Shown here: positions 1 through 64,000 of the stretch, piece by piece
How positions within the stretch are numbered: position 1 is the stretch's first letter
Layout: every line of letters starts with the position of its first letter
DNA from: a virus
Taxonomy: Duplodnaviria; Caudoviricetes
Virus record (IMG/VR): IMGVR_UViG_2687453780_000005
Location: 1-64,000 of that record
Reading direction: 5' to 3' (one strand)
Length of the DNA stretch: 64,000 nucleotides
Program-made: the position numbers and the translations under genes
Notes under the pieces: generated by a model
What the model was told of the DNA's origin: nothing
Seen by the model: only the letters and a program-made list of their open reading frames with translations
Database searches by the model: none

Positions 1-639
1 TTACTGCAGCCAATCAAGGTGATCACACCTGCTTTGAAGCTCCATAAAAAACTTTGATATATGGAATCCATCCATGAGGGCATGATTGGCCAGGATTGTT
101 ACCGGTACCTTTAAGCTTCCCTCTGATTTGAAATACTTACCCCAGGTAATACGGGGATTGCTGTCAGCTGGAATCGGAACCGGTTGAATGATAGACGTAT
201 AGCTCACCCATGGAATGCTGGAAAAGTAGAAGAGCTGATCCTCGTCTTTCCCGTCCGAAAGAGACTGGGACTGTCTGGCCATTTCCTGCCGCTGCTTTCC
301 ATCCTTAAGATAAGCGCCAAAGGGCAGTCGGTCGTCTGCGGTGCAGTAACAATAGTTTTCGTCTTCTAAGGCAAGAGTATAGGAAGGGATACAATGGTCA
401 TATTCAATTATTCCATCTCCATGAATGCGGCGGCGGAATTCCGGGATAGAGTTGGCTGCCTGAGCGGACGCATAAAGGAAAGTCAAATAAAAGGGCAGTT
501 CTTTTTCTTTAATAGCGCTCATGAAATATGTAATGTCCAAATTTACGGTCATACCTACGTATGGGTAAGCGAAATTGCGGAAAAGGTTAAATTGATCTTT
601 TCGCTGATAATGTTCCATGTCAAGATGTTGATAACTCAT
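1..639 (-). CDS. cat: CatA-like chloramphenicol O-acetyltransferase family protein (host gene)
   Basis: Motifs FSSIPW, PRITWGK and NHALMDGFH (catalytic His region). ATG at 639 follows an AGGAGGTG RBS. More GC-rich than the prophage. Confidence 0.85.
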   Translation of the reverse strand: MSYQHLDMEHYQRKDQFNLFRNFAYPYVGMTVNLDITYFMSAIKEKELPFYLTFLYASAQAANSIPEFRRRIHGDGIIEYDHCIPSYTLALEDENYCYCTADDRLPFGAYLKDGKQRQEMARQSQSLSDGKDEDQLFYFSSIPWVSYTSIIQPVPIPADSNPRITWGKYFKSEGSLKVPVTILANHALMDGFHISKFFMELQSRCDHLDWLQ

Positions 640-782
640 AAAATACACCTCCTGATTTTATAAACCAATTGCGGCATAGAGCCTTAGGGAGAGGAGCAGG
701 TAATATGCGCAATCATGATACAAAAAAATACCGGAAACCTTATAATAATAAGGAAAACCGGCATTCTTAAGTATATTGTCAA

Positions 783-822
783 TCGGAGTAACAGGATTTG
801 AACCTGCGACCTCTCGGCCCCC
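783..822 (-). other. Prophage att core: displaced 3' half of tRNA-Pro
   Basis: Minus strand reads GGGGGCCGAGAGGTCGCAGGTTCAAATCCTGTTACTCCGA, i.e. anticodon-side half, T-arm and acceptor 3' strand ending CCGA. No 5' half upstream. Composition changes here. Confidence 0.8.
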
Positions 823-869
823 ACGAGATTCAAAAAGGCTGATAAAATAAGGGGTTTTGAAGACAATAT

Positions 870-895
870 TCAAAAGGTAATCAAAAAGGTAATCA
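870..895. repeat. Tandem CAAAA(A)GGTAAT repeats beside att, probable integrase arm sites
   Basis: tcaaaaggtaatcaaaaaggtaatca lies ~50 bp inside the att core. Confidence 0.45.
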
Positions 896-1028
896 CTTAT
901 TATGAAAGGAGAGTTTCGCACATCGTAAAGATTATGTATTAAAATAAGAAGTGTGGGGTTGACATATTTTTTATTTTAGTACATAATCAAACTATTATAT
1001 TATATTATATTAATAGTGAGGTAATCTT

Positions 1029-1265
1029 ATGCCAAGAGGAGTTCGCAAGTCACCACTTGAAAAATTACAGGAAGAACTAAAAAGTACACAAGATTCGATA
1101 GAACAATATAAAGCTGCAATCAAAACACTTCAGGAAAGAGAAAAGCAAATACAAGAAGGAATTAAAGTTGAACAGCTTAAGGATTTGTCCACCGTACTTG
1201 AAGAGAATAATATAACGATTTCAGCATTAAAGGATTTAATTGCTAACAGTGATAAAACTAAATAA
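1029..1265 (+). CDS. Small coiled-coil hypothetical protein
   Basis: 78-aa ORF, GAGGT RBS, followed by a hairpin and T-tract. Confidence 0.75.
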   Translation: MPRGVRKSPLEKLQEELKSTQDSIEQYKAAIKTLQEREKQIQEGIKVEQLKDLSTVLEENNITISALKDLIANSDKTK

Positions 1266-1272
1266 TAATACA

Positions 1273-1306
1273 AATAGGCTAGTCGAAATGACTGGCTTAT
1301 TTTTTT
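1273..1306 (+). terminator. Intrinsic terminator
   Basis: ATAGGCTAGTC-gaaat-GACTGGCTTAT then a T-run. Confidence 0.7.
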
Positions 1307-1348
1307 GTAATCACTATAAAAAAAGTAGCACAAGTGTTTACTTTCCTA

Positions 1349-1360
1349 GAACATATGTGC
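1349..1360. promoter_or_regulatory. LexA-box-like site in the lexA promoter
   Basis: GAACATATGTGC (consensus GAAC-N4-GTTC) abuts the -10 TATAAT at 1361-1366. Confidence 0.65.
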
Positions 1361-1401
1361 TATAATTGATTATAATCAAAAATGAAAGGGTGAGATGTCG
1401 A

Positions 1402-1992
1402 ATGAAAAAACTGTCTGATAAACAAAAATTAGTATACGACTATATCAAGCAATATGTCAAGCAAAATGGATATCCACCTACAGTGAGAGAGGTGGCAGAT
1501 GAGCTAGGTAAATCAGCTTCTACCGCACAATTTCATATGCAGAAACTGGAAGAACTGGGACATATTGTCCGAGATCCTGCTAAACCTAGAGCATACGAAC
1601 TTAAAGAGTTAAATAATAAGACTGTTGACATACCCGTACTTGGTACTGTTGCCGCTGGATTACCGTTATATGCAGAACAAAATATAAGAGAATATTTTCC
1701 AATCCCTGCCGAAATAGCCAAGGGTAATGACTATTTCATGCTTAAAGTAAAGGGTGACAGCATGATTAAGGTTGCGATTTATAACGGTGATCTTATTTTA
1801 GTGAGTAGGCAGTCCTATGTAGATAATGGAGAAATAGCAGTAGTATTGGTAAATAATGAAGCAACAGTAAAACGCTTTTATAAAGAAGATGGGTATTATA
1901 GATTACAGCCAGAAAATGATTTGATGCCTCCGATTATCGTGTACAATGCCGAAATATTAGGCAAAGTAGTTGGAGCGTTTAGGACTATGTAA
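1402..1992 (+). CDS. lexA: LexA-family repressor (prophage-encoded)
   Basis: N-terminal GYPPTVRE winged helix, Ala-Gly cleavage site (VAAGLP), catalytic Ser (GDSM) and Lys (TVKR). Likely start MKKLSD at 1402. Confidence 0.92.
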   Translation: MKKLSDKQKLVYDYIKQYVKQNGYPPTVREVADELGKSASTAQFHMQKLEELGHIVRDPAKPRAYELKELNNKTVDIPVLGTVAAGLPLYAEQNIREYFPIPAEIAKGNDYFMLKVKGDSMIKVAIYNGDLILVSRQSYVDNGEIAVVLVNNEATVKRFYKEDGYYRLQPENDLMPPIIVYNAEILGKVVGAFRTM

Positions 1993-2015
1993 ATAAAAAA
2001 CAAAGGAAGATCGTC

Positions 2016-2351
2016 GTGGTATACTATATTAACAAGCAAGCTATAGAGATAAAATCGCAATTTGATGGGGTTTTACTGACCTCAACAAATGAATGCTGTT
2101 GCGCAATTGGAATTCTGGCAAAAATATACGGCCTTCCTATGCCAACAAAATTTGAAACTCTAGAAGAGATGAAAGAAGATTTACACAAACAAATTGACAG
2201 AAAGCCTATACCGTCTGAATATGCATCAAAAGTAATTAACATGCTCGACGGATATATTAAGCCAGACACTATCACAAATGAATTATATGACCTATTGCAA
2301 TATGCTTATAATGAGCAGCACGGATTTGAACCAGCTTACAAACCGAAGTAA
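2016..2351 (+). CDS. Hypothetical protein
   Basis: 111-aa ORF after lexA, AAGGA RBS, hairpin downstream at ~2356-2380. Confidence 0.7.
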   Translation: MVYYINKQAIEIKSQFDGVLLTSTNECCCAIGILAKIYGLPMPTKFETLEEMKEDLHKQIDRKPIPSEYASKVINMLDGYIKPDTITNELYDLLQYAYNEQHGFEPAYKPK

Positions 2352-2395
2352 AAACAAGGAAGCACTAAAGGCTTCCTTTCATTTCCACTATCAAA

Positions 2396-2409
2396 CGAAC
2401 ATACATTCG
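2396..2409. promoter_or_regulatory. LexA-box-like site upstream of the ligase operon
   Basis: CGAACATACATTCG next to the -10 TACAAT (2412-2417). Confidence 0.6.
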
Positions 2410-2434
2410 TATACAATATAATCGAGGTGATTAG

Positions 2435-2611
2435 ATGTTAGGAAAGTGTCGACTTGCGCCAGACATTAATAGGTGTCCCCATTACATTAGAGAAAAAGAA
2501 GGCTGTGGAGCCGACCATACAAAATGCGGATTTTTCCGGAACCCGGAGACTAAAAAGGAAATAGGCAATCAAAAAGTGCCTAAATGGTTTGAGCAATACT
2601 ATGATAGGTAG
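2435..2611 (+). CDS. Small Cys-rich protein (58 aa, not in ORF track)
   Basis: GAGGTG RBS; MLGKCRLAPDINRCPHYIREKEGCGADHTKCGFF... Confidence 0.65.
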   Translation: MLGKCRLAPDINRCPHYIREKEGCGADHTKCGFFRNPETKKEIGNQKVPKWFEQYYDR

Positions 2612-2619
2612 GAAGAGAT

Positions 2620-2931
2620 ATGGGCGTATTTGGAATTGGTACTAATGTAAAAAGAATTGATAGCGGAATAATAAGGGGCACCACATACCCCATTGCTTGC
2701 ATGGCCTGGTATACTCCTGGCTGCCCTCCCAGGCCGTTGCTATTTAAATTTGAGGGCAAAGACGGGATTTTACAGACGATAACTGATCTTAAAATAAGCC
2801 ATACTGATTTTAAATGTTATGACGGTGAGCAAGTCAATGAGTATAGGTGTGATGCGATAATCGGTGGTATTCTATTTGGATTTAAGCTTATTTTCTACAT
2901 CGTTAGTTGTCGATGGGTTATGGTCGTTTGA
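2620..2931 (+). CDS. Hypothetical protein
   Basis: 103-aa ORF with RBS, in the same operon. Confidence 0.7.
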   Translation: MGVFGIGTNVKRIDSGIIRGTTYPIACMAWYTPGCPPRPLLFKFEGKDGILQTITDLKISHTDFKCYDGEQVNEYRCDAIIGGILFGFKLIFYIVSCRWVMVV

Positions 2932-2985
2932 ATAAATATTATCGCATATTAGCACACTACCACTATTAAAAAGGCGGTATGTATA

Positions 2986-3918
2986 ATGGATATGTTTGAT
3001 GAAAAAGGTATCAAACCTATGCTAATATCAGAAAGAGTTGATCCGTATGACGATGTGGATTCTATCTTTGAGCTTAAATTTGACGGAATCAGATGTATTG
3101 CATATATAGATGATCAATCTACTGATTTAAGGAATAAACGGAATATGATGTTATTGCCAAGATTCCCGGAATTAGAACTATTACATGAGGGCTGCAAACA
3201 GAAATGCATACTTGACGGAGAGTTAATCGTATTAGTCAATGGGAAGCCAGATTTTTACGAAGTCCAAAGAAGGACGGTCTTAACTGATCCCTTTAAGATA
3301 GAACTAGCGTATAAAAAACACCCAGCCGGTTTTGTGGCTTATGATATACTTTACTATAAAGACAAACCCGTAACTGATTTGCCGCTGATGGAGCGCAAAA
3401 AGTTGTTGGACGAAGTAATATCAGAAAGCGATATTTTGTCAAAATCTCGATACATTGAAACTGATGGAATAGCAATGTACAAATTCGCGGAAGATTTCAA
3501 CTTGGAGGGTGTCGTTGGAAAAAAGAAATCAAGCCTATATTGGTTTGGGAAAAAGTCAAAAGAATGGAAGAAAATTAAAGTACTCAAAGAAGAAGATTTT
3601 ATATGCATAGGTTATATGTTCAATAAAAACAGCATGACTACCCTGATACTAGCGAAGTATGATGACAAGAATAAACTAATTATTACGAACCATGTTTCTC
3701 TCGGAGTAAGTATCGCTAAGCTTAAACAACATGGCATGAAAATTTCCGATTGCCCCATAGATAGTTTAACCGGATATGCCGATGCAACATGGATTGAGCC
3801 AATGGTATGTACTATTGAATATATGCCTTCTGAGAAAGAAGGAATACGCCAACCGACATTCAAAAGTGTGCGAGTCGACAAATTGCCTGAAAAATGTAGA
3901 TTACACAATACACATTGA
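2986..3918 (+). CDS. ATP-dependent DNA ligase (minimal LigD/LigB-type)
   Basis: Adenylation motif ELKFDGIR, plus ILDGEL, YDIL and EGVVGK. Confidence 0.9.
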   Translation: MDMFDEKGIKPMLISERVDPYDDVDSIFELKFDGIRCIAYIDDQSTDLRNKRNMMLLPRFPELELLHEGCKQKCILDGELIVLVNGKPDFYEVQRRTVLTDPFKIELAYKKHPAGFVAYDILYYKDKPVTDLPLMERKKLLDEVISESDILSKSRYIETDGIAMYKFAEDFNLEGVVGKKKSSLYWFGKKSKEWKKIKVLKEEDFICIGYMFNKNSMTTLILAKYDDKNKLIITNHVSLGVSIAKLKQHGMKISDCPIDSLTGYADATWIEPMVCTIEYMPSEKEGIRQPTFKSVRVDKLPEKCRLHNTH

Positions 3919-4001
3919 TTTATAATAAAACTCAGATTTGCTTAAAATATGGGAGCTAAAATGCTTCTATATTTTTTAACAACGAAAAGAACATATGTAC
4001 G

Positions 4002-4193
4002 ATAAATAGCAATTTAACTAATAAAGCTGATAAAAGCGCTTTGGTTGACAAAAACCAGTTTATGTATGCGTATAATGCCGCTGACTGGAAAGTTTTATTA
4101 GGCTTGGAAAATGGCTGGTTATTTGTGCGGATCGTAAATATTAATACAGGTGTCAACGTCTATAATGGTAAAGTACAACTCACATCATTTTAA
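4002..4193 (+). other. Silent tail fibre C-terminal cassette A (63 codons, no start)
   Basis: Open frame INSNL-TNKADKSALVDKNQFMYAY...KVQLTSF* beginning at the TAAATAGCAATTTA site. Confidence 0.8.
4003..4016 (+). repeat. Shufflon crossover site 1, TAAATAGCAATTTA
   Basis: Identical 14-mer occurs at 4003(+), 4540(-), 6275(+) and 6871(-). Confidence 0.88.
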
Positions 4194-4204
4194 ATGATCA
4201 TTTA
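4191..4204. repeat. Palindromic cassette-junction site TAAATGATCATTTA
   Basis: Lies between convergent cassettes A and B and contains both stop codons. Second copy at 6619. Confidence 0.75.
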
Positions 4205-4554
4205 AGCCTGGTAACAAACAGCCAACCTTCGGCATACAGTGTCGTACCATTAAAGTGCCTTGTCTGCAATACAACATTTTTACTGCTTTCAGATATCTTA
4301 ATTATGCACGAATGTGTAAATGCTTGAAATCCGGCTGCAAGTACTAATGATGCTGATCCGCGACCGTCCAACTCATCTCCAACTTTTAAATATCGGTCAA
4401 CTCGTGATGTTGTGGTCAAAGTTAATCTAATACTGGAGTTGACAATGTAAGTCCCTGGTGGCAACCAAATATTGGTTACTGACGTTATAGAATCTGTTGG
4501 CACGTTTATTGTTCCAGTAGCCATATCATATTCATAACCTAAATTGCTATTTAG
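4198..4554 (-). other. Silent tail fibre C-terminal cassette B
   Basis: ORF 4198..4524 extends in frame to LNSNL-GYEYDMATG at site 2. Confidence 0.82.
4540..4553 (-). repeat. Shufflon crossover site 2
   Basis: Reverse complement of TAAATAGCAATTTA. Confidence 0.88.
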
Positions 4555-4598
4555 TGAATATCAATCAAATGAAATAAAAAATGAAAGGAGGTGTAGCA

Positions 4599-5627
4599 AT
4601 GTGCTCATCCATTACATCCAGTGTTATTGATAGTATAATGATAGAACTATCCGAAAATAACATAATAACAGCCGATAAGCTTTCAGATACTAAAATGATT
4701 TTAGAAATATGCCTTTTAAAATATAATATTTCAGAAATTGAACAAAAAAATGAGATTTCCACTGACGTAGATAGGACACAATTTTATTTACAACAATTTT
4801 TATTAAACATGAAATTACGAGGCTGTACTGCTGGAAGTATTAAGAGTTACAATAATGAATTAAAAAATTTTTTGTTATACATAAATAAACAAATTAATGA
4901 TATCACTTATCATGATATACAAAATTTTTTGGCTTATGGAAAAATACACAAAAAATGGGCAGATAGAACATACAATATAAAATTAATTATAATCCGCTCT
5001 TTCTTTGCGTTTTTGTATGAAGAAGACTATATAAAAACTAATCCTGGGAAAAAACTTCATGAAACCAAGGTTGAACATAAAATTGGAATAATAGTAACCC
5101 CATATCAAAGGGAAGAAATAAAATGTGCTTGCAAAAATGAAAGAGAACAGGCAATGTGCGAAATGCTATATAGCACCGGTGCTAGAATAAGCGAGTTGTG
5201 TGCCTTGAATATACATGATATAAATTTTCATAACATGTCTGCGATTGTATATGGTAAGGGCAGAAAAGAAAGAGAGATATATTTTAACGCACCAACCAAA
5301 TTACATCTTGAAAAATATTTGGATTCAAGGTCAGATAATAATCCGGCTTTATTTGTGATATCTAAAAAACCATATACAAGACTGACTCCATCTTCAGTTA
5401 GAGCTATGCTAAAAAGAATAAAACAAAGAGATGACAATATTGCGAATATTAAATTAACACCACATGTATTCCGAAGAACGGTAGGTACTGATATGATAAA
5501 TAAAGGCGCCCCTTTGGAAATTGTTGCAGAAAAATTAGGCCATATAAAACTAGATACCACAAGACAGTGCTACGCTTCAATTAGCAGAAATACCGTACAT
5601 CAAGCAAACAATAAGTACATTGGATAA
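4599..5627 (+). CDS. Tyrosine recombinase, predicted shufflon invertase
   Basis: TGARISE, PHVFRR, LGH and Tyr (RQCY) catalytic set; SAM-like N-domain; AAGGAGGTG RBS before ATG 4599; sits among the cassettes. Confidence 0.9.
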   Translation: MCSSITSSVIDSIMIELSENNIITADKLSDTKMILEICLLKYNISEIEQKNEISTDVDRTQFYLQQFLLNMKLRGCTAGSIKSYNNELKNFLLYINKQINDITYHDIQNFLAYGKIHKKWADRTYNIKLIIIRSFFAFLYEEDYIKTNPGKKLHETKVEHKIGIIVTPYQREEIKCACKNEREQAMCEMLYSTGARISELCALNIHDINFHNMSAIVYGKGRKEREIYFNAPTKLHLEKYLDSRSDNNPALFVISKKPYTRLTPSSVRAMLKRIKQRDDNIANIKLTPHVFRRTVGTDMINKGAPLEIVAEKLGHIKLDTTRQCYASISRNTVHQANNKYIG

Positions 5628-5671
5628 CAGAGGGAAACAATTAAAAATATCGCCCCCTCTGCTTGTTGTAT

Positions 5672-5791
5672 TTATGGTATTAGAATATTATTCTTTTCAT
5701 TTTCAGTAATCCATTTCTTAGAAACTGCATTTTCGAGTAACGTTTCAGATAATTTACCAGATTTAAATAACCACAATAACATTTCAAACAT
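5672..5791 (-). CDS. XkdX-like small tail fibre-associated protein (39 aa, not in ORF track)
   Basis: MFEMLLWLFKSGKLSETLLENAVSKKWITENEKNNILIP; the AVxKxWITxxE pattern is XkdX-like. Confidence 0.7.
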   Translation of the reverse strand: MFEMLLWLFKSGKLSETLLENAVSKKWITENEKNNILIP

Positions 5792-5792
5792 A

Positions 5793-6200
5793 TCATTTTC
5801 CCTCCAATTCATTTAGTATTAAAGTACCAAGACTTTCTTTCATAGCCGCATTTTCCTTTTCTAAAGCAATAATTCTCTCATTTAAATCGGGTAGTTTAAA
5901 CTCTCCAATTGCGACATCTGTTTTAATTTCTGTTATTCCATCCTCATCTGTTGCTACAACATATTCTTCAATGCTGTTTAACCTCCCAGCATATATTAAA
6001 TCAGATCTTATCCAATCCGTTTTTCCAGAAAGTCCAATTTGAGAAATTTCTCCATTTGCTTTTATAATGGTTTTAATTTCATTAAGAGATAATGTCCCCA
6101 TCTGAAAAGCAATTTTCCCTCCATTGTCGGACAAATCAACTCCTCCTACAACTAAGTCAAATTCAGCATTTCCAAATTTAATTTTTTCAATTTTATTCAT
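5793..6200 (-). CDS. Putative tail fibre assembly protein (XkdW position)
   Basis: 135 aa with a C-terminal coiled coil, directly upstream of the XkdX-like gene. Confidence 0.55.
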   Translation of the reverse strand: MNKIEKIKFGNAEFDLVVGGVDLSDNGGKIAFQMGTLSLNEIKTIIKANGEISQIGLSGKTDWIRSDLIYAGRLNSIEEYVVATDEDGITEIKTDVAIGEFKLPDLNERIIALEKENAAMKESLGTLILNELEGK

Positions 6201-6273
6201 AAATTCATTCCTTTCTTTTTTAAAATAAAAATAAGTCCGTATATGGGACTAGTTTGCGAGCAAGCTTAGTTAT

Positions 6274-6609
6274 CTAAATAGCAATTTAGCTAATAGACTT
6301 ATTTATGTTAGTGGGTTTTCCACTGTACCTGCAGCCAATATTAGGGTTGCGGTTGGTCAGATATCTGTAACTGTACCAGCTAATGCGGAAAACTTCGTGA
6401 TTAATGCTTCATCATTAACCGCAGGTGGATTGACTAACGGCGAAAATATAATTGGAATTAGCTGGTATTCCACGGATCTTACTAGCATCTTTCCAATCGG
6501 ATTTAGGTTGTCTTCGTCTAACCAAGTTGCTGTATATTTAAATAAAACGTCGACTGCTGAATTTACTTTAAATCTAAGGTATGTAACCTATTACTTTAAA
6601 TCTTCTTAG
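6274..6609 (+). other. Silent tail fibre C-terminal cassette C
   Basis: Frame LNSNL-ANRLIYVSGFSTVPAANIRVAVG... is continuous with ORF 6397..6609. Confidence 0.82.
6275..6288 (+). repeat. Shufflon crossover site 3
   Basis: TAAATAGCAATTTA. Confidence 0.88.
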
Positions 6610-6618
6610 TGTATATTT

Positions 6619-6632
6619 TAAATGATCATTTT
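6619..6632. repeat. Second cassette-junction site TAAATGATCATTTT
   Basis: Lies between convergent cassettes C and D. Confidence 0.72.
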
Positions 6633-7449
6633 AACTTGCTATATAAAAAACAGTACCCTCAACGTACGCATTCTTAGCGACTCCATCGCCATTTATTAGC
6701 TCACAGTGTAATCCCCACTTACCACTCTGTGAATGATATGTTTCTGTAGTAATGGCTGTAGTAGCTGATTTCACAGACACTATATGATTTCCAGTATACG
6801 GTAAATCCAGTAAAACATTGCCACTCGCATCTGTAGTGCCTGAATAATTAATTTTTTTAAATAACGAGTTTAAATTGCTATTTAGATCGGTAATGGATTG
6901 TTTAAGATTGTACGCTAATGCTGCACTGGCCGCTTTAGTTGTAATGTTTTCAAACTGGTTTGATATCATCGCCTTCAATAAAGCATTTTCATCTAAATCC
7001 ATGGTTGTTGCAATACTTTTAGAGATTTTTCCTAGTATGATCGACCATGCTTCGTTGGCTATCAAGTTTGCCAGCTTTGTAGCTTGCTGAAAATTAGTAT
7101 CTACATTCATTTTTCCGTCTGAACCAACTTTTGTCCCATCGCCCGATGTAGTAATACCAAATTCAGTTTGAGTGGCCTTCTTTGCACTAATTGTTCCGAT
7201 TTCATTAATTTTAATAGATATATTATCAGGTTTTACTACACCAGGACTATCCTCAGTAGCAACGCCACCACCCTGTGCTGACAATTGATAATAATTTGTA
7301 TTTGTTGGTAATGTTCCAATTGGAGGTAGAGTATGTACAAGATAACTACTCCCATTATAAGATACGACTCTGCCAACCTTATATTGTTTTGTATCAACCC
7401 ATTCTCCATCTGGTATTATTGCTATTGTTCCATAATTTTTTGTTGCCAT
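6631..7449 (-). CDS. Tail fibre/receptor-binding protein with switchable C-terminus (cassette D, 6631-6885, currently fused)
   Basis: Last tail-module gene; WxxxxxYxxGxxVxYNG repeat and ATxxxxGVVK fibre motifs; contains LNSNL encoded by site 4. Confidence 0.82.
   Translation of the reverse strand: MATKNYGTIAIIPDGEWVDTKQYKVGRVVSYNGSSYLVHTLPPIGTLPTNTNYYQLSAQGGGVATEDSPGVVKPDNISIKINEIGTISAKKATQTEFGITTSGDGTKVGSDGKMNVDTNFQQATKLANLIANEAWSIILGKISKSIATTMDLDENALLKAMISNQFENITTKAASAALAYNLKQSITDLNSNLNSLFKKINYSGTTDASGNVLLDLPYTGNHIVSVKSATTAITTETYHSQSGKWGLHCELINGDGVAKNAYVEGTVFYIAS
6871..6884 (-). repeat. Shufflon crossover site 4 (inside the fibre gene)
   Basis: Reverse complement of TAAATAGCAATTTA, in the LNSNL frame. 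Confidence 0.88.
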
Positions 7450-8411
7450 TATATCACTTCCTCCCCATAAAGATCTCCATCATCTATCCAAAAATCCATA
7501 CCTTTGGCTTCGGTTTCGCTCATTAATTCACCAGTTTCGAAATCAATATAAAATAACGGGATAATTAATTTTGATGCAGTGTCTACCTGTTCTTTTAAAT
7601 TCTTTGTTTGGCGATAGTACCATTCAGCGTTATCTTCAGTATCTTCGGGTATGATTCCGCCTTTAGCAAATCGCTGTGCCATATTTGCGTAATTATTCGC
7701 ATCGTTAGCTTTCTGGGTAACATGTATTAATGTGTTATCTGCCGTATCTATTAACTGATTTGCCGTAGAAACCGCTGTGTTTGCTTGTGTAAGTGTATTG
7801 TTTACTTCGACCGTTAGCTGCTGAATGTAAGTTTCTGTTGACTGTATTAAAGCATCAACATTGGATTGCATTTCAGAAAATTGACTTTGATAAGTCGACA
7901 TGTCATTTTGTATCTGAATGATAAGTTGATTAATTTCTTCTTGGCTTGCGTCTAAATCCTCAATTAGATCTGGAATGGTGAGAGCTTGCGATATCAAGTT
8001 TGACAACACATCAAAATCTTCGCTTGCAATTAATCCATCATAGTTAATCAACGATTTCTGAATTAATAAGTTCTGCTGTCTAGTAGAAATAACAGCAGGA
8101 CTTCCAGGTTCTTGGATAACAAATTCGTATTTCACTTTACCTACTTTTGAAAGCATCCTGCTTGTCATAATTAAAATAGGATATCCATTTTCCCATGGCT
8201 CATCAAGCCAGTCATCAACGTATGGGGTTGACTCACCATCGGCCCACATTCGTATTCTAATAGCTTCGTTTCCTTTCAATGAAACCATGTTGCCCTTATC
8301 TGTAATCATTATCCTGTATTTACGAGATAGATTATCGTACTGCTTAACCTTCTCATATACATAACTCATTTCTTGTGATACATCGGCTCTTATAGATTTA
8401 TAAGAAATCAA
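7449..8411 (-). CDS. BppU-like baseplate upper protein
   Basis: N-terminal VKQYDNLSR pattern followed by coiled coil; located in the tail module. Confidence 0.65.
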   Translation of the reverse strand: MISYKSIRADVSQEMSYVYEKVKQYDNLSRKYRIMITDKGNMVSLKGNEAIRIRMWADGESTPYVDDWLDEPWENGYPILIMTSRMLSKVGKVKYEFVIQEPGSPAVISTRQQNLLIQKSLINYDGLIASEDFDVLSNLISQALTIPDLIEDLDASQEEINQLIIQIQNDMSTYQSQFSEMQSNVDALIQSTETYIQQLTVEVNNTLTQANTAVSTANQLIDTADNTLIHVTQKANDANNYANMAQRFAKGGIIPEDTEDNAEWYYRQTKNLKEQVDTASKLIIPLFYIDFETGELMSETEAKGMDFWIDDGDLYGEEVI

Positions 8412-8475
8412 GATGAAACCTCCCTTCTATTGTGCTTTTTCAATAAAAAAGCGCTATTTACGCTCTGATTGTTTT

Positions 8476-8883
8476 TCATTTTATTTTAATTAATTTATCT
8501 AAGGCCAAAAGATATCCTGGCTCCAACATAAACGATGGGTTATTATCAACAAACTTGTCATAATCAAGTAGATATGGATCAATTTCAACCTCTAATTCTC
8601 CAAGTTTTGAAATCGATTCATCATATCTCTCGTGATCTTCATCACTCTTATAATTTGGAAGCACTTTGCCGTCTTCTAAGATCTTGGCATATTTACCTTC
8701 AATATCTTTGTAAAGATATTCTTTCATAAGTTTGTTTTGTTCTGTCTCGTAGTAAGTGCAGTGTTCTTTAATAATTCTTACATTTCTAAATATCCAATAG
8801 CTCATTTCTTGTGGCACTTTAATTCCGGATAGGCCACCAATAGCCCTATCCATATTTACGACTTCGTATAAATGTAATTTCAT
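8476..8883 (-). CDS. Hypothetical phage protein
   Basis: 135 aa, AAGGAG RBS. Confidence 0.7.
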   Translation of the reverse strand: MKLHLYEVVNMDRAIGGLSGIKVPQEMSYWIFRNVRIIKEHCTYYETEQNKLMKEYLYKDIEGKYAKILEDGKVLPNYKSDEDHERYDESISKLGELEVEIDPYLLDYDKFVDNNPSFMLEPGYLLALDKLIKIK

Positions 8884-8906
8884 ATATTCTCCTTATTTTA
8901 GGCAAC

Positions 8907-8938
8907 AAAAAAGAGTAGGAGATTAATCCTACTCTTTT
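8907..8938. terminator. Bidirectional terminator (near-identical copy at 19925)
   Basis: AAAAGAGTAGGA-gattaa-TCCTACTCTTTT. Confidence 0.75.
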
Positions 8939-8944
8939 ATATAA

Positions 8945-9727
8945 TCATCTTATTTTCAGCTTACTATTTATAATTTTGGCACTTGGACAGTATTTTTCAC
9001 ATATTACATTCAGTATTTCTTTGTCGCCATCATTCATTCTGGGGCCAGTCATAATTTCTATGTCGCTAAAGAATTCAGAACCTATCTTTAAGTCAATATG
9101 ATTTATTAATGTATCTACTCCAGCAATCATATTTTGAAGTACAGTGTTGTTTTTTGTTCCAAGTTCTTTTACTCCTCCCGCAAAGTAGTTTAATCTATAT
9201 CTCCACTCGTTTTGAAAACCCCATTCACTTCTTTTATAAGTCCCAACATTATTGGTTGCTATTTTCATATGATAACCGGATCGACTTAATATATTTGGAT
9301 ACAACTTGTCACTATCATCGGTATATTGAACAGGGATTAGAAAATTATCCGTCGGCAATGAAAGTACCATATATTTATTGTTTTCACATAGTTCCTTTGG
9401 TAAATAGTGGTGGGAGCCTCCGTCTTTAGTATTACTTTCCGGACTAAATGTCCAATGATATACCTCGAATGGCAAGGACCTAAGTTTGATGCGTACGCCG
9501 GTCATATTGTAAGTGTACATGTTCCAAAAAGGAATACTTTCGCGAGCATCTGCAGTCCAAGAACTAATAAAAACGTACTTTGCAAAACTTTTAAAATCAG
9601 AAATAATAGATTCATCCATATCATCCATTTTATCTAACGGGTTAAATCTTATTGATCTGTTCTTTAATATTAAACTTAACGAACTTAAATTGGTATAATG
9701 ATATAAGTGTTCTGGAATGATTGACAT
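8945..9727 (-). CDS. DUF2971-like protein (moron, possible defence role)
   Basis: LYHYT, FISSWT, FWNMY and KxxxWxxQNEWR motifs; bounded by hairpins. Confidence 0.7.
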   Translation of the reverse strand: MSIIPEHLYHYTNLSSLSLILKNRSIRFNPLDKMDDMDESIISDFKSFAKYVFISSWTADARESIPFWNMYTYNMTGVRIKLRSLPFEVYHWTFSPESNTKDGGSHHYLPKELCENNKYMVLSLPTDNFLIPVQYTDDSDKLYPNILSRSGYHMKIATNNVGTYKRSEWGFQNEWRYRLNYFAGGVKELGTKNNTVLQNMIAGVDTLINHIDLKIGSEFFSDIEIMTGPRMNDGDKEILNVICEKYCPSAKIINSKLKIR

Positions 9728-9837
9728 ATAAATTACTCCCCATATAATTTTCTTTTATCATACACCAAATTTTACCAAAAGAAAACACCCGTCGACCAAT
9801 ATTTCGACAGGCGTTTTAATATTGAATATATATTAAC

Positions 9838-10275
9838 TTATTTAACTTCTACATTATCAGCGGTACTAGTAACATTCTCTATCACTACCTGTCCATCTTT
9901 AATCCAAGCTCCATCAGAGCCTACTTTATATCCGTCCGGAGTTGTGGTGTCATGAAGCATTACCATATCTTCACCCAGATAGTAATACTTCCCATCACGA
10001 GAATCATGAAGCCATGTATTTTTTAATAAAAACCCATCTTCTCCACAATAGTACCAGTCATATTTATAGTTTTGTACCCATCTGTTTTTTACAATGCCAT
10101 TTCCTTGTTCATAATATAACCAACCTTCTTGTCCGTTGCTGTCTTTCATTTTAAAAAATGGAACATCTTGTATATCATTTGTCCATGGAATTGGCGGCGC
10201 ACTTGTCGCAAATACGTTACTCACCATCATTAGTGTCATTGCCGCTGATATCAAAATAATCTTAACCTTTTTCAT
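9838..10275 (-). CDS. Secreted protein with cell-wall-binding repeats (moron)
   Basis: Signal peptide MKKVKIILISAAMTLMMVSNVFA; WYY/YYY repeats; TTTPDGYKVGSDGAW. Confidence 0.8.
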   Translation of the reverse strand: MKKVKIILISAAMTLMMVSNVFATSAPPIPWTNDIQDVPFFKMKDSNGQEGWLYYEQGNGIVKNRWVQNYKYDWYYCGEDGFLLKNTWLHDSRDGKYYYLGEDMVMLHDTTTPDGYKVGSDGAWIKDGQVVIENVTSTADNVEVK

Positions 10276-10361
10276 ACTAGCCTCCAAAATAAAAATTTAA
10301 ATAATATAAGTAAATATTATCATATTAAAAGAAGTTATGCAAATATTATGCTCAGATTATT

Positions 10362-13217
10362 TTAATCCCAGTCAACATTTCCTCCCATATTTCGTATTGA
10401 ATATCTAATTGCATCTAATCTGTTATATATTTGTTTAAACATATCCAACGCCCCCATCTTTGCTGTCCATGGATCAGTAAAGTAATAATCGTGTCTACAC
10501 GTAACTCTAGCAGTAACAATATCTCCGGTTCCGAGAATTTCAACTGCATTATTCATTAAATCGCTTCCAATGGTCATTCTAGCAAGCTCTCCAGATGGCC
10601 CACCAGTAACAATATCTGTAATATTAACATACCCATTTGATGATCGTAGCGTTCCAGATCCATCAGCACTTACATAATAGTCTCCGAAATATACGCCACC
10701 ATAGTTTGCTCTAAATAATCCGTTTCCTATATTAAGCACTCCATTAGTAATATTTACAGAATTGGCGGTTAAGTTTCCAGCATTGTTTACACTAAAGTTG
10801 TTTCCTATGGTGAGGCTACCTCCAGTTATCTCTACGTTAGAAGCATGTAGTTTTCCCTGGTTATTAAGCCAATAAGGAGCAGAAGATGGAGTAGCATTTC
10901 CCGCCCAATGAGCAATTGCTCCAGGCGTGGCATCAGAACTCATACCAACACCACCAGAATATAGTTTATTGTTGGCTATAGTCCATCCACCAATTAATCC
11001 TTCATCAATTTCGGCACGACCCTTAAATACAAGTTTCTTTGTATTAGCATCTACGTATAACAGTTTATTGGCATTCTCTGATATACTGAATATCTGACTT
11101 GGATTGTCAGGATTAATCTGCACCTTAAAACCATTGGTTGCCGAAGCAGTAAATCCATTTTCATCAAGAGTGAGTGTGTTATTCTTATTTTTAATCTTAA
11201 GAGCTTCTCCAATAAACAAACCACCGTATACAACATCTGCCGATATACCGTAATATGAAGTGGTTACACCATTATTAGTCACGTATACTTTACCGATGGC
11301 AAGTTTAGGATTTCTAAGATTAGTCCCCTCTGGCTCCTCAAATAATAATATCTGACGATTAGTAATCCAAAGTTTCTCTGGAGCATATTTGTTTAAGTCG
11401 GGTAGCCATTTTTTTAATAAAATGCCGGTATTATCAAGAAGTACTTCTTGATTCTTTCCGTTGCTTTCGATCTGTTGATTACTTAAATCTAGAAATTCCT
11501 TTTGAGTGCTATAAAAAGCTTCTTCAGCTTTCTTCGAAGCCTGATTCCAACCAGAGGTATTATACTTTAAAGCTGTACTTGTTTTATCAGCCAACTTCTG
11601 CATCGCCACAAAATCAAACCAGCCATCAGTAATACTCGACTTTGAGCTGAAAGTCAGCTTAAACTTACTGAAATCTTCCCAGTCAATTTCCATCTTAAGA
11701 AGTCTGGCTTTTAAAAACTCGTCGTCTGAATACTTGATCGCAAGAATATCGCCTAATTGAAGCTGATCTGTCCACTCTTTATATTTGAACAACACAGGAA
11801 AATTCACAGAGTTTACTTCCATATCAAACTGTGGATAGCATACCCTATTCAGTTCTTCGGCACCATGATTATACAAATCCTGTTTCATTTCCAGAATTTC
11901 AGCTTCGGTCATGGTAGAAGTGGCAATATATGAATTATCACATAAATTGTCTTCTCTCACAAACGGTTGCAATTCGTGATAAAGTTCTTCGCCTAGTATT
12001 TCATTAATTTTGACAACATAAGACTGTGCTTCCGTTTGTTTTGCTTTAATCTGACCTTCTTTAGCTGTTATTTGCGATTGTCTGACTGTAATTTCAGTAT
12101 TTACAGCATTCCACAAAGTATTATAATTGTTATATTGCGTCTGTGCTACTGGATCAGAGTTTCTTTTATCCGTCAATACAGACATTTGTTCCTTGTATGT
12201 ATTTGACTTTGCTTTTAATCCTACAAGACCATATTGCGACCAGTTAGTGCTTGATTCATCAGTAGGTATTTTATTATTCAGACTGTCTAGTTCATCTTGT
12301 AAAGTCTTTAACTGAGAGAGGGCAGTAGAGATTAGTCCCTTACTGCTTTCCATTCGCTGATAATATTCTTCCAGTTTATTCTTCAATGTAACACTCATAT
12401 CATTGTAGAAGTAGCTAAAATTTGTTATATAATTGTTTCCCCCAGGATTCACAGAGGCAATAGACAAAGCTGTTCCGCTTGCATCATTACCGCCTGTAAC
12501 ATACAAGGCTGTTTTAATATCATCTTCATTCCATGTGATATTAAGTTCTTTGACTAAATTTCTAAATGATAATGCGATAGAAACTTCTTTTCCAATGTTT
12601 TCGGCCTTATAAACACTAACACTTCGGTCATTACTATCAAAAACAAATATACATTCAAAGGTTTCGGAAACATCACCAGTAAGGAAGTCATATGATGTAA
12701 CACTATCATTATCAAAACTACGTCGATTTTTTGAGATTGCCGGGTCGATATGTTTAAATTTCCAACCAGGGTTCTTATCCATGAAGATATGTGCAATACT
12801 ATGCAATTTATCATTTGCATCATAAATGGCATATCGGTCTAAACCGCCTTGTTCATCATCTTCAGTTCCCATAGAACCAAATGAAGTAAGATATGTTTGT
12901 TTCAATTCATAAGACAAATCATAGCAAGTAATTTCTCTATATGGATTGCCCCCATCTGTTTTTTCACTAATATCAGTAATCCGATACCAACCAACATCCT
13001 CTAACCATATGTATTTGCCAACTGAAATATCATCGTATCCTTGATTCTCAATCTTCTCATGGTACTTATAAATAGAAAACTTGAACTGTGACACTCCGAC
13101 AATATATAATACAGAACTTTTGCTTTTTGCATTAAGCTGACAAATTAGTTTCTTATTTGGATAGGATAAAAAAACTCGTGGGACTACGGGTCTATTATAA
13201 GCATCAAATTTTACCAT
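10362..13217 (-). CDS. Large tail tip/spike protein (Tal-like)
   Basis: 951 aa downstream of Dit, with coiled coil and Gly/Asn-rich beta C-terminus. Confidence 0.75.
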   Translation of the reverse strand: MVKFDAYNRPVVPRVFLSYPNKKLICQLNAKSKSSVLYIVGVSQFKFSIYKYHEKIENQGYDDISVGKYIWLEDVGWYRITDISEKTDGGNPYREITCYDLSYELKQTYLTSFGSMGTEDDEQGGLDRYAIYDANDKLHSIAHIFMDKNPGWKFKHIDPAISKNRRSFDNDSVTSYDFLTGDVSETFECIFVFDSNDRSVSVYKAENIGKEVSIALSFRNLVKELNITWNEDDIKTALYVTGGNDASGTALSIASVNPGGNNYITNFSYFYNDMSVTLKNKLEEYYQRMESSKGLISTALSQLKTLQDELDSLNNKIPTDESSTNWSQYGLVGLKAKSNTYKEQMSVLTDKRNSDPVAQTQYNNYNTLWNAVNTEITVRQSQITAKEGQIKAKQTEAQSYVVKINEILGEELYHELQPFVREDNLCDNSYIATSTMTEAEILEMKQDLYNHGAEELNRVCYPQFDMEVNSVNFPVLFKYKEWTDQLQLGDILAIKYSDDEFLKARLLKMEIDWEDFSKFKLTFSSKSSITDGWFDFVAMQKLADKTSTALKYNTSGWNQASKKAEEAFYSTQKEFLDLSNQQIESNGKNQEVLLDNTGILLKKWLPDLNKYAPEKLWITNRQILLFEEPEGTNLRNPKLAIGKVYVTNNGVTTSYYGISADVVYGGLFIGEALKIKNKNNTLTLDENGFTASATNGFKVQINPDNPSQIFSISENANKLLYVDANTKKLVFKGRAEIDEGLIGGWTIANNKLYSGGVGMSSDATPGAIAHWAGNATPSSAPYWLNNQGKLHASNVEITGGSLTIGNNFSVNNAGNLTANSVNITNGVLNIGNGLFRANYGGVYFGDYYVSADGSGTLRSSNGYVNITDIVTGGPSGELARMTIGSDLMNNAVEILGTGDIVTARVTCRHDYYFTDPWTAKMGALDMFKQIYNRLDAIRYSIRNMGGNVDWD

Positions 13218-14002
13218 TAGAACGCCACCAACTTCCTGTGTTCTCTATATTTAATAACTCCTTCACAAGAAAGATTAAAAGTAAGTACATTGCTGCCGTC
13301 ATAAAATCTAAGCCACTTTAAATTAGAATCGTTCAATACATCATGTCCAATAATAGAAGAGGAGATTATGCCATCTGGTGTTAATATAATCTTTTCACCA
13401 GAACTTACATTGCTGATTTTCGTAACATAATCAGAGTTGGTTTCTTGACTATTACTTATTTCAAGATTCCCAGATTCTAACATAGTGATTTCTATATATG
13501 GGAATATATGAATCTCTTCGTCGTTGACTATATATAAGTCATCAATGGTTTTATCATTGGTGAGAGAGAAGTAGTATTCGTGTTCCTCCGAAAAGGCAAC
13601 TGCTGAAGAAGTAGAAACCGTAAATTGCATACCTACTGTATCATTTACTGCCCATACTTGAGGATTATTAATATTACAATGAAGCCATATATCAGAATAG
13701 TATTCGTCTTGTATAAACAGCCAGTTATAAACACCTCTTTTGCATAACCATTTTGATATTGCACGTTGTTGTTCTTGACTCATAGGAGACCCATCAGAAT
13801 TTATGATTTGAAATGTAAATTCCATTGGCTTATCATAATTCTGCGATATTATTTCCCATTCTAAGGATTGTGAAGATTTATCAGTTATTAATTCTGTAGA
13901 CTGACCACTGTATAGTCCTTGGTATTTATTATTTTCAAAATATACAGCTATTACACCAAATTCATCACTGCTGTTTTCACCAAATGTAAATAGACTATGC
14001 AA
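13217..14002 (-). CDS. Distal tail protein (Dit-like)
   Basis: FTFGENSSDEFGV start motif; follows the tape measure gene. Confidence 0.72.
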   Translation of the reverse strand: MHSLFTFGENSSDEFGVIAVYFENNKYQGLYSGQSTELITDKSSQSLEWEIISQNYDKPMEFTFQIINSDGSPMSQEQQRAISKWLCKRGVYNWLFIQDEYYSDIWLHCNINNPQVWAVNDTVGMQFTVSTSSAVAFSEEHEYYFSLTNDKTIDDLYIVNDEEIHIFPYIEITMLESGNLEISNSQETNSDYVTKISNVSSGEKIILTPDGIISSSIIGHDVLNDSNLKWLRFYDGSNVLTFNLSCEGVIKYREHRKLVAF

Positions 14003-14120
14003 TTTAATACCTCCTTCCGATTTGTTTTATTATATTGAACCTTTCATGGCTAAAGCCACGAGTGTTCTCGCCATAGCTAATAAAAGAGCCATGTTATTGG
14101 CTTCATATATTCAATGTCAT

Positions 14121-14132
14121 GAACCTATGTTC
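14121..14132. promoter_or_regulatory. LexA box
   Basis: Perfect GAAC-CTAT-GTTC upstream of TGaTATAAT and ORF 14199. Confidence 0.6.
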
Positions 14133-14198
14133 TGATACCACGTTATTCCAATAGGTGATATAATCATTTTATATTTAATATAAAAGGGGGTTAATTTA

Positions 14199-14378
14199 AT
14201 GAGTCCAGAACAATGTAAGAGAATAGTATACGACTTGTCACTGGAATATATGAAACAACGAAAATTATTATCAGATGTTGATTCAAATATTCCAGTAATG
14301 GTTAATCGTTTCGCCGATGTGTGCGATTCATTTTGTGATGCAGTTATAAAAAATGATAAGTTAAATAGATTATTTTAA
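14199..14378 (+). CDS. Small moron protein (59 aa, not in ORF track)
   Basis: AAGGGGG RBS; MSPEQCKRIVYDLSLEYMKQRK...LNRLF. Confidence 0.65.
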   Translation: MSPEQCKRIVYDLSLEYMKQRKLLSDVDSNIPVMVNRFADVCDSFCDAVIKNDKLNRLF

Positions 14379-14534
14379 TGGCGCATCTTCAATATCATTT
14401 ATAATTTCATGAAATAATGCACGAGTTTGAGACAATGATACTTTTCTATCTTTAAGCATGAGAAGTATCATTTCCTTTATAGTATCTTTATTCTGTTCTG
14501 CATATAACACGCTTTCCCTAGCTGTTTCAAACAT
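14370..14534 (-). CDS. Small protein (54 aa, not in ORF track)
   Basis: AGGAG RBS; MFETARESVLYAEQNKDTIKEMILLML...DAPLK. Confidence 0.62.
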   Translation of the reverse strand: MFETARESVLYAEQNKDTIKEMILLMLKDRKVSLSQTRALFHEIINDIEDAPLK

Positions 14535-14582
14535 TTTATTTTCTCCTGTGACAAAGGAGCATCAGTTAAGATGCCCCTCATT

Positions 14583-17500
14583 TTAGCGCTGTTTAGACAT
14601 TTCCATCATTTTCTGTGGTATTTCTTTATCAATCAAGACATCAAGTCTTGCGTTTATTTGTGTTAGTACTTTTTCATCTGCATTACCCTCTACCACCATT
14701 AGTGGTGAATTCATTTGAATAGTTACCGGTTCAGATCTTCCAACATTCTTAAGTGAGTCAAGGTTATACTTAGGAACATTAATATTAATGGCGCCAATAC
14801 TTTTCTTGAATGACTCAAACAACTCTGGGTTATGAGCGAACTCCCATAGCCTTTTTGTGGACTCATTATCAAAAATAGTATCTCCACCTACTGAATTGAG
14901 AACAGATCCGTTTTTAGCAACAATCAATTCTGGCCCATTTTCATTAACGTATTTTAATCCTGGCCTAGAATTAGTAGTACCACTTTTATATCCAACAGTG
15001 ATGCTTCTCTTTTTAACATCATCATATGATATAGTTTTTCCGTCCCATACACCACTGTTATCAACATAATAATACCCATTGCCATCTTTCGTTTTGATAG
15101 CCATGTCTGTAGCCATAGTACCATCAGATTTCAGATAGTAGTCTTTACCATCTTTAGACTTTCTCCATGCAGATTTAACCATCTGACCATTCTCAGGCTC
15201 AAAATATCTCCACTGACCTGAACTTTCATCCCAGCCAGTTTTCATATAACCATCTTCATTGAAGTTATACTGTTTACCTCCAATGGTGTAGATGCCGTCA
15301 GAAGCATAATCATCATTAGAAGCGCCATACCACCAGCCTTTAGAGTTCTTTTGCCACGTTCCAGAACCGGTAATATCATCAAATGAAGCTGTATTATTAC
15401 CATTAGCAGAAAATCCTTGCATAGTACTTACCAATTCTGTGAGCCTTGACAAGTCAATATTTGCGATATCAATATTAATCTGTGAAATAGCATCTGATAC
15501 AGCGTCTTTAAATGTGGACACGGCGCTATTAGCTGACTCCCACGGAGAAGTTAGTTCGCTAGTCATGGTAACGTTATAATCGGTTCCATACTTAGTCAGG
15601 GTATTGTAGACTGTTTTGTAGTTATCTTTTACCTGTCCGAGATATTCTTCAATTACTTTCTTTTGTGCATCAGTGCTTGACTTAAGCTCATCTAATTCTT
15701 TTTTCTTTGCGTCCTGATAGTCCTCTGCCTGCTTATCTAGGCTTTCAAGAGTTTTATCATAAGCATAGTCAGCTTGTGTCTTGGATAAATCTTTCTTAGC
15801 ATCGGATAATTGCTGTTCCAACTGCAATCTCTGTGCAATATCCTTCCTGTCGGTAGATAGTGACAGTTCATCAATTTTTGCCTGTAAATTATTAATGTCA
15901 GTCTGTTTCTCGCTAATACTTTCAAGATAATCCTGATAGTCCTTTTCGGTCTGTAATGCTTTCTTCTTGGCAGCAATTAAATTATTCATATCATCTATCT
16001 GTGCCTGGATTGCATTATACCTAAACTGCAAGATAGCTTGTTCAGCTTCTTTCGTAGCTTTTACTGCCGATAATTGTGCATTGGTATATTCATTGAGTTT
16101 TTCGTTATATTCGGCCTGTGTGAGCGAACCGTTTTCATACATCTCATTAATAGCGTTAATGGCCTCTTCGTAATCGGCGGCTTGCTGTTTTGCATTAGCA
16201 TACTGTTGTCCTAATAGTGCAATTTTAGTGAGACCCTTAGATGTGAGCATTCCTCCATCTAAAAGTCCATCGTCACCAATTAGATCAGACATGGTGCTAA
16301 TTCCACTATTAATTCTATCAAGCCCACTAGAAATCCTCTCTAGTTCCTCAAATGGCAAATTGATTAGAGCTTTTCTAAAATCGTTCATTGAAGATACGGC
16401 ATCATTCATAGAGGAATTTACAGTAATTAACTCTTCATTATATTTTCTCCACTCCTCAGAACCTACTTTAATAGTTCCTTTACTTACTGCTTTTGACAAT
16501 TCAATGGATAGAGAATTATACTTACTCTGCAATTGCTTATAAATTGCTTCCTGTTGATTTATCAGCTGTTTATAATCCGCTTTAGTAATGGATTCTCCTA
16601 ATTCCTTTTGTAGATTCAGAAGATTGTTACTATATGAAGCGTACTTATTCATGAGCGAAACAAGACTATCAAAATCATTGATAATATTATCAAGCTTGGT
16701 CTGAGCAAGTTCTTTCATAGCCTTTTTTGTTTCATCTATCTTCTTACGAACTTCTTCGGCCTTATCGTACCACTCCTGATAGCCTTTGACATTCTTCGCA
16801 ATTACCTCATCTGTAATGGTTTCAATTTCAAGAGTACCATTTTTAATCTTATCTATGTAGGTGGGAGAGAGATCGTAAGTTTTCGCTTTATTCTGGTAAG
16901 TATCCATCTGCGATTGTAATGCAGTAAGTTTATTTGCCATCTCGTCAATGGCTGTATCTGTGAAAGTATTTTTAGGCTTCCAATTCGATGTGTCAGAAAT
17001 TTTATCTTGGATATTTTGTACCTTTTCGTCTACTCGCTTAATGGTAGTTTCTACCCAGTCGAATACCTCTGAAAAATCTTTTTTATCCTTTTTAGAGCCA
17101 GACGATTTATTTGCTTTTACACCATTATACGATGCGTTAACGCTTGCTCCCTTGCCTTTATATTCGGAAGCAGCCTTTATTGCATCTTCAGCTTCTTTTT
17201 CTGCATTTCTTACAAGAGCTTCATAACCTTCTTTTCCGCCTATATTGCCGCCAACACTACCTCCGGCCTTTAAGGTATTTAATGCTTGCAGTGCTGTGTT
17301 AGCACTACCAATTACTCCAACAAGAGAGATGATATTCTCAATGTCTCCACTGGTATCTAACGCGTTACCATTGAAAAACTCTTTTTCTAATACCAGTCCA
17401 GCCAGTGCAACTTTAGCTATGTCACTTTGAGTTGCTTCATCAATAATTCCTGGTATCTCACTAGCCGTAGCATTGGCAAGATCATTACTTACTTCTGCCG

Positions 17501-19394
17501 TATAAGCCTTTTGTGCTGCAAGGTGTTCCTGTGCCGCTGAAAGTCGAGACATTACAACTTCTTCAGCGTTAGCGACACCCATATTCTGAAGCATAGCAAT
17601 AGCAAGATTAGCATTTTCATTTGTAAGTCCGTTTAGCACACCAGTACTATTGATCCATGTAGTAACCAATTCGTCAAATGCACTTTGAGTAGCATTTAAA
17701 TCCTTGGGGGATGACGAAACCTTTTCGATGAAGTTTGCGTATGATTCGCCTAAATCATCAAAGTTATCCTTGAATTTCTTGTCGTCAAGCAGAGCATAGT
17801 CAAATGGATTATCTTTGTCAGATATGCTCTTCATGATTTTATCAAGGGATTCAAAACCTTCTGATAGAGAGTTGATGTTAGTGATTACTTCTTGTTTGGA
17901 GAGAGGGGGGAATGCTATTTCGCCAAATTTGCCAACATCACCTTGTACAATTTTCAATCTTTCAAGAACTGCAATGACATCTTCTGCACTTAATCCATAT
18001 TCATCGGCTGCTTCTCTTAGTTTCTCGAAGTTTTCATTATCCCCGGCATCGCTTATAGCAAGAATATCTTCTTTAGATATACCACTTAATGTTTTTGCAA
18101 AATTCATTAATCCATCTTTATTTGACTTTAATGAATCTTCAAAATCGTATAAGTCGGTATCAGCCTGATCAAATACATCTGTAACAACAGACGCATAATC
18201 TTTCCAATCTGTACTTGTAAGGTCAATTGAATTTTTAACTTTATTTAAATTATCTCTTGCCGAAAGAATTTTAGTCTCATCACCGGAAGCTAATGCGTCA
18301 TTATACTTTTGTACTGCACCTTTGACTTCTTCAAAACTCCGCGAGAGTTTATCATTTATAGTTATTTCAGCTTCTAATGCCGAATTGTACTTAACACCAA
18401 ATTCGTCAATTTTATCTTTTGCATTATTTAACGAGGTACTTGAAAATCCAAGCACCGATCCAATATCATAGTCGTCGTTACCAAAGTCTTCTTGTAATGA
18501 AGTCACTTGATTCATGAAGTCTGTTATGGAATCGTATGCTTCTGTAGGGTTTGCTTTGATTCTTACGGTAAAAGTTCCAGTTGATTCATTTGCATCAACA
18601 TCAAGGCCCATCTGTTTAGCTAAATTAAGAATATTGCTGCCGGATTCAGAATACATGCCAACGTCCATTGCAACCATATATGTCTTCTTAGAAGTCATTT
18701 GGGTCTTGGCATCTTCAATTCCTTTTCTATTCTCATTTAAAAACTTCTGTGCCACGGCTTTGTTCATAGCCAGAATAGCTTCTGTCTGATCTTTATATGC
18801 ATCGGTAACGAGATTTAGCTTGCCATATTCTTCTCCATATTTATCATTTAATTCTTTCTGTAAAGAGAGAAGGTCGCTTTTTATTTCGTGCTGACGCTCT
18901 TCTGTAGTGTTTGCATTAGTTAATTCTTTATGTAATTCCTTATATTTATCTGCATATTCTTCAATAGTAGTGGAAGTATCACTGAATACAGATGCGGCTT
19001 CAGATGTGGATTTCCTCATTTGATCTACTGAATGTTTGTACATATTCCATGCAGTCAGTCCAGCGGTAATAGCGGCACCCACTAATAATATTGGATTTGC
19101 CAACATTGTTGACCAAAGCCCCTTTAGCGCTGTGCCAAATCCTGTGGTGGTTGCTGTGGCAGTGGTTTGTGTGGCAGATAGGGTGGAGGTGGAGTTTTTT
19201 ATCAGTACAACATCAGATACCTGTGCCTTCATTTCCTTGCTTAAGTTGGAAGATGCAATTTTTGCAACCTTTTGAGTTTCTGATAAATGATCAAATTCAT
19301 CTGATAGTCTACTAAGTATTTCGGCACTATCTAAACTCTTTAATTTATTTATTTCATCATACAAACCATAAAGATTTCCGAGGTCTTTAAGTTG
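14583..19394 (-). CDS. Tape measure protein exon 2 (1603 codons) with C-terminal cell-wall-binding repeats
   Basis: Long helical ORF upstream of Dit. No SD before the ATG at 19397, whose G is the predicted intron omega-G. Confidence 0.85.
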   Translation of the reverse strand, partial: QLKDLGNLYGLYDEINKLKSLDSAEILSRLSDEFDHLSETQKVAKIASSNLSKEMKAQVSDVVLIKNSTSTLSATQTTATATTTGFGTALKGLWSTMLANPILLVGAAITAGLTAWNMYKHSVDQMRKSTSEAASVFSDTSTTIEEYADKYKELHKELTNANTTEERQHEIKSDLLSLQKELNDKYGEEYGKLNLVTDAYKDQTEAILAMNKAVAQKFLNENRKGIEDAKTQMTSKKTYMVAMDVGMYSESGSNILNLAKQMGLDVDANESTGTFTVRIKANPTEAYDSITDFMNQVTSLQEDFGNDDYDIGSVLGFSSTSLNNAKDKIDEFGVKYNSALEAEITINDKLSRSFEEVKGAVQKYNDALASGDETKILSARDNLNKVKNSIDLTSTDWKDYASVVTDVFDQADTDLYDFEDSLKSNKDGLMNFAKTLSGISKEDILAISDAGDNENFEKLREAADEYGLSAEDVIAVLERLKIVQGDVGKFGEIAFPPLSKQEVITNINSLSEGFESLDKIMKSISDKDNPFDYALLDDKKFKDNFDDLGESYANFIEKVSSSPKDLNATQSAFDELVTTWINSTGVLNGLTNENANLAIAMLQNMGVANAEEVVMSRLSAAQEHLAAQKAYTAEVSNDLANATASEIPGIIDEATQSDIAKVALAGLVLEKEFFNGNALDTSGDIENIISLVGVIGSANTALQALNTLKAGGSVGGNIGGKEGYEALVRNAEKEAEDAIKAASEYKGKGASVNASYNGVKANKSSGSKKDKKDFSEVFDWVETTIKRVDEKVQNIQDKISDTSNWKPKNTFTDTAIDEMANKLTALQSQMDTYQNKAKTYDLSPTYIDKIKNGTLEIETITDEVIAKNVKGYQEWYDKAEEVRKKIDETKKAMKELAQTKLDNIINDFDSLVSLMNKYASYSNNLLNLQKELGESITKADYKQLINQQEAIYKQLQSKYNSLSIELSKAVSKGTIKVGSEEWRKYNEELITVNSSMNDAVSSMNDFRKALINLPFEELERISSGLDRINSGISTMSDLIGDDGLLDGGMLTSKGLTKIALLGQQYANAKQQAADYEEAINAINEMYENGSLTQAEYNEKLNEYTNAQLSAVKATKEAEQAILQFRYNAIQAQIDDMNNLIAAKKKALQTEKDYQDYLESISEKQTDINNLQAKIDELSLSTDRKDIAQRLQLEQQLSDAKKDLSKTQADYAYDKTLESLDKQAEDYQDAKKKELDELKSSTDAQKKVIEEYLGQVKDNYKTVYNTLTKYGTDYNVTMTSELTSPWESANSAVSTFKDAVSDAISQINIDIANIDLSRLTELVSTMQGFSANGNNTASFDDITGSGTWQKNSKGWWYGASNDDYASDGIYTIGGKQYNFNEDGYMKTGWDESSGQWRYFEPENGQMVKSAWRKSKDGKDYYLKSDGTMATDMAIKTKDGNGYYYVDNSGVWDGKTISYDDVKKRSITVGYKSGTTNSRPGLKYVNENGPELIVAKNGSVLNSVGGDTIFDNESTKRLWEFAHNPELFESFKKSIGAININVPKYNLDSLKNVGRSEPVTIQMNSPLMVVEGNADEKVLTQINARLDVLIDKEIPQKMMEMSKQR

Positions 19395-19466
19395 CATAAT
19401 TATTGATATTAAAATATTTGTATGATAATATAATAAAAAAGAAGTAGAGATCCAAGGGGGTAAAAT

Positions 19467-19919
19467 ATGTTAATTAAGTGTCCAGAGTGTGGAAAAGACA
19501 TTTCAGATAAATCTCAAAGCTGTATTCATTGTGGTTATCCTTTAAATGAATCTATAGTCCATCAAAATACCTGTATCATTAACGGAACAAGTTATGACTT
19601 AACCGAAGAATTAAATGATTTAACTAACGATCTATTAGTTGTTGCTATCAAGAAAATCAGACAAAAAAGTCTTATAAGTTTAGGTGACGCAAATAATCTA
19701 TGTAAAATTATTCGCGAAACAAAACAAGTACCACCGACATTTAATAGCACAAGTGAGGTAGTCCAACAAAATGTTCCGCGCTGTCCATACTGTAGCTCCA
19801 CTGACTTAAAGAAAATATCTGGTTTCTCAAAGGCAGGAAGCGTTGCGCTCTTTGGAATCTTTTCTGTTGGCAAAGTAAGCAAACAGTGGCATTGCAATAG
19901 TTGTAAAAGTGATTTTTGA
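19467..19919 (+). CDS. Double zinc-ribbon protein (intron cargo, antisense)
   Basis: CPEC...CIHCG N-terminus, CPYC...CNSC C-terminus, central AIKKIR segment resembling the L7/L12 CTD. Confidence 0.8.
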   Translation: MLIKCPECGKDISDKSQSCIHCGYPLNESIVHQNTCIINGTSYDLTEELNDLTNDLLVVAIKKIRQKSLISLGDANNLCKIIRETKQVPPTFNSTSEVVQQNVPRCPYCSSTDLKKISGFSKAGSVALFGIFSVGKVSKQWHCNSCKSDF

Positions 19920-19924
19920 GTATT

Positions 19925-19955
19925 AAAAAGAGTAGGAGATTATTCCTACTCTTTT
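19925..19955. terminator. Bidirectional terminator
   Basis: AAAAGAGTAGGA-gattat-TCCTACTCTTTT. Confidence 0.75.
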
Positions 19956-19967
19956 ATTTGAGTCAAA

Positions 19968-19979
19968 GAACTTATGTTC
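19968..19979. promoter_or_regulatory. LexA box
   Basis: Perfect GAAC-TTAT-GTTC. Confidence 0.6.
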
Positions 19980-20055
19980 CGACTACCAATATATGGAAAA
20001 TAATGGTAATATTATTTTAAGCAAACCTACGCATGACTTGAACGGAAAGGATTTG

Positions 20056-20151
20056 TTGTTGACAGAGTTTTTCTCTTTCGTGTCTGCCGTTGCCGATGTA
20101 ATTGCACTATTTTACATTATCATAGACCACCACAATCATATAAAGCAGTAA
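20056..20151 (+). CDS. Small hydrophobic peptide (31 aa), type I toxin-like
   Basis: GGAAAGGA RBS, TTG start, MLTEFFSFVSAVADVIALFYIIIDHHNHIKQ. Confidence 0.45.
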   Translation: MLTEFFSFVSAVADVIALFYIIIDHHNHIKQ

Positions 20152-20352
20152 TATAATGAAACATCGTGAGCCTAACGAAAACTGGTATACCCGTAGGATT
20201 ATCAGTCTTGTTCAGAATAATGTTCTTGTCTGGTATTGATGTGACGAACAGGTTTGCGGTTGCCATTATTATTTGTAGAAGTTGTTGGTGTGAATACTGC
20301 ATAAGACAGTCGATTTCCAGTCCACACTAGTTTTAACTGATTTGCGATTATT

Positions 20353-20380
20353 GGGATAGTGAGTTTTATATCACTATCCC
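20353..20380. terminator. Stem-loop between convergent units
   Basis: GGGATAGTGA-N8-TCACTATCCC, perfect 10-bp stem. Confidence 0.65.
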
Positions 20381-20390
20381 GTTTCAATTA

Positions 20391-20564
20391 CTACGACATA
20401 TCCACGCTCATCTCATAAGCCTGACAGATATTACCGCCATAATCATACTCTGACAATTTATTCTTAACTATATCAACTTCATCGTGCCTATAGTTTTTCT
20501 CGAATATTACCTCTGATTTAAATGGATCAAGATGAATCACTATTGCCTTTATGTATTTTCTCAT
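20391..20564 (-). CDS. Small protein (57 aa) coupled to the antirepressor
   Basis: TGATG stop/start overlap; MRKYIKAIVIHLDPFKSEV... Confidence 0.65.
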   Translation of the reverse strand: MRKYIKAIVIHLDPFKSEVIFEKNYRHDEVDIVKNKLSEYDYGGNICQAYEMSVDMS

Positions 20565-21376
20565 CATGCTACCTCCAACTCTTGAATTTTGGATAGAAGA
20601 GTAGTGGCATCGAACTTGTCCAACACATTCTTTTTCTGCATCAGATTATATATGTAATTTAAGCCCTTTGGACTTACCATGGTTACGCTTGAAACATGTC
20701 CATTTTCTGACTTTGAAGTAATAACCTTGAACATTCCATTATTTATAAACTTACCATATGGAATGTTAAAATTACTCTGCTTAGTTAGTACCTTGCATCT
20801 ACGTAGGAATTCAAACAGTTTATTACGTCCAATTTCTACCATTGCCGCTACATCAATGAATTGCAAGTACCCTTGTGCAGTCATTAAATCAACATAAGCC
20901 TTTGCCTGTGGCTCTAACTGTTCAATCTGTTCCTTGTACTTCTGATTCTGATTAAGTAAATCTTTTACCATCGACAGTTTAGTGTCTTCGTTGAATGATG
21001 GAAAATATCTGTCAATAAATTCTGACTCTCTTCCAGTCTCTACAGCCCCACCAGTAGTACGGATTTGTTTGAGATACTTCTTGATTGCTTTCTTCAACGG
21101 TTTGGCGATTTCCTTTTTTGAATACATACAAGCATCGTATAACCCATCTTCATTTAAAACAATGGATTTCTGATTCCCACCAGGGGTACACACTAACTGT
21201 GTATCCTTGTATTCTTCGTCAACCTTTCTTGCAACCGTATACCCATCACGTTCTCCAAGCCATTCAGCCACGTCACCTGCTACAAACCATGGCGATTCGA
21301 TGCTACCGTACATCTTAATTTTCTTACTAAGAATCTCAGTCTCTTGGATAACTGTTAATACCTGCTCATTACTCAT
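20564..21376 (-). CDS. Phage antirepressor (BRO-N plus KilA-C)
   Basis: PWFVAGDVA, TPGGNQ, LNEDGLY; C-terminal IGRNKLFEFLR and VSPKGLNYI. Confidence 0.88.
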   Translation of the reverse strand: MSNEQVLTVIQETEILSKKIKMYGSIESPWFVAGDVAEWLGERDGYTVARKVDEEYKDTQLVCTPGGNQKSIVLNEDGLYDACMYSKKEIAKPLKKAIKKYLKQIRTTGGAVETGRESEFIDRYFPSFNEDTKLSMVKDLLNQNQKYKEQIEQLEPQAKAYVDLMTAQGYLQFIDVAAMVEIGRNKLFEFLRRCKVLTKQSNFNIPYGKFINNGMFKVITSKSENGHVSSVTMVSPKGLNYIYNLMQKKNVLDKFDATTLLSKIQELEVA

Positions 21377-21436
21377 AATGAACCTCCTTCTGAAAAATAT
21401 GTTGATTGATTCAAAAGAAGTGTGTTATAATACCTT

Positions 21437-21510
21437 ACGTATAGTTGGTGTATAACACACCTCTCAATAACCGCCTTAGACCGTCCAAAGTTGAGGTGGT
21501 TATTTTTATT
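21437..21510 (+). ncRNA. Putative antisense RNA to the antirepressor leader
   Basis: TTGATT-18-TATAAT (21402-21431), no ORF, ends at the hairpin and T-run at 21466-21510. Confidence 0.55.
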
Positions 21511-21576
21511 GATACATTGACTTTTGTACTATAATGATATATATTATTCATAGAGCAAAATTTGTATCATGAGTGT

Positions 21577-21605
21577 ATTATAATCTATAGTTCTAAGCGT
21601 GTCAA
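21577..21605 (-). promoter_or_regulatory. Consensus sigma-A promoter of the antirepressor
   Basis: TTGACA-17-TATAAT, flanked by CAAAATTTG at 21556 and 21608. Confidence 0.75.
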
Positions 21606-21648
21606 TACAAAATTTGCATTATAAGTAAAAAAAGGAGGTAAGTGCAAA

Positions 21649-22251
21649 ATGAATAATGAGGTCATGGTAAACTCAATAAAGTTACTGTGTAAAAATAACA
21701 ATATATCTGCTAGTCAGTTAGAAAAAGATGTAGGTCTGAGCCAAGGATTAATTAGTAAATGGCAGAAAACTATGCCATCTCTAGATAAAATCATTGACAT
21801 CGCCAACTATTTTAATGTCTCAATTGATGATGTTGTTGGTAGAAATAAAAAACAGGAAGAGTTAATACAAACTTTATTACAACTTACAATTGATAAAGTT
21901 GTTAACTGGAAAGATGATGATATAGAAAGATCTCCATTGGATAATATTGAAGATTTATTTTCAATATGTTATGAAGAAAATGAAATCTACTATGCTAAAT
22001 ATGAAGATGGATATTTCTATCTCTTTACACAATACGAAACCGATTTTGGAATTATGGAAAACAAAGAACTACAATTATATATACAGCCAGATATAAATAG
22101 TAATCCTGTGTTACAAACGGATAGTTATGATGAGCTAAAGGATCTCTGGCTAATTGTAAGAGAAAGTACGCGTGGGTTGCCAGATGAATATAAAGCTGAG
22201 AAGCTAAAAAATAGTTTTTTGAGTAAATACAAAAATAAACTAAAAAAATAA
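21649..22251 (+). CDS. XRE-family HTH regulator with C-terminal extension
   Basis: SQLEKDVGLSQGLISKWQKTMPSLDKIIDIANYFNVSIDDVVG. Confidence 0.85.
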   Translation: MNNEVMVNSIKLLCKNNNISASQLEKDVGLSQGLISKWQKTMPSLDKIIDIANYFNVSIDDVVGRNKKQEELIQTLLQLTIDKVVNWKDDDIERSPLDNIEDLFSICYEENEIYYAKYEDGYFYLFTQYETDFGIMENKELQLYIQPDINSNPVLQTDSYDELKDLWLIVRESTRGLPDEYKAEKLKNSFLSKYKNKLKK

Positions 22252-22373
22252 ATAAACGATTATTAAAAAAGAGCCGACTATCTAACATAGTTGGCTCTAA
22301 ACTTTGTTATATTAATATAATAAAACCCATTCAATTAAAGAATAGGTTCTCAAATACTGATGAAAAAAGGTAA

Positions 22374-22453
22374 GTTATTTAGCCGGGTGGCACTCCGGTC
22401 ATCTCTTTAAGACCCATAGGGCGTGATAGCTGCCTGTTCTATCCTTAAATAAC
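22374..22453 (-). ncRNA. Structured RNA unit 2 downstream of the PBECR nuclease
   Basis: 8-bp closing stem, three hairpins, GAGAUGA linker, loop-loop GGCA/UGCC. Confidence 0.65.
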
Positions 22454-22475
22454 CACCTATCTTAATATAGAAAAA

Positions 22476-22566
22476 GCATAATTATTTTGGATGGGCGGTG
22501 TATCCATCATCTCAGGTACTCTTGCGAGTGCGTCGGGAACCATTTCCGACCTCAAAATAATTATGC
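22476..22566 (-). ncRNA. Structured RNA unit 1 downstream of the PBECR nuclease
   Basis: 14-bp perfect closing stem, three hairpins, GAGAUGA linker, loop-loop UGGU/ACCG. Confidence 0.68.
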
Positions 22567-22602
22567 CTGCTACTATTGTATTAATGTTACACATATAATA
22601 TA

Positions 22603-23025
22603 CTACGAATTTTCATCATTGTCAATAGAAACGTTTCTAATTCTACCGCTATGCAAACGTCTTTCAATCTTTGATTCCTGTATATCATGGACAGTTGAAA
22701 CGTATAAATAATTCCCCTCAATATCTAATTTTATCCCAATCATAATATTGTCTTTATAGCGTTTAATAATCTCTATTGATGTTTGGCTTTCATTTGGATT
22801 CACTCCAACATAATCCGGGTTTTCTATTATATCAGGAATAAAATCAATATATTTTAAAGACTTATAATGCTTACGCTTTACCATGTGAGCAGGTAAGCCC
22901 TTAGATCTGTATATATTCAATGATTCAAGTTGTATATTTAAAAGATCATTGTATTTAGAATTATATTCTCCCACTTTTAGTAATTCTTCTTTTTCATTTT
23001 CTCCCACACCCATTACCCCTGTCAA
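22603..23025 (-). CDS. PBECR-like (Barnase/EndoU/colicin E5-D/RelE fold) nuclease
   Basis: HMVKRKH, IPDIIENPDYVG and YLYVSTVH patterns, recognised by eye. Exact start uncertain. Confidence 0.68.
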   Translation of the reverse strand: MTGVMGVGENEKEELLKVGEYNSKYNDLLNIQLESLNIYRSKGLPAHMVKRKHYKSLKYIDFIPDIIENPDYVGVNPNESQTSIEIIKRYKDNIMIGIKLDIEGNYLYVSTVHDIQESKIERRLHSGRIRNVSIDNDENS

Positions 23026-23070
23026 TTATTATGGATTAATTATATAACATAATTTTCCATATTTCTACAA

Positions 23071-23082
23071 GAACGTAGGTTC
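23071..23082. promoter_or_regulatory. LexA box upstream of the nuclease promoter
   Basis: aaGAAC-GTAG-GTTCtt. Confidence 0.6.
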
Positions 23083-23148
23083 TTACAAAGGGGTGTTTTA
23101 CATCTTGAACGCATAAATATTTCCTTTTTTTAGTATATCTATTTGATA

Positions 23149-23632
23149 CATACTTGTTAATATCCAACGTCTTTGAAACGCTGATATTATATATACTTTA
23201 GAACATGCATTAACAGCACACAAAATCAGGCTTTTGCATACTGTGAGGAATGGTGCTCGTTGAACATTCCCTATCCTTTATGACTTTATCCCGACATTGC
23301 TTTCGCAATTGCTACCATCGGATTATATGCCACGACATAGCGTAGATAGGGTTAGCTGCTTCGTTGGTGATTGTACTTCTGTCGGGAATTATTTTTTATC
23401 CCTAGAAATCTCACTCCGGTGTATAAACCGTTTGACTTATTTGCCTTATTTTTCGGCTTCTTCTAAAATAGAAGAGTAGTGAGCGTTACACTTTCAAGCA
23501 ATTAATCCTCTTTTTATTTTAAAACTTTCGTCTCTAGGAATTGTATATACCGCCATTATGGTATTTTCTTCCCCTAGATAGCCCAACTAAATCCCTCGGA
23601 AAGATTTAAGTGTAACTCTTATTTCAGAGTCA
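23149..23632 (-). ncRNA. Group I intron ribozyme core (P1-P9)
   Basis: P3 GAGGA/UCCUC, P4 UGCUU/AAGCA, P6a CCCUAUC/GAUAGGG, J6/7-P7 GUUCAACGAGCA with UGUUCU, and a 13-bp P8, all in canonical order. Confidence 0.85.
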
Positions 23633-25189
23633 AGCGAAGTTTTTTACGAATGATGCAATACCTGCACCAGACACAAGTGTTGGCAAAATGCCAAAGTTTC
23701 GAATTAATTCAGTAAATACATTGTTTAATGTTGTTCCAGATTCTATAAGTACTTTTAAGAAGTTGGAATTTACAACAGTATTAGATAATGTCTGGAATGA
23801 AGCATTTAGTTGCTGTAATTTCGCATCTAAACTCTCAGCCCATCGATCTTGCTCTTGTTGAGCAGATCCATCTGCATTCATTGCTGCACTTAAAGCTTTT
23901 TGAATTTGTCCAGATTGGAAAGCCGTAAGAATGGCAGCACCTTGATTTGCCCTCTGTTTCCCAAACATGAGTTCTAAGAGCGTAGATTTATCTAAATCGT
24001 TTACATCTTTCCATGCTTTTGAAACTTCCTCTAAAATTTGGTAAGTACTTTTTAGTTTACCATTCTGTTCATCAAGAATATTTACTTGGCCTTTGGTGAG
24101 GTTGTAAATTTGAGTCTGGTTTTTACTTACACTATTAATATCCTCATAGGCTTCACCAATTTCTTCAAGTTTACCTTTCATGGAAGCCAATCGAAGAGAA
24201 GCGACCTTGAGCATATTTCCTAGCTCCCCAACTTCTTGAGTGATCTCCCCGCCACCAGTAAGCATAGCCACCGTCTGTTCAAGGGTATTCCCCTGTAAAG
24301 CTAACGCAGAAGCTGAGTTTTTAACACCTTCTCCGATACCTTTTGAGGTTACAGCGAACTCATTACCTAATTTATTGTAAATGTCTATCAGTTTAATACT
24401 ATCTGAGGTTTGAAGATTAAAACCCTTAAGCGCGGTGACCATGTCAGAGACAGCAGTGTCATCATCGACCTCTCCAACGTTGGAGTAAATAGACGAGATT
24501 TTGGCTAAGTTAGCGCTTTGGTCAATTGAATATCCTAATTTGGCCCAGTTTGCCGTTTGTTCAACTAAACTAGATACAGATCTTCCCAATGTTTGCGCAT
24601 CTTTATTCGCATTAGTAAGAAAACTTCTATATTTTGATTCTGTTTCATCTGTAACCTTATAAAGGTTTGTCATAGCAGTATTAATTTCTATGACATTCTT
24701 TGGCATTTGCCTCAGAAGTTGTACAACGGTAGCAATACTTCCCGTAACCAACGCCCACTCTCCAAATTTCTGGCCGGCGGCAGCGAATGTGTCACCTATA
24801 CTTTTACCAGTCACTCCTAAAGCGTCTGCTTCGGCTTTTACACCTCTGAACCGTTTTTGTAGATTACCGAAATCTGATTTATTATCGATTTCTTTCAGTT
24901 TGATAAGTAATTCATCAAGCGTACCACCAAATTCTTTTTCGGCGGCTGAGTTAACTCTACGCCACGCTTGTATCTGATTAGTAAAAGTAATTTTGTCAAT
25001 TTCTTTTAAACCATCTCTAGCCTTAAATATTTGGTTGGCATATTTTTTAGCGGTTTTGTCATCAAGTTCCACGTCGAATTTAAGTTTATATTGTTCTTTT
25101 ACCTGTGCAATTAATTTTGGTAATTGCTCATTCTTCAATTTCGATGAGTCAATCATAGTTTGAAGAATGAGAGAAATATTGTCGGCCAT
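23633..25189 (-). CDS. Tape measure protein exon 1 (519 codons)
   Basis: TP901-type tape measure core (INTAMTNLYKVTD...LGNEFAV). The apparent TGA is the first 3 nt of the intron. Confidence 0.88.
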
Positions 25190-25300
25190 GTAACACCCCT
25201 TTCATATTTTTTGACATAAAAATAACTGCCACACAAAAGGAGAGGCAGTAGTAATAGTAATGTTTTTATATTTTTGATTTACAAGCAAAGTGGGATTTTA

Positions 25301-26281
25301 TTAGATATTATATTTATCTTTTGCTTCCCTTAATTTCTTTTTATCTTGACGAAGATAAAATTTCTTAGTTACATCAAGCCCCGAATGGTTCAATAGTTCA
25401 CTTATTTGTTCTATTGGGCAGCCCGCAAGTTTGAGGAGCTGACTACCTGAATGCCTAAAATCATGCGGATGCAATGTTGGTACATTTATCATTAATCCGA
25501 TTTTCTTTGCCCACTCAGTCAGCGTAGTTGTGTTTATTGGCTGAAGTTTCCCTCCATAATTTGAGTAAAATATCCAACCTCCATCTATGATATCATTGGC
25601 TTCACGATATTCTTTTAACTCAGATAGGAGAGTGGCAACCTCTTCGTTAAAGTACAATGTTACAATTTTACCTTCTTTTTCAAGAACGTCATTACATGTT
25701 CTTTCCTCAAAATCTACTTGATCCCAACGAATACTAGATACAGCGGTGACTCTAGCCATAGTAGACAGAGAAAACAGTGCATACAATTGAAGTTCTCTGC
25801 AATTCAACTTCTCTGTATCCTTATATTCCTGTAATTTATCTCTCATTAAGGAAACTTGATCTTGTGTTAAGAAAGTTTGTACGGCTATATCGGTGTCCTT
25901 TTGTGGTCTATCAATAAAATCCATCGGATTTTCTGAGATAACTTTTTTCTTTCTAAGAAATTTATAGAAAGCTGAGATAGAAGACATACGCCTTTTCATT
26001 CTACGAGAATTATTTCCTTCGGTCTTACAATAATAAAAGAACTCTGTAAGATCATCTTCATCTAATTCAGTAATGCATTGGTTTCCTTGATTATCGTATA
26101 TGTAAATAAACCAATGACTTAAATCATTATCGTATCCTTTCATGGTCTTTTCCGATAATTCTCGTAGCTCCATATCCATCTTATACTTTTTATATAATTT
26201 CTTTGTTTCGGTGTTGACATTTTTTAACTTTTCCTCATTAAAAAAATGTATACGTTTACTGCGCTCTGCCATACAAATCAC
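25301..26281 (-). CDS. Tyrosine recombinase (XerC/D family; SPbeta YomM position)
   Basis: STMARV, HPHDFRH, LLNH and KKFY; located just upstream of the tape measure gene. Confidence 0.88.
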   Translation of the reverse strand: MICMAERSKRIHFFNEEKLKNVNTETKKLYKKYKMDMELRELSEKTMKGYDNDLSHWFIYIYDNQGNQCITELDEDDLTEFFYYCKTEGNNSRRMKRRMSSISAFYKFLRKKKVISENPMDFIDRPQKDTDIAVQTFLTQDQVSLMRDKLQEYKDTEKLNCRELQLYALFSLSTMARVTAVSSIRWDQVDFEERTCNDVLEKEGKIVTLYFNEEVATLLSELKEYREANDIIDGGWIFYSNYGGKLQPINTTTLTEWAKKIGLMINVPTLHPHDFRHSGSQLLKLAGCPIEQISELLNHSGLDVTKKFYLRQDKKKLREAKDKYNI

Positions 26282-26357
26282 TTCCTTTCATTTTTCATAC
26301 AAAAAGCGCCCATACCTGTTACAGCATGAGCGCCTAAAATCTAAAACAAATCAGTAT

Positions 26358-26549
26358 TTAATTAGAAAATACAGCTTTAAAAAATCTTGGGTAAACTTCC
26401 CATTTGGCCTCTGGATACTTTTCGATATTCTTATCTACAAGATCATGAACTTCTTGAATCGTGCCCTTATTCTCATCAACATGAATAATTTTGCCGCCAG
26501 TAACTCCAATCTCCTCACAAATCACATTATAATACATCTTCTCAGACAT
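26358..26549 (-). CDS. Hypothetical protein
   Basis: Likely start MSEKMYY after AAGGGGGAG. Confidence 0.65.
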   Translation of the reverse strand: MSEKMYYNVICEEIGVTGGKIIHVDENKGTIQEVHDLVDKNIEKYPEAKWEVYPRFFKAVFSN

Positions 26550-26550
26550 A

Positions 26551-26769
26551 TTACTCCCCCTTTTCTTTTTCACAATATTCCGTATATTCTACTAAGTCAT
26601 CTAATGTCACATTTAAAGCATATGCCAATTTACACAACGTTAATACGCTAGGAATGGCTTGCTCATTCTCAATCCTACTGATTGTCGACCTATCAACCCC
26701 CGATTTCTGCTCAAGTTCTCTTATTGATATACCTTTTTCTATTCTTACGTCACGTAATTTTATAAACAT
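26551..26769 (-). CDS. XRE-family HTH protein
   Basis: ISIRELEQKSGVDRSTISRIENEQAIPS; GAGGTG RBS before MFIKL. Confidence 0.85.
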   Translation of the reverse strand: MFIKLRDVRIEKGISIRELEQKSGVDRSTISRIENEQAIPSVLTLCKLAYALNVTLDDLVEYTEYCEKEKGE

Positions 26770-27099
26770 GCAAACACCTCTACAATTTAGTAGTATCCAT
26801 AGTATTTGCACAAGCAATAAATTTATTAATGACATAATATCACATAATTTCCCAAAAGTCGGTTGTTAGAAAGCAACCATTAATTACATTATCTAATATG
26901 TGTTTTTCAAACATTAGTGTAAATTATCAATATTACAATATTTACATAGCCCAGTCACTTCATCTTCTGATCGAGCAATATCCTCTCCACATATATTGCA
27001 ATAATGCCTTTCGACTCTATAACATGGGCAGGAGTCATATAAACAAGGAAGACCACAATCGTAGCACTCAGATTCGTATTTTACCAAAACATTATCTCC

Positions 27100-27591
27100 T
27101 TATTTAATTGTCAGGCCAGCAGTACTACTCAAATACTTCTTGAAATCTACAAATAAATCATAAATACCACCATGGTTCACAGAGTCTACAAAAGACTGCC
27201 AAAAGTCTCCGTCTGTTACAGCGATAGACTCCTGTCCATGTATACCGCTTCTCATCAAGTCCCAAACGTCTTCTACGGTATCACCGGGAATAGATGAAAC
27301 TGTTCCTGTAATGGGATTTTTCCACTTTGCCGGGTCATATGATACTTTACTTGGATCGAGATAGATTTCCATAGATATGGTTTTACCTGACATTTTTATA
27401 TTACTGACCATAATAGCATTAATAATTCTGTACTGTCTTTCGTACATTTCTGGCTCAAATTTATCATAAAATTCACTGTAAATAAATTGCTCCAAATATC
27501 TTGGAAGATCTTCCTGCAACTGTTTATATTTAGCAACAATCATTTTAATAATATAATTATCAATTTCACTTGGACTGATAGTTTTGCCCAT
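27100..27591 (-). CDS. Hypothetical virion-module protein
   Basis: 163 aa in the late operon. Confidence 0.7.
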   Translation of the reverse strand: MGKTISPSEIDNYIIKMIVAKYKQLQEDLPRYLEQFIYSEFYDKFEPEMYERQYRIINAIMVSNIKMSGKTISMEIYLDPSKVSYDPAKWKNPITGTVSSIPGDTVEDVWDLMRSGIHGQESIAVTDGDFWQSFVDSVNHGGIYDLFVDFKKYLSSTAGLTIK

Positions 27592-27592
27592 A

Positions 27593-27904
27593 TTATTTTA
27601 CAGCCTTTAATTCAGCCATCTTTTCTGCATGAGCATTTTCACTTATGGTCTTGTAATAGTCAGAGGTTAACTCTGGATTATTAGCCACCTTTGAGATGTT
27701 GTCCATGAATTTCTTCATGTCATCTGGGTTGAAGTTTCCGGTGAATCCAGACATTGATTTAATTATCTCTTGCTGTTCAAGCGTTACCTGTTTCTGTAGC
27801 TCCATGAGGTCACTATACTGATTTAACAGCAGAATAGTAAGCGCCTTCTTTGCCTGGTTGTATTCTTTTCTTGCAATAAAATATTCTTTAATTTTCTTAA
27901 ACAT
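27593..27904 (-). CDS. Hypothetical protein (possible tail assembly chaperone)
   Basis: 103 aa, helical, upstream of the tape measure gene. Confidence 0.55.
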   Translation of the reverse strand: MFKKIKEYFIARKEYNQAKKALTILLLNQYSDLMELQKQVTLEQQEIIKSMSGFTGNFNPDDMKKFMDNISKVANNPELTSDYYKTISENAHAEKMAELKAVK

Positions 27905-27906
27905 AT

Positions 27907-28476
27907 TTATTCTCCCTTAATCTTTTTATATTTTTTACATGCACCATCAATAATTTCTTCTTGTACGCGCCCTTCTTTTGCCTGTTTCAAAATACTGCAA
28001 TTTCGTTTATATCTGGTACAACCGATGCAATTAGATTCAAAATTTTCTAATTGTGAAATATCATTAAATATTCCTATGTAGTCAACAGGACAAATCGTAA
28101 TTTCTATTCTAGGATTTTTACCATCGTAATAAATTCCTTGTACGCGTTCGCATAATTGAGTGTCATCTATCCATACACAACCAGTATCAGTGATTGCATC
28201 TGCCAGACACTTAAAAACATTGTTTGCATCCATATCTGTTCTTGGAAAGTAAAAAACACAGTCCATGTAGTAATGACTGTATTTATTATCTGAAATTATC
28301 CAATTTTGTTTTATAACTTGCTCTTTCACGTATTTTGCAAATTCCTTTTGATATTTTGATGCTTCTGGCTTTTTATAGCTTACAGCCATAGGTTTTCCAT
28401 TTTTCAAAATCCCGCGCCAACCAAGATAATGGTTTACTGAAGGAGGAATGGGAGATATTAATTCTAATTTATTAAT
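27907..28476 (-). CDS. rusA: RusA-like Holliday junction resolvase (probable ATT start)
   Basis: In-frame extension gives PPSVNHY; DANNxxKxLxD and DDTQ motifs; GAGGTG RBS before ATT at 28476. Confidence 0.75.
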   Translation of the reverse strand: MNKLELISPIPPSVNHYLGWRGILKNGKPMAVSYKKPEASKYQKEFAKYVKEQVIKQNWIISDNKYSHYYMDCVFYFPRTDMDANNVFKCLADAITDTGCVWIDDTQLCERVQGIYYDGKNPRIEITICPVDYIGIFNDISQLENFESNCIGCTRYKRNCSILKQAKEGRVQEEIIDGACKKYKKIKGE

Positions 28477-28545
28477 TTTGTCACCTCATATTATCCATTA
28501 AAATAGGACAGAAGAGTAATGATTACTCGACTGTCCATCAACTAC

Positions 28546-28926
28546 TTACCATTTAAAATTTGGTAGGATTTGATACAGAATTGTTACAATGATCCCACCT
28601 ATGAATACCCACCATGCTTTTTCTTTGATATTATCCATGAACCTTTTTGTTTCTTTCGCTGGACGATTTTCAATTTCTGTTACTTTGGTGGTAAGTGCAT
28701 CTTGCCCGGATTTTACTTCACTTATATCTTCTCGTAACTGAGTGCGTAATTGCATCATTGAATTCGTTAGGTTCTCTACTGAATTGACTAATTTATAGAT
28801 GACTTTTTGTTCACCTTTAAGATCTTTTATATCGTCTTCGCAAGTTTTTATGCGTCTATCTTGTTCTCCGATTTTTACACTTGCATTTTCAACCTTCACA
28901 GCAAGTTCAGGATACTTTTCATCCAT
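28546..28926 (-). CDS. XhlA-like membrane-anchored lysis protein
   Basis: Coiled coil plus C-terminal TM segment, beside the endolysin. Confidence 0.6.
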   Translation of the reverse strand: MDEKYPELAVKVENASVKIGEQDRRIKTCEDDIKDLKGEQKVIYKLVNSVENLTNSMMQLRTQLREDISEVKSGQDALTTKVTEIENRPAKETKRFMDNIKEKAWWVFIGGIIVTILYQILPNFKW

Positions 28927-28937
28927 ATGCCACCCCC

Positions 28938-29852
28938 CTAGAAAACTTTGAAATGGCTAGTATTTGGATTGATTTCCTCCTTGCCTTCCCAAATTCCATC
29001 TTTATTTATAAAATAATATACATCATTCTTACTCTTCGATTTCACATATGCATTAGTTACCATTTCTCCGGAATTACAAAAGTAATACCACTTGCCTTCG
29101 TATTCAAACCACTGGTTTGCAAGCATGGCGCAATTGCTATCAAAGTAGTACCAGCTCTCATTATGCTTGTACCAGTCGCCTTGAACAGCGAATCCGTTAT
29201 CCCCAAGGAAGAAACTCCAATAATCATTACCGTCAGTTTTAGAAGTCCATCTATACCAATTATTCTTTACACAGTTGCCAGTATCACCAAGATAGAATCT
29301 CCAATGTTCATCTTCAAGCAGCCACCCAGATTTCTTTATTGGTTCTGCTACAAGCGCAGACTTAAAGGCGCTCCAAGTATGTTTTGTGTGATTGTATACA
29401 TAAGGATTTGGGCAAATCTTCCCAGTAACGTCGTGATGTCGGATCACATGATTTGCAGGAACATTGTGCTTAACCATCAGTTCCCTTGTCAGTGCAATGG
29501 TTGCCTGAACTGTAGCGTCCTCGAAGTACCAATCACGACTTATATCGGCCTGGCTGCCCTTATTGCGGACGCACATTTCTATTCCTATGCTATTAGTGTT
29601 ACGACATTCTGAGTGCACGTATGATTTTGCTCCACAATGCCATGCAATATTTTTGTTCTCTACCGATTGCCAGATAGAACCATCAAAATCAACGTAATAA
29701 TGAGCTGAAGCACTTCGATTACCACCTGCATAATATTTACAGTTGGCCAACGCCCCTCCTGTTGCTCCAACATAATGAATAACTATGTACTTAATTCTAT
29801 CTGTTGTGCTGACAGTGTGATTATAAGGAGTAAGATACTTGTTAATAATCAT
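28938..29852 (-). CDS. Endolysin, N-acetylmuramoyl-L-alanine amidase with cell-wall-binding repeats
   Basis: IVIHY, SAHY, AWHCG, SIGIE, RHHDVTGKICP; WYYF repeats. Confidence 0.92.
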   Translation of the reverse strand: MIINKYLTPYNHTVSTTDRIKYIVIHYVGATGGALANCKYYAGGNRSASAHYYVDFDGSIWQSVENKNIAWHCGAKSYVHSECRNTNSIGIEMCVRNKGSQADISRDWYFEDATVQATIALTRELMVKHNVPANHVIRHHDVTGKICPNPYVYNHTKHTWSAFKSALVAEPIKKSGWLLEDEHWRFYLGDTGNCVKNNWYRWTSKTDGNDYWSFFLGDNGFAVQGDWYKHNESWYYFDSNCAMLANQWFEYEGKWYYFCNSGEMVTNAYVKSKSKNDVYYFINKDGIWEGKEEINPNTSHFKVF

Positions 29853-29871
29853 ATCGTATATCTCCAATCTT

Positions 29872-30126
29872 TTATTTCTTCTCAATCCATTGCTTGAATA
29901 ACTGATGCATACCTACGCTAGATAGTCCTGATACAAGTCCACCTAATACGACCTGTGGAGTAATCAGCCAATTACTAATCCATGCAGATAAACCAATGCC
30001 TAAAACAGCACAAATTGTTGGAATGTACTTATTATCAACATCCTTAATCCAGTTCTTAATAACATACCCAAAGCATAAACAGATTCCTAAAACTACAGGC
30101 AACATATATTCATTTAAAAATTCCAT
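29872..30126 (-). CDS. Holin
   Basis: 84 aa, multiple TM segments, NKYIP motif, upstream of the endolysin. Confidence 0.85.
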   Translation of the reverse strand: MEFLNEYMLPVVLGICLCFGYVIKNWIKDVDNKYIPTICAVLGIGLSAWISNWLITPQVVLGGLVSGLSSVGMHQLFKQWIEKK

Positions 30127-30163
30127 AACACATACCCCTTTCATTTTGAAGCAAAGTTGAATT

Positions 30164-30421
30164 TTATAGTAATTCATGATTAAGCCATTTTTGATAGGCT
30201 CTTTTACTTTCATTTTTATTAAATACAAATACCAAATTATCTTTAGACCAGAAGATATCAATAAGCGGAACATTATTTTTAATATAAAGTCCTGCCTGTT
30301 TTGTATTTACAATTCTTACGGTATCCTCAACTTCGTATTCGCGATTAAACTGTTCACTGTATTCTCTAATTATATTCACCGCTTTCATATATTTATTGGC
30401 GTAAAAAATAGGGATAATCAA
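30164..30421 (-). CDS. Small hypothetical protein (start may be ATT at 30370)
   Basis: ORF track; GAAAGCGGTG precedes an in-frame ATT. Confidence 0.6.
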   Translation of the reverse strand: MIIPIFYANKYMKAVNIIREYSEQFNREYEVEDTVRIVNTKQAGLYIKNNVPLIDIFWSKDNLVFVFNKNESKRAYQKWLNHELL

Positions 30422-30461
30422 AATTCTGATGAATAATGGTTATCCCCAAATCTTATAATCA

Positions 30462-30797
30462 CTATTCATCATTTTCATTGACGGTTTCACTTTCTTTAAG
30501 TTTGCTTTTTCTCTTACCTTTAGCAACAGTCTCTGATTTTAAAATTTCGTTAATTGTGTTTTTAATATTATCTTCATAAGTATCAAGTTCTTTTAAATCG
30601 CAACCATTTAATAAATCTCTAGTAGACTCTTTATCTACATACCCATTGGTATAATCTCTAAGTATAAGAAATATTTTGTAACAGTTGGTTGTATCAGTTA
30701 TCTTTCTCCATGGAGTGAAAGATATTGTGTTTGAGCAAGTATGACATACATGATATTTTTTACCACATATACTGCACTTCGCATTAAGTTCTCCCAT
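30462..30797 (-). CDS. Zn-finger hypothetical protein
   Basis: CSICGKKYHVCHTC. Confidence 0.7.
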   Translation of the reverse strand: MGELNAKCSICGKKYHVCHTCSNTISFTPWRKITDTTNCYKIFLILRDYTNGYVDKESTRDLLNGCDLKELDTYEDNIKNTINEILKSETVAKGKRKSKLKESETVNENDE

Positions 30798-30839
30798 TAA
30801 TACCTCTCAATAAAAGAGGCGGAACTCCGCCTCAGTTAA

Positions 30840-31634
30840 TTAATCTTCGGAAATGATGATGTCAAATAGTCTGGCTTTTTCATCGCAGTATGGCTTCTGA
30901 AGCTTATAACTAGCAGCATGTTTTCCATCAGCAGTTAAATTGATTTCAACAGAAGAGGGATCAATCTGTGCTCTAGCAACAGAAATAACACCAGCATAAA
31001 CAAGATTTGTATTGCATGGATCATGGAAGATTCCATGAATAAGCAAAGACTTAACGGCAGGTACTCCATCCGTATTCTTTGACACTTTTACAGCATTTTC
31101 AGTTTCTTTATCATAACGAACAAATGCTCTACCTGTGACTCCAGATGGAAGAGTGATTGTTTTTGTGGCTACGTCCAATGTGAATTTTCCATCACCAGCA
31201 GTTGCAGAAACTTCGTATGTCTTACCAAAAGTATTATTTTCGTTAATTACTTTTACATACTTTACTTCTGCTCCAGCAGTTCCAACTGGCGCATATTTTA
31301 AAACAACTGTTCCGTCAGATGCAATGGGAATAGTTTCTGACACTGGCATTATTATTTTGTTTGTAGCACTTGCAACTTCTTTTTGGGTTCCAAACTGTGA
31401 AGCAGCCAAATCAAGAGAAAATAGACTGTTTGTAAAATCAAATGTGCCAGTCTGTGCATTATAAAACGTTGTAATCTCTGACCCCATAGCATCCGTTACC
31501 GGAGTGCCATCAGCAGATGTTTTCAAACTCGGACTCTCAATCTGAGTATAACGTCCAGTCAGCTCATTTGTTGCTGGATCATATTCCTCAACTGCCCTAA
31601 TCTTTTCAAGAACTAGTTCATTAGGATTAAACAT
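30840..31634 (-). CDS. Major tail tube protein (putative)
   Basis: 264 aa, Thr/Ala/Gly-rich, strong RBS, position in the tail module. Confidence 0.65.
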   Translation of the reverse strand: MFNPNELVLEKIRAVEEYDPATNELTGRYTQIESPSLKTSADGTPVTDAMGSEITTFYNAQTGTFDFTNSLFSLDLAASQFGTQKEVASATNKIIMPVSETIPIASDGTVVLKYAPVGTAGAEVKYVKVINENNTFGKTYEVSATAGDGKFTLDVATKTITLPSGVTGRAFVRYDKETENAVKVSKNTDGVPAVKSLLIHGIFHDPCNTNLVYAGVISVARAQIDPSSVEINLTADGKHAASYKLQKPYCDEKARLFDIIISED

Positions 31635-31681
31635 GTATTATTACCTCCAATATTTTTATATTAATTAAAAAAAGAACCTGA

Positions 31682-32425
31682 CTAATCAAGTTCTCCTAAC
31701 CAATCAAGTTTCTTATTTGATATCTTTGTAAGATCCAATCCATATCCAGAGTAACCACTCTGTAGCAATAAATCTGCGTCTTTAATTCTCTGTATTCTTT
31801 TAACAGAATCTAAAAATGCGTTAATTTTCATATCCCAAACATTGTCATGATTACATTTGAAACCCTCTCGATTAATCATTGATGAAATAACATTTTTTAA
31901 TTGAGAAGAATATTGCTTATTCTTACTCATTTCGTATGCCTCACGATCATCATCGATTAGAATTTGTTTTGTTGATTCGTTAGCTGGCAACTGTGAATTA
32001 CGTTTTATCATATGAATTTTTCTAAGTGCATCTACAAACACCAAATATGTATATTCGTCAAATAAAATATCATCTGTTGAATTGTACATTACGATATCAT
32101 CGTTGTCTCTCTTTTGAAATAACTGGAATTTTGAAAAATCCAAGTTACCAAATAATATCGATGTTCTTTCCACAGGGAATCCCTTACATAATAAGTTTGA
32201 GAATAAAGTGTAGTCATCAATCTTGGTATAGTCAACTCCGAGGTCGTAAAGTTGAAACTTCATGTCTGCACCAACGGAAGTCAAAGTATGAATCATAAAC
32301 CAATATTCCTTTTCTCCGTAATCACAGATTTCACCTAGAGTCGGCTGCCTAATTGATATTTTGTCTGTTATATGAATATTTTTTCCGCGATAAATCTTTA
32401 ATTCATCTATTATTTGATTCTCCAA
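31682..32425 (-). CDS. Virion morphogenesis hypothetical protein
   Basis: 247 aa in the neck/tail block. Confidence 0.65.
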   Translation of the reverse strand: MENQIIDELKIYRGKNIHITDKISIRQPTLGEICDYGEKEYWFMIHTLTSVGADMKFQLYDLGVDYTKIDDYTLFSNLLCKGFPVERTSILFGNLDFSKFQLFQKRDNDDIVMYNSTDDILFDEYTYLVFVDALRKIHMIKRNSQLPANESTKQILIDDDREAYEMSKNKQYSSQLKNVISSMINREGFKCNHDNVWDMKINAFLDSVKRIQRIKDADLLLQSGYSGYGLDLTKISNKKLDWLGELD

Positions 32426-32429
32426 TTTA

Positions 32430-32966
32430 TCACCTCGAATCGTAGCAGAGGGAATTGTTTATATCTTTTGTTTCAAACAACATTCTTCTATAAACAAAAT
32501 CGGCATTGAAGACACCTTCTCTATTAGACGTAAGTTTTAGTTCCCCAATTAGGTTGAGCTTCGTCATGTCATCGTCAGTACCCAAACTTGTTCTTCCATT
32601 AAATTTTCCATCTAATAATTTTGATAGATAGTCATTCCGATTCTCAGCAACCCCAGGAAATTCTTTGGGATTTAATATCATATGTCTATTATGACTATAA
32701 ATCCATAACTCAAGAGTTGGTTTAATCCATTTGTCCCTATAAGCTTCTGTGTGTACCTGTAATGTTACAAATGTTATTTCTTCTTTAATGGTTTCAGGAT
32801 TTTGGTTCCAATTAAATATGTATTTATCTCCAACATTTTCCCCAGACCAATCGGGATCAGAATTATCGTAATTAGGACTACCAAAAGCCTTAACAATCTC
32901 TGGATCATTAACAATTTCACTCTTTACTTTTCTTTTAATGAGAGAGATTATTGAACTGTTAGCCAT
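32430..32966 (-). CDS. Putative neck/tail completion protein
   Basis: 178 aa; called by position. Confidence 0.55.
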   Translation of the reverse strand: MANSSIISLIKRKVKSEIVNDPEIVKAFGSPNYDNSDPDWSGENVGDKYIFNWNQNPETIKEEITFVTLQVHTEAYRDKWIKPTLELWIYSHNRHMILNPKEFPGVAENRNDYLSKLLDGKFNGRTSLGTDDDMTKLNLIGELKLTSNREGVFNADFVYRRMLFETKDINNSLCYDSR

Positions 32967-34048
32967 TATAAGTTACCTCCAATCTCTATAAGTTCTGAAG
33001 TAACCTCTTTACCGTTGATGACAACCGAAATCTTTACATAGTTGCCCAAAATTAAATCATCATATCCAAGCTTAACCTTACAACGCTTATCCGATAGTGT
33101 TTCTATATTTAAGAGCGAAGAGAATTCATCTGTAATTGAAACCTTCCATTCAAAATCTGGGTCCGTAACCGAATTGCCATCTGAATCTGTAAATGTTGCT
33201 GTAAATGTCTTTGCGGTTCCACCGGCGTTAATGACCTTGTCACCTTTCCACTTAATAACAATTTGCAAGAAAATTGGACTTTGATTGCCATTATCATTAC
33301 CTGGATCAGTGGGAGATGATGGAGTAGTAGGTTCTTTGTAGTCACATATCCATACTTTATCGCCAGCGCCATTATCAACAAGTTTATCGTTAGTTGGGCT
33401 GGCTTGAACTTGAGTGAAAATTAGATTAATCAGCCCCTTATCTGTGAAATCATAGGATATGTCATCAATCCTTGTAATCTCATATGGCTTACACTTCCGA
33501 ATATTTTTTGACATATGTATTCTCTTATTATCGTCCAACAACATGGTTTCATTGTCATATGGTAGATAAACCATAAACTGATTAGATTGAAGGGTAAGAG
33601 TTTTATTTTCCTTTTCTCCATTATTATAGGCCGATGCATTTAAGATGTGGGCATATCGAGATACTATTTCACCTGATTCGTTTTGCCAATGAAGTTTGTA
33701 GTTACATATACTGGCGGCTGATTTATCGTAGATACCATTATTATCAACCTTACCTTTTAACAGCCAGATTGCACCTGATTTATCCTTGACATAATGAAAC
33801 AAGTTTAATGTTCCTATATTAGCCAAAACTTGTCGCTTAATTGAATTAGTGTCGGAATCTGCCATTTTGTTTTGAATGATGGCTCTTGACGCAAATTCAG
33901 TTGATATATCATTATTGTAAAATACAACATCTTCTCCAACTTCTGAAGATATCATTTCTGCAAATGAATCTGATTTGTAATCATTGAATACATTGTTTTC
34001 CAACCCGCTGGAGAGAGAGGGAGAACCTATTAAGTACCATTCTTTCAT
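32966..34048 (-). CDS. Putative head-closure protein with C-terminal Ig-like domain
   Basis: 360 aa; Pro-rich linker then a beta-rich domain. Confidence 0.55.
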   Translation of the reverse strand: MKEWYLIGSPSLSSGLENNVFNDYKSDSFAEMISSEVGEDVVFYNNDISTEFASRAIIQNKMADSDTNSIKRQVLANIGTLNLFHYVKDKSGAIWLLKGKVDNNGIYDKSAASICNYKLHWQNESGEIVSRYAHILNASAYNNGEKENKTLTLQSNQFMVYLPYDNETMLLDDNKRIHMSKNIRKCKPYEITRIDDISYDFTDKGLINLIFTQVQASPTNDKLVDNGAGDKVWICDYKEPTTPSSPTDPGNDNGNQSPIFLQIVIKWKGDKVINAGGTAKTFTATFTDSDGNSVTDPDFEWKVSITDEFSSLLNIETLSDKRCKVKLGYDDLILGNYVKISVVINGKEVTSELIEIGGNL

Positions 34049-34059
34049 AGTACGCCGCC

Positions 34060-34452
34060 TTAAACAAAAGCGGTTGACTTTTGATTTTCAACCATTTCAG
34101 ATGATTTGCTTCCAATATATTCAAGATGTGCCTTTTCAGCCGTTTTTGCTCCATTAGACCCGTCCCAACTTAAATCCTTTGTGACAATGCTAACCCTCTT
34201 ATTTACGAGGGAAACTTGCCGTTCTTGATATAATTGATACATAAATTGTGCAAGTGTATCTATTATGTATTGATCTAGTTTTTCATCAAATTCCATCATT
34301 TTTTCATCGAAATGAAGTTCATCTAATTCAACAGAGTATCTTCCTATTGCCTTCTTTAACCATATTAACTCAAGAGAATCTGGCAACACGGTTTTTTCAG
34401 CAAAGGAAGATTCAAAAGAGTCTATTACATCTTTTGCTAATGTATTGGCCAT
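34060..34452 (-). CDS. Putative head-tail adaptor
   Basis: 130 aa, helical, downstream of the capsid gene. Confidence 0.55.
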   Translation of the reverse strand: MANTLAKDVIDSFESSFAEKTVLPDSLELIWLKKAIGRYSVELDELHFDEKMMEFDEKLDQYIIDTLAQFMYQLYQERQVSLVNKRVSIVTKDLSWDGSNGAKTAEKAHLEYIGSKSSEMVENQKSTAFV

Positions 34453-34465
34453 AACTCCTCCAATC

Positions 34466-34930
34466 CTACAGTTTGTTTCCAGTATAACTAAGGCAAAACT
34501 GTATCTTTTGATAATCGTTAATGTTTAGCGTTTTAATCATTTCAATAAGAAATACTTTTTCAGCACGTGTGACAATTGTCTTTTTGATATTATCTTCAAA
34601 GGCTTTCATTGTTTTCAACTCAAAAATCTTCTTAATAATATCATTATCTACTATCTGCTGTTTTCTTCCTTCTGCATCAAAGTCTAACTGATTTCTTACA
34701 TATTCATCTTCAATGATCCATGTTGCATGAGAACCGTATCCGTCAGTTCCGGTCAATAATTTATTACCACTCTGTCCCTGAGCAATAACTTCTTCTCTGG
34801 TTAGATAGACAATACCATTAGCGGGGACATTGATATCTCCGGTACTTGTTTTTCTAGCAGCACCGGTGAGCCACGGAGCTATGCTTCTAACTTTTATTTT
34901 TTCATCAAGTCTAATTTCTTTGGGTTCCAT
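34466..34930 (-). CDS. Hypothetical protein
   Basis: Likely start MEPKEI after AAGGAG. Confidence 0.65.
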   Translation of the reverse strand: MEPKEIRLDEKIKVRSIAPWLTGAARKTSTGDINVPANGIVYLTREEVIAQGQSGNKLLTGTDGYGSHATWIIEDEYVRNQLDFDAEGRKQQIVDNDIIKKIFELKTMKAFEDNIKKTIVTRAEKVFLIEMIKTLNINDYQKIQFCLSYTGNKL

Positions 34931-34961
34931 TATAATCTCCTTAACAATTAGTTTAAAATTT

Positions 34962-35138
34962 TCAATTATTTTTGATTGAACTCCACAGTTGAATGAGAGT
35001 ATTGAGCCTATCTGATTTTGCAAATGTCCAATATCTCATACCGCTGTTTATATTAACTTTTGTAGAAATATATCTCTGGTCAAAACTTCTTAAAAAATAT
35101 GCCATTTTCTTAGAATAACAATAGAATATATCACTCAT
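34962..35138 (-). CDS. Small hypothetical protein
   Basis: MSDIFYCYSKKMAYFL, GGTGA RBS. Confidence 0.6.
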   Translation of the reverse strand: MSDIFYCYSKKMAYFLRSFDQRYISTKVNINSGMRYWTFAKSDRLNTLIQLWSSIKNN

Positions 35139-35183
35139 ATAATCACCAAGAGAGAGCATTACGCCCTCTCAAAATCCCTTTTG

Positions 35184-36281
35184 TTAATCTGCTAGATCAT
35201 CAAGATTTGTATCATGGATCGTACCAACTTTGTACTCCTGTCCTGGAGCCACAATTGCACCAACTTCAAGATCAAATCGTGAGATTAGCTGTCCAGTTGT
35301 TACCTCGTTGCCACTGAAAGAAGTTAAGCCACCTCTTGTTACAGTATAAATAGGTGAAGCAGAACCAGCAGGTAATACAAAACCAAGTCCCGCAGGAAGC
35401 ATAGTATTAAAGTTGTCACCTGTAGAGTTGATGCTTGTTAAATCATACGGATTTGGAATTTCTGACAAGATAGTACCGTTATACATTCCCATCAATCCGC
35501 TATCATGGATTTCTTTCATAATAGCTTCGGAAATTCCGTTTACTGTAGGAGTTGTACCAACATAACCAGCCCAAGGATTAAACTGTGTAAGTAATGCATA
35601 GTCACCTGAAACAGTAGTCTTTCCGAAACGTCTAATCTTAGTGATTACATCGTCAACTCCTGTTTTTGTAAGACCCGCCCCCTCAAAGAAGTACTTGATT
35701 CCAGTAGCAGCCTTGATAGCGTCGTAAACAGTCTGAATAACGTATTTTGTGGCTTTATTTCTGATCTGTACTCTTACCTGATTCTGTAACTCGTTTTCAT
35801 CAGACATGTCACCGAGAGTAGCCTTACGATAATCTACAGCATAACCGCCAGAAATAACAGTAGTTGCAATTGGAACTCTTTTCTTACGAATAACAGGGAA
35901 ACCAACGTCCTGTCCAGCAGCTTGTTCTTTTGCTGGCAAATTAGCGTACTCTGTAATTTCTACTTCACAAGACTCATTGTATCCAAGCGGCTTATAGTTA
36001 CCGTAAATACCAAGCAATTTAATTTCCTGAAGCAAAACAGGTTCGATAGCAAGTCTACGAATTGTATTCAGCTCAGAAATTGCAGTCGAATCACCATTAG
36101 TTGCCTTTGAATTTAATTCTTTAATATATTTCGCCGCAGCATCGGCCTTTTTACCATAAGAAGATAACTCTTTACCATTTACCATTGCGGAGAAAATTTC
36201 TACAACAGCAGACTTGCCATTTACCTTTCCGCTTGCGTACTCAGAATCTCTTCTTTCATTGTTTAATTCGATTGTATACAT
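35184..36281 (-). CDS. Major capsid protein (putative)
   Basis: 365 aa, AAGGAGG RBS, after the scaffold/decoration genes, hairpin downstream. Confidence 0.78.
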   Translation of the reverse strand: MYTIELNNERRDSEYASGKVNGKSAVVEIFSAMVNGKELSSYGKKADAAAKYIKELNSKATNGDSTAISELNTIRRLAIEPVLLQEIKLLGIYGNYKPLGYNESCEVEITEYANLPAKEQAAGQDVGFPVIRKKRVPIATTVISGGYAVDYRKATLGDMSDENELQNQVRVQIRNKATKYVIQTVYDAIKAATGIKYFFEGAGLTKTGVDDVITKIRRFGKTTVSGDYALLTQFNPWAGYVGTTPTVNGISEAIMKEIHDSGLMGMYNGTILSEIPNPYDLTSINSTGDNFNTMLPAGLGFVLPAGSASPIYTVTRGGLTSFSGNEVTTGQLISRFDLEVGAIVAPGQEYKVGTIHDTNLDDLAD

Positions 36282-36307
36282 TATCTTTATTCCTCCTTAA
36301 AAGTCGA

Positions 36308-36742
36308 TTACTCACCATCTGCCGGTACAACTACAGATGCGATAATTCCAAGTTTATTCCCAATGATTTCATCAACAACAAGATATAATCCAGTCGGAGA
36401 TGCGGTAACAACAAGTTTTCCAGTTACATCAGAAGCCAATTTATTGCCCTTTGCATATGTAGAAGGAAGAGGAGAGCCATAAACCTCAATTTTCTTTCCT
36501 GTTGCCGCAACTTTCTTTAAATCAATTACTCTAACATGAGTGTTTTTTGCAATAGGATAAACATCCAAGTCGGCATTGTCACCCACCTCTACTTGCATAA
36601 CTGCTTTGGTTGCATTTGCGGCAACAGCGAAAGATTCGTTAGCAACAGAACCAAAGTCGCCATTTGCAATTGCTGCGGATGTCACTGCATCTTCAAAAAA
36701 GTATTCCTTCTCAATCTGAGAGATTTTATTAAATTTAATCAT
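36308..36742 (-). CDS. Capsid decoration/cement protein (putative)
   Basis: 144 aa, Ala/Val-rich, between scaffold and capsid genes. Confidence 0.6.
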   Translation of the reverse strand: MIKFNKISQIEKEYFFEDAVTSAAIANGDFGSVANESFAVAANATKAVMQVEVGDNADLDVYPIAKNTHVRVIDLKKVAATGKKIEVYGSPLPSTYAKGNKLASDVTGKLVVTASPTGLYLVVDEIIGNKLGIIASVVVPADGE

Positions 36743-36763
36743 GATTTTCCTCCTTGTTTTTCA

Positions 36764-37933
36764 TTAAAAAATGTTAACATCTTCGTCTTCGTCGCCATCG
36801 GAATATGTACACACTTCTGAGAAAATATCTTCCGTAGTAGTTTCCTTCTTTGAGTTGATTTCAGATGTTTTAGACTGTTCCTTCTGGGCTGCTACAATGC
36901 CTACGCAAATCTTTGCTTTAATTACATCAATGTTGCCCTTATTCGGATCTTCATTAAAAGAATTAATTTCTGATTCTGCAAATTTCTTTTCCTCGTCGGT
37001 GTAAACAGAAATAGCCTCATTTAATTCAGCAATTCTTTTTTCTGCTTTTAACGTAGCCAGTTCTTTTTCAAGAATATCTCTCTCTGCCCAATATGTTTCG
37101 TGCTCTTTATTTAACGTGTCAAGTGCCGCCTGAACCTGCTCTACTGTGGCATTCAGTTCAACAATAGTATTTTCTTTTGAAATAACCAGTTCATTAAGTT
37201 CACTAATCTTTATTTCATATTCAGCAGTTTTGTTGTTTGTCTCAGAAATAGTATCTCTGATAACATTTTTAACTTCGTTCATATCAAATTCCATTAATTC
37301 TTGTTCCTCCTTATTTTTCTTTTCAGCCACTTCCAAAACAATTGCATCATCATCAGCTGGTGATACAGATAAAATTGCAGTACCAGATAATAAAAACTCC
37401 TTTGGTGTTCTGAATTTGTCAGTTGGTTTATCTTCTTCGTAGACGATCTTATTTTGATTAGTTTCTAACCCCATAACCTCAACCGACGAATCTACTTTGT
37501 CAATGGCGTAATTCTGTCTAACCCATTTCACGAAATTAGGATATCTTGAATGGAAAAGAAATCCTTCTCCTGCCAAGACTTTAATTGTTCCTTCCCCGTC
37601 TGAAATTTCTTCAATAGAATACTTTTCAATTGATCCGACAACTTCGCTATTCTCAAAAACTGGTTCTTTTGACCCATCTTCATTAACCAAGTCATTGGTA
37701 TAACCATGCCCAAGAGGAGCAGTTTTTGTATCATCGCAAAACTCACTACAAATTGGTATAGAACCAGAGTTATTGGCCGCATTTAGTACATATTCTTCAT
37801 TCCAATGAATTCCATTTTTGTTTGTATCAGTGGCGTTCTCGTGAATTTTTAGAAGTGCAATTTTGATAGGTACTTTTCCGCCCCTAACGGCACGTTTTGA
37901 AAGTTCGAGGATATTATTTTGATACATAGTCAA
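36764..37933 (-). CDS. Prohead protease/scaffold (putative)
   Basis: Globular N-terminus and acidic coiled-coil C-terminus, after the portal gene. Confidence 0.65.
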   Translation of the reverse strand: MTMYQNNILELSKRAVRGGKVPIKIALLKIHENATDTNKNGIHWNEEYVLNAANNSGSIPICSEFCDDTKTAPLGHGYTNDLVNEDGSKEPVFENSEVVGSIEKYSIEEISDGEGTIKVLAGEGFLFHSRYPNFVKWVRQNYAIDKVDSSVEVMGLETNQNKIVYEEDKPTDKFRTPKEFLLSGTAILSVSPADDDAIVLEVAEKKNKEEQELMEFDMNEVKNVIRDTISETNNKTAEYEIKISELNELVISKENTIVELNATVEQVQAALDTLNKEHETYWAERDILEKELATLKAEKRIAELNEAISVYTDEEKKFAESEINSFNEDPNKGNIDVIKAKICVGIVAAQKEQSKTSEINSKKETTTEDIFSEVCTYSDGDEDEDVNIF

Positions 37934-37984
37934 TCCTCCTTAAATTTTTGTATAATAAAAAGACGGTCAATGACCGCCTTAAAA

Positions 37985-39616
37985 TTATTTGTTGTCGCTA
38001 GGACTTGGCATCGCATTACCATTATTCGATTTACTTATTAGTGTACTTTGATTGGTAGGGTTTTCAGATTCTGGTCTACCTGCCGTATTCGTCTTTTCGT
38101 TAGCCGTAAAAGATGTCATGTGTACCGGATATTTATGCTCAATATCTTCATCAAGTTCAGTATCCATAAGCTCAAAATATGCCTCTGAATTAATACCAGT
38201 ACTTGCAATCCATGCGGTTAAAGACCCTTTCCCTTGCAAATACAAGTCTTTCATTTGTTGAGTGAATTCTTTTCTCGTGATGATACTACATGGTAGGTAA
38301 TACAAACTGACAATATTACTTGAATCTTTTATAATATTCTGATTTATCACCTTCACAAATTCTTCTGTAATTGGCTCCATCCACATAAAGATTTCAGATA
38401 GTAGTAGCTGAAGATTATTCTGTTGAGAAGCAAAGTTTCCAGATCCGGTTCCAGATACCAAATTTGCCATGAATCCCAAATCCACGCCAATCTGGTCATT
38501 AATATACGAACTGTTCTTTTCGTCAAGCAACGATACATCTGCTTTGATTTGATCTATCTTAGTACCTGCAGATACCGTGAAGAAACTTGTTGAATTGCGA
38601 TTGTTTTTTGTTAATACTGCTTGTTTTACCTTGTCGTGCTGATCTGTTTGCTGAGCCTTTGTTAACGCGCAAGAGCCTGGATCTTTACCTTGTGGTAATG
38701 TCTGATAAATAATTCTGTTATTAATTTCATCAAGCGTTCCACGGGCGGTATCCTGAAAATAAGATGAGTAAAGAATATTTTTTATTGCAGCGAGGCATAG
38801 TGGTCTACCCCATGCTTCTTCTAATTTACTTCGTATTTTAGATACAATGGTTTTTGAATTATCAAGAATAATCCAGTTGTTCATGGTGGATTCAGGTTTA
38901 TTAAAGTTTGTCCAACCCTCGCGTATTTCCTGTGGATAAAGCCGCAATTTTCTTTCCAGTTCATTTCCATCAAGACCTTCAAAGTACCTCAAATTAAAAG
39001 CAAGTACATAAGATGAATTTTTTCTACCCACAATCTTTGTGTAATTAGTTGGTAATGGGATAACAGACATATTTATACCTAACTCATTTATTTCAAGTAT
39101 ATTTTCTACATCATAGTCGCTCATAGTCTTCTTATTATCATTTGTACTATTAGTAAAAGCACAATAATAAAAAGACACCCCATCAATCATTGATTTATAC
39201 AGGGCATCTCTCATAATTTCCTTATGATGAAAACTTCTTAATGCTGACTCCATCAGTCTTTTATTGGTTTGTCTTTTTGATTTGCTTTTACCCCTTGGTA
39301 TAACTACACTATCTAGTGTTGGGAGAGCTGTGCAATAGTCGATACACTGAGTAAGCAGTCCGTTAGATGAATAGAGTTGATTAGACAGTTTCCTTAACTG
39401 CTCGTTATGTATCATTGGACTTTTTATCATTGCGGATATTTCTTTTGGCTCATATATTTCAAAAATATCAAGACCAAATATATATTCGGATACTCCACGT
39501 GATGAAAAACTATTAAATTCGTGATTATTGTTGGTGACAGGAGAGGAGATTTCCCCATTGTCTATAGGCTGTGTTTTTCGTGGACGACCCCTACCACGCT
39601 TGATTTCTTCTGCCAT
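37985..39616 (-). CDS. Portal protein
   Basis: 543 aa directly after the terminase; N-terminal AT-hook-like RGRGRPRK. Confidence 0.78.
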   Translation of the reverse strand: MAEEIKRGRGRPRKTQPIDNGEISSPVTNNNHEFNSFSSRGVSEYIFGLDIFEIYEPKEISAMIKSPMIHNEQLRKLSNQLYSSNGLLTQCIDYCTALPTLDSVVIPRGKSKSKRQTNKRLMESALRSFHHKEIMRDALYKSMIDGVSFYYCAFTNSTNDNKKTMSDYDVENILEINELGINMSVIPLPTNYTKIVGRKNSSYVLAFNLRYFEGLDGNELERKLRLYPQEIREGWTNFNKPESTMNNWIILDNSKTIVSKIRSKLEEAWGRPLCLAAIKNILYSSYFQDTARGTLDEINNRIIYQTLPQGKDPGSCALTKAQQTDQHDKVKQAVLTKNNRNSTSFFTVSAGTKIDQIKADVSLLDEKNSSYINDQIGVDLGFMANLVSGTGSGNFASQQNNLQLLLSEIFMWMEPITEEFVKVINQNIIKDSSNIVSLYYLPCSIITRKEFTQQMKDLYLQGKGSLTAWIASTGINSEAYFELMDTELDEDIEHKYPVHMTSFTANEKTNTAGRPESENPTNQSTLISKSNNGNAMPSPSDNK

Positions 39617-39632
39617 TTTTCACCTCCATTCT

Positions 39633-41462
39633 CTAATTGATTAGTGTGGCGTATTCATAATCTGAATTATCAGATAATAAATCTTGCTCCAACAGCCCAA
39701 TAAAGTAACTATTATAAGCTAAACTTACATATCTATCCTTTGTATTACTACCAGTTTCGTATAGTGAAATTACACCAGTCTGTTCATTTCTTGTGTATTC
39801 CAAGGATATCATTTCATTCAATAACGCCTGTGTTTCCAAAAATGGCCTTTCATAAAATAGCATGATATCTGGATCGGTTGCGAGAGAATATTCTTGGATA
39901 TTATTTTGCAAAATATCCTGCGCAGAATCTAAATTAACTAATAAATCTATCATCTTAGAATCTAAAACCCCGCGTAATGCAATAGCAATATCATTATTCA
40001 GCTTTTGACTTGCGTTTATAGCAAATACATTTTCATCAGCTCCAGCAACATTTACTCTATTGGCAATAACTTCATCATTCATACATCTCCAAGCAGGATA
40101 TTCACAATCTCTATCTTCGTCGTAAAGTACCTTTGCCAATCTATCATATGTTAATATTCCACCATTTCTAGTATCAAGAACAATATAGTCAGCTTCAAAA
40201 TCGTAGAATAATTGCTTTATTCTTATAGCCTGTTTATCAACATCACTACCAGGATTTGCTTCAATATATGAGAGAATGCGTCTATACCCATTTTTTACTT
40301 CAATCTTCTTCCCATCTACATTACTAGATTCATACGTCACACTTTCAGGTAGAGCACGTATGCAAGTAAAACATGAATTATCATTTTTATTTGAACGTTC
40401 TATAAAAGCCATATCGCAAGCAAGCACTCTGACTTCGCCGATCTGTTTAGGAATAGCATAGGGATTTTTATGTTTATTTCTTACATCATCTAACTTTCTT
40501 GGATAGAATGCCTTTTTATTAACCTGATTTTGAGTCAGCAACCCGTATGTAAAATAAGCATTAGCATTTTCTCTTAACATTTCATTCTCGTATTCTTCTC
40601 TCCAAGTTATCGGATCTGTGGTTCTCTTTGCGTCTACGAGGTTAGACATGGTTTTTATCTCGTGTTTTAAGGCAATGGAATAATCGGTGGCTAAAATACA
40701 CGATGTTCCATCTCCGTATTTACTTTTAACCGTATCTTTAAGCAATTTTCCCATCCAATGGCTAGTTGGTGCGGCTGAGCTTATGTATATATTTACTGCC
40801 TCTTCTGAAAACTCTTTATTTTCGCGATATTTTACACCATACTGTTCACATTCTTCGTTGGTACGATATTGCGCTGGACGGGTCATCTGGAATGGTTTAA
40901 GAACTTTATCTACAATATATTTTTTGATTCTTTTAAATTCTTCAAAGATTAGAATAGTGGATCTATATCCAAGAGCATCTTCACTTGCGACCACTACTAC
41001 AATAGAACTACCATTATGAAAAGTAACTTCAATATCGTTTGCGTTTGTAGTAATTTTCTTAATCTCGCGTCGTAAATTCTCTGATTTGGGCATTAGTTCT
41101 TTTTGTATTTTTTCCTTTACGATCAAAGCAGCCTGTTTCTTTGTTCCACTGGCTACGACAACCTTGGTGTTTGGATAAAGAATACATTTGGCGCATGAAA
41201 AAATAGCAATCACAAATGATTTTGCGGAGGCTCGTCCAGCAATAATGACCACGCTAATATAGGCATTTAATATGTAGAGCCATATAATTTGATACCAATG
41301 AAGGGTAATGCCTAAATAGTGTTCAACAAATACGGGGATATTTCTGCGGTAAAAAGTGATCCAATCCAATATCCTTACATAATTTTCTTTATTGGATAGC
41401 CAAGAAGATTGAGAGAATTTTTTGTAGACAATTTTCTGATAGGCATCAAGCACATCATTCAC
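39633..41462 (-). CDS. terL: Terminase large subunit
   Basis: Walker A-like AGRASAKS, Walker B ILIFEE, nuclease VLACDMA and KDRY. Confidence 0.88.
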   Translation of the reverse strand: MNDVLDAYQKIVYKKFSQSSWLSNKENYVRILDWITFYRRNIPVFVEHYLGITLHWYQIIWLYILNAYISVVIIAGRASAKSFVIAIFSCAKCILYPNTKVVVASGTKKQAALIVKEKIQKELMPKSENLRREIKKITTNANDIEVTFHNGSSIVVVVASEDALGYRSTILIFEEFKRIKKYIVDKVLKPFQMTRPAQYRTNEECEQYGVKYRENKEFSEEAVNIYISSAAPTSHWMGKLLKDTVKSKYGDGTSCILATDYSIALKHEIKTMSNLVDAKRTTDPITWREEYENEMLRENANAYFTYGLLTQNQVNKKAFYPRKLDDVRNKHKNPYAIPKQIGEVRVLACDMAFIERSNKNDNSCFTCIRALPESVTYESSNVDGKKIEVKNGYRRILSYIEANPGSDVDKQAIRIKQLFYDFEADYIVLDTRNGGILTYDRLAKVLYDEDRDCEYPAWRCMNDEVIANRVNVAGADENVFAINASQKLNNDIAIALRGVLDSKMIDLLVNLDSAQDILQNNIQEYSLATDPDIMLFYERPFLETQALLNEMISLEYTRNEQTGVISLYETGSNTKDRYVSLAYNSYFIGLLEQDLLSDNSDYEYATLIN

Positions 41463-42462
41463 CGTCCTTTATTTCTGTATCTTCATCATTTATCCAATAA
41501 TCCGCATCTTTTTCCTTTGTACCAAATATCAAATTCTTTAAAGGTCTAAACATAAATCGCTCTATGTATTCTATAATTCCAAAGAAATCATGGTACTTCT
41601 TCTTATCTTGGTAATATTCAGCAGGAGAATACTTTTCGATATCCATTATCCATTTTCCAAAACTATCATTAGTTACATCCGCATCATCCGCTTTTAGACC
41701 AGCTGCTTCAAATAATGATTTGTATGAATTTGATAATGTTCCTATATCTTTTCCATTTTGAATATTTATTTGCATCTGATATTCCAACAGGCAAAGGTTT
41801 TTCATCATTTTTTGCTTTTTGACATCTGGTTTTCCCTCACATAACTTAAGCAATTCATCATAATATCCCTGTAGAGCTTGTAATGCCTGTGCTTCATAGC
41901 CAGCTCCCCAGAATTTGATCATTTTTGGAGTGATTTTGTAATCCGCAATGTCATCAATGTCTTCAGATGTATTTACAGTCCTATTTTGACGATTATCAAA
42001 ATTGAATTTCAAAGAGTCTATAAAAGTTTTTCTTCCAGCGACATTAAGATTTTTCTTTGCTGCATAGTGTGAAATTCTACTTCGATCAGATGAAATTTCA
42101 CGCGCCTGCTTTAAAACCTCTATGTCGTATACCCAGTCAACTTGACATGTAAAATGTTCAATAGCATGTTCTTCATTCCCACTATACAAAGCGGTTAATA
42201 GTGTTACATACTTATCTGTACATTCTTTACACCATGGCAAATATCCATCGTTCGCCTGGAATAGTGGGCTGTTTGATTTTTGAAAATTATTTTTCTGTGC
42301 AATATACCCCCGCCCACAGCATGAACATTTGTATTTATGTTTTTCTGAATCATATTGTTGTGGAGATCTTGGAATCTTAAATTCAACACTTGTATCAATT
42401 ACTTTTGGTGAGTTCATTGACTCACGGACAATATCTTCTTTGGTTCTTCCTACAGTAGCCAA
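41455..42462 (-). CDS. Zn-binding protein, candidate terminase small subunit
   Basis: CSCCG and CKEC; overlaps the terL start. Confidence 0.5.
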   Translation of the reverse strand: MATVGRTKEDIVRESMNSPKVIDTSVEFKIPRSPQQYDSEKHKYKCSCCGRGYIAQKNNFQKSNSPLFQANDGYLPWCKECTDKYVTLLTALYSGNEEHAIEHFTCQVDWVYDIEVLKQAREISSDRSRISHYAAKKNLNVAGRKTFIDSLKFNFDNRQNRTVNTSEDIDDIADYKITPKMIKFWGAGYEAQALQALQGYYDELLKLCEGKPDVKKQKMMKNLCLLEYQMQINIQNGKDIGTLSNSYKSLFEAAGLKADDADVTNDSFGKWIMDIEKYSPAEYYQDKKKYHDFFGIIEYIERFMFRPLKNLIFGTKEKDADYWINDEDTEIKDGE

Positions 42463-42576
42463 AGTCTCACCTCCATTCTTTGCAAATAAAAAGAGCCATC
42501 ATTGGCTCAAAATTCAAATAAAATCGCTATTCAATAGCAAATAGAAGAGTAGATTGTAACATCTACACTTCCTAAA

Positions 42577-42780
42577 TTACTGCTGTGCTTTTCTCTTAGC
42601 ACACTCTTCTTTGAAAGATGTTCCAGGGAAGGTATTCCAACCACGAGCTGCACAATATGGGCAATCATCGGGATGAGACTTGCCAGTTGCCGGGCCATAT
42701 TCAGCCATATGAGCCTTATATTCGGCCTCCTCTGCTGGACTTACAAATTCAATTACTTCTTTTTCATAATTTGGAATCAT
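42577..42780 (-). CDS. Hypothetical protein
   Basis: 67 aa, GAAAGGA RBS, CPYC. Confidence 0.65.
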   Translation of the reverse strand: MIPNYEKEVIEFVSPAEEAEYKAHMAEYGPATGKSHPDDCPYCAARGWNTFPGTSFKEECAKRKAQQ

Positions 42781-42835
42781 GTGTTTAATTTCCTTTCGTG
42801 TTTTTATTTATACATAAAATTATGTATATTTCTAA

Positions 42836-42979
42836 TTAATCCAACTTCTCCAAAAGTCCTTCTATAGTTACCGTTTCACCAATAGATACACATGTATCTT
42901 GACGAGTTTCAAGAACTTCTTTCAGAATGGAGATTTCGTCATCAGTAAGGTTGATTGTCTTCGTTATAATATCAAACAT
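42836..42979 (-). CDS. Small protein (47 aa, not in ORF track)
   Basis: GGGGTGA RBS; MFDIITKTINLTDDEISILKEVLE... Confidence 0.55.
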   Translation of the reverse strand: MFDIITKTINLTDDEISILKEVLETRQDTCVSIGETVTIEGLLEKLD

Positions 42980-42991
42980 TCATATCACCCC

Positions 42992-43264
42992 TTACTTTAC
43001 GGCATCTTTTAATGCTTTGCCGGCTTTAAATTTAGGCACTTTTGATGCTTCGATGTGAAGTTTTTCGCCAGTCTTTGGATTTCGTCCTTCTCTGGCAGCT
43101 CTTTCGGTTACTTCAAATGTGCCAAATCCAACCAACTGAACCTTTTCACCCTTTACTAATTTCTCAGTTACAACCTCTGTAAGTGCTTTTAAAAATGCTT
43201 CTGTATCTTTTACCTGTAAACCTGTTTTGTTTACGATAGAAGTAATTAATTCTGGTTTATTCAT
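42992..43264 (-). CDS. hup: HU DNA-binding protein
   Basis: MNKPEL...VQLVGFGTF...GRNPKTG...PKFKAGKALKDAVK. Confidence 0.95.
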   Translation of the reverse strand: MNKPELITSIVNKTGLQVKDTEAFLKALTEVVTEKLVKGEKVQLVGFGTFEVTERAAREGRNPKTGEKLHIEASKVPKFKAGKALKDAVK

Positions 43265-43364
43265 ATATAAAAATCTCCTTATATTTAAAATAATAAAAGA
43301 GGGCAGTAAACACCCTCGGTTTGACCGCACAGCAGTCATTCGCCATTTATTATGTTGGCAACAC

Positions 43365-43562
43365 TTAATATGACTTTTCTGCTACTGCTAGAATGGCATT
43401 TGCAATTCTAATTGCTTCACAATCTCCTAAATCATGAAGAATAGACTCTGAAACTTTCAATGGAAAATATTTTATATATTCGCGATCATCTTCCGACACA
43501 ATATTTCCGCTGGCAATCTCCTGAAATTTTGTTAAAGTATCGATTGTTTTAAAGTCGTTCAT
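43365..43562 (-). CDS. Hypothetical protein
   Basis: 65 aa, GAGGTG RBS. Confidence 0.65.
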   Translation of the reverse strand: MNDFKTIDTLTKFQEIASGNIVSEDDREYIKYFPLKVSESILHDLGDCEAIRIANAILAVAEKSY

Positions 43563-43631
43563 AAATACACCTCTTCTCAGTTAAAGCAATAAAAAAGAAC
43601 CGCCACAAGCGATTCACCATCAAATGTATGT

Positions 43632-44915
43632 TTAGTTTAAAATGATATTGTAGGTTGCTTCACGACCATCTTCCTGATTAAACAACATTAATGTCTGACC
43701 AGCAGAAGAGTAGAGTCTTTTTTCATTTGCATAAGATTCAGAACCACACAGAGAACGTACTATCACACTTTCAATGCCTAATCGTTCAAATTCCTCTAGA
43801 TGATGCTTGTCCCCCATGACGGTTAAATCAATCGTTTCTCCAAATTTCTTTGTGAATATAGTATTCATAGTGACACCAAAATCCTTGAAGTTCTCTAAGT
43901 CTCCATGAGTACAAACAATATTTACGCCACATACGTTTAACTTTATAAATTCATACCAATCAGCGGGAACTATGGTAACGTCATTACGCTCTCTCAGCCT
44001 TTCTTTTAACCACCAGGGTACAAGACGTTCCATATTGTCAGAATGCTTACTATCTTTTTTATTCTGGATAGTTCTCATGTGATTGCCATATGTGGAGTAT
44101 ACAGAAGTTTCAGTAACGCAATCAGCTAATGCAGATATAATTTCTGCCATTCGTTCAGTTACGTGCATTAGCTGCATACATGTCTCTTCTTCCGAATCTA
44201 CTCTACACCCAGTGTGAATGCTCCCATGGCAAAGGTCCCCTAGGATTACCAAATGTAACTTATAGACACCATTCTCTATTAAATGTTGTTTTGTTTTATC
44301 AATAAGTTTCTCTAATCTGTTTTCGCAAATATCAATGTTGTATGTATTCCAGATATTATCCGTTACTAGTCCGTAATGTAAATCAGAAATATAAATAACG
44401 GCTTCTCTGCCAGAAGAGAAACAGATTTCTTTATTAACTTTTAGCGGTTTCAATTTGTTTAGATCTTTAGCAACCTCTAGCATTTCGGTACACAAGTGAT
44501 CAAATCTGCTTTCAAGTGTTAAATCCCGATTTTTTAATCGTCTCTGATCAGACACCTGCTTCTTAATCTTATACAATTCATCAAGCTGAACTTGCACTTC
44601 TTTACTGTATTGCTCATCTATCATTTTTGAAAATACTTCATCATAAAAAGCTTTTGCCATCTGGAATTTCTTACGATATGCTGATTCTGTCCACGTTTCA
44701 GTTTCATCTCTTAACTCTTTATTGAACAATTCTGTCAAATTGGGCCATGTGATGTCAAGCGTACCGGAATCTTTGGCAGAGCCTAAACGCCATATGTATT
44801 GTAATTCAGTCTCATCAACAGCTTTCTTTAAATCAACGATATTATTCACCGCCTTACCAATTATTCTGCATCGAACATTGTAGAAGAGAGTGGCAATGCT
44901 CCTCCGAGTTTGCAA
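43632..44915 (-). CDS. Calcineurin-like metallophosphoesterase (true start probably near 44840)
   Basis: SDLH, LGD, GNH, THGD and GDKHH motifs. Confidence 0.82.
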   Translation of the reverse strand: MQTRRSIATLFYNVRCRIIGKAVNNIVDLKKAVDETELQYIWRLGSAKDSGTLDITWPNLTELFNKELRDETETWTESAYRKKFQMAKAFYDEVFSKMIDEQYSKEVQVQLDELYKIKKQVSDQRRLKNRDLTLESRFDHLCTEMLEVAKDLNKLKPLKVNKEICFSSGREAVIYISDLHYGLVTDNIWNTYNIDICENRLEKLIDKTKQHLIENGVYKLHLVILGDLCHGSIHTGCRVDSEEETCMQLMHVTERMAEIISALADCVTETSVYSTYGNHMRTIQNKKDSKHSDNMERLVPWWLKERLRERNDVTIVPADWYEFIKLNVCGVNIVCTHGDLENFKDFGVTMNTIFTKKFGETIDLTVMGDKHHLEEFERLGIESVIVRSLCGSESYANEKRLYSSAGQTLMLFNQEDGREATYNIILN

Positions 44916-45070
44916 TCAACTAACTGATCCTTATATTCCATAAACATATCTTTTACGCTAATAGGCTCCCCAAATTCCTCGTGGCTCAAATACAGTTCAC
45001 CATCAATTTCTTCAACCTTTGCGCCTACAATATTGTAGATACTTTGTTTTGTATTATCTAATTTTGCCAT
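44861..45070 (-). CDS. Small acidic protein (SPbeta YonK-like position)
   Basis: 69 aa, GGAGG RBS. Confidence 0.6.
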   Translation of the reverse strand: MAKLDNTKQSIYNIVGAKVEEIDGELYLSHEEFGEPISVKDMFMEYKDQLVDCKLGGALPLSSTMFDAE

Positions 45071-45088
45071 ATTATATTTCCCTCCAAA

Positions 45089-45382
45089 TTAATAAGACTT
45101 CTTGTGCGGATTGAAATATCTCTGGTGAGATTTTCTTTTCCTGACTTCAAGAAGTTGTTCTACTTTTACTTTATATTTTTCATTTACGGTTAATTTTGCA
45201 ATGCATGACAAGTAGTAATTACCCACTCTACGAGGTATTTTTTCATCTACCACATTGTCAATTAATCTTTTGGCAGCGTAATAGTTTTTGAAATGTATGT
45301 GAGATTCATTATCATCGCTTCTACACACTCTAAAGCCTGTTTCTGTGCGTTGTATTATGAAACCACGGTATTCTTCACCCAT
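45089..45382 (-). CDS. Hypothetical basic protein
   Basis: 97-aa ORF. Confidence 0.65.
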   Translation of the reverse strand: MGEEYRGFIIQRTETGFRVCRSDDNESHIHFKNYYAAKRLIDNVVDEKIPRRVGNYYLSCIAKLTVNEKYKVKVEQLLEVRKRKSHQRYFNPHKKSY

Positions 45383-45387
45383 ACCAT

Positions 45388-45567
45388 TTAGTCGCCACGA
45401 ATGGCTTTTAACGCTTCCAAGATAGCTACTTTAGGAGCAGCATAATAGCTTCTGTGACGCTTGTTTGCAGAATGACATAAGTCTGCTTCGTAATAGTTTT
45501 TGTGGTCAGAATATCTGAAACCTTGAGATTCTAACAACTTAGCTTCCTTCTTACTTATTGGTAAAAT
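45388..45567 (-). CDS. Small protein (59 aa, probable ATT start, not in ORF track)
   Basis: GAAAGCGAGTG then ATT-LPISKKEAKLLESQGFRY...IRGD*. Confidence 0.55.
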   Translation of the reverse strand: MLPISKKEAKLLESQGFRYSDHKNYYEADLCHSANKRHRSYYAAPKVAILEALKAIRGD

Positions 45568-45614
45568 TATATTTCACTCGCTTTCGTTTTAAATTTCTCC
45601 GGAGAGGAGAGTAG

Positions 45615-45698
45615 CACTAGAATGAGGTGTCGATCCCCATGCTGATAAACACACACTGCTTTCAAGGCTGGTTTCGGAGCCGTCCGAATTATTCTAGC
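45615..45698 (-). tRNA. Atypical tRNA-Ser(UGA)-like gene
   Basis: Acceptor GCTAGAA/TTCTAGT, 6-bp D-stem, loop CTTGAAA, long variable arm, T-arm TGGGG-ATCGACA-CCTCA. Anticodon stem is imperfect. Confidence 0.6.
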
Positions 45699-46049
45699 AA
45701 AGTTTCCTTATAAACGCCAAGCGTCGATAGTTGGTGGTACCCACCGCTATTTTAGCACGCTCATAATCTTCCAGGATTATAATTCAAGTACTTGGTTTCG
45801 CTGTGCAAACTCACAAGGTTTCGTACCACTTGAATCAAAAGATTTTGTATGGAATCATGCACACTAAATTATATCCATACCATATTGACGATTGAAATAT
45901 CCATTGGTCGGATGAATATTTGGTTTGATGTTCCTCACTTTGTATGTCCGCGGAGACACACTGTGTTTGTCACATGTTTGAGTTTTGCACTGTTTCTATA
46001 GTGAAGTATACTAAACTCCACTACTCCTGTCTTCATGTATAGAAGACAA

Positions 46050-46124
46050 TCGGAATTGTAAGATTCGAACCCACGACTAACCGGATATAAGCCGGGTACT
46101 CTAACCTGACTGAGTTAAATTCCG
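46050..46124 (-). tRNA. tRNA-Ile(UAU)
   Basis: CGGAATT/AATTCCG acceptor, ACTC/GAGT D-stem, loop CTTATAT, GGTTCGAAT T-loop, discriminator A, no encoded CCA. Confidence 0.85.
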
Positions 46125-46630
46125 TAATTTTTAATCAATGCCTCCATGAAATGTTCTATTCTGGTAGACTACAGCTCGTAAAACTGCAATTTTTAATGAC
46201 ACTTATTGCGGTCAATCGTTACAACTTTTGTTATTCATACTAAATTCCACGCCAAGCACTACTTTAAAGTATGAAAAGTGGGTTTTGTTGAACCACTATA
46301 ATAAATAACCCAAGCAAACGGGTATTTTCTAAGTATTGGTTTAGGATTTTCCTTTCCGCTGGCACAGGTTTAAAGTCTCTGTACCGACTTATTTCGAGGA
46401 GGTGTCGTTAACCAACTTGCCGAATGTAAGTCAATCAACGACTTTATGAGAATAAGTTGAATTATGAGCTATTCTTATTTATTTTTTGATTTTCTTTTCT
46501 CTCTTACCTAGGGTTCCCTTATAATTTTTCTTTGAAATTAATGGAAGTTTCCCATACCTCTTACGGAAGAGTTCCGCGAAAAAATGATAGGTTAAAATTG
46601 AAAAAAGTAACTTTTCATCTCAACAATGCC

Positions 46631-46933
46631 TTATCTACAAGCCTTTTGATACTTGCATCCATTTTTAATTCTATTTTTAATTCCGGTTGCAATTTTAAAA
46701 GTAGGATAAATACATTTTTCTAAATTTAATTCTGGATTTCCAAATAAGTTTTTGCCCTGCATAGGTTTTCGTTCAACCAAAGTAAATCTTCCAAGCTTGG
46801 GAATTTCAACTTCTTCTCCGCAGATGAGTTTCTCTGCTGTCAAACTAGAAGAAGTATTAAAAACTTCTTCTACAGCATAATCAGATAACATGCACCTCTT
46901 TGCAACTTCTTTCACAAATTCGCTTTTATTCAA
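46631..46933 (-). CDS. Second, divergent HU/IHF-family protein
   Basis: MNKSEFVKEVA...VEIPKLGRF...PTFK. Confidence 0.8.
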   Translation of the reverse strand: MNKSEFVKEVAKRCMLSDYAVEEVFNTSSSLTAEKLICGEEVEIPKLGRFTLVERKPMQGKNLFGNPELNLEKCIYPTFKIATGIKNRIKNGCKYQKACR

Positions 46934-49754
46934 ATAATTTACCTCCGTATCTTTTAAATTTTATATTAAAGATATCAATATCTCCCTCGTTTGATTCTTC
47001 TATGTATGTATTTGATGGTGTTAGTTCATACATTATTTCTGTCAAGACATCGTTCTCATAGTTAAATAGTGCATAAAATAATAACTTCGAAATATGTGAA
47101 TACTTTTTCATGTCTACATATTCTATCAAGGATAGCATCGTATGTTTGTTAATTTTCAATTTACTGATATCGTATACTAATGATTCCCTATATCGATCAG
47201 TTAATAGAAACTTTTCAGATGGAGCATAGTATTCTTTCGACCATATAGCATTAATTGAAGAATTAGTAGACTCGCACATTTTCACAATTTTATTGAGCTG
47301 TTTTTTGTTTACTGAATTTTGACTGAAATCACCAAACCTAAAACACGATGATAATGGAGTAAAATCGCTTCCTTTTGTTTTATCTGAACGATATCTATTA
47401 ACTTCTTTCAATAAATAATCCATTGCTGTTTGGTGATAGTTATATTTCTTTTTATCAGGATTCCGATATCCCTTGGTCTGAGCTATAAACCCTATAAAAG
47501 CTGGTTTTATTGCTTTGTTATTAAATGTACGTCTATCCCACTTGTCTTTTATCGTCTTAAGTTCTCTTACAGAAGAAATATCAAATTCCTTTTTCGCTTT
47601 ATCAATTTCAATACATGACAATACATTTAGAATACAGATATCGTGATATATCTCTTCAATGTCTTTATAGCATTCGGCTAAAGATTTTCTGGATCTATTT
47701 ATGTAATCCCACATCAAAGTATTTAATTCCTGGGATAAATTGACTATCTCACCGATTTTGTTTTCGCTTGTTTTGTAATCCAAGTCCGCCTTATCTGCAT
47801 TTGTGTAGTGTCTTTGAGATTTCTTGGCGGTGACACGATTGGCTGGAACCTTGAAAAAATCGTAATTCTTTAAGGCAGCATCAATTAATATCTCATTGTC
47901 GGTTATTATCATCTGATCGGAATCGAAGTCAGCTCCGCTTAATCGTTCTAAGATATTTTCTCCGATAGAGTTAATACAAACAATTTCATCTGTTAAATTA
48001 AAGTATTTATCAATTAGATCATGCTGCATGTTGGTTGATACCAAAATATTCGATGTTGATATATGTGGGCTACGGCAACCTAAGACTTTTTTACCATACT
48101 TATATCGAGTGGTATGGATATGTCCAGATGGGAGAGATGTAGTTCCGTCAAATTTCCCGATACTATGGAGCAACATTTCAAATGGATTTCCAAATAATAC
48201 AGAATAATTACCATCAATTAAAATATGGCCTTTTTTAATATTTTTTAAGTAAGCTTTGCATGTTTCCTTTTTAAAATCATAATAATATTTAGTGTCATAA
48301 AATGTATCTGAAAGATTCATCATAGTGTAAATAATATCATTCTTATCTTTAAATACATTGCTCAATTCTTCTCCATCGTCTACCGCACACTTAACATGAT
48401 ATTTTAAAACATCACTATCTGTATTTAACAGATTTACATATTCCAGAGACGGCTTTAGCAGCGTATGCACCTCATCTGATGATAGCTGTAGTGTATTTAA
48501 TAACTGGTAATGAGTTTGAACCATCCTGCCATCAAAGAAGTGTGTCTTTTTTTCATGCTTTACTATGCTAAATGTAGAGTCTATATTATTAAGCCATTGC
48601 TCGATAGGAGCAAATTTTATGTATTTTATGCTATTTGGAGTTGTAATAAGTTTTATGTCGCGAATATCTCTTGCAAGTGTAATACTATCTTTATGTAGTT
48701 GCGAAATATTGGTAATGTTATTATCTTCAAACCATTTTTGTATATTTGTATTAAAACAGCATGATTTAAAAAATCTATTTCTCAAAAGAACCATTCCATA
48801 TTTTGAATAGTCACCAAGAAGACTGATATCTATCAAAGACTGTCCATCGAATATTGAGTTGGATATCTCAACACTACCTTCTTGCACCGATATCTTCTTT
48901 TCATCGTCCATTTCTACGATAATAGAATCTTCAGAAAATACGCTATCGTAATCTGGGATTATTAATATATTTTTATGATCTATCGTGAGTAAGTCTATAG
49001 CACTGCTTGTTGGCAATGATATATAAGACTCGAAGGCGGCTAAATCAATCAAATCTCCTTCATTAATATCAAGTCCACATAGATCCCATTCGTGAATGTC
49101 TGCGTATAGTCTTTCGTCTACAAATAGACACTTTCCGACTCTCGATGATCCAGATGTCCTTTTTAAACGAATATAATGTGTGCCATTACAATTAAATCCA
49201 TTTTCATATAGGTAATCTCTTAGTTCTTTTTTTGTATATGAGACTTGCACTGTTTTGACGGTATATACTTGATTTCCATACCTATCTTCTTCAAAATTAA
49301 AACCATCTGGTAGCTCGAAACGGGTGATTTCTCTGGTGGGAGTGAGAGCTACAACTCCTACTATAACGCCATCATCTAAGGCTATATTGTCTGTAAAATG
49401 AAGATCGTCTAGTAAATATCCATCCATAACATATGTATTGGCTTTGACCTTATTAAAATCTTTGCTACTATACTTAAAAGTTACATTTATAATTTTATCA
49501 GTAAATTCTTTCCCATTGTGTGTAAAAGTGAATGTATCGCTTTTATCGTAAATGCGACTTACAATCTCTCTTATTTTTTCACTATCAAGGCTAAAATCCA
49601 GTGAGTTAATAAACCGATTGAAATTCACATCACCCTTCTTTGTCAATAATCTATAGCCTATTTTATTTTTCTTTTCGTCTAAAAAATTGTTTGCAAGGAA
49701 CAAATCCTTCGCATCAACGCTTGGTATATAAATACAATTTCTTTTTGACTGCAA
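46926..49754 (-). CDS. yonO: YonO-like single-subunit RNA polymerase
   Basis: 942 aa; RxP (GCRSPH), catalytic LSGADFDSD, and IDKAK motifs; SPbeta-like context. Confidence 0.82.
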   Translation of the reverse strand: MQSKRNCIYIPSVDAKDLFLANNFLDEKKNKIGYRLLTKKGDVNFNRFINSLDFSLDSEKIREIVSRIYDKSDTFTFTHNGKEFTDKIINVTFKYSSKDFNKVKANTYVMDGYLLDDLHFTDNIALDDGVIVGVVALTPTREITRFELPDGFNFEEDRYGNQVYTVKTVQVSYTKKELRDYLYENGFNCNGTHYIRLKRTSGSSRVGKCLFVDERLYADIHEWDLCGLDINEGDLIDLAAFESYISLPTSSAIDLLTIDHKNILIIPDYDSVFSEDSIIVEMDDEKKISVQEGSVEISNSIFDGQSLIDISLLGDYSKYGMVLLRNRFFKSCCFNTNIQKWFEDNNITNISQLHKDSITLARDIRDIKLITTPNSIKYIKFAPIEQWLNNIDSTFSIVKHEKKTHFFDGRMVQTHYQLLNTLQLSSDEVHTLLKPSLEYVNLLNTDSDVLKYHVKCAVDDGEELSNVFKDKNDIIYTMMNLSDTFYDTKYYYDFKKETCKAYLKNIKKGHILIDGNYSVLFGNPFEMLLHSIGKFDGTTSLPSGHIHTTRYKYGKKVLGCRSPHISTSNILVSTNMQHDLIDKYFNLTDEIVCINSIGENILERLSGADFDSDQMIITDNEILIDAALKNYDFFKVPANRVTAKKSQRHYTNADKADLDYKTSENKIGEIVNLSQELNTLMWDYINRSRKSLAECYKDIEEIYHDICILNVLSCIEIDKAKKEFDISSVRELKTIKDKWDRRTFNNKAIKPAFIGFIAQTKGYRNPDKKKYNYHQTAMDYLLKEVNRYRSDKTKGSDFTPLSSCFRFGDFSQNSVNKKQLNKIVKMCESTNSSINAIWSKEYYAPSEKFLLTDRYRESLVYDISKLKINKHTMLSLIEYVDMKKYSHISKLLFYALFNYENDVLTEIMYELTPSNTYIEESNEGDIDIFNIKFKRYGGKLFE

Positions 49755-49756
49755 TA

Positions 49757-51571
49757 TTATTCCTCCATTAATCTAATGTCTCCATTTATGCCATATGCTA
49801 ATTCGTTCATCGACTTAAGTAAAATGTCTTTAAAATATTTTTCATCAGCGTCAACTGGCACTCCATTTGGAGCAAAGTTTATTAAATATGTATTGTCTAA
49901 TAAAAACAAACGCTTACAAAATAATGTATCACCTTCAATTTTCCAGCATTTATTTTTACATGAGTTAACCATATCGCATAAATAGCTAACGATTTTTTCA
50001 ATACGATATATATATTTTATTTTGTTACAAAATCTTTCAGAGATTATTTCATCCAGTTTGTTGAAATCATGATTAGCATCGTAATCATATGTTTCCATTT
50101 CTAAATAATCATATAATAGCCAAATTTTTCTAAAATCAGACGATACTCTTATTTTTATACTGTCGTTATTCGTGCACATTGCTTCCAACTTGCTTATAGC
50201 TTTTCGATATCCAGAATTGTTCATCAGTGCTGTTTTTATCTGCTCATTTTTAAAATTCAGAAATGCGGCACTTTTGTATTCTTCATAATATCTTTCTATC
50301 ACGGCTGAATTTATATGACATAACTGCAACTCAACTCGTCCAATTTCTTCTTTTATGTAAGGGCTGTGTATGTAGTCATGAAAAGTAATATTAAAGATCA
50401 ATTCACTAAAAGGATAATTACTTACAGACCAATGGCTTCGTGGTGCTATTAACTTAATATATTCAAAGTTACTAATAGTTTCCAATGCTCTTATCTTTTT
50501 TGATGAAGCTTCGGTCTTGCATTTTAGTAAATCAATAGCATTTTGAAAGTCCTTTTTAATAAGTAACCCCTGTTCCACTTTAATTCTATAAAAAACTCTT
50601 TCAAAACAAGTATAGTCTAGATATTTTATAGCACTTTTGAAATTCACCTCATATATTAAAGGCGATACATGGGAGCAAGACACTTCGATACCGGGAATGT
50701 CGTCGTTATCATTTTGTAAGAGCGTTAAAATGTCAAAAAATTGCTTATTTATAATTTCCTTAAACTGATCTTTAAAAGATGTGCATGTCTTGTTTTTTAG
50801 ATTTTTATAGCACCATACCTGGTCAGCATAGTCCATTGAATTAAAAGCAGACACTACATCGTTTTCAGAGACATTATCGCTTTTATATTGACACAATACA
50901 TTCCAGAACCAATCCAATTTTTCCCATTGCATCTTATAATTTAGTTTATCTTGTCGCTTCCATTCTAGCTTTCGCCTTGCAATGGTACTGTCATAATCAT
51001 TTTTCGTGTATGACTTTATAAAACACTCCCCATCTGAATAAATCACTTTAAATTCAGGGATATCATTGTTGTGCTTTTGATTTATAAATTCTCTTGCGTT
51101 GATTTCAATCACATCGTTACCCAGTTCATCCCAAACAGGAATGTAGTGAGCTGACTTTTTGTTGGAATATGCTATTTCAACAAAAAATGTTTTCCCATCT
51201 TTAGTTTCCACAATGATGTCTGGTCGGTAATCTCCAAATGAAGTATGTAATGTTTTTTCAGTTTCAATACCTGATACTGTAAAGGTGTCACCATCAACTA
51301 TAAAAACGCTACTATTTTCAAATAGCCATGTTTTACAAATATAGTGAACAAAGCTTTCTTCTGAACACCCTCCAGATTCATGATAGAAATGCGGCTGAAC
51401 AAGATATTCGTTTTCTTTTTTGTACGCCCTTGGTTTTACAACGCCTTTGCAACAGGGGCAGTAGTAAATTCTGTCGTCTCTAACATCATTAATATGTACA
51501 TAGTTTGCAGTATCATCTTTGTTATCTAAAGCAACGATAAGCTGTGGCAGATCGTTATAGTTGTTTTTCAA
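49757..51571 (-). CDS. Protein with N-terminal CoiA-like Zn-finger/PD-(D/E)XK nuclease domain
   Basis: YCPCC, PHFYH, EESFVH, RPDI...FVEI. Confidence 0.68.
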   Translation of the reverse strand: MKNNYNDLPQLIVALDNKDDTANYVHINDVRDDRIYYCPCCKGVVKPRAYKKENEYLVQPHFYHESGGCSEESFVHYICKTWLFENSSVFIVDGDTFTVSGIETEKTLHTSFGDYRPDIIVETKDGKTFFVEIAYSNKKSAHYIPVWDELGNDVIEINAREFINQKHNNDIPEFKVIYSDGECFIKSYTKNDYDSTIARRKLEWKRQDKLNYKMQWEKLDWFWNVLCQYKSDNVSENDVVSAFNSMDYADQVWCYKNLKNKTCTSFKDQFKEIINKQFFDILTLLQNDNDDIPGIEVSCSHVSPLIYEVNFKSAIKYLDYTCFERVFYRIKVEQGLLIKKDFQNAIDLLKCKTEASSKKIRALETISNFEYIKLIAPRSHWSVSNYPFSELIFNITFHDYIHSPYIKEEIGRVELQLCHINSAVIERYYEEYKSAAFLNFKNEQIKTALMNNSGYRKAISKLEAMCTNNDSIKIRVSSDFRKIWLLYDYLEMETYDYDANHDFNKLDEIISERFCNKIKYIYRIEKIVSYLCDMVNSCKNKCWKIEGDTLFCKRLFLLDNTYLINFAPNGVPVDADEKYFKDILLKSMNELAYGINGDIRLMEE

Positions 51572-51592
51572 ATAATCCCTCCCTTTGTAACT

Positions 51593-51991
51593 CTACGCAA
51601 TTTCTTTCATCCACTCTATAGTCAGAGCAATACCATTATCTAGTTCCTTTATGTATCTATCTAAAAATCTTGTTTCAATCATTCTATTGACAAGCCTATC
51701 TACATCGTAGCTAATTGTGACATCACGGCTTGCAATTTCCTGAGTAGAAACCGGCCATCTAAATTCCTGATGCGCTTGGTATGGAGTGTCAGCATATTCC
51801 CGAAGTTCTACTTCAATTCTATATTTGCTTTTATCAGTATCAGATGATCTATAGATTACAATAATGTCACACAATATATTCCCATTAGAATCCCGATACT
51901 TGTATGTATTTAAGTATGATTTTATTACGTCACTCATTTTATGATTCTCCTCGCAATTATCATTATTTGTTATTTTGCTGACAAGTACCAA
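51593..51991 (-). CDS. Hypothetical protein
   Basis: ORF track; likely start MSDVIK. Confidence 0.6.
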   Translation of the reverse strand: MVLVSKITNNDNCEENHKMSDVIKSYLNTYKYRDSNGNILCDIIVIYRSSDTDKSKYRIEVELREYADTPYQAHQEFRWPVSTQEIASRDVTISYDVDRLVNRMIETRFLDRYIKELDNGIALTIEWMKEIA

Positions 51992-52323
51992 ATGCCGTCT
52001 TGTCTATCTAAAACAATATTAAATCCGTAAATCCTTATTAGTTCATGAAGCTGTTCCTCCGTAAACAAATATCCTATTGACCCATTATGTAAATTCCATA
52101 AGCATTCATTAACAACATCATTAGCGTAGAGATTCAATTTTGTACACTTTGATCCATTTGAATTTAAGACAATAAACGTCTTTAAATATTCAAGATAGTC
52201 TACACATGGTTTTCTTGCCTCCTTCATAGAAATTACATATCTATTTATTCCCTTACCGGTAGTACGATGACTCACCGGATTTCTAAAAAACTCATCTAAT
52301 CCTTTTCTGCTGTTAATCTCCAA
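51970..52323 (-). CDS. Hypothetical protein
   Basis: 117 aa, AAGGAG RBS. Confidence 0.65.
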   Translation of the reverse strand: MEINSRKGLDEFFRNPVSHRTTGKGINRYVISMKEARKPCVDYLEYLKTFIVLNSNGSKCTKLNLYANDVVNECLWNLHNGSIGYLFTEEQLHELIRIYGFNIVLDRQDGIWYLSAK

Positions 52324-52372
52324 TACCTAATTCTCCTTTTACTTTCTATTATTTTTACGATAGTATTCATAG

Positions 52373-53308
52373 TCATTCCTTCCTTTCCAAAAAGTCATAA
52401 TTATCAAATACTGATAAGTCCTTGATCTTGTTTAAATAATCTTCATAACCTTCTTTATCGTATAGTGCTTCATATTTTTTATTATTCTGTTTAACATAAT
52501 TGTAAATCTTGACGATTTCTTCGTCAGGGTATTTAGTTCCTTTACAGAGCCAATAGTACTTTTGGGCTAGTTTACGGTTATCATTAGCTTCTAATTTCTT
52601 TTCTTTAACCTGCCTATGACCGTTTTTATAAAGCATATAATCTTTGGAATATTTTTTAATGTAGTCTTTATCCATATACCTGCCGTAAACATTTGGCAAC
52701 TGCGATATTTCTCCTTTATCATTTATCACGAAATCATCAGCGCGACTTACGTAAATTACGCATAAGTCTTCCAAAATAGTGTTATATCTCATAATTGTTC
52801 TGGTTGATAATCCGCTAATAGTAGATAGATAATCCTGAGTCTGATGACCAACCACGTTACACTTAGATTCCCCACTTTCTAGGAATATGGTTATTTTGCT
52901 ATTTATTGAATCCATTAAATATATGTAATATCTGAATACCTGCAATTTATTTTTGTACTGTGATTCCATGATCTTACGCATTTCACTAATTTTCAAAACT
53001 GTATATTTTTCATTGGTTGTATTTACGTTTAGAGAGTCGCAGTTAAGAATATATGAATCTTTAGATATTTTTTCTCCAATCACATACTTATTTTCTAACA
53101 GCGAATTTGCAGCCATATATATCTTTTTTCGAATTTTCAGTCCTACTTGGTTATCATGATATATTGCAAATAGGAGAGAATCGATGCTGATATAGTAATG
53201 CTCCATTTCAGCTATTGGCATTAATATCTTCAGATAACAATAAACAAGTATTTCATAATCAGTTACAGTTGGAGAACGAGATAATTTCTCCGGTAAAAAT
53301 ATCTTAAT
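52373..53308 (-). CDS. HTH-containing protein, possible replication/regulatory factor (probable ATT start)
   Basis: QDYLSTISGLSTRTIMRY HTH; frame stays open 29 codons upstream to an ATT preceded by GAAAGGAG. Confidence 0.6.
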   Translation of the reverse strand: MKIFLPEKLSRSPTVTDYEILVYCYLKILMPIAEMEHYYISIDSLLFAIYHDNQVGLKIRKKIYMAANSLLENKYVIGEKISKDSYILNCDSLNVNTTNEKYTVLKISEMRKIMESQYKNKLQVFRYYIYLMDSINSKITIFLESGESKCNVVGHQTQDYLSTISGLSTRTIMRYNTILEDLCVIYVSRADDFVINDKGEISQLPNVYGRYMDKDYIKKYSKDYMLYKNGHRQVKEKKLEANDNRKLAQKYYWLCKGTKYPDEEIVKIYNYVKQNNKKYEALYDKEGYEDYLNKIKDLSVFDNYDFLERKE

Positions 53309-53554
53309 AAGCAGCTCCTTTCTTTCACCATAGTGACAGCTAGGTACCTCACGACTATACCATCGTGTAGAGTGTAGGGTATGGTTTCAGGTACCCAGTT
53401 GTCAGTCAATAACAATATATAATAATAACAATATATAACTATTTAACATTCACTCTATTGCATAGAGTTGAATCGAGGATTCTTTTTCTCTGGTACTACA
53501 TTTCTGGTAAGTACCATCTCTACTGTAATAATTCTGCATATGTAAATTTATCCC

Positions 53555-53842
53555 TTATATAAATTTCACTTCTACAGTTTTGTATCCCATCATCTTGGCA
53601 ATCAGATATGTAATGTAGCCATCTGTTAGAGTATTCTTCTTGTCAACAACGATAGGAGATAAGAAGTCACCGGTACGAATGTAATATGTATACTTTGCTG
53701 CTAGGTTATCTACTCTAGGTGGGTGAGATAACATTTCTGGTGGAATAGTGATCTTGGATAGAGGTATTGCTTTTTTCTGTAAGGTCTGTAATTTCAAATT
53801 ACTTCTGATATGTAACAGGTTAGTGAATCTAATAATCTTCAT
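53555..53842 (-). CDS. ParB/Srx N-terminal-like protein
   Basis: PIVVD...LTDGYITY, a variant of the IDGHHR motif. Confidence 0.6.
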   Translation of the reverse strand: MKIIRFTNLLHIRSNLKLQTLQKKAIPLSKITIPPEMLSHPPRVDNLAAKYTYYIRTGDFLSPIVVDKKNTLTDGYITYLIAKMMGYKTVEVKFI

Positions 53843-55387
53843 TTAAATCCTCCTTGTAGTGTGATTATGGTTTTCTTTATTTGCTTGTATGAATCATAAC
53901 ACTTACGGATTATGATGTCAATAGTTTTCTTTATTTATTTGTAATTATATTTTCAAACAATTGGTTAGGTAAAATTATAAGATGTGAAAATGGTGAGTTC
54001 GGCAGATAGGATTATTTTTTGCATTATATAGGAAACAAATGCTTATCCTGTAATGGTTTGTTGGGTGTGGGAGTAGTAAGAGAGTAGTGATCGGAGATAT
54101 GGGTTTTGTGAAAATAGGGGTGAGTTCGTAAAGATGCTTATTTTATAAGGGTTTGCTTGACTTCAGAGAGGGGAAAGTGCTGATTTTGAATTGTCTGTAA
54201 ATTCAATTTGGCCTTATTTTATATGTATTCCTTCGAACTCACTAACGAACTCATTTTGTGTGATTTTGGAAATTGTATAGACAATTAGATAGTGTACAGG
54301 GTGGTAATGTAGTTGAGACATGAAATTATGATGATTTTATTGTATCTGATAATTTGATTAATTGTAGTTGTAATATGTGGGGATTTTATGATAAAAGAGG
54401 TTGAAATTTCAACTTGATGTGTGAGTAGAACTGATATGCGGTATTCCGACACGTAAAAACAGTCTCAAAATGTAAATATACCCCGGTCATGGGTAATGAA
54501 ATAATATACAACAAATAGGCATGTTAACCTATGCGTAATAGGGCATAATTACATGTTCAATGTATACCACTATATATGTCTGCGTTAAACTCTTGTTTAG
54601 TGCAATGATAGTAAAAATAGTGCATAGTTTGCAATGGTTAAATATATGCATATTGTACAAGCGAATGATATGATTATAGAATTGTAGCTAATTGTATGAA
54701 TGAAATTGATATTGACAGATAATTATGATGGCGCAATGATGGATAAATGAATTACTGTAGCAGGTAAAGGGGCGGTGGTTACGATGCCTTTATGCGACCA
54801 GGTATCGTCAAGTCTGATATAGCTAGTAAGTTTGGCAAGGTTCGTTGTAATTAAATACTACAAGTGTAATATTAACAATAATATAAAAAGATACTAACTA
54901 TAATTTATATACTAACTTACTATAATATACTTAGTATCATATCAACCCTAACATCTTTGTTTCATGGTATATAAACAATACTAACTGCATAAAAGATAGT
55001 AAGTGTAAAAAAGATAATAACTATATAAAATATACTTAGTATAAAAAAGATACCATTGTGTCATATCAAGGTTTCTTAGAATTTACATGATTATACCTTA
55101 TTCATTTTACCACTCGGCCATCATATTATCATACACTCCACAACACATTTAAACGCTTAATTTCTCATCGTAATCGCATACCCTTACACTTTATCATTCA
55201 TGCCATTACAAGCTGTATATGAGCCAAATAACAACACGTACAATCAATGCAACACCATCATATCCCATCAATAATTAATCTATATCAATCAGTCATATTC
55301 CGACACATTCCATCATACCATATCAATATCAGCGACATGATATCCAATAGTAACCAAAAAATATACAGTTTATTCCATATTTCTTAC

Positions 55388-55444
55388 TTGACAAAGTCGA
55401 ACATACATACTATTATTGAACTCACAGACAAAGAACATACGTAC
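55388..55444 (+). promoter_or_regulatory. Sigma-A promoter with two LexA-like boxes
   Basis: TTGACA-17-TATTAT; GAACATACATAC in the spacer and GAACATACGTAC at 55433. Confidence 0.65.
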
Positions 55445-55458
55445 TAGTGTTATGGCTT

Positions 55459-55782
55459 TTACATAATTACGTCATCGTCATCAAGATTAAGAAAGTCTTT
55501 TACTATGCCATCAATATCTTTGTTGCTGTTATCATGTGGTACATCAATCATATGATCCGTGTCTTTGTTTCGCTCTCTAATAACAAGGTCACATTTATAG
55601 TTGATTGCAGCACAAAGCAATTGTACATCGGTTACAGTAAGTTCTTTCTTCTTAAATACATTTTGTAGTTGTTGGGGGCTTATTCCCATCATTCTAGCTA
55701 CATGAGCGTTACTAATGCCATTTGTTAATAGGTACATGCGATAATCAATTATGAATTGTCCACTACTTATAAATTGCAACAT
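55459..55782 (-). CDS. HTH regulator (candidate repressor)
   Basis: SNAHVARMMGISPQQLQNVFKK; GGAGGT RBS before MLQFIS; divergent from the early genes. Confidence 0.75.
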   Translation of the reverse strand: MLQFISSGQFIIDYRMYLLTNGISNAHVARMMGISPQQLQNVFKKKELTVTDVQLLCAAINYKCDLVIRERNKDTDHMIDVPHDNSNKDIDGIVKDFLNLDDDDVIM

Positions 55783-56001
55783 ACTTTTACCTCCGTTATA
55801 GCGGTATATTATTATATCAAATTTATTTATATTTATCATTATATATGTTTACCTAAAATAATGCAAACTTTTGTACAATGCCACGACATAAAATTATTTA
55901 ATAAAAATGTAAATAAAACTATTTACAAACATAAAGCAATGTGATATACTTGTATCAAGTTAAGAGAAATAAGAGAAATAATGAAAGCGAGATAATCACC
56001 T

Positions 56002-56166
56002 ATGAAACATATTATCACATACTACAAAAACGAAAAGGCAGTTAAAACTTTAAATTATGAATGCAATCCAAACGCCACAAAATCTGAGATTAGCAGCAAA
56101 TGTCTTCAGTTTGCAAAACAGAATAAGCCAGCAAATTATGATTATTACGAGATAGCACAAGTCTAA
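56002..56166 (+). CDS. Small early protein (54 aa, not in ORF track)
   Basis: MKHIITYYKNEKAVK...; promoter TTTACA...TATACT upstream. Confidence 0.6.
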   Translation: MKHIITYYKNEKAVKTLNYECNPNATKSEISSKCLQFAKQNKPANYDYYEIAQV

Positions 56167-56314
56167 ACGACAAGCGTTCCGTCGGGTGCAATTCCTGACT
56201 AGGCTCTCAACAAGTGATGATACTTGTTTCCATCAGTGGCACATTGATAATTTAATAGACTTTACACTATCGCATATGATATAATAGGACTATATCAGAA
56301 AAGGATGTGATAGC

Positions 56315-56533
56315 ATGAGTAACAAAGAACGCATTATGCAGTTAATAGATGGTGTACCAGACAGCAAACTTGTATTTGTGGTTGACATGCTGGAATCACT
56401 AAAAGCATATGCAGGGGAATCCATAGAACCTGATAGCTGGGATTTACAAATGATTAAACAGGCAGAATTATTAAACGATGGCGAAACAGTAACGTTTGAT
56501 GATTTATGCAACGAATTAGGCATTAATCTATGA
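56315..56533 (+). CDS. Putative antitoxin
   Basis: Acidic 72 aa ending GETVTFDDLCNELGI; overlaps the toxin gene by ATGA. Confidence 0.75.
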   Translation: MSNKERIMQLIDGVPDSKLVFVVDMLESLKAYAGESIEPDSWDLQMIKQAELLNDGETVTFDDLCNELGINL

Positions 56534-56784
56534 GTGGTTACAAGACTATTTTTGAGAAAGCAGCTATAAAGTTTCTAAAAAAACAAACCCCTAAAATGCA
56601 AAGTATGATTCTGATGGCAATTTCAAAATTACCTGAAGGTACAGATATTAAGAAGTTGCAAGGTTATGAATTATATCGTATGCGTGTTGGAAATGTAAGA
56701 GTGATTTATTCAATTGATAATGACGTAAAAATCATTAACATAGAAAACATTGACAACCGAGGACAAATATACAAAAGATATTAA
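56530..56784 (+). CDS. relE: RelE/ParE-family toxin
   Basis: IKKLQG..LYRMRVGNVRVIY...IDNRGQIYK. Confidence 0.88.
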   Translation: MSGYKTIFEKAAIKFLKKQTPKMQSMILMAISKLPEGTDIKKLQGYELYRMRVGNVRVIYSIDNDVKIINIENIDNRGQIYKRY

Positions 56785-57173
56785 AATCCAAAGGGTGTAA
56801 AGTCTGTTAGATTATCAACGGCTTTGCACTCTTTTTCTTATGAAGTCTATCAGGGCGAGCCTGTAGCGTCAAAGCAAATAGACGGTTTAACAAGTGGATG
56901 ATCACTTGCACCAAAATGGACGGAATAACCAAAAAGAGCCTGACTACTCGCAATAGTCAGACCCTTGGGGAACACACTTGAAAATGTGATCACGTTACTA
57001 GTTTCATATCATATCACATTTCTATGATTTATTCAAGTGTTAATTCCAAACGTGCAAACTGTACCTTGAAAAGTGAATAGAAATGTATTAGATCAATTAT
57101 TTTCATTTAATATATTCTGTTGGATTTACCATGAATGTGGTACAATGTTACTGAAATGACAGGAGGTGTTAAA

Positions 57174-57434
57174 ATGATAACATACTATAAATTACTTGAT
57201 ATGCTCAACCGACAAGGAATGACAAGGGAACAGCTTAAAAATGCCGCTGGTTTATCTTCGGCGACTATGACAAAAATATCTAAGCAAGAGTCGGTTACAC
57301 TAAAAACTATCGATTCTATTTGTAGAGTAATGAAATGTCAGCCAGGAGATATATTGCAGTACAATGATATGACCTATGATGATTATGCTATATTGCAAAA
57401 AGAAAAACAACTAAAAAATAGAGAAAATCTTTAG
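57174..57434 (+). CDS. Cro/C1-type HTH protein
   Basis: MITYYKL...GLSSATMTKI...CQPGDI; AGGAGGTG RBS. Confidence 0.85.
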   Translation: MITYYKLLDMLNRQGMTREQLKNAAGLSSATMTKISKQESVTLKTIDSICRVMKCQPGDILQYNDMTYDDYAILQKEKQLKNRENL

Positions 57435-57441
57435 AAAACAG

Positions 57442-57470
57442 TTGACATTGATTTGAAATCATGATATACT
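57442..57470 (+). promoter_or_regulatory. Strong sigma-A early promoter
   Basis: TTGACA-17-TATACT with extended TG. Confidence 0.75.
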
Positions 57471-57629
57471 TGTATTATCAAAAGGAAATAGAAAAGGCGG
57501 TCACAGACACCGACCAAAGTATCAGACCACCTTTTCACACAACTTGATATACAAGCGTATAATCATTCTAATACATTTTTATTCGCTTTTCAAGTGCAAT
57601 CGCACACAAATTTCCTTTAAGTAATATCT

Positions 57630-58430
57630 TTTCCAGTCGTGGAACTGGCCACAAAATGAACGGATCACGCAACAGAGACTGAAACGTCCACGGAGCTTGT
57701 GATGGACAGGCCGTAAGGCTATAGCGAACCCTGACAACGCACATATGTAATAACGGTTTTATCTGGAGCAATTGGAGTAGTGTAACCATGTTATAGGTGA
57801 ATCAATTAAGGAGAAAATACTTTTATCCGAAATTGTTACCTTGACAATAGTTGCATGAGGGCAAAGGGATATGAGGACAGATAAATAATTCCTGAAAAAT
57901 ATGAAACTGCGCAATAGGTGTACCCTAACTATACGGTTTCTACCCTAGCTAACTAGTGAATGATGTCACATGGGAGAAACAAGCAGACCTGTGAGAAGGT
58001 GGTCATTGACGGGAGCGAATAAAGCGAATAACCCCACAGAGGAATCATAAGGGAGCATACACCACTTAATTATATTACTTCCAGATAAAGAGACTGGACA
58101 AGCAGAGGACGGAACAACGAGCCTATGAAGCAGTAGGCAACCAAAGAGAACGGAAAGCAAAATCCTATTTGTTATAGGTAATTCAAATTAGTACGGAATA
58201 ACGCAATTAAGATTTATTTGTAGCCATTAAAACATCATTCAGGCATCACAATGACAAGCCCTGAAATATCGTTGATATGGCTATTTTGTTATAGGTTTTA
58301 TCAGTTACACCACGCACGTAAACTAGGCACTATATATCGGTTCTTGGATTGTATACTCCTCAATCCTTATTACTGATTGCGTGTAGTCAAATATATTCAG
58401 AACGTATGAAATCAAGTTGAATATTGGAAG
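57630..58430 (+). ncRNA. Candidate large structured RNA/leader
   Basis: About 1 kb with no credible ORF; nested long-range complements and repeated hairpins. Confidence 0.45.
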
Positions 58431-58554
58431 CTCTTGACAACTACCCATCACGGGAGGCTCTGCTAGACAATCTTTCATTGATTGACTTTTCTTATTTTGA
58501 AATCATTGGCTTTTGTGTGCGTTAGTATCTGATAAAAAACAGGAGGAAAAGGAA

Positions 58555-58782
58555 ATGGAATATTACAATAGCTTGGTTGATCGTATGGTAAGGGAAGCTA
58601 GAAGGTTATTGAGTAATAAGGGGTTAAGTTCAGAAAATGAGGTTATGACGATCTTAAAAGCGGCGCAGATTATTATTGTAACAAATGAAGTATTTGAAAC
58701 ATCTTTCTTTGATGAAAAAGACGATATCATAGACGATATTTCCATTCTATATAAAGAACGATTAAATGAAGCCTTTGTATAA
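58555..58782 (+). CDS. Hypothetical protein
   Basis: MEYYNSL after AGGAGG/AAGGA. Confidence 0.7.
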   Translation: MEYYNSLVDRMVREARRLLSNKGLSSENEVMTILKAAQIIIVTNEVFETSFFDEKDDIIDDISILYKERLNEAFV

Positions 58783-58891
58783 AACAAAATTTAGTATCTA
58801 TTATGCAGATGATTATATGTATATTCTTACATTGTATCGCCTGTATAAGTACTTACTAAAGTGAGTAATATTGCAGAAAGGAAATAAACAT

Positions 58892-59788
58892 ATGAAGGAA
58901 AATGAATTATTAGAAAGCAAGGAATTACGGGAAAAATTAGTTGCTAAAGTGGAAATTTTGGATAAGGTCAAAAAGTTGCTCCTTATTCCTGGCACTGAAT
59001 TAGCAAATGCGCAGCAAGTAGCGGATTTTTACGAGGTAGAGAAGAATACCATTGAAGTCCTTTATTCACGTAACAAAGATGAACTGGACGAAGACGGAAC
59101 AGGACTTGTAAGTTATAAAGATTTTCTAAACTTACAAAATGTCAGTTTAGAGAAAAGCAGAGGTAAGACAACATTCACATTCCAAAGTGGTGAAATTCTT
59201 AATGTTCCAAACAGGGGATTAAAAGTTTTCCCTCGTCGTGCAATTCTCCGCATAGGAATGCTACTTAGAGATTCAGCCATAGCGAAGGAGATCCGCACTC
59301 AATTACTTAATATAGAAGAAAAGACTTCTAATGAAACAAAAACAATGGACATCACAGAGGAACAGACTCTTGCCTTATCCGTCGGCATGGCATACGCAAG
59401 TGGAAACCCTGATGCAATCATGATAGCTACCACTAAAATGATGGACTTTAAAAACCGTCACATAGCAAAACTGAACGAGTCAAACAATGCTCTGGCAAAC
59501 GGTATCCTAGCGTGGGACGATAGGGGACGAATTAATTTTGCAGTCCGTAAGATGGCAGCATACGCACATATCACAGTAGGTAAAGCCTGGAGCGAGTTGT
59601 ACAAGCAATTAAAGAACGGCTTTCATATTGATTTACAGAGCAGAGGAAAACAGCCATGGATACAACACGTAGATGAAAAAGAATGGCAATGCGTGATTAA
59701 AGCATTTTCTGCCTTATGCAAGTATTATGAATTGGAACCTAGCGACATGTTTCATGACTTAAAAATTGAAGAAGAGGTTAAAGCATAA
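58892..59788 (+). CDS. Antirepressor-like DNA-binding protein
   Basis: QVADFYEV and RRAILRIGMLLRDSAIAKEIR motifs. Confidence 0.65.
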   Translation: MKENELLESKELREKLVAKVEILDKVKKLLLIPGTELANAQQVADFYEVEKNTIEVLYSRNKDELDEDGTGLVSYKDFLNLQNVSLEKSRGKTTFTFQSGEILNVPNRGLKVFPRRAILRIGMLLRDSAIAKEIRTQLLNIEEKTSNETKTMDITEEQTLALSVGMAYASGNPDAIMIATTKMMDFKNRHIAKLNESNNALANGILAWDDRGRINFAVRKMAAYAHITVGKAWSELYKQLKNGFHIDLQSRGKQPWIQHVDEKEWQCVIKAFSALCKYYELEPSDMFHDLKIEEEVKA

Positions 59789-59865
59789 GCCGAGGATTTG
59801 TAACCGTAAAAAGTTGCAGATCCATTTTTAGTTAGGAAAGAATATCTAGGAAAGAAGGTGTAATT

Positions 59866-60114
59866 TTGAAAGTAAACATATACACAATAGGCAAGAAAAC
59901 GTTAATCGGAACTTACAATGTAAAATACGTTTATGATTCAAGTTTTTATTTTAGAGGTATGCCTACATTGTCAGCAAAAAGGTGTAGAGAAATACTAAAC
60001 ATCGTATCGCCAAATTTCAAAATCGAATCGGAAACTTTGGTTATTGAAAACGTAGAAACAGGACATACCGGAATACAAAAGATACACAGAGGCGGTACTA
60101 TTTTAAACTTTTAA
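59866..60114 (+). CDS. Hypothetical protein
   Basis: 82 aa, AAGGTG RBS. Confidence 0.65.
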   Translation: MKVNIYTIGKKTLIGTYNVKYVYDSSFYFRGMPTLSAKRCREILNIVSPNFKIESETLVIENVETGHTGIQKIHRGGTILNF

Positions 60115-60148
60115 CAAGCAAATATCCATTTCATAGGGAGGTAGAAAT

Positions 60149-60301
60149 ATGATAAACAAAATTAATAAAATATTAGAGGAAAAGGGAAGTAAATTCAGAA
60201 CTAAGGACGGTTTTACAATTTGCATGTACATCGGTCATTTAACATTTTTAAAAAGAAGTTTTGAAACACAAGAAGAGTGTTTACAATTTGTAAGCAGATA
60301 A
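60149..60301 (+). CDS. Small protein (50 aa, not in ORF track)
   Basis: GGGAGGT RBS; MINKINKILEEKGSKFRTKDG... Confidence 0.65.
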   Translation: MINKINKILEEKGSKFRTKDGFTICMYIGHLTFLKRSFETQEECLQFVSR

Positions 60302-60328
60302 AACGATTATTTTCTAGGAGGTTTGCAT

Positions 60329-60544
60329 ATGAGCAGAGAGCGTAAAGAAAAATGGGCAGTATGCGGCGAATACGGCGGTAATTTTACGAACCTTAAAGAC
60401 GCTAAACAGTGCGCAAAAGAAGCCAGTAAAACTCCAGAACATGACTATGAAGCAAGTGTTACATTGATTGAAGAAGGTGCCCATTACATTGATTATAAAA
60501 ATGGAAAATGTACTCGTGATGGCTGGACTATAAAACACAAATAA
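60329..60544 (+). CDS. Hypothetical protein
   Basis: AGGAGGT RBS; MSRERKEKWAVC. Confidence 0.7.
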   Translation: MSRERKEKWAVCGEYGGNFTNLKDAKQCAKEASKTPEHDYEASVTLIEEGAHYIDYKNGKCTRDGWTIKHK

Positions 60545-60572
60545 AAACCGAATTTTAAAGGAGGACTCCATC

Positions 60573-60926
60573 ATGAGAAAGCAGGAAAATTTGAAGTGTG
60601 AAAAATTACTGAAAAGAGCTATAAGAGTAGCCAAACAGGCAGAAGAAGATTTTTCTCTATCCGAGAAATATAATGTAATTAAAACTATTCATTCATTTGG
60701 AAATGGAGGATCGCAAAACATGGAAAAAGAAATACAAAAATTATTAGAGGAAAACAGTTATTCGGTATCCGATGCAGAGGAAGCTATAAATTTTGTAGCT
60801 GCCTTACTAACAATCAGATTGGAAGATATTAAAAAGAATGAATCATATGCAACTAACAGCATTGATAGGTTAGATAAAGCTGTAACAGAAGTAAATGATC
60901 TACTTTGGTTAGAGGATTTACAATAA
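60573..60926 (+). CDS. Hypothetical protein (internal RBS/ATG at 60720)
   Basis: 117 aa; may be two fused small genes. Confidence 0.6.
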   Translation: MRKQENLKCEKLLKRAIRVAKQAEEDFSLSEKYNVIKTIHSFGNGGSQNMEKEIQKLLEENSYSVSDAEEAINFVAALLTIRLEDIKKNESYATNSIDRLDKAVTEVNDLLWLEDLQ

Positions 60927-61021
60927 CATATTTTATTCCCAGTTTGAAGCCATTAGATCATGTGTCTAGTGGCTTTTATAGTGGGAATAAAATATTCAAT
61001 AATTAAACGGAGGTAATTACA

Positions 61022-62692
61022 ATGTCAAATTATTATAATTATAGGGAAGTTAAAGTGATGATCGCCCATAGGTTGATGGCACTTGATGGTTGGAAAGTAT
61101 ATGACTATTCACCGGATCAGTCAGACAGTATGACAGACTATTATTGTCCTGCCACTTGGGGCGGTGTTGCAGAAAAGAACGGATATGTCCTTTGTGTTGA
61201 CGTTTACGGAGCAAGGGAACCACAGGAAATTAGAAAATACAATCATACAGATTTTTCATATGATAGAAACATAGCAGACAAAATCAAGAAGCTGGAGGCA
61301 ATGACAGTTGAGCGAGGCGCATCTGAAGCAGAAGCGGAAAGTGCAATAGTAATGATTGAACGATTGCAGAAGAAATCAGAAGCAGCAACAGAGAATAAAG
61401 AGAAATATGTAGTTGTTGGTATGATACCAGGACACCAGGCACACCCGAATAAATGTAACTGGCACATAGAAAAAGATGGTATTATTATTGCAAAGGGTAA
61501 CGGGATTCTGAAATATAGTGAAGTTGATTCATATTTCAGTCATGAAAATTACACCAAAGATATGCAGAACTTTAAAAAACAGTCCAAAGATGAGTATATA
61601 AAAAAGAATGTTGATGATTTAATTTATCATAGATATTATTCAGACATTGAAAAGGCTACTAAATCAGCAGAAAGCCACTATGACGACATGATAAATAAAA
61701 GCAAATTAGTGGATCAGTTTAATACATTTATTAATAAGCTAGATACCACTTGCGGAGGTCTTCTTGGAGAAGGTGACGGTACTATATATGAAAAAGTTAT
61801 CGTTACAGAATACAAGAACGAAACAAAGGCCGTAGAAGTGGAGACTGGAGAAATTAAAGAGGGTCAATGTTTTATTCTAAAAACCAGTTTTATGTATGGA
61901 AAATATAAGGGTCTTGTTTACCGCATTCATGAAAGAAAAACGGAAAACGGATCTTATTTTTATGCTTATAAACTCAATGGAAAACTTACAAAAGAGTGTA
62001 CCGGAAGCGCCTCAAGTAATAACAAATGGGGAAGTTTTGGAGAAAGGTTTTTAAAGTGGATTGAAACAGGAGCTATTTCATGGTGTGAACTTAAGGAAGT
62101 AAAAACACCATATGAAGTGGAAAAGGTGGTTAAAAAGTCCATTGGCAATAGCAAGGTGGAGACAAAGAAAAAAGAAACCGCAACTACTACCTCAGAAGGA
62201 GAAGAACAGAGGGTAACTATTTCAACTACGTATACCTATGATATCTCAGAAGACATTGACACAAGAGACAATTCTAATATTTGGGTTGTAAAGGTAAAAG
62301 AGTCATTAAGCAGAGAAGAGTATAAACAGCTTAACCAATCAATGAACGATATAGGCGGATATTATTCACGCTTTAAGCATGGATTTATATTTAAAGAAAA
62401 TCCAGAAGTTTTGTTAAACGTTGAGACGGTTGCAAAGGCCGATGATCCAACAGAAAGTAACCAAGAAGAGAAGAAGGGACCAGAAAAACAGAAACCCGCC
62501 ATTGAATACGATATTACGGAAGATAAAAGTCCATCAGGTAAAATCAACTATTTACTAAAAATCAAAAATGAATTATCTAAAGATGATTTTTCAGAAGTCA
62601 AGCGTAAATTTGCGAAGATACAAGGGTATCATAGCAGCCAAAAGGACGGTTTTATATTCAAGTACAATCCAGCAGAAAAATTGATTATATAG
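61022..62692 (+). CDS. Multidomain early protein with a duplicated C-terminal domain
   Basis: Two GYxSxxKxGFIFK repeats; KIKKLEAM...GASEAEA motif. Confidence 0.7.
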   Translation: MSNYYNYREVKVMIAHRLMALDGWKVYDYSPDQSDSMTDYYCPATWGGVAEKNGYVLCVDVYGAREPQEIRKYNHTDFSYDRNIADKIKKLEAMTVERGASEAEAESAIVMIERLQKKSEAATENKEKYVVVGMIPGHQAHPNKCNWHIEKDGIIIAKGNGILKYSEVDSYFSHENYTKDMQNFKKQSKDEYIKKNVDDLIYHRYYSDIEKATKSAESHYDDMINKSKLVDQFNTFINKLDTTCGGLLGEGDGTIYEKVIVTEYKNETKAVEVETGEIKEGQCFILKTSFMYGKYKGLVYRIHERKTENGSYFYAYKLNGKLTKECTGSASSNNKWGSFGERFLKWIETGAISWCELKEVKTPYEVEKVVKKSIGNSKVETKKKETATTTSEGEEQRVTISTTYTYDISEDIDTRDNSNIWVVKVKESLSREEYKQLNQSMNDIGGYYSRFKHGFIFKENPEVLLNVETVAKADDPTESNQEEKKGPEKQKPAIEYDITEDKSPSGKINYLLKIKNELSKDDFSEVKRKFAKIQGYHSSQKDGFIFKYNPAEKLII

Positions 62693-62704
62693 GAGTGAAT
62701 GACA

Positions 62705-64000
62705 ATGTTTATATCAAATGCAGATTTTTACCCAACGCCAGGGCATCTTATTGAAAAGATGCTCTTTTCTTTGGACTTTAACAGGATCAAAAGTATCTTG
62801 GAGCCAGAGGCCGGGAAAGGGGACATAGTAGAAAGATTAAAGGAAAAAGAAAAGTCTATGTCTGACCGTTGGCAGAAGGTTTCCTTTGACATCGATTGCG
62901 TAGAGCAAGACGAAAATTTACGTCATATTCTCAAAGGTAAAGGATATCGGCTTGTACACAATGATTTTTTAACCTATGAGACTATGAAAGAATATGACCT
63001 TATAATCATGAATCCTCCTTTCTCTAATGGCTGTAAGCACCTTTTAAAAGCCTTAGAAATGCAGAAACGGAACGGCGGTGCTATTGTTTGTTTACTTAAT
63101 GCTGAAACGCTTAAAAATCAGTGTAATAATGATCGGATAATGCTTACTAGGCTGTTAGAGGAATACAATTCAGATATTGAGTATATAAAAAATGCATTTA
63201 CCGATGCAGAGCGAAAGACAGGCGTTGAAGTTGCCTTAATAAAGGTGCAGCTTCCAGTGGTCAAAAGACAATCATTCATCTTTGACGGACTTAAAAGGGC
63301 ACAGGAACAAAGAGAGTGTGAACAAGCAGAAAGCGCCTATTTGGCTGAAAATGATTTGTTTAAATCTATAGTGGGGCAATACAAATTAGAGGTAGAAGCA
63401 GGCATAAAACTGATAAAAGAATACTACGCTATGTATCCTTATATTATGACTTCTTTCGGTAAAGATGAAAAAACTGGCGAGACAGTTCAGAAGGGCGGAT
63501 GTATCCTGGATCTTGATTTGTCAATAAATACTGACAAATACAAAAGTGGTTTGTCTGTAAATGGCTATATCCGGGAAGTACGTGGCAAATACTGGACAGC
63601 GTTATTCCAAAATGAAAAATTTATTGGGCAGCTCACCGGAAACTTGCGGCAAGATTTTTATAATAGACTTGAAGATTTAAAAGACTATGACTTCTCTTTG
63701 TATAATATTTATGAATTAAAAATTGAGATGCAGAAGAAAGTAGTGACCGGGATAGAAGATACTATTATAGCTTTATTTGATGAACTAAGCCATAAACACT
63801 ATTGGGATAAAGATACTTCTAGCAACATTCACTATTATAACGGCTGGAAGACAAATAAAAGCTGGTTTATTAATGAAAAGGTTATTATTCCATTATCCGG
63901 TTGGGATTCAATATGGAACCAATTCAGGATTAACGATTATCAGATTGTAGAGAAGTTGCAAGATATTGAAAAATGTTTCAACTATCTTGACGGTGGATTA
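62705..64000 (+). CDS. Amino-type DNA methyltransferase with DUF4942-like extension (truncated by window end)
   Basis: DFYPTP, LEPEAGKG (motif I) and IIMNPPF (motif IV); no stop seen before the window end. Confidence 0.85.
   Translation, partial: MFISNADFYPTPGHLIEKMLFSLDFNRIKSILEPEAGKGDIVERLKEKEKSMSDRWQKVSFDIDCVEQDENLRHILKGKGYRLVHNDFLTYETMKEYDLIIMNPPFSNGCKHLLKALEMQKRNGGAIVCLLNAETLKNQCNNDRIMLTRLLEEYNSDIEYIKNAFTDAERKTGVEVALIKVQLPVVKRQSFIFDGLKRAQEQRECEQAESAYLAENDLFKSIVGQYKLEVEAGIKLIKEYYAMYPYIMTSFGKDEKTGETVQKGGCILDLDLSINTDKYKSGLSVNGYIREVRGKYWTALFQNEKFIGQLTGNLRQDFYNRLEDLKDYDFSLYNIYELKIEMQKKVVTGIEDTIIALFDELSHKHYWDKDTSSNIHYYNGWKTNKSWFINEKVIIPLSGWDSIWNQFRINDYQIVEKLQDIEKCFNYLDGGL

Follow-up and report, generated by a model that had tools for sequence, protein, structure and literature searches.

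The window, the 64,000 nucleotides of tailed-phage DNA analysed here, belongs to a 115-kb prophage that lies dormant in a Lachnospiraceae bacterium with a 5.93-Mb genome. An att repeat at about position 786 has its partner 115 kb away. The locus described here is in the tail module, with genes for terminase, portal, tape measure and minor tail proteins upstream, and the final large gene of the module encodes a probable fibre or receptor-binding protein of 272 aa (6631-7449, minus strand), made up of a constant 189-aa N-terminus and a tip. The locus runs in the order X1-C1-G1-C2-X2, recombinase, xkd-like genes, X3-C3-G2-C4-X4 and fibre N-terminus, where X and G are two classes of short site and C1 to C4 are cassettes for alternative tips.

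The X site is a 14-mer with arms around an asymmetric AGCA core; a resemblance of the arms to dif sites was discounted, as the polarity is different. Its four exact copies alternate in orientation, as the sequence-only reading of this DNA had noted: X1 (4003-4016, plus), X2 (4540-4553, minus), X3 (6275-6288, plus) and X4 (6871-6884, minus), with X3 and X4 extending to a 17-bp perfect inverted repeat. About 0.0004 copies per 3.6 kb would be expected by chance at the local composition, and the rest of the 5.93-Mb genome holds just one more exact copy. Every site reads NSNL into its own stop-free frame, giving C1 (62 aa; 4005-4193, plus), C2 (117 aa; 4198-4551, minus), C3 (110 aa; 6277-6609, plus, open from X3) and C4 (83 aa; 6631-6882, minus, open from X4); the 63, 118, 111 and 84 codons counted earlier are these lengths plus the preceding codon. 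C4, the expressed cassette, is the tip fused to the fibre and the other three are silent and detached, since only X4, inside the fibre gene at codon 190, has an open frame ahead of it, namely the 189-aa N-terminus. At X1 to X3 an in-frame stop lies 3-15 codons upstream, with no Met. Simulated crossovers yield in-frame fibres of 272, 299, 251 and 306 aa, all four tips being reached through X inversions alone.

We assign the gene to the fibres with moderate confidence, from its position and from weak matches. The N-terminus opens with a CBM5/12-like stretch and continues as a helix into X4. Behind the earlier term tail fibre stand the position in the tail module and weak family matches (CBM_5_12, tail-fibre). 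The protein falls in an Atlas fibre-repeat cluster (0.90); the full-length protein was modelled poorly (pLDDT 54), and its best PDB match, at E 0.002, is to the tail fibre of a cyanophage, with no structure match at E below 0.001. Two genes on the minus strand separate the recombinase from X3. The smaller (5672-5812) is XkdX-like by PHROG 134 (E 5e-4) and by a Pfam hit below cut-off (E 0.029), and a gene at the same position in another locus (L327) matches PF09693. The other, of 135 aa (5793-6200), is co-oriented with the fibre and occupies the XkdW position; it has no family match, and in each of L002, L326 and L327 a homologue comes after the fibre-cassette pair. The label xkdW/X-like given to the two genes from sequence thus describes a sub-threshold match in one case and a position in the other.

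Between the two cassette pairs lies an intact tyrosine recombinase of 342 aa (4599-5627, plus), as had been read from the sequence, with an ATG behind a Shine-Dalgarno sequence in an ORF that opens at 4581. It matches PF00589 (E 1.6e-30) and SAM domains, retains R202, K226, H295, R298, H321 and Y331, and has no match to an arm-binding domain; its first ~60 aa match no domain. Named homologues come from Lachnospiraceae. The enzyme is distinct from the probable prophage integrase, a separate 464-codon frame at the tRNA att site 115 kb away, and the prophage encodes two tyrosine recombinases besides the one at this locus. Facing the recombinase across the first cassette pair is a candidate SOS-type promoter (3976-4003, plus; -35 at 3976, -10 at 3998-4003), although promoter-like matches overall showed no excess over shuffles. 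Within it, a LexA-like box (3989-4000) matches at the level of consensus only; such a box stands directly before X1 in all six four-cassette loci, and the prophage carries its own lexA (1402-1992, TIGR00498 match). Control of the recombinase by the SOS response may be suggested from these features.

The closest homologues of the recombinase (71-89% identity) share this layout, with X-G-X pairs on one or both sides of them, and X cores vary among recombinase lineages. Both observations argue against a reading in which the recombinase is a bystander and X and G are acted on in trans by an enzyme of the host or of another prophage element. At many two-cassette loci, a close homologue is missing nearby or even from the same genome, so the acting enzyme is not in every case the neighbour, and close homologues also occur without cassettes (L255 and L058, for example). 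These cases leave the bystander reading some weight; we nevertheless regard it as unlikely.

Three of the tips, C2 to C4, are found on other proteins, with the joint exactly at the site. C2 is fused at NSNL to three unrelated N-termini, one of them collagen-like (74-81% identity); a 79% homologue of C3 is carried on an unrelated 39-aa N-terminus, and in P0088/L326 the C4 tip follows a different N-terminus and homology begins at X. Fibre homologues are constant as far as X and variable beyond. The silent tips C2 and C3 are thus fused elsewhere and homologues vary only after X, which supports the earlier proposal of a shufflon that swaps C-terminal tips by means of a tyrosine recombinase. As for folds, C2 is predicted to be a TNF/C1q-like jelly roll (pLDDT 80, confident in one of five models) resembling BC2L-C lectin, PLTL lectin (Z 11.4), the short-fibre CBD of cyanophage A-1(L) (Z 10.6) and the BclA CTD. 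This modelled tip may be a lectin-type head, a fold common to trimeric lectins and fibre heads. Atlas structure neighbours of C4 are mostly viral (best TM 0.79). Family matches among 74 cassettes were few, comprising one H-type lectin, one tail fibre and one tail protein.

Alternative arrangements, which the sequence-only reading had proposed to look for, are present in related phages and break exactly at X. Ten loci whose recombinase is 60% identical to ours hold the same segments at different positions, on either side of the enzyme and in both orientations, and employ two core types independently. Between X2 and X3, loci L245 and L246 share 99.94% identity, and at each of these two sites their homology breaks off. 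In one genome (G066) an X-G-X unit forms a separate 605-bp contig with X at either end. It had also been proposed that inversion between sites 1 and 4 would flip the recombinase and the xkd-like genes. The geometry permits this, but none of 21 comparable loci (three lineages) had the recombinase segment in the flipped orientation, so that state is transient or selected against. An apparently flipped recombinase in L028/L029 was dismissed once the loci were oriented by their flanks.

Flipping of tips very probably occurs in this prophage, with strong support from comparison with relatives. One might suppose instead that the locus is a frozen relic that once switched and no longer does. The sole sequencing run of this genome (3.6 Mb of shallow contigs, too shallow for minor forms) contained no alternative X junction, and the genome has a second four-cassette locus in which cassettes are frameshifted. 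Against a relic stand four perfect sites, four open frames, an intact enzyme and a C3-C4 pair that is 99.6% identical to the copy in another phage; we consider it very improbable. A loose end of the run at 3998 is no shufflon junction: the left flank has a second copy on the chromosome (L348), and the loose end matches that copy.

The two cassettes of each pair meet tail to tail at a G site. G1 (4191-4204), a palindrome with the same arms as X around a GATC core, forms the C1/C2 junction, and G2 (6619-6632), palindromic with one outer mismatch, forms the C3/C4 junction. The sequence-only reading had made no mention of this second site type, with its shared arms and GATC core, or of cassettes moving across the genus. 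The TAA stop of C1 is the first codon of G1, and the TGA stop of C2 lies within it. Among 89 intact cassettes the stop is supplied by G in 63 and lies no more than 5 nt from G in 80. Exact X-cassette-G units occur in 23 of the 49 genomes of the genus, and in none with the reversed control. The G 12-mer is exact in 75 of 94 cassettes, and conservation falls to about 0.3-0.45 in its flanks. G lies at a variable distance from X (190-340 bp), and its GATC core is unchanged in loci with AGTG, GCTG or GCTA as the core of X.

Homology between cassettes stops at G with near base precision. In 10 cassette families (70-90% identity) it reaches to within 0-5 nt of G and then drops to 4-11 matches in 30, with unrelated partners beyond. 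C1 of the window belongs to such families; its 86% homologue in G011 covers exactly 4003-4205, and the DNA past G differs. The position-1 cassette of L245 is the position-4 cassette of L246 with another partner, matching 30/30 through G, a re-pairing call that depends on ~16 nt of cassette past G; the L246 contig terminates on a 30-mer beginning at the first base of G. Partners are kept when cassettes are at least 96% identical between prophages, as in C3-G2-C4 of the window and the near-identical copy in L326, or in L334 and L345, and likewise in a duplicated pair in L028. Recent transfer thus often moves a whole pair, and a G crossover is at most the slower event.

We favour, with somewhat better than even confidence, an inversion shufflon whose tips also move as X/G-bounded cassettes drawn from a genus-wide pool. 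The main alternative is a plain inversion shufflon of the Rin type, in which G serves as an accessory site that is bound but not cleaved, or as a stop selected to work in both directions. Re-pairing would then be illegitimate or the work of a phage annealase with G as a short linker. Some tyrosine recombinases do bind accessory repeats, as TnpI of Tn4430 does. The sufficiency of X inversions for reaching all four tips, the pairs intact in recent transfers and two duplicates in which homology runs ~26 bp beyond G (within L001, and between L001 and L029) fit this plain reading. It does not explain so readily why homology is lost base-precisely at G in 10 families, why L245 and L246 re-pair there, or why 12 bases of G are conserved when a stop role requires just 3; nor does it sit well with the full core-type symmetry of G at 190-340 bp from X, or with the relative that uses two different cores as independent crossovers. 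We consider it possible though doubtful.

For the X/G cassette reading, we propose a model where the adjacent recombinase inverts DNA between oppositely oriented X sites, so that any of the four tips can be fused in frame. Inversion between X3 and X4 would be the simple switch. The left pair, C1 and C2, would act as a reserve. Two inversions in succession would bring it into use, as would a double exchange after which the recombinase/xkd segment still has its normal orientation. Tyrosine recombinases usually require matching cores. By this rule X would find a partner only in another X, and G only in another G, so that each tip would be a module flanked by two sites that cannot replace one another. 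Because its core is symmetric, G would allow any two tips to be joined tail to tail, with stops on both strands, and an occasional G-G crossover, by this enzyme or another, could re-pair them. A double exchange at X and G might carry a single tip from one position to another, or from one phage to a co-resident or co-infecting one. The tips would come from a large genus-wide pool, and our catalogue sorts 94 cassette slots into 77 clusters. The exact X...G pattern was absent from 399 other genera of the family, a result attributable to the AGCA core in the pattern, as other cores exist. Single-protein scans of the genome and viral contigs gave no matches, two patterns that combined flank and site found none among viral contigs, and the annotations of the isolated phages with the best recombinase matches (29-35%) list no such locus.

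Two better-known arrangements offer analogies. In recombinase-mediated cassette exchange with heterospecific lox or FRT sites, an engineered system, a module is held between sites of the same arms and different cores. Integrons draw on a large shared cassette pool with a LexA-linked integrase, folded single-strand attC sites and whole genes as cargo. Here, in contrast, the exchange would be a natural one, with single protein domains, joined in frame, as its units. Nor is the locus an integron by IntI, attI and attC: the recombinase scores 70 bits against TIGR02249, whose cut-off is 265, and the cassette ends are a fixed palindrome of 12-14 bp.

R64 Rci, Mu Gin and P1 Cin had been named as precedents for the switch, but the closest is instead the Rin shufflon of Bifidobacterium breve and B. 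longum prophages (Mavrich et al. 2018, PMC6109161), a type also present in Eggerthella lenta prophages (PMC8778435). Compared by layout and enzyme features, our locus probably works like it. Both are prophage loci in which a constant RBP N-terminus is accompanied by several start-less, dissimilar C-termini of ~100 aa, each following a short repeated site. In both, the tyrosine recombinase is separate from the integrase and lacks an arm-binding domain. Rin has one asymmetric site type of 8-11 bp, tandem cassettes and a flanking recombinase (PMC6109161), whereas here inverted arms surround a short core, pairs are strictly tail to tail, the recombinase and two fibre-accessory genes are internal, and a second site with a palindromic core closes every cassette. 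An invertible locus with no adjacent recombinase was noted there too (PMC6109161). R64 shares with our locus a tyrosine recombinase, in-frame swapping of an adhesin C-terminus and convergent ORF pairs in invertible segments, yet it serves a plasmid pilus (pilV) and uses a 31-bp sfx site with a 7-bp core and asymmetric 12-bp arms that suppress deletion; the part of its description drawn on here mentions no second site class at ORF ends (PMC11852207). With its phage context and 14-bp site with inverted arms, our locus falls outside that type. Mu Gin, P1 Cin and p15B Min also exchange fibre C-termini, which switches host range there, but as described alongside Rin they are serine invertases, with enzyme and sites unrelated to those here (PMC6109161). 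A tip swap in the Lachnospiraceae prophage may likewise alter host range. In the literature searched, which included few subscription journals, neither this locus nor a second class of site at the ends of cassettes is described.

Tip swapping through DNA inversion is known; what this locus adds is the second, palindromic site class at cassette ends and an apparent genus-wide traffic of tips. Known shufflons account for switching among stored tips, not for renewal of the stock. Here turnover is far faster in the tips than in the enzyme or the genes on either side, and its breakpoints lie at X and G, which suggests a dedicated route to new receptor-binding domains. We see about an even chance that a single recombinase family does both, its lineage-specific asymmetric X switching the tip and its conserved palindromic G re-pairing and trading single tips among prophages, with a library also fed by pairs tens of kb from the fibre gene and possibly under SOS control. 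The X/G system bears on a question raised for Rin, namely how a tyrosine recombinase that lacks an arm-binding domain brings about inversions and not deletions. Its sites are very short, and their cores are orthogonal by nature. The ~77 tip families can serve in the search for receptors on the surface of Lachnospiraceae cells. If two-site exchange is true, prophages of this genus would share a genus-wide library of receptor-binding domains.

The sequence-only reading had proposed a tail fibre shufflon at this locus, run by a tyrosine recombinase and offering four alternative C-termini, and we find its parts in place. The 14-bp crossover site is present in four exact copies of alternating orientation (X1 to X4, at 4003+, 4540-, 6275+ and 6871-), where chance would give about 0.0004 copies per 3.6 kb; the 5.93-Mb genome holds one further exact copy. 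Behind the sites run NSNL frames of 62, 117, 110 and 83 aa (cassettes C1 to C4), of which the upstream gene continues into the fourth only, and in silico crossovers yield four in-frame products. The central ORF is identified as a tyrosine recombinase and has all catalytic residues. A second site, G, with the arms of X around a palindromic GATC core, marks the meeting points of convergent cassettes at 4191 and 6619. The shufflon is real and probably active. It belongs to a 115-kb prophage whose limits are set by a tRNA att repeat, and lies at the tail end: upstream are genes for terminase, portal, tape measure and minor tail proteins, and downstream is a lexA/ligase module. A probable integrase gene, distinct from the shufflon recombinase, adjoins the att site. 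Two more tyrosine recombinases are found in this prophage, at window positions 25301-26281 (-) and at G000:C2:3305015 of the same genome, one of them adjoining the tape measure gene, which itself (14583-25189) apparently lies in two ORFs parted by ~4.2 kb containing an antirepressor. The host is probably Lacrimispora (Lachnospiraceae), as named homologues point there.

Homologues of the fibre gene share a conserved N-terminus that reaches as far as the [NS]S[ND]L motif of the site; the sequence beyond is unrelated. Full-length C2 homologues (74-81% identity) sit on three unrelated N-termini, one collagen-like; C3 is elsewhere fused to a 39-aa N-terminus; C4 is present on another fibre, with homology beginning at the site; and C1 recurs only as another detached copy. 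A search for family matches with 74 cassettes returned none for most. The C2 model predicts a TNF/C1q-type jelly roll, as in bacterial lectins, a cyanophage fibre carbohydrate-binding domain and the BclA head, though a common fold does not establish binding. Our confidence that the gene encodes a fibre is moderate.

The single sequencing run of this genome, too shallow to reveal minor forms, shows no alternative junction. The alternative arrangements expected of a shufflon do exist in related phages. In ten contigs that share a 60%-identical recombinase, the same segments are found to the left and to the right of the enzyme and facing either way, and two different cores are used independently. 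Rearrangement is also seen in a group whose enzyme is 55% identical. Loci with recombinases 71-89% identical have the same layout and mostly different cassettes; two phages (L245 and L246) are 99.94% identical from X2 to X3, with homology ending at both sites; and in one genome of the genus an X-G-X unit stands alone as a contig of 605 bp. These comparisons are good evidence for shuffling in relatives, and it is very likely that the expressed tip would be switched by inversion at X. One relative (L038-L047) has a two-tier shufflon, its asymmetric cores GGCA and ACGG standing in series, so that two successive fibre domains are shuffled independently; its convergent junctions bear a G-like sequence in degenerate form only. 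For recombinases 62-69% identical to this one (L058-L066, L248-L260), the loci viewed contain no cassettes close by, and the subfamily is therefore not exclusive to shufflons.

The sequence-only reading needs qualifying on the long inversion, X1 by X4, that would flip the recombinase and the xkd-like genes. Relative to the flanks, the recombinase segment has a single orientation in all loci compared, namely the closest ones (6/6; three contigs show the left flank only), the orthologous loci from a second family (5/5) and the 60%-identical group (10/10), although cassettes cross the segment. These loci are kin and so not independent, but the flipped state is evidently unstable. Flipping would take the xkd-like genes out of the late transcript, a plausible reason for instability.

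Of 49 genomes in the genus, 23 contain exact X-cassette-G units; a reversed control gave zero. Our catalogue of 94 cassette slots in 77 clusters was picked for having G, so that stop positions and homology ends, not the frequency of G, serve as the test. An exact G 12-mer is found in 75 of the 94 slots, conservation collapsing beyond ~14 bp, and its GATC core is unchanged where X cores differ. G supplies the stop codon in 63 of 89 intact cassettes. In ten cassette families (70-90% identity), several of which one phage stores and another has fused, homology extends to G and then drops to random level with unrelated partners; C1 of the window likewise has homology to G and a different partner beyond. 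L246 has, at position 4 and with another partner, the cassette that L245 stores in first place, and the L246 contig ends in a 30-mer beginning at the first base of G, as a branch there would cause. We found no paper describing G in a search of the literature.

The simplest reading is that G would be a second crossover class, as a symmetric core is a requirement for joining any two cassettes tail to tail, and we lean towards crossover at G. An accessory or linker role, which we hold to be less likely, would suit the near-identical cassette copies that keep their partner and the two duplicates whose homology runs ~26 bp past G, but not the ten families in which homology ends there, nor the re-partnered L245/L246 cassette. 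Since near-identical copies stay paired and diverged copies are re-paired, pairs would move together in the short term and be re-paired at G in the longer term. Crossover at X plus G would permit replacement of a single tip with gene order undisturbed, which would also account for prophages that store pairs 7-20 kb away from the fibre gene while gene order is apparently the same.

Many cassette pairs have no neighbouring recombinase, so the enzyme acting on a pair is not always one encoded beside it. In another prophage of the same genome (L002, G000:C2:1156572-1157137), the fibre gene bears a two-cassette X-G-X pair with no recombinase adjacent; this pair may serve as a substrate in trans and as an exchange partner. 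In prophages of two genomes (L353-L358; G031, G072), the X-cassette pairs number three or four and are spread across ~30-40 kb; a single pair is at the fibre gene, and the recombinase, split in G072, is a distant one (28-32% identical). A second four-cassette locus of the same genome (L001, G000:C2:2607099-2609079) has a 31%-identical recombinase, an AGTG X core, the same G sites and frameshifted cassettes; its orthologues in four other genomes have enzymes 99% identical and cassettes largely different. Cassette starts in L001, L028, L029 and L030 show AGCA-core sites nested 21-48 nt after AGTG-core sites, as if cassettes had been imported from the other lineage with their old site. L028 (G023) carries one cassette pair twice, with a copy on each side of the recombinase and the copies in direct orientation, which suggests intermolecular exchange.

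LexA-like boxes lie at 1349, 2397 and 3989, in a prophage SOS module that includes the prophage's own lexA (1402-1992) and a ligase (2986-3918). Because such a box abuts X1 in 6/6 loci and X2 is only ~45 bp from the recombinase start, SOS-linked expression of the recombinase is plausible. The module of relatives also has a Y-family polymerase, SRAP and Ku, which the window copy lacks; a second copy of the module's end, at G000:C1:1253322, has no shufflon.

Fibre inversions are already known and form an enriched class (PMC9881135). The locus is not of the Rci/sfx or the Gin/Cin type, nor is it an integron. It works like the Rin shufflon (PMC6109161, PMC8778435) and, compared feature by feature, shares its core traits (place in a prophage tail module, constant N-terminus with silent C-termini behind a common site, tyrosine recombinase other than the integrase), but differs in layout and in its second site, G. 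It is this two-site architecture, together with the comparative evidence of cassette re-pairing, that sets the locus beyond a plain shufflon.

Follow-up and report, generated by a model that had tools for sequence, protein, structure and literature searches.

The window, that is, the whole 64-kb stretch of DNA analysed, harbored a prophage tail-fibre shufflon composed of four crossover sites, a tyrosine recombinase gene, and four tip cassettes arranged as two tail-to-tail pairs. The left pair contained (i) crossover site S1 (TAAATAGCAATTTA; 4003–4016, plus strand; identified by exact match and alignment), which formed the 5′ boundary of silent tip cassette A (4005–4193, plus strand; 62 codons, NSNLTNKAD...QLTSF), (ii) junction element P1 (4187–4205), (iii) silent tip cassette B (4198–4551, minus strand; 117 codons, NSNLGYEYD...FVTRLK), and (iv) crossover site S2 (4540–4553, minus strand). 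The right pair contained crossover site S3 (6275–6288, plus strand), silent tip cassette C (6277–6609, plus strand; 110 codons), junction element P2 (6615–6632), expressed tip cassette D (6631–6882, minus strand; 83 codons plus stop), and crossover site S4 (6871–6884, minus strand); S2, S3, and S4 all matched TAAATAGCAATTTA exactly. Between the pairs lay the shufflon tyrosine recombinase gene of clade I (4581–5627, plus strand; 348 aa; Pfam PF00589, 1.6e-30) and two minus-strand genes downstream of the tail fibre gene: a small one (5672–5812; 46 aa, phrog_134) kept in relatives, and one of 135 aa (5793–6200) kept beside the right-hand pair in loci L110 and L283. The expressed tail fibre gene (6631–7449, minus strand; 272 aa) consisted of a constant N-terminal part of 188 aa plus cassette D. 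All four cassettes opened in frame at a crossover site and began with NSNL. Cassettes B and D had no relatives in IMG/VR, B and C had none in the phage record collection, and a pattern search of the genome contigs gave no relative of C.

The window contained exactly four copies of TAAATAGCAATTTA, at 4003(+), 4540(−), 6275(+), and 6871(−), the last copy within the 272-aa gene; the locus thereby displayed the hallmarks of a shufflon, namely at least three short crossover sites in both orientations (here two plus and two minus), one of them inside an expressed gene. The catalytic residues R202, H295, R298, and Y331 of the recombinase (the R-H-R-Y set) were invariant across 39 homologues, and the protein had a SAM-like region, the catalytic domain, and, in its AF2 model, a two-helix N-terminal extension, with no beta-sheet arm-binding domain. 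The idea that the junction element served as an arm-type accessory site for an N-terminal arm-binding domain was not supported, the extension being a two-helix hairpin. The nearest relatives of the recombinase (P0002–P0004) shared 77–89% identity with it. The single protein as query returned nothing among viral or genome contigs, and alignment-based recombinase scans of genome contigs and metagenomes were dominated by generic Xer-like patterns. Possible signs of rearrangement at crossover sites came from two comparisons: two contigs of run X2 (contigs, not raw-read isoforms) had different left flanks and both ended at the S3-homologous site, and one cassette, X, occupied different positions of the 92–95% identical backbones of L129 and L112.

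A preliminary description of this DNA had set crossover sites of the form TAAAT-AGCA-ATTTA against GATC-centred palindromes with the same arms at the two tail-to-tail junctions (4191 and 6619), and this distinction was borne out by exact and one-mismatch search of the window: TAAATGATCATTTA was found at 4191 and TAAATGATCATTTT, which differs from it by one mismatch, at 6619–6632, with no other match of at most one mismatch in the 64 kb. P1 and P2 shared 17 identical bases (4187–4203 and 6615–6631), while the cassette DNA on either side was unrelated. The core of the junction was AAATGATCATTT, a 12-bp dyad at which the two convergent cassettes overlapped; within P1, TTAAATGATCATTTAA (4190–4205) formed a perfect 16-nt palindrome. 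The general form TAAAT-N4-ATTTA was found six times in the window against 0.81 expected, five of the six being crossover or junction sites, and the whole 5.9-Mb genome contained six copies of AAATGATCATTT, four of them located at junctions within two shufflons. When the reading frames were translated starting at each crossover site, the palindromes coincided exactly with the convergent stop codons: cassette A ended at TAA (4191–4193) and cassette B at TGA (4198–4200), both within the palindrome, cassette C ended at TAG (6607–6609) with a further in-frame TAA at 6619, and cassette D ended at TAA (6631–6633), abutting the palindrome. Each half (TAAATGA) of the extended form TAAATGATCATTTA closes two of the three reading frames with a stop codon, and the element supplied, counted from the dyad centre, TAA at −7/−8 or TGA at −3 to 28 of 46 tabulated cassette ends. 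The tetranucleotide GATC itself was mildly depleted in the prophage (0.67 of expectation), and GATC avoidance or methylation was rejected as an explanation, this value being unremarkable. Lying on the flanks of the recombinase gene, such symmetric sites would put that gene at risk of deletion, a consideration that speaks against recombinase action on them.

The GATC palindrome was a conserved, junction-specific 3′ boundary element of tail-fibre tip cassettes. When 39 distinct convergent junctions were collected by way of the recombinase or the crossover site, the palindrome not being used as query, 26 of them lay within one mismatch of AAATGATCATTT; absence of the element from homologous junctions, named in the preliminary description as the outcome that would count against it, was not what these independently found junctions displayed. 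None of the 15 other palindromic centres with the same arms was enriched at the 39 junctions beyond one-step variants of GATC. In the junction position matrix, positions 2–4, 6–7, and 9–11 were conserved at 95% or more, the flanks were random, and the conserved block spanned 12–14 bp; the AAAT and ATTT arms reached at least 95% in the crossover and junction matrices alike, and the G and C positions of the element decayed first (80%). Every system with the element had the same arms, and in more remote shufflons whose left arms differed (L032, L034, L022, and L024) the palindrome was absent or left degenerate traces only. Other AT-rich palindromes overlapping stop codons occurred at the junctions of other shufflons, namely AATTAATT in L032 and TTAGCTAATTAGCTAA in L490. 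An exact 14-mer palindrome scan of IMG/VR returned mostly chance matches, with 3 of 80 lying between inverted AGCA sites. An apparent new repeat class (L319, L343, and L350) was discarded, since it sat within a 462-aa reading frame. Insertion of a recombinase-plus-cassettes module at the palindrome was likewise rejected, because the position of the conserved 135-aa gene was inconsistent between loci: it fell within the inter-palindrome segment in the window but outside the pair in orphan locus L283.

The element was associated with at least three recombinase lineages, mutually 25–31% identical: (i) clade I (the window, L110, L129, and L112), (ii) clade II, 31% identical to clade I (G135/L282, L284–L287, and L206), and (iii) a third lineage of 25–29% identity. 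Its retention was uneven. The recombinases of L288 and L286 were 99% identical, yet the L288 junctions had decayed to AAATGATAATTT and AAATAATCATTT; variants with one changed base or worse were present in L218, L213, L283, and the expressed pair of G033; and L113, a clade I locus, had no junction element. With the element decayed or absent beside clade I or 99% identical recombinases, the shufflon evidently does not need it. AGCA pairs beside other recombinase lineages (31–39% identity) mostly had no element, and a provirus rated 100% complete and having no PF00589 match retained a one-mismatch copy. Decay in active-looking loci and persistence in a provirus with no tyrosine recombinase are observations that tell against recombinase action at the element. 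Among nine two-pair phages, there was no significant trend for the two junction elements of one phage to stay matched.

Cassette homology between phages stopped within the element or at the edge of the dyad, as seen for cassettes C and X. Cassette C had four different partners in four phages, its homologues in G135, L410, and run X2 showing 80%, 93%, and approximately 98.5% nucleotide identity, respectively, each with a different partner. In L129 and L112, whose backbones shared approximately 94% (range 92–95%) nucleotide identity, cassette X was 97.8% identical up to the far edge of the palindrome, and its partner cassette measured 94 aa in one and 177 aa in the other. Since homology ended in the element, single tips occurred with different partners, and the re-pairing or single-cassette exchange between phages that had been foreseen was thus encountered, with breakpoints in the palindrome; these breakpoints fell in the shared 12–17 nt, within which no finer resolution is possible. 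Each tip is thus a module with the crossover site as its 5′ limit and a half-palindrome as its 3′ limit. Contigs of X1 and X2 crossed the palindrome unbranched and contained no rearrangement joints there, these being two contig-only runs of low depth that contain part of the window, uninformative on rare events.

The site inventories bore on whether one enzyme could accept both kinds of site. L286 and L287 had AGTG together with AGCA crossover centres and L285 had GCTG, the recombinases of these loci being 94–99% identical, and clade I recombinases went with AGCA, AGTG, and GGCG centres. The recombinase family therefore seems to tolerate different centres (AGCA, AGTG, GGCG, and GCTG) between the same arms, in agreement with the premise of fixed arms and a free centre from which the preliminary description had started. 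Symmetric spacers, for their part, make functional, non-directional tyrosine-recombinase sites (PMC8762395). As expected of a second site class, the palindrome combined the same arms, tolerance of the centre across the site inventories, a conserved position, and cassette breakpoints within the site; the arms were merely 4–5 bp long, AT-rich, and partly explained by TAA/TTA stop codons, and arm identity taken alone is weak evidence. The most likely mechanism, to which a probability of roughly 0.45 was assigned, is that the junction element is a 3′ boundary at which the shufflon recombinase may itself exchange strands. Shufflon recombinases would bind the AAAT/ATTT arms while tolerating different central tetranucleotides, and the same enzymes could also exchange strands at the symmetric GATC site. 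A tip would then be flanked by an AGCA/AGTG-type site and a GATC-type site unable to recombine with each other, an arrangement that would permit single-tip swaps between co-resident phage genomes in the manner of heterospecific lox/FRT cassette exchange. Within one genome, a GATC × GATC event would only re-pair silent cassettes and would add no new expressed tip, because the AGCA sites already reach all four cassettes.

The same breakpoints could have arisen with the recombinase never acting at the palindrome, if the element were a homology anchor or linker at which homologous recombination (general or phage-encoded) or microhomology-mediated joining swapped cassettes. This is rather unlikely, although it accommodates several observations: breakpoints not resolvable further within the shared 12–17 nt, an element accompanying at least three recombinase lineages as well as a complete provirus with no tyrosine recombinase, and decay beside intact recombinases, which indicates no dependence on the element. 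However, RecA-type recombination usually needs more than 12–17 bp to be efficient, the conservation of a dyad sharing the crossover-site arms is left unexplained, and the choice of GATC from 16 possible centres also needs a cause. A second and improbable account takes the element as a passive bidirectional stop module, or as the relic of an inverted duplication that created the pairs, inherited with the pairs and having no recombination role. The use of a TAA or TGA from the element by most cassettes, the different stop-overlap palindromes of L032 and L490, and the early decay of the G and C positions, as AT-biased drift predicts, would all suit it. The flanking cassettes were nevertheless non-homologous and of unequal length, cassettes had been re-paired between phages, so that the element cannot simply be inherited with the pair, and stop codons do not require a conserved 12-bp dyad, let alone the same sequence at 26 of 39 junctions.

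Less probable still is binding of the dyad by another dimeric host or phage protein, such as a methylation-sensitive GATC regulator or an architectural accessory factor, that would influence inversion or expression. The perfect symmetry of the dyad and its GATC centre would fit such a protein, as would the four D12-class (Dam-type) methyltransferase genes of the host, two of them adjacent; on the other side, the locus contained no conserved candidate DNA-binding gene (both of the small conserved genes resembled tail accessory genes), the recombinase had no sheet-type domain for arm binding, the element was off-centre in the loop between crossover sites, and GATC was just mildly depleted in the prophage. 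A bidirectional intrinsic terminator, finally, is hardly credible: the element was palindromic and lay between convergent reading frames, but its folding energies were only −3.3 to 0 kcal/mol, which gave z-scores between +0.3 and +0.9 relative to shuffled sequences, and the downstream genes (6200–5672, minus strand) beyond the junction need read-through. The terminator was rejected, since the element formed no stable GC-rich hairpin with a U tract behind it and the terminator scan called no site there.

Shufflons have been understood as closed sets of cassettes inverted by one phage or plasmid; here, every tip had a conserved 3′ boundary, and tips were re-assorted singly between phages, even across systems whose recombinases were approximately 30% identical. 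Such single-tip re-assortment suggests that the host-range modules of gut Clostridia phages form an open pool shared among them. The lysogen carried three loci with compatible sites: the window shufflon, a second shufflon (genome C2, approximately 2,606,860–2,609,400), and an orphan pair (C2, approximately 1,156,570–1,157,140). A broader and more tentative proposal than strand exchange at the palindrome holds that Lachnospiraceae phage tips might be true mobile cassettes between two orthogonal sites, with one enzyme both inverting cassettes and exchanging them among prophages and infecting phages, drawing on a shared host-range pool; the two sites would be the asymmetric coding TAAAT-AGCA/AGTG-ATTTA and the symmetric non-coding TAAAT-GATC-ATTTA. 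If the recombinase acts at the palindrome, the locus would provide heterospecific-site cassette exchange with its first natural counterpart and could give a compact new tool with 14-bp sites and several orthogonal centres. If it does not act there, the element would still be a marker that delimits tip cassettes, a clean conserved linker at a module boundary.

Among known systems, the integron attC site resembled the junction element in being an imperfect palindromic tyrosine-recombinase site at the 3′ end of cassettes, with unrelated cassettes sharing the boundary. The attC sites are 57–141 bp long. They are recognised as folded single strands, whereas the element was 12–17 bp long and had no stable fold, which set it apart from the attC type; unlike attC, it was common to two convergent cassettes and overlapped their stop codons. 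The segments of the R64 shufflon carry convergent C-terminal cassettes. The R64/IncI plasmid shufflon (recombinase Rci, site sfx) likewise had invertible segments between inverted crossover sites, with a site within coding sequence (PMC11852207). The 7-bp core of its sfx site has a right arm of 12 bp that is conserved and a left arm that varies, an asymmetry thought to enforce inversion only (PMC11852207); the crossover core here, in contrast, was nearly dyad-symmetric (TAAAT-N4-ATTTA), and the R64 description included no conserved 3′ junction element (PMC11852207).

Engineered cassette exchange with heterospecific or symmetric sites (loxPsym, voxsym, and roxsym; PMC8762395) likewise combines identical arms with different centres: different centres define orthogonal classes, a palindromic centre removes directionality, and a cassette placed between two sites that do not cross-react can be swapped from one molecule to another (PMC8762395). 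The engineered sites have 13-bp arms, 8-bp spacers, and proven activity, while the arms here had 4–5 conserved bp and the GATC site was a putative one known from sequence. The Rin shufflon of Bifidobacterium prophages (Mavrich et al. 2018, PMC6109161) also has a phage tyrosine invertase beside a receptor-binding/tail-fibre gene; alternative C-terminal cassettes are joined in frame to the constant N-terminal part of that gene at short crossover repeats. Its rix site is the asymmetric 11-bp TTCCCTAACCC (PMC6109161), as opposed to TAAATAGCAATTTA here, which placed the present locus outside the Rin shufflons in the strict sense. The description of Rin includes no dyad element at convergent junctions (PMC6109161), whereas the tail-to-tail pairs of the present locus shared a palindrome distinct from the crossover site.

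The prophage occupied the left end of the window, and four exact copies of the crossover site TAAATAGCAATTTA (S1 to S4) were found at 4003(+), 4540(-), 6275(+), and 6871(-), the last within the 272-aa tail fibre gene (6631-7449, minus strand); alignment of these copies indicated that crossover-site conservation stopped at 14-15 bp. The 348-aa tyrosine recombinase (4581-5627; PF00589 at 1.6e-30) had catalytic R, H, R, and Y residues that were invariant in 39 homologues. The reading frame (C)TA AAT AGC AAT TTA led from every site into an open tip starting with NSNL, giving four cassettes: A (plus strand, 62 codons), B (minus, 117 codons), C (plus, 110 codons), and D (minus, 83 codons; the expressed tip), arranged in the tail-to-tail pairs A/B and C/D. 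Two small genes that normally lie 3' of the tail fibre gene occupied 5672-6200 (minus), with the recombinase gene on one side and pair C/D on the other, and an ATP-dependent DNA ligase gene [2986-3918 (+); PF01068 at 4.5e-26] lay directly upstream of S1.

The GATC palindrome that the preliminary description had placed at both tail-to-tail junctions was confirmed, and it proved far more general than this one window. The A/B junction at 4191 was TAAATGATCATTTA and the C/D junction at 6619 was TAAATGATCATTTT; they were the sole window matches at ≤1 mismatch and shared 17 identical bases, with unrelated cassette DNA on their flanks. Cassette A stopped at the dyad TAA and B at the dyad TGA, the stop of D was a TAA displaced one base outward from the dyad, and C, with which the dyad TAA was in frame, stopped at a TAG nine bases upstream. 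Among 46 tabulated cassette-end rows (including a few mis-called pairs), 28 stopped on a dyad codon, either the TAA, 7 or 8 nt ahead of the centre, or the TGA, 3 nt ahead of it; upstream stops were restricted to third-frame cassettes. By this stop usage, each half (TAAATGA) provides a stop in two frames, with TGATCA common to both halves. In its third frame the element read L-N-D-H-L, the same in frame and pattern as the crossover motif L-N-S-N-L, a likeness hinting that the element may derive from a crossover-type site.

The 5.9-Mb genome carried six copies of AAATGATCATTT, four of them at the junctions of the window shufflon and of a second shufflon, L284 (G000:C2:2601000-2615000, about 5860-8400), with palindromes at C2:2607099 and C2:2609068. 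The L284 recombinase was 31% identical to the window enzyme, its AGTG and AGCA crossover sites were nested, and its two cassette pairs repeated one another almost exactly in inverted orientation (82 nt and 60 nt at 100%). A third locus, L283 (G000:C2:1148000-1166000, 8550-9340), held an orphan pair that had two AGCA sites, carried a junction element with one mismatch, TAAACGATCATTTT, and adjoined a homologue of the window's 135-aa gene. The window lysogen thereby had three loci with compatible sites; since the 18-kb L283 locus contained no recombinase gene, the window enzyme could act on its pair in trans.

The comparison was extended to related loci drawn from whole genomes, IMG/VR, and metagenome contigs; recombinase homologues of 50-89% identity were common among metagenome proteins. 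Two clades were distinguished: (i) clade I, the window type, including L110 (71% identity to the window enzyme; AGCA sites), L129 (64%; AGTG), G033 (= L021, L112; 57%; AGTG; two pairs 6 kb apart), and L113 (58%; GGCG), and (ii) clade II, about 31% identical to clade I and 67-99% identical internally, including G135 (= L282), L284, L285 to L288, L206, L213, and L218. Further pairs (L415, L475, L448, L299, and others) had a third remote lineage (25-29% identity) or no recombinase in reach. In the Lachnospiraceae bacterium COE1 locus L030 (6312-7920), two AGCA crossover sites bounded a stretch of N. The constant stem of the window tail fibre was 188 aa, while that in clade II shufflons [L282 9327-9812 (-) and L286 8369-8503 (-)] was very short (about 45 aa; MSSTNKTSLGLNKWEASDKP..., then KLNSDL), and the cassette C tip family was used on both stems alike. 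Duplicate cassette pairs flanked the recombinase gene in three clade II loci, direct in L286 (5929-6566 and 7745-8381) and inverted in L284 and L285 (the latter 5372-5953 and 7289-7853); being duplicates, they added no tip diversity.

The junction set comprised all convergent pairs of open cassettes that were flanked at either end by AGCA- or AGTG-type sites, and was found via the recombinase or the crossover site, never via the palindrome. Across these loci the element was conserved: a 12-mer at ≤1 mismatch from AAATGATCATTT was present in 26 of 39 distinct junction regions (29 at ≤2 mismatches), while with each of the 15 alternative palindromic centres in these arms, matches at ≤1 mismatch numbered 0 to 5, all one-step GATC variants. 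A symmetrised position matrix from 32 elements read (T/A)AAATGATCATTT(A/T), with the ten A/T core positions at 81-97%, G and C at 80%, and random flanks; variants were mostly single G or C changes (GATT, GATA, AATC, TATC, and GCTC). The element was absent or unrecognisable in L113 and in more distant shufflons whose left arms differed (L032, L034, L022, and L024), was reduced to a degenerate trace in the expressed pair of G033, and was mostly absent or not recognisable in AGCA pairs next to other recombinase lineages (31-39% identity). The pair 4734/5429 of L490 (AAGT-AGCA-type) had a different perfect 16-nt junction palindrome, TTAGCTAATTAGCTAA, at about 5080, which likewise supplied stop codons on both strands.

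The predicted exchange of single cassettes between phages was borne out at the element by the partners of two cassettes. L129 and L112 were the same kind of phage (92-95% identical at the nucleotide level in the recombinase and lysis genes and the tail fibre stem) and shared cassette X at 97.8% identity, yet X was paired with a 177-aa tip in L112 and with an unrelated 94-aa tip in L129, the latter matching nothing in the 17-kb L112 locus. In the X alignment, 84 of 85 bases were identical up to ...TAAATGATCATT, beyond which similarity fell to chance level; crossover-site inversions alone can relocate X, but cannot give it a new partner. Cassette C, paired with D in the window, had homologues with three other, mutually unrelated partners: (i) in G135 (80% nt), where it formed the expressed tip on a different stem of 45 aa, preceded by an AGTG site and next to a clade II recombinase, (ii) in L410 (93% nt), and (iii) in the sequencing run X2 (positions 6283-6622 at about 98.5% nt). 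The X2 match began in the crossover site, met by two contigs with different left flanks, and ended in the palindrome, crossed by a single contig. Repeated recombination at the dyad, or a few bases from it at most, is evident from these cases, with single tips, and not only pairs, as the units of exchange.

A transcription terminator was excluded, the folds (-3.3 to 0 kcal/mol) being no better than shuffled sequence and a terminator scan being negative. Cassettes that are non-homologous and re-paired are at odds with the dyad being a passive relic of an inverted duplication. A short-homology linker used by general recombination does fit and accounts for the breakpoints equally well, but leaves the conservation of this particular dyad unexplained. 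The dyad may also be bound by a different dimeric protein, one possibly sensitive to methylation, given four Dam-type methyltransferase genes in the host, although no candidate binding protein conserved in the locus was found. Two of these D12-class genes were adjacent on the host chromosome (G000:C2:1958368-1960184), as is known for GATC-specific restriction-modification systems that have two methylases; the other two lay elsewhere in the host, and none in the window.

That the shufflon enzyme itself catalyses at the junction element, with a role in exchange, is a reasonable inference that we hold at slightly below even odds (about 0.45). The dyad arms are those of the crossover core, and the enzymes evidently tolerate more than one centre between those arms, judging from the AGCA, AGTG, and GGCG centres of clade I and from L285, L286, and L287, whose recombinases are 94-99% identical to each other and have three centres. 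The L285 site (5342-5355) had the centre GCTG; L286 and L287 each combined AGTG and AGCA in one locus, as tandem sites spaced 20-48 nt from each other. Several crossover classes, presumably orthogonal, therefore already exist in these shufflons. Other tyrosine recombinases are known to recombine functional sites with symmetric centres, without directionality (PMC8762395), and 5' and 3' boundaries shared across the cassette pool would be the expected product of a site-specific mobilisation mechanism. Against catalysis by the shufflon enzyme, the junction arms are short and AT-rich, with stop codons determining part of their sequence, and deletion between two palindromes would cost the phage its recombinase gene. 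No palindrome recombination was seen among the contigs of two sequencing runs. In L288 the element had decayed although the recombinase was 99% identical to that of an element-bearing locus, so the inversion system does not need it. Nor is an accessory arm-site role supported, since the AF2 model of the window recombinase had an N-terminal extension of two helices and lacked a beta-sheet arm-binding domain. Because the AGCA sites already reach all four tips, GATC x GATC inversion within a genome only re-pairs silent cassettes; any selective value of such events would lie in exchange between genomes. L448 (record G490, a 41.5-kb provirus rated 100% complete) had no PF00589 match at all and still carried two AGCA 12-mers in perfect form, together with a junction element one mismatch off; its pair may be either served in trans or recently acquired.

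The interpretation as two site classes was upheld in part: comparative sequence evidence shows conservation of the element and single-cassette exchange at it, with catalysis there by the shufflon enzyme as the tentative component. The available portions of the accounts of Rin (PMC6109161) and R64 (PMC11852207) describe no distinct conserved element where the 3' ends of convergent cassettes meet; in Rin, the gene is followed by a copy of the same rix site. Judged by its crossover site, the window locus is not in the Rin family, but it appears to be a shufflon by all features testable here, and it works in the manner of Rin in Bifidobacterium prophages (PMC6109161) and of the R64 shufflon (as summarised in PMC11852207).
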